From assembly GCA_043798915.1 (NCBI GenBank), contig JAZDOG010000051.1, forward strand, positions 1 to 11,552: a stretch of DNA of 11,552 nucleotides, given 5' to 3'. Under the pieces are notes generated by a model that saw only the letters and a list, made by a program, of their open reading frames with translations, was not told where the DNA came from and did not search any database. Positions 1 to 11,552 of this stretch are shown here, one piece after another. How positions within the stretch are numbered: the first letter of the stretch is position 1; each line of letters opens with the position of its first letter. Both the position numbers and the translations under genes were made by a program. This DNA comes from Pseudomonadota bacterium (GTDB lineage: Bacteria; UBA10199; 2-02-FULL-44-16; JAAZCA01).

Positions 1-896
1 TCGATCGCCGCCATGCAGCCGCTGCCTGCCGCAGTGATCGCCTGCCGATAGATGTGATCCTGGCAGTCGCCGGCGGCGAAGACGCCTGGCACGGAGGTTG
101 CCATCGAGGACTTGAGCGTTTTGATGTAGCCTGGCTCGTCCATATCGAGCTTGCCGCGGAATATCCCGGTGTTCGGCCTGTGGCCTATCGCGATGAAGAC
201 ACCCTCGCATGACAGCTTCCTCGTCGCGCCGGATTTCGTGTCCTTGAGCAGCAGCCCGGTAACCGAGGCTTTCGACACGTCGAGTATCTCCTCGACCACG
301 GAGTTCCATGCGAAGCCGATCTTCTGGTTTGCCCTGGCGCGGTCCTGCATGATCTTCGAGGCGCGGAGTTCGTCGCGGCGGTGGACTACCGTGACCTTCG
401 CCGCGAACCTCGTTAGAAAGAGAGCCTCTTCGATGGCGGTGTCGCCGCCGCCGACGACCGCCACCTCTTTGCCGCGGAAGAAGAAACCGTCGCACGTGGC
501 GCAGGCGGAGACGCCCTTGCCCAGAAGCTTTGTCTCCGACTCGATCCCCAGCCACATGGCCGTCGCCCCCGTGGCGACGATGAGCGCCCTGGCCTCCAGG
601 CGGCCGCCATCGGTATCGACGAAAAATGGGCGTCTGGAGAGATCCACGGCGCTGACTTTTCCGGCGATGAACTTCGTGCCGAAGCGCTCCGCCTGCTGGC
701 GCATCTGCGTCATGAGCTCCGGTCCGGCGATTGGATCGCGGAAACCTGGAAAGTTCTCGACATCGGACGTGATCGTGAGCTGGCCGCCGGGTTCCAGACC
801 CTCCACGATCACGGGATTCAAGTCGGCGCGCGCCGTGTAGATGGCTGCCGTAAGGCCTGCCGCCCCCGAGCCGAGTATTATAATATCGTGCGCCAT
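1..896 (-). CDS. trxB: Thioredoxin-disulfide reductase (3' end runs off the left edge; absent from the supplied ORF track)
   Basis: Manual minus-strand translation from ATG at 896 (GGAGGA SD at 906-901) gives [24 protein letters not shown] (FAD-binding), [17 protein letters not shown], the active site [12 protein letters not shown] (CATC at 503-492), [17 protein letters not shown] (NADPH) and [27 protein letters not shown] at the edge. Confidence 0.97.
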
Positions 897-939
897 TCAA
901 TCCTCCCCGGCTGGATATGCAAAATTTTTAGAAGTTTCC

Positions 940-1860
940 CTAGAAAAGCGGTGCGGGTTCGAAATGTGACAGCAGCCTGAATATGTCGAATCTCTGCGCG
1001 ATCTCGGAATGAGTCAGGCTGCGCAGGCGGTCCAGTCCAAAATCCTCCACCTGGAAAGAGGCCATGACGCTGCCGCAGATGACGGCGCGCTTCTGCGTGG
1101 CCTCCTCAATATCTCCCTGGCTTGCGATGTAGCCCAAAAACCCGCCGGCAAAGGTGTCGCCGGCGCCTGTGGGATCGGTGATCCTGGTGAGAGGCAGGCC
1201 CGGCGCAGCGAACACGTGTTCCTCCGAGAAAAGCAGCGCTCCATGCTCTCCGCGCTTGACCACCACGATGCGCGGCCCCCACCCCTGGATCCGCCGCGCG
1301 GCGAGCGTGACGTTCTTCTCGCCCGTCAGAAGCCTGGCCTCCCCGTCGTTGACGAAGACGAGGTCTGCGCGTTCGATCACCCTCTGGAGCGCGTCGCGCT
1401 CCGTGTTGATCCACAGATTCATCGTGTCCATGGCCACGAGCCGGGGCCTCTCCATCTGGTTCAAGACCTTGAGCTGCAACTGGGGATGGATGTTGGCGAG
1501 AAAAAGGTATGGCCGCTGGCGATGCATCTCCGACAGCTCAGGGTCGAAAGTGGCGAAGACGCCGAGGTGCGTGTCGAGCGTCTCGGCGCTGTTCAAGTCG
1601 TTGAGATAATGCCCGGACCACTTGAACGTCTCCCCTCCTGCGACGACCTTGAGGCCAGAGACGTCTATGCCGCGCCCTTCCAGAAACTCGACGTGGGCCG
1701 GATCGAAATCGCAGCCGACGACGCCCACGATGTAGACCTTGGTGAAGAAGCTGGCGGCTGTCGAGAAGTGCGTAGCCGCGCCGCCCAGGACTCTGTCGCG
1801 CTTGCCGGAGGGAGTCTCAAGGTTGTCGTACGCAACTGAACCTACGACGAGTATGCTCAT
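940..1860 (-). CDS. PfkB/ribokinase-family carbohydrate or nucleoside kinase
   Basis: N-terminal ILVVGSVAYD and LGGAA, NxxE motif (NDGE), VVKRGEHGA, and the PfkB signature DPTGAGDTFAGG. Start placed at ATG 1860 (GGAGG at 1869-1865) rather than 1890, which would overlap mtnP. Substrate cannot be determined. Confidence 0.92.
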   Translation of the reverse strand: MSILVVGSVAYDNLETPSGKRDRVLGGAATHFSTAASFFTKVYIVGVVGCDFDPAHVEFLEGRGIDVSGLKVVAGGETFKWSGHYLNDLNSAETLDTHLGVFATFDPELSEMHRQRPYLFLANIHPQLQLKVLNQMERPRLVAMDTMNLWINTERDALQRVIERADLVFVNDGEARLLTGEKNVTLAARRIQGWGPRIVVVKRGEHGALLFSEEHVFAAPGLPLTRITDPTGAGDTFAGGFLGYIASQGDIEEATQKRAVICGSVMASFQVEDFGLDRLRSLTHSEIAQRFDIFRLLSHFEPAPLF

Positions 1861-1870
1861 GGTGCCTCCA

Positions 1871-2734
1871 TCACTTGAAATATTTTCCAATTATCGGCTT
1901 GAGCCGGATCTTTGCGGTGTCTGGAATCTCCGCGCGGTCGGTGATGATCGCGTCCTTCAGGGCGCTCCTGCAGGGACAGCCCTCTCCGCAGGCAAGGCCG
2001 GGCAGCATCTCGCGGATGACCCCCTGGGCCTTAGCCACGTTCTCCTGCAGAATTCTGATCACCATCGCGACATCCACCGACTCCTCGGAGACGCGCCAGC
2101 AATCGTAGTCGGTGGCGAGCGCAATCGTGGCGTAGCAGATTTCGGCCTCGCGGGCGAGCCTGGCCTCCTGATAATTCGTCATGCCTATCACATCGACGCC
2201 CCACGAGCGGTAGACGTTCGATTCCGCGCGCGAAGAGAACATCGGCCCTTCGATGCAGACGTAGGCGCCGCCGTCGTGCACCTCCACGCCCATCTTCTTC
2301 GCCGCGGCCGCGGCCGCCGTCTTGAGCCTCGCGCACACGGGATCGGCAAAGCTCACGTGGGCGGCGATGCCATCGCCAAAGAAGGTCTGCGTCCGGCCCT
2401 TGGTCATGTCGATGAACTGGTCCACGATGACCAGCTGCCCGGGCTTTATCTTCTCCTTCATGCTGCCCACGGCCGAGACGGAGATTATGTTCGTGACGCC
2501 CAGCTCCTTTAGCGCATAGATGTTCGCGCGATAGTTGATCTCGTGCGGGAGGATTCTATGCCCGCGGCCATGGCGGGGCAGGAAAACGACATCCGTCCCG
2601 CCGAGGCTGCCAAGGACGATGGCATCGGAGGGCTTGCCAAAAGGCGTCTCGACCTGCCTCTCTTCGGTGACGCGCACGCCGCCCATCTGATAGAGCCCGC
2701 TGCCGCCGATTATGCCTGTGAGTTCTCGCGCCAT
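1871..2734 (-). CDS. mtnP: S-methyl-5'-thioadenosine phosphorylase (PNP/MTAP family)
   Basis: GIIGGSGLY, TPFGKPSD, FLPRHGRGH, NYRANIYALK, SAVGSM, EGPMFSSRAES, VIGMT, EARLAREAEICY and ATDYDCW; the DYD motif is typical of 6-aminopurine-specific MTAP. Start placed at ATG 2734 (MARELTGIIGG), preceded by AAAGGCGG. Confidence 0.94.
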   Translation of the reverse strand: MARELTGIIGGSGLYQMGGVRVTEERQVETPFGKPSDAIVLGSLGGTDVVFLPRHGRGHRILPHEINYRANIYALKELGVTNIISVSAVGSMKEKIKPGQLVIVDQFIDMTKGRTQTFFGDGIAAHVSFADPVCARLKTAAAAAAKKMGVEVHDGGAYVCIEGPMFSSRAESNVYRSWGVDVIGMTNYQEARLAREAEICYATIALATDYDCWRVSEESVDVAMVIRILQENVAKAQGVIREMLPGLACGEGCPCRSALKDAIITDRAEIPDTAKIRLKPIIGKYFK

Positions 2735-2806
2735 TAAGCCGCCTTTCGGTCCAAGTGAAACCCGCCGTTTAAAGCATATGAGCCGTCCCTTTTCAAGTGA
2801 TTCCGT

Positions 2807-2835
2807 TTGACCCCCATGGGGGCCTCGTGTATTCA
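2807..2835 (+). promoter_or_regulatory. Candidate sigma70-type promoter for the oxidoreductase/radical SAM cassette, overlapped by a perfect 12-bp palindrome
   Basis: TTGACC (2807-2812), 17-nt spacer, TATTCA (2830-2835), within the divergent intergenic region. Palindrome CCCCCATGGGGG at 2811-2822. The -10 box lacks the conserved final T. Confidence 0.35.
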
Positions 2836-2841
2836 CGCGGC

Positions 2842-3726
2842 GTGAAGAGATGCGATGTGGCTATCATAGGGGCCGGGCCGGCGGGCATTGCGGCTGCAAT
2901 ACAGCTCGCCCGGCAGGGTTTAAGGCCGCATATCCTCGAAAGAGGCGAACCCGGCGGCCTGCTCAGGAACGCGAACCTCGTGGAGAACTATCCCGGGTTT
3001 CCCGGCGGCATCAGCGGACCTGCCCTTGCCGCCCTCTTCCGGAGGCAGCTCTCCGATGCGGGCATACAGATCACCGCAGAGGAAGTGACAGGACTCGATC
3101 ATGACGGCGATGTGTTTGAGATCGAGACAGCATGGGAGTCGTATCGGAGCACGGCGGCCATCGTCGCATCCGGCACGGCGCCGATGGAGTCCAAATCCGT
3201 TCCGATACCCTCCGATGCCGCGGACCGCATCCTCTATGAGGTCTGCCCGATCGCGAACGTCGCGGGCAAAAGGATCGCGATCGTCGGCGCCGGCGACGCG
3301 GCATTTGACTACGCACTGAACCTGGCCAAGCGCAACGAAGTGACAATTCTCAGCAGGGGCAAGGAGACAAAATGCCTGCCGCTGCTCAAAGAACGCGCGC
3401 GGGGCACAGCAGCAATCTCCTATATGGAAAACATGGAAGTTGTGAAAATATCGCGCACACAGGGACAGGGTGAGGGTGACAACGTACTCGCAATAGAATG
3501 CCGCGGTGCCGGAGCGATTTTAGCTGATTATCTCCTGTTCGCAATCGGCCGCGAACCACGGCTGTCTTTTATATCGGAGGGGTTCGCCGGCAGGTCGCGC
3601 GAGCTCGAAGCGGCCGGCCTCCTGCATTTCGCCGGCGACGTAAAGAACGGGAACCTGAGGCAGACGGCCATCGCAACAGGAGATGGAATCAAAGCGGCGA
3701 TGAGGATAGCGCAGGCGCTTGCATGA
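2842..3726 (+). CDS. NAD(P)/FAD-dependent oxidoreductase, thioredoxin-reductase-like fold, lacking CxxC
   Basis: DVAIIGAGPAGIAAA, PGGLLRNANLVENYPGFP, IVASGT, the second Rossmann motif IAIVGAGDAAFDYA, LFAIGREP, FAGDV and RQTAIATGDGIKAA are all TrxB-like. Where TrxB has SACATCDG this protein has ILYEVCPI. Start placed at GTG 2842, just before the first Rossmann strand; the ORF track start of 2797 is possible but less likely. Confidence 0.88.
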   Translation: MKRCDVAIIGAGPAGIAAAIQLARQGLRPHILERGEPGGLLRNANLVENYPGFPGGISGPALAALFRRQLSDAGIQITAEEVTGLDHDGDVFEIETAWESYRSTAAIVASGTAPMESKSVPIPSDAADRILYEVCPIANVAGKRIAIVGAGDAAFDYALNLAKRNEVTILSRGKETKCLPLLKERARGTAAISYMENMEVVKISRTQGQGEGDNVLAIECRGAGAILADYLLFAIGREPRLSFISEGFAGRSRELEAAGLLHFAGDVKNGNLRQTAIATGDGIKAAMRIAQALA

Positions 3727-4676
3727 AAATCATCGCATCCACAGGCAGGGATGACCTCGCGACAGTCTACATCGCTGAGATGGGCGACAGCAGGCGCGTG
3801 GAGTTCGTCGAATCCGTGCAGCCCCCCCTCCCGCGCGAAAAAAAATGGGTGCTGATAATCTCCACCATGTTTGGCTGTCCCGCAGGCTGCCTCATGTGCG
3901 ATGCGGGCGGCGACTATCACGGCACGCTCTCGCGGGAGGAGATCATCTCCCAGATCGACTTTCTCGTGGACAGGCGCTGGGCCGGGAGAAAGGTCCCGTG
4001 CGAGAAATTCAAGATCCAGTTCGCGAGACTCGGCGAGCCGTCGCTCAACCCTGCGGTCCTCGATGTGCTGGAAGAGCTGCCGGACCGTTACAACGCCCCG
4101 GGCCTCATGCCGTCCATATCCACAATCGCACCGGCAGGCGGGGAGGCCTTCTTCGAAAGGCTGCTCTCGATCAAGAGCAGGCTCTACAGCGAAGGCAGGT
4201 TTCAGATGCAGTTTTCATTGCACACGACGGATGAGTCGCTGCGCGGAAAGCTCATGCCCGTGAAGAAATGGAGTTTTGAGAATATCGCCGAATACGGCGA
4301 CAGATTTTATTCGGAGGGCGACCGAAAGATCGCGCTCAACTTTGCATTGGCAAAGGATGCGCCGGTCGAGCCCTGCATCCTTGCAGAATATTTCGATCCG
4401 GCAAAATTCCTTATCAAGATCACTCCGGTCAACCCGACGCACACGGCGGCAAAAAACAACATCTCATCCCTGCTGGACCCGCAGCTTCCAGACGCGGATC
4501 ATCCTCTGGCACGCGATCTCTGCGCCGCGGGTTTTGAAGTCATCGTGAGCCTCGGAGAGACGGAGGAAAACCTGATCGGCAGCAACTGCGGCCAATACCT
4601 GAGAAGGCACATCGAATCGAAGGATTCCATCGAAAACGGCTACACATATGGTTTGAGAATGCTACGCGCCGAATGA
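3723..4676 (+). CDS. RlmN/Cfr-like radical SAM protein of unknown function (atypical class A methylase-like)
   Basis: CxxxCxxC (CPAGCLMC, 3876-3899), LSREEIISQI, FARLGEP (compare MGMGEP), QFSLHTTDESLRGKLMP (compare ISLNATTDEARSQLMP in the adjacent RlmN), ITPVNP and C-terminal IGSNCGQ (compare AACGQL). ATGA overlap with the upstream stop at 3723-3726. Confidence 0.88.
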   Translation: MKIIASTGRDDLATVYIAEMGDSRRVEFVESVQPPLPREKKWVLIISTMFGCPAGCLMCDAGGDYHGTLSREEIISQIDFLVDRRWAGRKVPCEKFKIQFARLGEPSLNPAVLDVLEELPDRYNAPGLMPSISTIAPAGGEAFFERLLSIKSRLYSEGRFQMQFSLHTTDESLRGKLMPVKKWSFENIAEYGDRFYSEGDRKIALNFALAKDAPVEPCILAEYFDPAKFLIKITPVNPTHTAAKNNISSLLDPQLPDADHPLARDLCAAGFEVIVSLGETEENLIGSNCGQYLRRHIESKDSIENGYTYGLRMLRAE

Positions 4677-5687
4677 TGTCGCCAGCTGCCCGCACGCGGC
4701 GAGGATCTCCTGTCCGCGGCTGATCCGGACGTTGGCCTGAACGCCGCGCGACCTCAAGAAATCGCTCCATCGCTCAGAGGTCCCCTCCTCCGGCGCCTTG
4801 AGCCCGCTCCCCTCGAACGGATTGAATGGAATCAGGTTCACCTTCGCGCTGATTCCCTTCAGGAGCTCCACCAGCCTCGCCGCATCGCCGTCGGTGTCGT
4901 TTAAGCCTCCGATGAGGACATATTCAAACGTGATGCGATGGCGCGAGCGCTCCGAATACTTTCTGCATGATTCCATTATCTCTGCGATCGGATATCGGCG
5001 GTTTATCGGCATGAGCTGCGACCTCGCCTCGTCGGTCGTGGCATTCAGGGAGATGGCGATCTTTATGTCGAATTTCTCCGCGAATTTCTCGAGCTGGGGC
5101 AGGAGCCCCGCCGTGGAGAGCGTCAGCCTGCGCTTTGAAAATCCGAACGCGCGGCCGTCGAGCATCACCTCCACCGCGCTTGAAACCGCATCCAGATTCG
5201 CAAGCGGCTCGCCCATGCCCATGAGGACCACGTTGGTCACCGGGTCAGGATGAGCCCTCATCATCAGGGTGAGCTGGCCCAGTATCTCCCCTTGAGTCAG
5301 GTCGCGCACAAAACCCATGCCGGCGGTGCGGCAGAACGAGCAGCCCATGGCGCAGCCCACCTGCGTGGAGACGCACACCGTAGTGCGGCCGGCCCCCGTG
5401 GGCATGTAGACGCACTCGACCGCCCTTCCGTCTTTCGCCCGGCAGAGAAATTTTCTAGTCCCGTCTGAAGCCTCCTGCGTGCCGGCAATTTCCAGCGCGT
5501 CCATGACGAACCTTTCCTTCAGCGCGGACCTGACCGCTTTCGAAATATTGGTCATCTCGTCGAAGGAAGCGACGCGCGTTCTATAGAGCCATTCTATGAG
5601 CTGATCTGCGGCAAAGGCCCTGAGCCCAAACTCCGCGGCAAGGGAGGGAAAGAGGCCGAGCGGGATGTCGGTGATCGCTTCTGGCAT
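4662..5687 (-). CDS. rlmN: Dual-specificity RNA methyltransferase RlmN (23S rRNA m2A2503 / tRNA m2A37)
   Basis: N-terminal accessory domain (QLIEWLY...FDEMTNISKAVR), SDGTRKFL, CVSTQVGCAMGCSFC (resolving Cys plus cluster motif), NVVLMGMGEPLAN, TLSTAG, ITFEYVLIGGLND, VNLIPFNP and RGQEILAACGQL (methyl-carrier Cys). Confidence 0.95.
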   Translation of the reverse strand: MPEAITDIPLGLFPSLAAEFGLRAFAADQLIEWLYRTRVASFDEMTNISKAVRSALKERFVMDALEIAGTQEASDGTRKFLCRAKDGRAVECVYMPTGAGRTTVCVSTQVGCAMGCSFCRTAGMGFVRDLTQGEILGQLTLMMRAHPDPVTNVVLMGMGEPLANLDAVSSAVEVMLDGRAFGFSKRRLTLSTAGLLPQLEKFAEKFDIKIAISLNATTDEARSQLMPINRRYPIAEIMESCRKYSERSRHRITFEYVLIGGLNDTDGDAARLVELLKGISAKVNLIPFNPFEGSGLKAPEEGTSERWSDFLRSRGVQANVRISRGQEILAACGQLATSFGA

Positions 5688-5693
5688 GGCGGG

Positions 5694-6389
5694 TTATCGA
5701 TCGGCAAAGATATCGAGCTTCGGGAGTTCTACCGCCCGGCTGACGGTTATGCAATCCGCCTTGCCCTGCCGCCGGCCGTCCCGGTCGACGAGGATGGGCG
5801 TGAGCCCGGCGGCGCGCGCGCCCATGACGTCTACCTCGAAGAGGTCGCCGACATAGACCGATCCGGACGGCTTCGCCTGCATGATGTCCATCGCATGACT
5901 GAAGATCCGGCGGTCGGGCTTCGAGAAGCCTACCTCGCCGGAATCAATGACGGCGCCGAAGAAGTCCTCCAGCCGCGCGTGCTGGATGAGGCGTTTGATC
6001 TGCCCCTCCGCGTTGGATATGACGCCGAGCTTGAAGCCGCGGCCTCGGAACCAGTCGAGCATCTCCGGGGTCCCCTCATCCATCCGCGACCAGAAGAGAT
6101 GGCTGAAGGGGTGATTGCGCACCGCCTCGGCGATCGGCTTCACCATCTCGTCGTCGATCCCCAGCGAAACGAGCCATCTCCTGTTGATCTCCCACCAGAG
6201 CTCGTCGTGCGTGAGCCGACCCACCAGGCCCTCGTCGACGATCGAGCGCTTGACCGCCTCGTGCTTCACCTCGATCTCGGAGGCTGGCAGAGAGATGGAA
6301 AACCTCTGGGCGAGCAGCTCCTGAAGGAATTCATAGTTGAAGAAGAATAGCGTGTTGCCGATGTCGAAAAAAATCGTGTCGAATTGCAA
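5694..6389 (-). CDS. HAD-superfamily hydrolase/phosphatase (subfamily IA)
   Basis: Motif I FFDIGNTL, motif II GVISN, motif III GFSKPDRRIF and motif IV YVGDLFEVDVMGA. Start placed at TTG 6389 (GGAGGG at 6398-6393), immediately after the upstream stop at 6403; the ORF-track extension to 6617 overlaps the dehydrogenase gene. Confidence 0.9.
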   Translation of the reverse strand: MQFDTIFFDIGNTLFFFNYEFLQELLAQRFSISLPASEIEVKHEAVKRSIVDEGLVGRLTHDELWWEINRRWLVSLGIDDEMVKPIAEAVRNHPFSHLFWSRMDEGTPEMLDWFRGRGFKLGVISNAEGQIKRLIQHARLEDFFGAVIDSGEVGFSKPDRRIFSHAMDIMQAKPSGSVYVGDLFEVDVMGARAAGLTPILVDRDGRRQGKADCITVSRAVELPKLDIFADR

Positions 6390-6402
6390 GTTCCCTCCGT
6401 GA

Positions 6403-7767
6403 TCAGCGGCCGGTAAAATCATCCGCCCAGTTCTCAAGTTCGCCGATTGCGAATGCCACGTCGAGCACCGTGTACCGGCTGCGGATGCACATCGCGAACA
6501 TGATGGCATCACGAAACTCGTCGCGGCCGATGCCAAGTCGTGAATAATGCGCTTTTGCGCCGGCCCGGTCAAGCACGGCGCGGATATACTCCGCAGGCAT
6601 GAGATATGGGGCGACAACCCTTTTTATCCCGCTCCATTCCTTTTTTATACGCTGGACACCCTCCTCAAACGACTTCCTCGTCCCGCGTTTCTTCTCATAT
6701 TCCGACGCGACAGCGCCGCCGGCGCTACCGAAGAGCGACCGGCATTTTGAAAGAGCGACCTCCGACCTCTCCCACGCCGATGCGACGGCCCCCTGATCGA
6801 TATCGCGTTCATCGAGCGAGGCCAGTCTCTCGTAGAGGGCGGCCGTGGCGACGGTCGCCACGCCTACCTGCGCCCCGTGAAAGTCGGGCTCGCGCCCTTC
6901 TGCCAGCGCGCGCATGTCGAGGAAGTGCGAGATGAGGTGTTCCCCTCCCGACGCCGGCGCCGAGCTGCCCGCGATCACCATCGAGACGCCGGAGAAGATG
7001 AGGGCCTCGGCAAGCCCGGCGATCGCGCGAGGGTCGCGCATGCCTATGAGCGAGGCATCGCGGATATAGAGCTTTTCCAGATCGCGCGTGAGTTCGAACG
7101 GCCGCGGACAGAAATGCTCGCCGCGGATCAGGGATGCCAGCTTCCAGTCCGCATTGCAGACCGGCTTCGACATCACGTCGCCGAGCCCGGCCCTGATCAT
7201 ATCGATCGGAGCGCCGGAGAGCAGCCCGGTATCGGCGATCACCGCGATAGCCGGACGCACGGCCTCCGTCGTCTTGAGACCGCCCCTGGTCAGAGCGACG
7301 ATCCCGGAGGCATAGCCGTTCATCGAAGGCGCGGTGGCCACCGCCACCTGCGGCAGGCCATGCGCAAACGCCGCCCACTTGGCGAGATCGGTGACAGTCC
7401 CGGATCCGACCGAGACGACGAGCGCATCGCCGGAATCGACGGCTCCCGCAACGAGTTCTGCGGTCGCGTCATCGGCATGCGGCTTTTTTCCCGGGATTAT
7501 AAACGGGCGCGACTTGAGACCGGCTTTTTCGATCGATCGGGCGACGTCCCGTCCCGCGAGGTCATGCGTCGTTTCATCGGCGACGATGAGCGCCAGGCCG
7601 CTGAGGCCCAGGCTTAAAATGACGTCCCCCGTCTTCCGGAGGGCCCCGTCCTCGATGAGCACGGCGCGCGTGCCGACGGAATGCCTCTGCCCGCACTCGC
7701 AGTCCCAGCTCTGCCCAAGCAGATTCTTTCGTTTGGATGGAATCGTCTCGTCCTTCAATAGCGCCAT
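6403..7767 (-). CDS. egsA: sn-glycerol-1-phosphate dehydrogenase, long bacterial AraM/EgsA type (dehydroquinate-synthase-like / Fe-ADH fold)
   Basis: N-terminal CECGQRH, LIVADETT, NAD-binding SVGSGTVTDLAK, ATAPSMNGYAS, MIRAGLGD, ADWKL, and metal-ligand motifs PASGGEHLISH and HGAQVG; 454 aa. Confidence 0.88.
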   Translation of the reverse strand: MALLKDETIPSKRKNLLGQSWDCECGQRHSVGTRAVLIEDGALRKTGDVILSLGLSGLALIVADETTHDLAGRDVARSIEKAGLKSRPFIIPGKKPHADDATAELVAGAVDSGDALVVSVGSGTVTDLAKWAAFAHGLPQVAVATAPSMNGYASGIVALTRGGLKTTEAVRPAIAVIADTGLLSGAPIDMIRAGLGDVMSKPVCNADWKLASLIRGEHFCPRPFELTRDLEKLYIRDASLIGMRDPRAIAGLAEALIFSGVSMVIAGSSAPASGGEHLISHFLDMRALAEGREPDFHGAQVGVATVATAALYERLASLDERDIDQGAVASAWERSEVALSKCRSLFGSAGGAVASEYEKKRGTRKSFEEGVQRIKKEWSGIKRVVAPYLMPAEYIRAVLDRAGAKAHYSRLGIGRDEFRDAIMFAMCIRSRYTVLDVAFAIGELENWADDFTGR

Positions 7768-7768
7768 G

Positions 7769-9115
7769 TCAGGCGGTCTTTGGCTTGGCCTTCCACATGA
7801 GCAAGGTCAAGAGCCCGCCGGCAAGCGCGCAGATGGCCCAGAACTTCGCGCCGCCTCCCCATCCCCATCTGTCGACGACCACGCCGGTTCCGGCGCTCGA
7901 CAATACGGCGCCCACATAGCCGAAGAGGCCGATGAAGCCCGTCGCGGATGCGGCCATTCGTTTCGACCCGAAGTCGACGCTCGCGACTCCAGCGATGAGA
8001 AGCTGCGGTCCATACGTGAAAAAACCTATGAGGCCCATCATGGTGAAATCGAGCACGGGGTGCCCGGGAGGGATCTTATAAAAGATGCAGATGCACGCCG
8101 CCAGCAGAAACATGCAGATGGCGGAAGCCGGACCGCGCCGGGCAGCGAAGAGCTTGTCGGAAACCCAGCCGGCGATGATCATGCCCAGAATTCCGACGAG
8201 GGGATTGGCTGCCGACATAAGCGCGCCCATCGAATCCGTATTGCCCTTCAGTTCCACCATGAGCTTTGGCGCCCAGTCATCGGCGCCAAAACGAACCACG
8301 TAGACGAATATGTTTATAAAAGCGCAGAGCCATATCCATTTATTAAAAAGCACCTTATGCAAAAAAGCCTGCCAGTAATGATGTTCATACTCCTCCTCTT
8401 CATGATCCTCCTCCGTATAATCGATATCCTTTTCCTTGTCGTATTTTTCGACCGGTGGAAGCCCCATCGCCTCAGGGCGGTCGCGCATGCGATTGTAGAG
8501 GAAGATGGAGGCCACAAAGCCGATAAATGCGGGGACGAAAAAACATGACCTCCATGAAAACTTGAGGATCAGCGCCGCGGTCAGGACGCGCACGAGCAGG
8601 GTGCCAACCTGATGCGCCGTCGACCACACGCCCCATATGCGGCCGCGCTCGTTGACGTTGAACCATTGCGCGAGCGCCCTGGCGTAGGGGGGATTGCCCA
8701 TCGATTGAAACCACCCGTTGAGCCCCCAGATAAACGCGAGCATGAAGAGGCTCGTGGCGTATCCGAAGAGCACGGAACAGACGACCGATCCGAACATGCC
8801 GATCACCGAGAAGTAACGAATATTGGCCCGATCCGCCAGCACGCCGTTGACGAATTTGCCAACGCCGTAGCTGATATAGAGCGCTGCGCCCAGGATGCCC
8901 AGCTGGGTGTTCGAGTAACCCAGATCGCGGCTCATCGCGGGCAACACCGTCGAGATATTCTTGCGCATCAGATAGAAAACGGCATAGCCGACGAAAGAGG
9001 CGTAACAGGTCCTCCAGCGCCAGTAACGGTACATCGACGCGACTTTTTGGGGATCGGTGATTTTCTCCGCCGCGGCGGGCGGCATCCTGAGTTCGGCCCA
9101 GATGCGCTTGAACAT
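7769..9115 (-). CDS. MFS transporter, organophosphate:Pi antiporter (OPA; GlpT/UhpT/UhpC/PgtP) family
   Basis: Multiple hydrophobic helices; YRYWRWR, FYLMRKN, YGVGKF, NGWFQSMG, ERGRIWGVWSTAHQVG, RDRPEAMGLPPVE, YVVRFG, GWVSDKLF..RRGP, YGPQLLI and ATGFIGLFGY. Purine-rich SD GAGGGGGGAG upstream of ATG 9115. Confidence 0.93.
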   Translation of the reverse strand: MFKRIWAELRMPPAAAEKITDPQKVASMYRYWRWRTCYASFVGYAVFYLMRKNISTVLPAMSRDLGYSNTQLGILGAALYISYGVGKFVNGVLADRANIRYFSVIGMFGSVVCSVLFGYATSLFMLAFIWGLNGWFQSMGNPPYARALAQWFNVNERGRIWGVWSTAHQVGTLLVRVLTAALILKFSWRSCFFVPAFIGFVASIFLYNRMRDRPEAMGLPPVEKYDKEKDIDYTEEDHEEEEYEHHYWQAFLHKVLFNKWIWLCAFINIFVYVVRFGADDWAPKLMVELKGNTDSMGALMSAANPLVGILGMIIAGWVSDKLFAARRGPASAICMFLLAACICIFYKIPPGHPVLDFTMMGLIGFFTYGPQLLIAGVASVDFGSKRMAASATGFIGLFGYVGAVLSSAGTGVVVDRWGWGGGAKFWAICALAGGLLTLLMWKAKPKTA

Positions 9116-9223
9116 TCTCCCCCCTCACAGAAAATATGCCAATGTCTTGATTGTTCAACGATTTTGCTGCCCGTAACAAACGGGCTTTCAAATGTCAATT
9201 TTAACTATTTACAAACGAATCCC
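9116..9223 (-). promoter_or_regulatory. AT-rich intergenic region, probable promoter/operator of the transporter-G1PDH-HAD-rlmN unit
   Basis: Visibly AT-rich relative to the flanking genes. Minus-strand TTGACA at 9198-9193; inverted repeat GCCCGT-N5-ACGGGC at 9169-9185; TTGA-N4-TCAA at 9147-9158. No consensus -10 at 17 nt from TTGACA (TACGGG). Confidence 0.45.
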
Positions 9224-11551
9224 CTACCTGCCTGTCACTGGCGGGCGCCGCATCTTCTTCCAATAATCGCCTGATTCCGTGACCTTCCCCACGAAGCCTT
9301 TGACTTTTTCAGGAGAGTCCGGAACAGGCCCTATGCCGTTCATCAAAATGAACTCGAACCAGTCCCGATGTTCTCTCCCGGTTTTCAGGAACCGCTCGGG
9401 GCGGTTTTTGTTTGCGTACATCGCCGCCGATCCCATGGCGAGCGCCTGTTCAACCACGGTGGCGTCGTCAAACGAAGTGGATTTTTTTTCGCCTTTGGAC
9501 CATCCCTCGAGCCTGTGTTTGGCCTCGGCGATGACTGCGCTGACTTTATTGTCCACATCTTCGGCCTGAGCAGCGGTGAGCTTGTCGCTGGCATAAAACT
9601 CCGCCAACGTCTTGTATGCGCCAGGGATCGGTTCAAACGGAGATTCGCCGTTGCGAGGACTGCCCGTCGCCCAGTCGATCGGCTCGTGCCAGTGCCAGGC
9701 CGAGGGCCCGCCGTGCCAGACTTTCGCAGCCACGTGGTGCTCAAGAAATCCTTCCAGATCTCCCGCGGCGGCTTTCGCGTATTTTTTCCTCCAGAATCCC
9801 TTCGAGGCATAGTGGGGATACCATTTGGTCACGAGCGGATCCAGAGTGTCGCGCCCCAGGGCGCGATCGAGAAACGTTGCCAATGGAGTGTCCCAGCCAG
9901 ACTTGAGTTTCACGAGGTTTCTAAGCGGCAGCGTCGTGAGCGAACGGACGAACGTCGACATTCCTATATTATAGCCATCTCCATCGAGAATATATCGATT
10001 GCCACCCCGAAAACCGTCCCATGCGGTTCCGATCAGCACGTCGTGGATGATGCAGTGCGCTAGCCAGCCTTTCCAGTTGGGTTTGACGCCAATCTTCATG
10101 GACTTGACCGAATGCTGTGCGAACACCTCTGAAAATGAACCACCCTCCCTCTCTATCATGCGCGCGATGACTTTCTTTTCCCATGGGGTCAATGCATTCT
10201 TCGACAGCAAGCCCCCCAGATATTCCTTTTCCTGAGGGGTCAATGGGAAGCCATTCTTCGATATCACATGCTTGACATTCTCCCTTTCCGCAGCGGTCAA
10301 TTTATCCCTCGATCGAAGGGCTTTCGCCTCCTCGCGGGTCAATGCTTTCCTCTTTACCAGGCGTCCAAGGGCCTCCTTTTCCGGAGGGGTCAATGCCTTC
10401 CTCTTTGCCAGGCGCGCAAAAAATTCCTTTTCCTCAGGGGTCGAAATGCCGCCCCTCCGCAGCAAACCCTTGACTGCATCCATTTCCCCAGCGGTCAATT
10501 TATCCCCCGATCGAAGGGCTGTCATTTCCGCAGGGGTCAATGCATCCATCGATGCCATGCGCGCACCAGCCTTCTTTTTTCCCCCGGCGGCCAGTACAGC
10601 CCTCGACACCAGGCGCTTTAAAGCCTGCCTTTCCTCAGCGGTCGGCTCGGCCCTCGATACCAGGCGCGCAGCGACCTTTTCTTTTCCTTCAGCGGCCAAT
10701 GCATCCCTCCACAGGACGCGCTCAAATATCCGCTTTTCCTCAGCAACGGCCAATGGATCAACCGATATAAGGCGCGAAAAAGCCTCCTGCTCCTCGGAGG
10801 TCAATGTCGCCACGACCCTCGCCTTCCTCACACTCCCTTCAACAACCCTTTTATATCCATCGCGGCCCTTCTTGAACTGGACGCCGACAAGCACCCGCCC
10901 CTCCCGGTCAAGGACCGTCACGTTCTCGTAATTTGCCCCCTGCATCAGCTTCCGCAGAAGGGATCTGTCCGGCCCGGTAAAATGCTCGAGCGCCAATTTC
11001 TCCGTCTCCCTTTGCCCCATCTTGAGGCCGATGGACTTGACCATGGCCTGTCCACGGAGCTTCGAAAGCCCATCGCGCAGCAAACGCCCGCGCCACTGAC
11101 CCAGGATCGACCCGGTGCCGTAGTTCGCCGCAAGGCGGTACATGTCGATCTCTTTAAGATCCTGGCCGCTCAGAAGCTGGGGGATGGCATCAGCGGCGCG
11201 GTCGAGGATGACCAGCATGCGCTGCCCGCCCTGATCCAGGCCTATTTTATAAGCGACGCGATTCATCGCGAACATCAGGGCGACCCCGCCCGCCCATGAC
11301 AGCGGCGGCTTATCATCCTTGTGTTCCCTGAACAACAGCTCCGCCCCGACATAAGGAACGCTTATCCTCTCGGCGTGTCTTATGATCGCATTTATAAATG
11401 TCAAAAGACCAAAACCCTTCCTCCAGCTTTGAAATTTGAGCGACCCATCCTCTGCTGCCCTCATTCCATGAATGATCAACTGACGGATCCAGAATGATTG
11501 CTTGAGTTCCGCTTCCGAAAGACGAGCTCCACCGGTGCCGAAGAGGAACCG
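9224..11551 (-). CDS. Large hypothetical protein (at least 775 aa, 5' end outside the window) with an internal degenerate helical repeat region
   Basis: The frame has no stop from the right edge (RFLFGTGGARLSEAELKQSFWIRQLIIHG...) to TAG at 9226-9224, so the ORF-track TTG start at 11479 is probably not the true start. Internal repeats all have lengths that are multiples of 3. No family recognised. Confidence 0.8.
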   Translation of the reverse strand, partial: RFLFGTGGARLSEAELKQSFWIRQLIIHGMRAAEDGSLKFQSWRKGFGLLTFINAIIRHAERISVPYVGAELLFREHKDDKPPLSWAGGVALMFAMNRVAYKIGLDQGGQRMLVILDRAADAIPQLLSGQDLKEIDMYRLAANYGTGSILGQWRGRLLRDGLSKLRGQAMVKSIGLKMGQRETEKLALEHFTGPDRSLLRKLMQGANYENVTVLDREGRVLVGVQFKKGRDGYKRVVEGSVRKARVVATLTSEEQEAFSRLISVDPLAVAEEKRIFERVLWRDALAAEGKEKVAARLVSRAEPTAEERQALKRLVSRAVLAAGGKKKAGARMASMDALTPAEMTALRSGDKLTAGEMDAVKGLLRRGGISTPEEKEFFARLAKRKALTPPEKEALGRLVKRKALTREEAKALRSRDKLTAAERENVKHVISKNGFPLTPQEKEYLGGLLSKNALTPWEKKVIARMIEREGGSFSEVFAQHSVKSMKIGVKPNWKGWLAHCIIHDVLIGTAWDGFRGGNRYILDGDGYNIGMSTFVRSLTTLPLRNLVKLKSGWDTPLATFLDRALGRDTLDPLVTKWYPHYASKGFWRKKYAKAAAGDLEGFLEHHVAAKVWHGGPSAWHWHEPIDWATGSPRNGESPFEPIPGAYKTLAEFYASDKLTAAQAEDVDNKVSAVIAEAKHRLEGWSKGEKKSTSFDDATVVEQALAMGSAAMYANKNRPERFLKTGREHRDWFEFILMNGIGPVPDSPEKVKGFVGKVTESGDYWKKMRRPPVTGR
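10145..10804 (-). repeat. Intragenic degenerate tandem repeat, about 13 units of 14-19 aa (42-57 nt), consensus LT(P/A)xE(K/R)xxhxRLhx(R/K)xA
   Basis: Recurrent plus-strand GG(T/C)CAAT core. Near-identical DNA pairs: 10291-10322 vs 10489-10520 (31/32, offset 198), 10336-10363 vs 10387-10414 (26/28, offset 51), 10599-10616 vs 10650-10667 (17/18, offset 51). Confidence 0.9.
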
Positions 11552-11552
11552 G

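Follow-up and report, generated by a model that had tools for sequence, protein, structure and literature searches.

The window analysed here, an 11,552-nucleotide stretch of DNA from a Pseudomonadota bacterium, carries on its plus strand an intact open reading frame (positions 3723 to 4676) for a short RlmN/Cfr-like radical SAM enzyme of 317 amino acids. The protein belongs to a large family with only one of the two catalytic cysteines of RlmN, and its gene is part of a conserved cassette that encodes an isochorismatase-family cysteine hydrolase, a thioredoxin reductase-like flavoprotein without a CxxC motif and then the radical SAM protein. On balance, we favour a model in which the target is the radical SAM, and thus the catalytic, subunit of this three-protein set, most likely directed at a small metabolite and not at RNA.

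A radical SAM enzyme with one of the two catalytic cysteines of RlmN

The target ORF runs from an ATG at 3723 to a TGA at 4674 to 4676. Its 3′ end overlaps by 15 bases a convergent, canonical rlmN gene (4662 to 5687, minus strand), which lies outside the cassette and provides a convenient comparator. The product of this neighbouring gene scores 380.2 bits against the NCBIfam RlmN model TIGR00048 (cut-off 290) and matches the Pfam families Radical_SAM and RlmN_N. The target scores 39.2 bits against TIGR00048, and it falls under all curated RlmN/Cfr cut-offs (290 to 633), including those of TIGR04432 (29.3 versus 550 bits) and NF000424 (31.6 versus 530 bits).

The two proteins are 24% identical over 216 columns by BLASTP (E = 1e-9), and a profile-profile alignment (hhalign) of 38 family members with the neighbouring RlmN (probability 99.3, E = 1.2e-20) pairs target residues 7-296 with RlmN residues 71-339. 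Both comparisons place Ile45 (codon ATA, 3855 to 3857, plus strand) opposite the RlmN cysteine located seven residues ahead of the cluster motif, which is the position of the second catalytic cysteine (C118 in the Escherichia coli enzyme). Cys289 (codon TGC, 4587 to 4589, plus strand), carried in the sequence SNCGQ, aligns with the ACGQ cysteine of RlmN and is homologous to the methyl-carrier cysteine of RlmN and Cfr. The CxxxCxxC motif of the [4Fe-4S]/SAM site (C52, C56 and C59; 3876 to 3899, plus strand), followed by a nearly invariant Asp60, is present in 38 of 38 diverse members. The MGMGEP sequence of RlmN corresponds to ARLGEP in the target and to ARMGEP in the family consensus, and the RlmN_N domain (PF21016) found by Pfam in the neighbouring RlmN has no match in the target. 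Thus, alignments and DNA agree with the first-pass annotation, which had described the isoleucine in place of the RlmN cysteine, the intact cluster motif and CGQ cysteine, the altered GEP motif and the absence of the N-terminal domain.

An AlphaFold2 model built with an alignment has a pLDDT of 92.4, and a single-sequence model (pLDDT 44.9) was set aside. The folds found by Foldseek to be closest to this model are 6fz6, RlmN and Cfr (E values of 1e-13 to 1e-7, TM scores of 0.6-0.72), followed by a second tier with pyruvate formate-lyase activase and spore photoproduct lyase (E of about 1e-4).

The absence of the second cysteine extends across the family. We aligned 347 sequences, which comprise the query, 269 database proteins (fragments and fusions included) and 77 ORFs from the loci described below. 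Not one of the 297 non-gap residues in column 45 is a cysteine (139 Leu, 91 Ile, 31 Met and others), whereas the columns of C52, C56 and C59 are 99-100% Cys and that of C289 has Cys in 291 of 301 sequences. By these counts, the isoleucine at position 45 is a family trait; neither random replacement nor decay of this one allele accounts for it. The annotation had suggested looking for just this family-wide pattern, although its term 'lost' assumes a polarity, and its alternative of a degenerate copy among homologues that keep the cysteine is contradicted by the same column. No further conserved cysteine was found in the alignment, where every other column has at most 30% Cys; the remaining target cysteines C93, C218 and C267 occupy columns with 18%, <10% and <10% Cys.

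According to the available text of PMC9692996, class A methylases are defined by two conserved cysteines, and C118 of RlmN, which acts as a general base, is indispensable for resolving the cross-link. The same text states that the thiyl radical on C355 then requires a one-electron reduction, the source of which is still unidentified. The standard cycle therefore cannot run as written in a one-cysteine family. The annotation had reached this view from the sequence alone, and it is strengthened by the lack of a conserved substitute cysteine in the family and of an invariant one in the partner flavoprotein.

The flavoprotein partner

The gene immediately upstream of the target codes for a flavoprotein with a thioredoxin reductase fold and FAD and NAD(P)H motifs (2797 to 3726, plus strand; Pfam Pyr_redox_2/3). 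Its stop codon overlaps the target start codon by four bases (ATGA), and its translation probably begins close to codon 16 (about position 2842), at which the family consensus also starts. A genuine thioredoxin reductase, with the CxxC redox pair CATC, is encoded elsewhere in the same window (3 to 896, minus strand).

To describe the organization of the cassette, we used a set of 78 loci composed of the window and 77 fetched loci; another three of the 80 fetched (L029, L032 and L074) dropped out of ORF clustering. In 73 of the 78, the flavoprotein gene immediately precedes the radical SAM gene and has the same orientation, and in three proteins (P0128, P0140 and P0171) the flavoprotein is naturally fused to the N-terminal side of the radical SAM protein. 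Together with the four-base overlap, which couples the translation of the two genes, these findings bear out the earlier proposal that the flavoprotein is a partner of the enzyme. A prediction of the complex between the two proteins returned a score of 0.00 in a run without controls, which counts neither for nor against binding.

A search for an invariant cysteine across 74 flavoprotein family members found none, the best columns being 78% and 58% Cys. On this ground, a resolving cysteine supplied in trans by the flavoprotein was ruled out.

The hydrolase partner and the wider neighbourhood

An isochorismatase-family gene is present 5′ of the flavoprotein gene in 53 of the 78 loci. In the other 25 it is not beside the pair, partly through contig ends, and the hydrolase may not be an obligatory component of the cassette. 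Fusions of the radical SAM protein with an isochorismatase domain also occur (P0153, P0163, P0166, P0170 and P0179), and the corresponding Atlas cluster has 58 members. By eye, the hydrolase carries Asp, Lys and Cys residues at what we take to be the catalytic-triad places of the isochorismatase family. No gene for such a hydrolase adjoins the target in the window, where a gene for S-methyl-5′-thioadenosine phosphorylase (MTAP; 1874 to 2836, minus strand; TIGR01694, 326 bits versus a cut-off of 274.85), divergent from the flavoprotein gene, stands upstream instead. The orthologue in the source genome is monocistronic and located on another contig (G000:C68:394-981), and its product shares 51-58% identity with hydrolases that four relatives encode within the cassette operon. 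All three cassette genes are therefore present in the source genome, with the hydrolase gene unlinked.

Our literature search found no published description of a hydrolase-flavoprotein-radical SAM cassette. The cysteine hydrolase as a third partner goes beyond the first-pass annotation, as do the QueT-fused sister clade and the folate-related phyletic pattern described below.

MTAP may serve to clear adenosyl by-products, but it is not a recurrent neighbour of the cassette among the 78 loci. Other by-product enzymes are an MTA/SAH nucleosidase fused in P0257 and an adenosine deaminase-family neighbour in five loci. We also searched for a pathway in the extended neighbourhoods (136 neighbour proteins in Pfam plus 23 cluster representatives) and found none among these heterogeneous genes. 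The recurrent neighbours are lineage-specific: folP (6 loci), a CooC-like ATPase (8), a MobA-like protein (7), DUF3786 (5) and biotin genes (3-4). A riboswitch search of the window and 10 loci (11 sources, 146,078 bases) found no riboswitch, preQ1 classes included, and only a tRNA was detected.

Distribution of the family

A database search at E <= 0.001 gave 5918 relatives of the target, with identities of 60-66% for the best. An alignment of closer family members (A2), which was also used to find the loci, identified 551 confirmed genomic relatives from more than 12 bacterial phyla and several archaeal phyla. Sources label these proteins 'radical SAM protein' or 'hypothetical protein', and one source uses '23S rRNA (adenine2503-C2)-methyltransferase'. 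This agrees with the mention in the first-pass annotation of short homologues without assigned function in anaerobic bacteria and archaea. Its remark that the target is no replacement for rlmN also holds, as a canonical rlmN over the cut-off accompanies the family member in the source genome and in both of the bacterial genomes checked. None over the cut-off was found in three archaeal carriers.

Most members are acidic (65 of 78; median pI 5.77). More distant homologues occur in 23 phage records (25-35% identity), where they lie among replication and nucleotide genes. Thus, parts of the superfamily may act on a nucleic acid or nucleotide.

Proposed mechanism

In our model, SAM bound to the [4Fe-4S] cluster would undergo reductive cleavage. 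Cys289, on a mobile C-terminal loop, would be the single catalytic thiol and might carry a methyl or methylene group, as its RlmN counterpart does, or instead relay a hydrogen atom; we infer its methylation from homology to RlmN and Cfr only. The role of C118 in RlmN, a deprotonation that releases the adduct, would be taken by a residue other than cysteine. Asp60 beside the cluster motif is a candidate for this base, a guess prompted by its conservation. With NAD(P)H as electron source, the flavoprotein could re-reduce the cluster, the thiyl radical of Cys289, or both, and the hydrolase might cut an amide or enol-ether bond in the substrate or product. The reduction of a radical SAM cluster by a flavin is thermodynamically demanding, which counts against this mechanism.

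Alternative functions

An unlikely but serious alternative is that the enzyme is a radical lyase or reductase that transfers no methyl group. In such a reaction the 5′-deoxyadenosyl radical would take a hydrogen atom from the substrate, Cys289 would return one, and the flavoprotein would re-reduce the resulting thiyl radical. There is precedent in spore photoproduct lyase, which appears among the next-best Foldseek matches and in which a conserved cysteine gives a hydrogen atom back to the product radical. One cysteine is enough for chemistry of this kind, and a reductant as partner suits it well.

The same alternative would make a sister clade of the family similar to QueL. Fusions to a QueT-family transporter occur only in this clade, whose members are about 31% identical to the target, and two of the fused proteins (P0235 and P0257) share the C-terminal cysteine and the absence of the upstream one. 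P0257 combines QueT (39.8 bits versus a cut-off of 33.7) with the MTA/SAH nucleosidase noted above, and the Atlas cluster 'Phosphorylase/QueT/Radical SAM' has 65 members. QueL of Clostridioides difficile is described, in the available text of four reports (PMC11130926, PMC11477304, PMC12632869, PMC11570991), as a radical SAM enzyme producing preQ1 from queuine, and its gene as adjoining one for a QueT-family transporter. However, the link of the QueT-fused clade to QueL is indirect, and neither QueT/QrtT nor QueK nor a preQ1 riboswitch was found in the window or at any of the loci that we inspected. In addition, the strict SNCGQ sequence on the loop that carries the methyl group in RlmN and Cfr argues that Cys289 has the same role as in those enzymes.

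A gap in queuosine synthesis that the target might fill was ruled out for the source genome because tgt and the de novo queuosine gene queC are both present over their cut-offs. No informative names occur among the best 120 of the 6439 relatives found in a protein search with P0259. A search across the class of G046 (339 genomes) yielded four hits, none of which matched Rfam at E <= 0.01.

It is improbable that the target is a nucleic-acid methylase for another RNA or DNA site in which adduct resolution needs no second cysteine. RlmN and Cfr are its closest characterized relatives in sequence and in fold, one source annotates the family as the 23S rRNA methyltransferase, and the phage homologues are found among genes for DNA metabolism. 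Our preference for a substrate other than RNA is based on the absence of RlmN_N, the mostly acidic character of the family, the coexistence with rlmN in bacteria and the lack of an rlmN over the cut-off in the archaeal carriers, and a one-cysteine sister clade that is fused to a transporter of small molecules. The scores far below the RlmN/Cfr cut-offs and the linkage, sometimes by fusion, to a flavoprotein and a hydrolase also speak against a nucleic-acid methylase.

Finally, the target adjoins rlmN and lacks one catalytic cysteine and the N-terminal domain, as might a functionless, decaying duplicate of that gene, but we count this reading as refuted by the low identity to the neighbour, the thousands of database and hundreds of genomic relatives, the confident AlphaFold2 model and the presence in the target of every family-invariant residue (G51, C52, C56, C59, G104, P106, P137, S165, R174, L205 and G270) along with the nearly invariant D60 and C289.

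A possible connection to folate

Within the preferred model of a small-metabolite enzyme, one specific and rather doubtful lead is that the cassette provides an oxygen- and PabB-independent route to p-aminobenzoate or another precursor used by dihydropteroate synthase (DHPS), with the NAD(P)H-dependent flavoprotein taking the place of the absent cysteine in redox chemistry. Of 63 genomes with the cassette, 59 have DHPS over its cut-off and none has PabB over its own, although these are related genomes and not independent observations, and the PabB cut-off is strict, with no more than 4 of 14 control genomes above it. Among cassette-free genomes, PabB is over the cut-off in 15 of 23 from the class of the window, and in 22 of 66 with DHPS from a Chloroflexota class sample. 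This last sample includes 44 genomes with DHPS and neither PabB nor the cassette. A divergent chorismate-binding protein of ambiguous type is present in 5 of 45 diverse carriers. The source genome has chorismate synthase and DHPS, and no PabB/TrpE-type enzyme was found in it. In six loci folP lies immediately 5′ of the cassette. A literature search for an alternative p-aminobenzoate route through a radical SAM enzyme in organisms without pabB found nothing relevant.

If this lead is true, the cassette would fill a long-standing gap, namely the source of p-aminobenzoate in anaerobes that have dihydropteroate synthase without PabB, and a one-cysteine RlmN-like enzyme would perform chemistry unknown for class A enzymes.

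Significance and comparison with known systems

To our knowledge, class A radical SAM methylases use a two-cysteine mechanism by definition and are known only from RNA. The large family described here has the class A scaffold with one cysteine kept and the other absent, and is tied to a flavoprotein and a hydrolase. Its reaction would reveal how an adduct or a thiyl radical can be resolved without a second cysteine. Solving this reaction would also give a function to a gene set now labelled generically or as a 23S rRNA methyltransferase.

The partner proteins each resemble a known group. Like thioredoxin reductase (TIGR01292), the flavoprotein has a two-domain fold for FAD and NAD(P)H in which GxGxxG motifs are conserved. 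It differs in having neither the redox-active CxxC nor, among 74 members, any invariant cysteine, and its score of 141.9 bits is under the cut-off of 343. The hydrolase has the PF00857 domain of isochorismatase-family cysteine hydrolases such as YecD/PRK11440, RutB, biuret hydrolase and nicotinamidase. It falls under every curated cut-off, with best scores of 73-81 bits versus 195.

QueL possibly belongs to the same superfamily of one-cysteine, RlmN-like proteins without the N-terminal domain, and its substrate is a small heterocycle. The partners in the clade of the target are a flavoprotein and a hydrolase, in contrast to QueT and QueK.

RlmN and Cfr are class A radical SAM methyl synthases of 23S rRNA A2503 and tRNA A37. 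The target shares with these enzymes (TIGR00048, TIGR04432; PDB 3rfa, 5hr7, 9p0p and 6fz6) the core fold with extra N-terminal beta strands, the CxxxCxxC motif, the SAM-binding GEP motif and a CGQ cysteine on the C-terminal loop that aligns with the methyl carrier. In contrast, its family lacks the second catalytic cysteine (0 of 297) and the RNA-binding RlmN_N domain, scores far under the cut-offs, is accompanied by a flavoprotein in 73 of 78 loci and usually by a hydrolase, and occurs in archaea without an rlmN over the cut-off.

A one-cysteine relative of RlmN

The window encodes a 317-residue radical SAM protein (3723-4676, plus strand; ATG at 3723, TGA at 4674-4676) with Ile45 (codon ATA, 3855-3857) at the position of the second, resolving cysteine of E. 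coli RlmN (C118), and Cys289 (codon TGC, 4587-4589) at that of the methyl-carrier cysteine (C355). These coordinates, first assigned by eye, all match our direct reading of the DNA. The start codon overlaps the stop codon of the upstream gene (ATGA), and a canonical rlmN (4662-5687, minus strand) is convergent with the gene, their 3' ends overlapping by 15 bases. The neighboring RlmN scores 380.2 bits with TIGR00048 (cut-off 290) and has the RlmN_N domain, whereas the short protein scores 39.2 bits, has only a sub-threshold Radical_SAM match and carries no RlmN_N. The first-pass annotation was therefore correct that the N-terminal domain is missing and that a canonical rlmN exists alongside.

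The two proteins share 24% identity (BLASTP, E 1e-9), and a profile built from 38 diverse members of the family matches the neighboring RlmN with a probability of 99.3 (E 1.2e-20) over family residues 7 to 296 and RlmN residues 71-339. In both alignments Ile45 faces the RlmN cysteine located seven residues upstream of the cluster motif, and in the profile alignment Cys289 (SNCGQ) faces the ACGQ cysteine. In the PDB, Cfr (E 4.9e-5) and RlmN (E 0.03-0.04) were the sole matches by sequence. An AlphaFold2 model computed with an alignment is confident (pLDDT 92.4, pTM 0.90; a poor model from the sequence alone was set aside), and its top Foldseek matches are 6fz6, RlmN and Cfr (E 1e-13 to 1e-7, TM 0.6-0.72), followed by PFL activase and spore photoproduct lyase at about 1e-4. 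Structure 6fz6 is an ordinary Cfr/RlmN relative; it served as the molecular-replacement model for Cfr, with 37% identity (PMC12887959).

Conservation of the cysteine pattern

Of 7612 candidates in a word-indexed protein search, 5918 are relatives at E <= 0.001; the 120 best are about 315 residues long and 60-66% identical to the window protein. An exhaustive search of 50%-identity representatives gave 875 relatives at E <= 0.001, of which 106 reach E <= 1e-30. We aligned 347 sequences, comprising the window protein, 269 database proteins (fragments and fusions included) and 77 ORFs from fetched loci. The Ile45 column holds cysteine in none of its 297 non-gap rows, the three cluster positions are 99-100% cysteine, the Cys289 column is cysteine in 291 of 301, and no further column exceeds 30% cysteine. 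The proposal that loss of the C118 equivalent and retention of the CGQ cysteine are family-wide is thus borne out, and these column counts go against the refuting scenarios that its author had named, in which homologs keep the resolving cysteine or another cysteine takes its place. As far as conservation can tell, the family has no substitute cysteine. The original observation is real and was well made.

A three-gene cassette

Scanning a single genome from each species recovered at least 551 confirmed relatives among at least 597 pattern matches. The best 80 loci (55-64% identity) derive from the bacterial groups Chloroflexota, Thermodesulfobacteriota, Zixibacteria, Cloacimonadota, Fraserbacteria, Eisenbacteria, Latescibacterota, Fermentibacterota, Omnitrophota, Acidobacteriota, Planctomycetota, Bacillota and Aminicenantes, and from the archaea Thermoplasmata, Methanogenium sp. 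MK-MG, Methanobacteriota and Heimdallarchaeota. ORFs were called and clustered in these loci; L029, L032 and L074 fell outside the target cluster and were left out, so that the set is 77 loci plus the window. In 73 of the 78 loci, a gene for a protein of about 295 residues with a pyridine-nucleotide-disulfide-oxidoreductase fold lies immediately upstream on the same strand, and in 53 an isochorismatase-family gene (about 220 residues; PF00857, E 2e-37) precedes it, with contig ends accounting for some of the loci that lack partners. Both links are confirmed by natural fusions of the radical SAM protein, with the flavoprotein in P0128, P0140 and P0171, and with the hydrolase in P0153, P0163, P0166, P0170 and P0179. 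The ESM Atlas holds a 58-member fusion cluster. We saw the cassette described nowhere in the literature searched, which takes in few subscription journals.

In three Fermentibacterota loci (L056, L072 and L079), the cassette is downstream of genes whose Pfam domains, as we read them, fit the biotin enzymes BioF, BioH, BioC, BioD and BioA. This context is cofactor-related but lineage-specific.

The cassette in its own genome

In the window, the flavoprotein gene (2797-3726, plus strand) and the radical SAM gene have no hydrolase gene beside them. Upstream and divergent is an MTA phosphorylase gene (326 bits, cut-off 274.85), in an overlapping PfkB-kinase and MTA-phosphorylase pair (943-2836, minus strand). 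The sole isochorismatase-family gene of this genome, a hydrolase ortholog, is monocistronic on another contig (C68, 394-981, minus strand; locus L093), where no flavoprotein gene follows it. It adjoins an ABC transporter gene.

This hydrolase is 51-58% identical to the operon hydrolases of four relatives from the same family or order, and at most 47.5% identical to those of the 80 loci. The radical SAM protein has the reverse pattern, with 47-55% identity to its counterparts in nine relatives, while identity to proteins of other phyla reaches 66%. A quick, provisional maximum-likelihood tree places it with cross-phylum loci and two same-order relatives in a clade of 80 rows (SH-aLRT 100); six other relatives group apart, in a clade with support 95. 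These opposite identity patterns, and a subclade different from that of the nearest relatives, suggest horizontal acquisition or exchange of the flavoprotein-radical SAM pair, the hydrolase being of native type. The radical SAM gene is present in 18 of 41 related genomes.

The following further genes of the window are on the minus strand. A canonical thioredoxin reductase with a CATC redox pair is at 3-896. A HAD hydrolase (5697-6617), a glycerol-1-phosphate-dehydrogenase-like gene (6406-7767) and an MFS transporter (7772-9115) are adjacent. The second of these matches PF13685 and scores 200.8 bits with NF002022 (cut-off 413); in an apparently bacterial genome it may encode an AraM/EgsA-type enzyme. 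An ORF of at least 775 codons (9224-11551) runs past the window edge, has many repeats resembling ALTPxEKxxLxRL and lies in strongly negative GC skew (-0.21 to -0.24).

Candidate substrates

As far as comparison can tell, members of this family are not RNA enzymes. The window protein lacks the RNA-binding N-terminal domain, 65 of 78 members are acidic, and canonical rlmN passes its cut-off both in the window and in the two bacterial carriers checked; in three archaeal carriers no rlmN passed it.

More distant relatives (about 31% identity; P0235 and P0257) retain the one-cysteine pattern and carry a fused QueT-family transporter; in P0257 the fusion also includes an MTA/SAH nucleosidase. According to PMC11130926, PMC11477304, PMC12632869 and PMC11570991, the radical SAM enzyme QueL of C. 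difficile makes preQ1 from queuine, and its gene adjoins a QueT-family transporter gene. By this analogy, the fused clade may be of the queuine-lyase type.

Phage genomes encode 23 relatives at 25-35% identity amid replication and nucleotide genes, including OR602862.1 (L095, 5836-6660), ON453897.1 (L094, 5833-6840) and 21 others. In Moorella phage MTATph1, a short radical SAM relative is two genes away from thymidylate synthase.

One lead on function, to which we give a low probability, is a role in p-aminobenzoate or folate-precursor supply. The folP gene is immediately upstream of the cassette in six Dehalococcoidia-type loci, and an MTHFR gene is nearby in one Anaerolineae locus. The window's own genome has DHPS (334 bits) and chorismate synthase (333 bits). 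Neither tryptophan synthesis nor the canonical route to p-aminobenzoate seems to be present, because the best match to the PabB model reaches 27 bits and no TrpE/PabB-type chorismate-binding enzyme exceeds it. Among the 41 related genomes, which are non-independent observations, none of the 18 carriers but 15 of the 23 non-carriers have PabB above its strict cut-off, which 4 of 14 control genomes pass; with matches of at least 270 bits these counts are 0 of 18 and 20 of 23. DHPS is over cut-off in 39 of the 41. None of 45 carriers from many phyla has PabB over cut-off and 42 have DHPS over its own; 32 give no PabB match, and 13 give one or two sub-cut-off matches (six TrpE over its own cut-off, two TrpE-like at 452-490 bits, five with divergent chorismate-binding proteins of unclear type). 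Pooled, 59 of 63 carriers have DHPS and none has a clear PabB, many genomes in these counts being metagenome-assembled. Of 151 genomes sampled as background from a Chloroflexota class, one, the center genome, has the cassette. PabB is over cut-off in 22 and DHPS in 67, including all 22 with PabB, and 44 DHPS-positive genomes have neither PabB nor the cassette.

Proposed mechanism and comparison with known enzymes

The review PMC9692996 describes class A methylases as using two conserved cysteines. C355 is the methyl carrier, and C118, indispensable for cross-link resolution, is now viewed as the general base that sets off radical fragmentation; this leaves a thiyl radical on C355, which must be reduced by one electron from a donor still to be identified. 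PDB titles of C118A RlmN cross-linked to tRNA are consistent with this role in resolution. In the family described here, Cys289 would be the sole catalytic thiol, and the base would be a non-cysteine residue, perhaps the nearly invariant Asp60 after the cluster motif. The NAD(P)H flavoprotein could deliver electrons to the cluster, the thiyl radical or both, with the hydrolase working either ahead of the radical chemistry or after it. In the main rival scheme, the reaction would be of the lyase type and Cys289 would do no more than relay a hydrogen atom.

The putative electron donor resembles thioredoxin reductase (141.9 bits, cut-off 343). It lacks the CxxC, and no cysteine is invariant among 74 members of its family. 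The radical SAM family itself belongs to a known enzyme class, of which it is a widespread, uncharacterized variant, and the role proposed for it can be put to the test.

Follow-up and report, generated by a model that had tools for sequence, protein, structure and literature searches.

Results and discussion

Gene organization of the locus

The window, by which we mean the whole stretch of 11,552 nucleotides that was analysed, contains two adjacent plus-strand genes, hereafter FL (2842..3726) and RS (3723..4676). The former encodes a flavoprotein of 294 aa that binds FAD/NAD(P) and has the fold of the low-Mr thioredoxin reductases (TrxRs) but not their redox-active CxxC, and the latter a 317-aa radical SAM enzyme with the RlmN/Cfr fold and without the N-terminal domain of RlmN. 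Open reading frames (ORFs) were taken from a greedy gene call, and the other recognisable genes are all on the minus strand: mtnP and, as assigned by family scans, trxB (3-896), a pfkB kinase gene (940-1890), a canonical rlmN (4662-5687) and genes for HAD, G1P-dehydrogenase-like and MFS proteins, along with an unassigned 751-aa minus-strand ORF. A third plus-strand ORF (5895-6350) had zero family matches in these scans, in line with the original prediction that FL and RS are the only plus-strand genes here.

The most likely start of FL is the GTG at 2842, from which the protein begins MKRCDVAIIGAGPAG and fits the family N-terminus MKxxxVxIIGAGPAG. Since mtnP (N-terminus MARELTGIIGGSG) starts with the ATG at 2734 on the opposite strand, the two genes are separated by a divergent spacer of 107 nt (2735..2841), which presumably holds the promoter of the pair; a promoter and terminator scan of 2500-5000, with counts near chance, returned no sigma-70 sites in 2735-2841. 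Rfam families had zero matches in the window and in the eight other loci scanned, so there is no riboswitch clue. FL and RS are joined by an ATGA stop/start overlap on the plus strand (3723..3726; RS ATG at 3723-3725, FL TGA at 3724-3726), which suggests that the two genes are translationally coupled, and the 3' ends of RS and rlmN overlap convergently by 15 nt (4662..4676). The stop/start overlap, the divergent region preceding the pair and the convergent overlap with rlmN had all been described in the original prediction, and the gene ends agree with it.

The pair had also been considered too divergent from trxB and rlmN to represent recent local duplicates. In pairwise alignments FL is 30% identical to the TrxB and RS 24% identical to the RlmN of the window, so a recent local duplication does not account for either gene. 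As for the suggestion of a horizontally moved module, movement across the RS family is plausible, judging by the mixing of phyla and domains in the RS tree, but a recent transfer in the window finds no support in GC3, which at 0.69 and 0.74 for the two genes lies within the range of their neighbors (0.67-0.85).

FL is related to thioredoxin reductases but lacks the CxxC motif

FL matches the Pfam families Pyr_redox_2/3, has TrxR 2q7v as its top sequence match in PDB (1.4e-27) and scores 141.9 bits on TIGR01292, below the cut-off of 343.45. The best fold match of its predicted structure (pLDDT 93.8) is TrxR 5mh4 (TM 0.82); matches to TrxRs reach TM 0.84, and the 39 listed rows of fold matches are all TrxR or AhpF, with no ferredoxin-NADP+ reductase (FNR) among them. 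The likeness to low-Mr TrxB extends to both dinucleotide-binding motifs, namely the FAD-binding GAGPAG (GxGxxG; 2869..2886, plus strand, residues 10-15), in which G10, G12 and G15 do not vary among 29 homologues, and the second motif GAGDAA, as well as to motifs of the VENYPGFP and RQxxxAxGxG types. What FL lacks is the CxxC, the place of which (CATC in the TrxB of the window) is taken in the pairwise alignment by CPIA (3244..3255, plus strand). The column of the first Cys is unconserved across 73 homologues, with Tyr the commonest residue (40%), and no Cys at all is conserved in these homologues, which bears out the initial view of FL as a CxxC-less TrxB-like flavoprotein. FL further differs from TrxB in that its partner is a radical SAM enzyme in place of thioredoxin, and in that the NADPH-binding arginines are kept in part: the NADPH-binding HRRDELRA of the TrxB in the window is replaced by LSRGKETK in FL and by ILNRxxxxK in the family consensus, so the electron donor of FL is uncertain.

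To date, the TrxR-fold proteins without CxxC that have been characterised are the TrxR-type ferredoxin-NADP reductases, which function in electron transfer; the original prediction had compared FL with the YumC-type members of this group. The TrxR fold without CxxC is indeed common to FL and these reductases, but close kinship is not: the YumC-type FNRs 3ab1, 3lzw and 2zbw match FL at 1e-14 to 1e-6 in the PDB sequence search vs 1e-27 for true TrxRs, so that FL is farther in sequence from the former than from the latter. TrxR-type FNRs typically carry a C-terminal extension that covers the flavin; in the predicted structure FL ends directly after the last helix of the FAD domain. In its mode of action FL is nevertheless most likely to resemble the TrxR-type FNRs, employing a CxxC-less TrxR fold for one-electron transfer. 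Its TrxR fold, together with the two dinucleotide-binding motifs and the absence of any conserved Cys, suggests an electron carrier and not a disulfide reductase. As a counterpoint to the electron-carrier reading, FL could act on a substrate or on a Cys-bound intermediate.

RS combines the RlmN/Cfr fold with departures from RlmN

RS shares with RlmN and Cfr (3rfa, 5hr6, 9p0p, 6fz6) the fold, the CX3CX2C motif, the GEP SAM motif and a C-terminal Cys-Gly-Gln. Its predicted structure (pLDDT 86.4) matches the RlmN homologue 6fz6 (5e-13), RlmN 5hr6 (2e-12) and Cfr (5e-8) with TM of 0.59-0.69, and the families that follow RlmN/Cfr in the fold search are worse than 3e-4. The [4Fe-4S]-binding CX3CX2C motif, CPAGCLMC (3876..3899, plus strand; C52, C56 and C59), is invariant in the homologue alignments. 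The NCGQ motif with C289 (4584..4595, plus strand), which aligns with the C-terminal catalytic Cys loop of RlmN (ACGQ in the RlmN of the window), is invariant in 29 homologues, and its CG is kept in 17/17 aligned sequences of the RS family that reach this region, including those of a sister clade fused to the QueT transporter domain. The methyl-carrier C-terminal Cys of RlmN is C355 in E. coli numbering. The low confidence of the predicted structure at residues 281-317 (pLDDT 54-67) is compatible with a mobile loop around this position.

The departures from RlmN/Cfr are equally clear. RS scores 39.2 bits on TIGR00048, aligning from approximately model position 79 (cut-off 290; the rlmN of the window scores 380), and 29-32 bits on the Cfr models (cut-offs 468-550); over all RlmN/Cfr models its scores are 15-39 bits vs cut-offs of 290-633, and the Pfam Radical_SAM score of 16.7 bits is under the cut-off as well. 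The RlmN_N domain (PF21016) is present in the RlmN of the window (1.3e-12) and absent from RS. The Cys located seven residues before the cluster motif of RlmN is Ile in RS and I, L, V, M or A in 18/18 other sequences of the RS-family alignment; we take this residue, named in PDB titles as “C118A RlmN”, to be the second catalytic Cys, C118 in E. coli numbering. The description of FL and RS as cysteine-deficient counterparts of housekeeping proteins is thus accurate for FL, which has no CxxC, and for the upstream catalytic Cys of RS, but RS retains C52, C56, C59 and C289. The RS family is also acidic, with a median pI of 5.56 over 78 homologues, and differs from RlmN/Cfr in being partnered by a hydrolase and, obligately, by a flavoprotein, as discussed below.

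These properties bear on the reading of RS as a second RNA methyltransferase, that is, a paralogue of RlmN/Cfr that acts on rRNA or tRNA and is recycled by FL. RlmN and Cfr top both the fold and the profile matches of RS, homologues of RS are named 23S rRNA (adenine2503-C2)-methyltransferase by JGI pipelines, and tRNA genes surround some of its phage relatives. However, the scores on the RlmN/Cfr models fall far under the cut-offs, and the tight linkage of RS to an amidohydrolase, fusions included, indicates another role. The absence of the RNA-binding N-terminal domain and of the upstream Cys, the acidity of the family, its occurrence in archaeal bins and the presence of a canonical rlmN in the same window all argue that RS is not an rRNA methylase, and we regard this explanation as highly improbable.

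FL and RS form a conserved unit

The RS family comprises at least 587 species-level genomes and 5918 clusters at 90% identity. Co-occurrence was counted on the best 80 of at least 587 RS loci, whose products are 54-65% identical to RS and which come from five archaeal bins and from bacteria of many phyla; the same 54-65% identity is seen between bacterial and archaeal bins. In 78/80 of these loci RS is immediately preceded by an FL gene in the same orientation, and in the remaining two the contig ends inside RS. Among the 71 ORF-called pairs, 48 overlap, 41 by 4 nt and seven more by 1 nt. Natural FL-RS fusion proteins account for 3/13 of the proteins scanned (P0130, P0142 and P0173) and for 8/8 of the long RS homologues found. 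The upstream position of FL in 78/80 loci, together with these fusions, strongly supports the conclusion that FL and RS form one conserved functional unit. That the two are unrelated genes packed together by chance has virtually no probability left: the dense packing of the window speaks for it and nothing further does, while FL stands beside RS in all 78 testable loci from many phyla and is in some cases fused to it.

The same survey separates the pair from its surroundings in the window. None of the 80 RS loci contains an rlmN match of >30% identity, so the 15-nt overlap of RS and rlmN reflects local packing, and the linkage of the pair to rlmN, trxB and mtnP is a local accident. PfkB and HAD proteins encoded at one archaeal locus were considered as orthologues of those of the window and rejected, as the former is 26% identical over half the length and the latter has no significant match.

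An isochorismatase-family hydrolase is the usual third component

In 59 of the 68 loci with at least 650 nt upstream of FL, the gene directly upstream of FL encodes an isochorismatase-family cysteine hydrolase, and RS-isochorismatase fusions make up 5/13 of the proteins scanned. With a PF00857 match of about 1e-40 and conserved Asp-Lys-Cys triad motifs, the hydrolase resembles isochorismatase-like cysteine hydrolases such as YecD/PRK11440, RutB, BiuH and PncA; it differs from them in falling under every NCBIfam cut-off (66.9 bits vs 195 for PRK11440, 60.9 vs 378 for RutB). No isochorismatase-family gene occurs within the 11.5 kb of the window, where the respective side of FL is occupied by the divergent mtnP, so the hydrolase is either encoded elsewhere or dispensable. 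Hence the idea of a self-contained two-gene module has to be given up, and the window represents a two-gene minority form of a three-gene isochorismatase-FL-RS operon.

Beyond the hydrolase, no fourth conserved partner emerged from the surroundings of the RS loci, where 261 neighbors yielded 175 cluster representatives with a length of ≥90 aa. The 150 of these that were scanned turned out to be heterogeneous, as did the same-strand neighbors listed at distances of <40 nt. XdhC is encoded downstream of the pair in one Anaerolineales clade only (seven loci). The flanking genes of RS loci are inconsistent, a counterpoint to any pathway assignment. The phage relatives of RS (23 records, 25-35% identity) belong to phrog_24834, whose function is unassigned, and the two contexts inspected are uninformative. 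Neither RS nor the hydrolase matched a defence system in PADLOC. Plasmids yielded two weak RS matches, one of which is a plasmid-borne rlmN and the other lies between relaxase and recombinase genes. In the protein atlas RS falls only in unnamed “radical SAM” clusters and the hydrolase carries generic amidase names. The literature searched contains no description of the system, and none of it joins an RlmN-like enzyme with an isochorismatase, or a radical SAM enzyme with both an isochorismatase and either a TrxR-like protein or a pyridine nucleotide-disulfide oxidoreductase.

QueT fusions in a sister clade of RS

The sister clade of RS whose radical SAM proteins carry a fused QueT transporter domain is 28-31% identical to RS (E 1e-25 to 1e-28), and one of its members, P0259, has a MTA/SAH nucleosidase in addition to QueT. 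These fusions point to small-molecule, possibly nucleobase-like, substrates. A known enzyme with which this clade can be compared is QueL of Clostridioides difficile, described as a radical SAM or “radical” enzyme that converts queuine to preQ1 (PMC11570991, PMC12632869); its substrate in queuosine salvage is thus a modified base in free form. According to a table in PMC9210968, queK, an ECF S-component gene and queL are consecutive genes in C. difficile, and the accession given for QueL in the queuosine papers is YP_001088187.1. The neighborhood of ECF S-component and nucleoside hydrolase genes around queL, as presented in these three papers, has a parallel in the fusion of the RS sister clade to QueT and a nucleosidase; RS loci carry FL and an isochorismatase gene where QueL has QueT and QueK.

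On these grounds RS might be a QueL-type radical lyase in the salvage of a 7-deazapurine or other modified nucleobase, with FL and the hydrolase added for a different imported conjugate. The QueT-fused clade itself, however, is only a candidate QueL: no named C. difficile protein appears among the 120 best profile-search matches of this clade, a cluster look-up of ten of its proteins returned no useful names, and a plasmid search with one of them (P0261) had no match. Identity between the two clades is only about 30%, and neither QueT nor a nucleoside hydrolase was found near RS among the 150 scanned neighbor proteins of the 80 loci or in the window; QueT was seen in the sister clade alone. 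The pair is, moreover, present in archaeal bins, while archaea, to our knowledge, do not make queuosine. We therefore consider a QueL-type role of RS unlikely.

Proposed working of the system

The coupling of the genes, the fusions, the folds and the presence or absence of motifs are direct observations; the direction of electron flow, the donor, the small-molecule nature of the substrate and the chemistry are inferred. Our preferred reading, to which we assign a probability of about 0.5, is that FL and RS form the center of a multi-component enzyme system, conserved and so far uncharacterised, in which FL, fed by NAD(P)H, supplies electrons to RS acting on a small molecule. The unit consists of separate, coupled subunits in the organism of the window and of a single polypeptide in some others, with the isochorismatase-family cysteine hydrolase as the third component in most genomes. 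FL would bind FAD, take two electrons from a pyridine nucleotide and, having lost the CxxC relay, hand them singly to RS. Radical SAM enzymes need one-electron reduction; the first electron may serve to reduce the [4Fe-4S] cluster for SAM cleavage, and the second may complete the reaction by quenching a product radical or regenerating C289. RS would act not on rRNA but on a small metabolite that probably contains nitrogen (nucleobase-like or amide-bearing) and may undergo bond cleavage or carbon methylation, and the hydrolase would remove or open an amide on this metabolite before or after the action of RS. Prediction of the FL-RS complex, with 29-row alignments of each protein, gave a score of 0.00 and a mark of 0.32, which we count neither for nor against the reading.

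A radical SAM enzyme with a flavin domain of its own as the point of electron entry has a precedent in eukaryotic TYW1, in which a flavodoxin domain is fused to the radical SAM domain. The FMN flavodoxin domain of TYW1 needs an external reductase, whereas FL, a two-domain FAD/NAD(P) protein, could draw directly on a pyridine nucleotide.

Somewhat unlikely, though better placed than a QueL-type role, is the alternative that FL is a chemical partner of RS and not an electron feeder, its reduced flavin giving a hydride to an intermediate generated by RS. Candidates for such an intermediate are a C289-S-CH2-substrate adduct or exocyclic methylene (in RlmN resolved by the second cysteine), or an imine or enone formed after cleavage. 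The whole RS clade keeps a methyl-carrier-type Cys (CGQ) without the resolving Cys, FL is coupled to RS as strictly as a subunit, and the flavins in ThyX and TrmFO reduce exocyclic methylene intermediates. Against this, we know of no reduction of carbon centres by TrxR-fold proteins, and the QueT-fused clade, whose members are probable lyases, also has the Cys, although the fusion proteins observed there contain no FL domain, so the Cys need not imply methyl transfer.

Taken further, in an extension that we put forward as speculative and rather doubtful, the preferred reading of FL as the reductase of RS would describe a self-sufficient, NAD(P)H-run radical SAM system in which a former TrxR, deprived of its cysteines, has become a built-in reductase subunit and RS has moved off RNA to a small-molecule substrate. 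In the boldest version of this extension, C289 would be methylated and a free heterocycle C-methylated, with flavin electrons or hydride substituting for the resolving cysteine of RlmN that RS lacks.

Conclusions

The FL-RS system is widespread and conserved, and it is still unnamed; annotations of its radical SAM component go no further than “radical SAM protein” or mistake it for rlmN. The in vivo electron source is known for few radical SAM enzymes and is usually a shared pool of flavodoxin or ferredoxin. A dedicated, sometimes fused pyridine-nucleotide flavoprotein partner, if confirmed, would represent a different mode of electron supply and could allow in vitro turnover without dithionite. 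The recurrent fusions point out three components to co-express and, as the pair is also carried by the cultured Fervidobacterium thailandense, for which a complete genome is available, the question is directly testable. The RS clade would extend the RlmN/Cfr fold past RNA methylation and, if the boldest version outlined above holds, would add to class A radical SAM chemistry a third branch, present in hundreds of lineages of anaerobic bacteria and archaea.

Gene organization of the contig

Assignment of genes by family scans across this dense contig of 11.5 kb yielded only two credible plus-strand genes, FL (2842-3726), encoding a TrxB-like flavoprotein, and RS (3723-4676), encoding an RlmN-like radical SAM protein. 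Translation of FL from the GTG at 2842 gives the N-terminus MKRCDVAIIGAGPAG, in agreement with that of the family. The gene anatomy of the original prediction is correct: the pair is joined by an ATGA junction (3723-3726), separated by a divergent spacer of 107 nt from the start of mtnP (minus strand, 2734), and overlaps rlmN by 15 nt at the 3' ends. The minus strand further encodes a canonical trxB with the CATC motif (3-896, truncated by the window edge), a PfkB-family kinase (940-1890), rlmN (4662-5687; TIGR00048, 380 bits against a cut-off of 290), a HAD hydrolase (5694-6617), a glycerol-1-phosphate-dehydrogenase-like protein (6403-7767; NF002022, 2.9e-59, 200.8 bits against a cut-off of 413), a GlpT-like (GlpT/UhpC-like sugar-phosphate) MFS transporter (7769-9115) and a basic 751-aa ORF (9224-11479; pI 9.8), which has no family match in Pfam, NCBIfam or PADLOC and may continue past its assigned start or stop to the end of the window, as an open frame of 775 aa.

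The mtnP and kinase genes (940-2734, minus strand) overlap by 20 nt (1871-1890). The best NCBIfam matches of the kinase, far under the cut-off, include ribose-1-phosphate and nucleoside kinases, and the HAD protein, encoded downstream of rlmN, weakly resembles ribulose-1,5-bisphosphate phosphatase; together these genes may serve the salvage of nucleosides or MTA. Near the archaeal locus L071, PfkB and HAD genes were considered as their counterparts and are not orthologous. The dehydrogenase-like gene (6403-7767) is flanked by the HAD and MFS genes on a contig whose rlmN and trxB are of bacterial type; a lipid backbone enzyme of archaeal type in a bacterium would merit attention.

FL and RS are coupled across phyla

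RS has 5918 homologous clusters of like length, with 106 representatives at E <= 1e-30 in an exhaustive search, and is carried by at least 587 species-level genomes. Chloroflexota account for 46 of the 78 rows of the RS tree; the other taxa comprise many candidate phyla, Thermotogota, including Fervidobacterium thailandense (L076), whose genome is complete, and five archaeal bins. FL was sought by tblastn in the 80 best-matching loci (RS identity 54-65%): in 78, an FL homologue in the same orientation ends just 5' of RS, and the two loci without it start inside RS. The genes overlap by 4 nt in 41 and by 1 nt in 7 of the 71 ORF-called pairs. Pyridine-nucleotide-disulfide-oxidoreductase domains are present in all 8 RS homologues found that exceed 555 aa, and the occurrence of FL-RS fusion proteins (P0130, P0142, P0173) confirms the link. 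The coupling that had been proposed from this single contig thus holds in the gene neighborhoods. No rlmN match above 30% identity was detected in the 80 loci; the contacts with rlmN, mtnP and trxB in the window are local accidents. The FL match of L009 (7202-7986) is split between two reading frames, which points to a frameshift or assembly error, and in L027, L031, L061 and L068 FL was seen by tblastn while ORF calling missed an intact ORF.

In the RS tree, phyla and domains are intermixed: Thermoplasmata group with Syntrophobacterales, a Methanobacteriota bin groups with Fervidobacterium, and the window RS joins a Phycisphaerae bin and two archaeal bins (94% SH-aLRT), in a quick LG+G4 tree that carries long-branch joining warnings and includes bins that may contain foreign contigs. 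The suggestion that the pair has moved horizontally is consistent with this topology; recent insertion into the window is not indicated, the GC3 of the two genes (0.69 and 0.74) lying inside the range of their neighbors (0.67-0.85).

An isochorismatase-family hydrolase is the usual third component

ORF clustering over all loci grouped proteins of about 221 aa from 55 loci into a third family. These are isochorismatase-family proteins (PF00857, about 1e-40) that retain the motifs of the catalytic-triad Asp, Lys and Cys. By tblastn, the hydrolase gene is directly 5' of FL in 59 of 68 cases with at least 650 nt upstream, and a partial copy sits at the contig edge in five further loci. The nine cases lacking it at this position are the window, L007, L015, L034, L055, L061, L068, L070 and L076, three of which (L061, L068, L076) carry an isochorismatase gene at another position in the locus. 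RS-isochorismatase fusions make up 5 of the 13 long homologues scanned, and the protein atlas holds a 58-member cluster of this architecture. Given this adjacency and these fusions, the usual unit is hydrolase-FL-RS, and the window carries a two-gene minority form.

The remaining neighbors are heterogeneous, and no riboswitch was found. In two related loci (L045, 10-1059; L063, 4951-6414) the hydrolase gene is directly preceded, in the same orientation, by an MttB-family (trimethylamine-methyltransferase-like) gene that overlaps it by 4 nt or ends 10 nt before it; a Dehalococcoidia locus (L051, 1452-2267) has a pterin-binding (methyl-THF methyltransferase-like) gene in this position, and L079 has formyltransferase-like and RACo corrinoid activase genes 3' of RS. 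Taken together, these neighbors are a sparse pointer toward C1 or methylamine metabolism. Seven Anaerolineales-type loci (L060, L067, L073, L074, L077, L078, L080), which make up a single clade of the RS tree, carry an XdhC-family gene for molybdenum-cofactor insertion 8-34 nt 3' of RS, and MobA-like genes are nearby in two scanned loci, L003 and L013.

RS has the RlmN/Cfr fold and diverges from RNA methylases

The predicted structure of RS (pLDDT 86.4) has the RlmN/Cfr fold, matching an RlmN homologue (6fz6, 5e-13), Escherichia coli RlmN (2e-12) and Cfr (5e-8), with the remaining families at 3e-4 or above. RS shares 24% identity with the window RlmN and scores 15-39 bits against RlmN/Cfr family models whose cut-offs are 290-633. 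Like RlmN, it has the CX3CX2C and GEP motifs, and its invariant C289 (NCGQ) aligns with the C-terminal ACGQ of RlmN; unlike RlmN, it has neither the RlmN_N domain nor a Cys upstream of the cluster motif. Because RS lacks the N-terminal domain, is acidic (median pI of homologues 5.56), occurs in archaeal bins and has a canonical rlmN alongside, it is unlikely to be an RNA enzyme; that RS is an RNA methylase, or that its pairing with FL arose by chance, deserves little credence. No model in Pfam, NCBIfam, PHROGs or PADLOC names RS or its operon, and source annotations of its homologues read "radical SAM protein", "hypothetical protein" or, through automatic transfer, rlmN.

Members of a sister clade (28-31% identity, E 1e-25 to 1e-28) carry a fused QueT transporter domain, an architecture represented by a 65-member cluster in the protein atlas. 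The C-terminal Cys-Gly is also conserved in this clade, and that of RS is therefore no proof of methyl transfer. In passages of several papers, QueL is presented as a radical (SAM) enzyme converting queuine to preQ1 (PMC11570991, PMC12632869, PMC11130926), and in a table of Clostridioides difficile genes queK, an ECF S-component gene and queL come one after another (PMC9210968). The QueT-fused clade may therefore be QueL-like, a lead drawn from description and gene order; that a QueL-type salvage lyase is the defining function appears quite improbable. Five proteins (P0259, P0378, P0379 and P0391, of about 810 aa, and P0237, of 586 aa) unite QueT, a radical SAM domain resembling RS and a nucleosidase of the MTA/SAH type in one polypeptide, which looks like a whole import-and-salvage route, possibly for queuosine.

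Relatives of RS (25-35% identity) also occur in 23 phage records, including L081 (5833-6840) and L082 (5884-6843), from very diverse hosts, among them Moorella, Bacteroides, Stenotrophomonas, Salmonella, Vibrio and Pectobacterium; all fall into phrog_24834, which has no assigned function. A 267-kb Subdoligranulum variabile plasmid record encodes a 327-aa radical SAM protein (L083, 4806-5789) with 26% identity to RS, flanked by relaxase and serine recombinase genes.

FL as a candidate reductase of RS

FL is a flavoprotein of the thioredoxin-reductase fold, with 30% identity to the window TrxB. Among proteins of solved structure it is closest to genuine thioredoxin reductases (2q7v, 1.4e-27), with TrxR-type ferredoxin-NADP reductases at no better than 1e-14 to 1e-6, and its model (pLDDT 93.8) matches TrxR and AhpF chains only among the 39 matches listed. 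CPIA replaces the CATC of TrxB; neither its first Cys nor any other is conserved in 73 homologues, and the NADPH-binding HRRDELRA of TrxB is kept just partly. The TrxR dithiol relay is thus lost and both nucleotide-binding domains are kept. The description of both proteins as cysteine-deficient applies fully to FL and by half to RS, which keeps CX3CX2C and C289 and lacks the upstream Cys.

RS (a class-A-fold radical SAM enzyme) and FL (a TrxR-fold flavoprotein) are of known kinds, and their partnership is undescribed in the literature covered; in the openly accessible full text searched, no paper combines radical SAM, flavoprotein and isochorismatase components. Radical SAM enzymes need one electron per SAM cleaved. 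To our knowledge, characterized CxxC-less TrxR-fold proteins are electron-transfer enzymes. The reduced flavin of FL might act on an RS-bound intermediate, which we consider unlikely. As FL is an FAD protein strictly coupled, and sometimes fused, to RS, we propose, with a probability of roughly one half, that it is the built-in reductase of RS and that the hydrolase acts on the same small metabolite: FL would accept two electrons from pyridine nucleotide and pass them one at a time to RS, and the target of the hydrolase would be an amide group in the RS metabolite.
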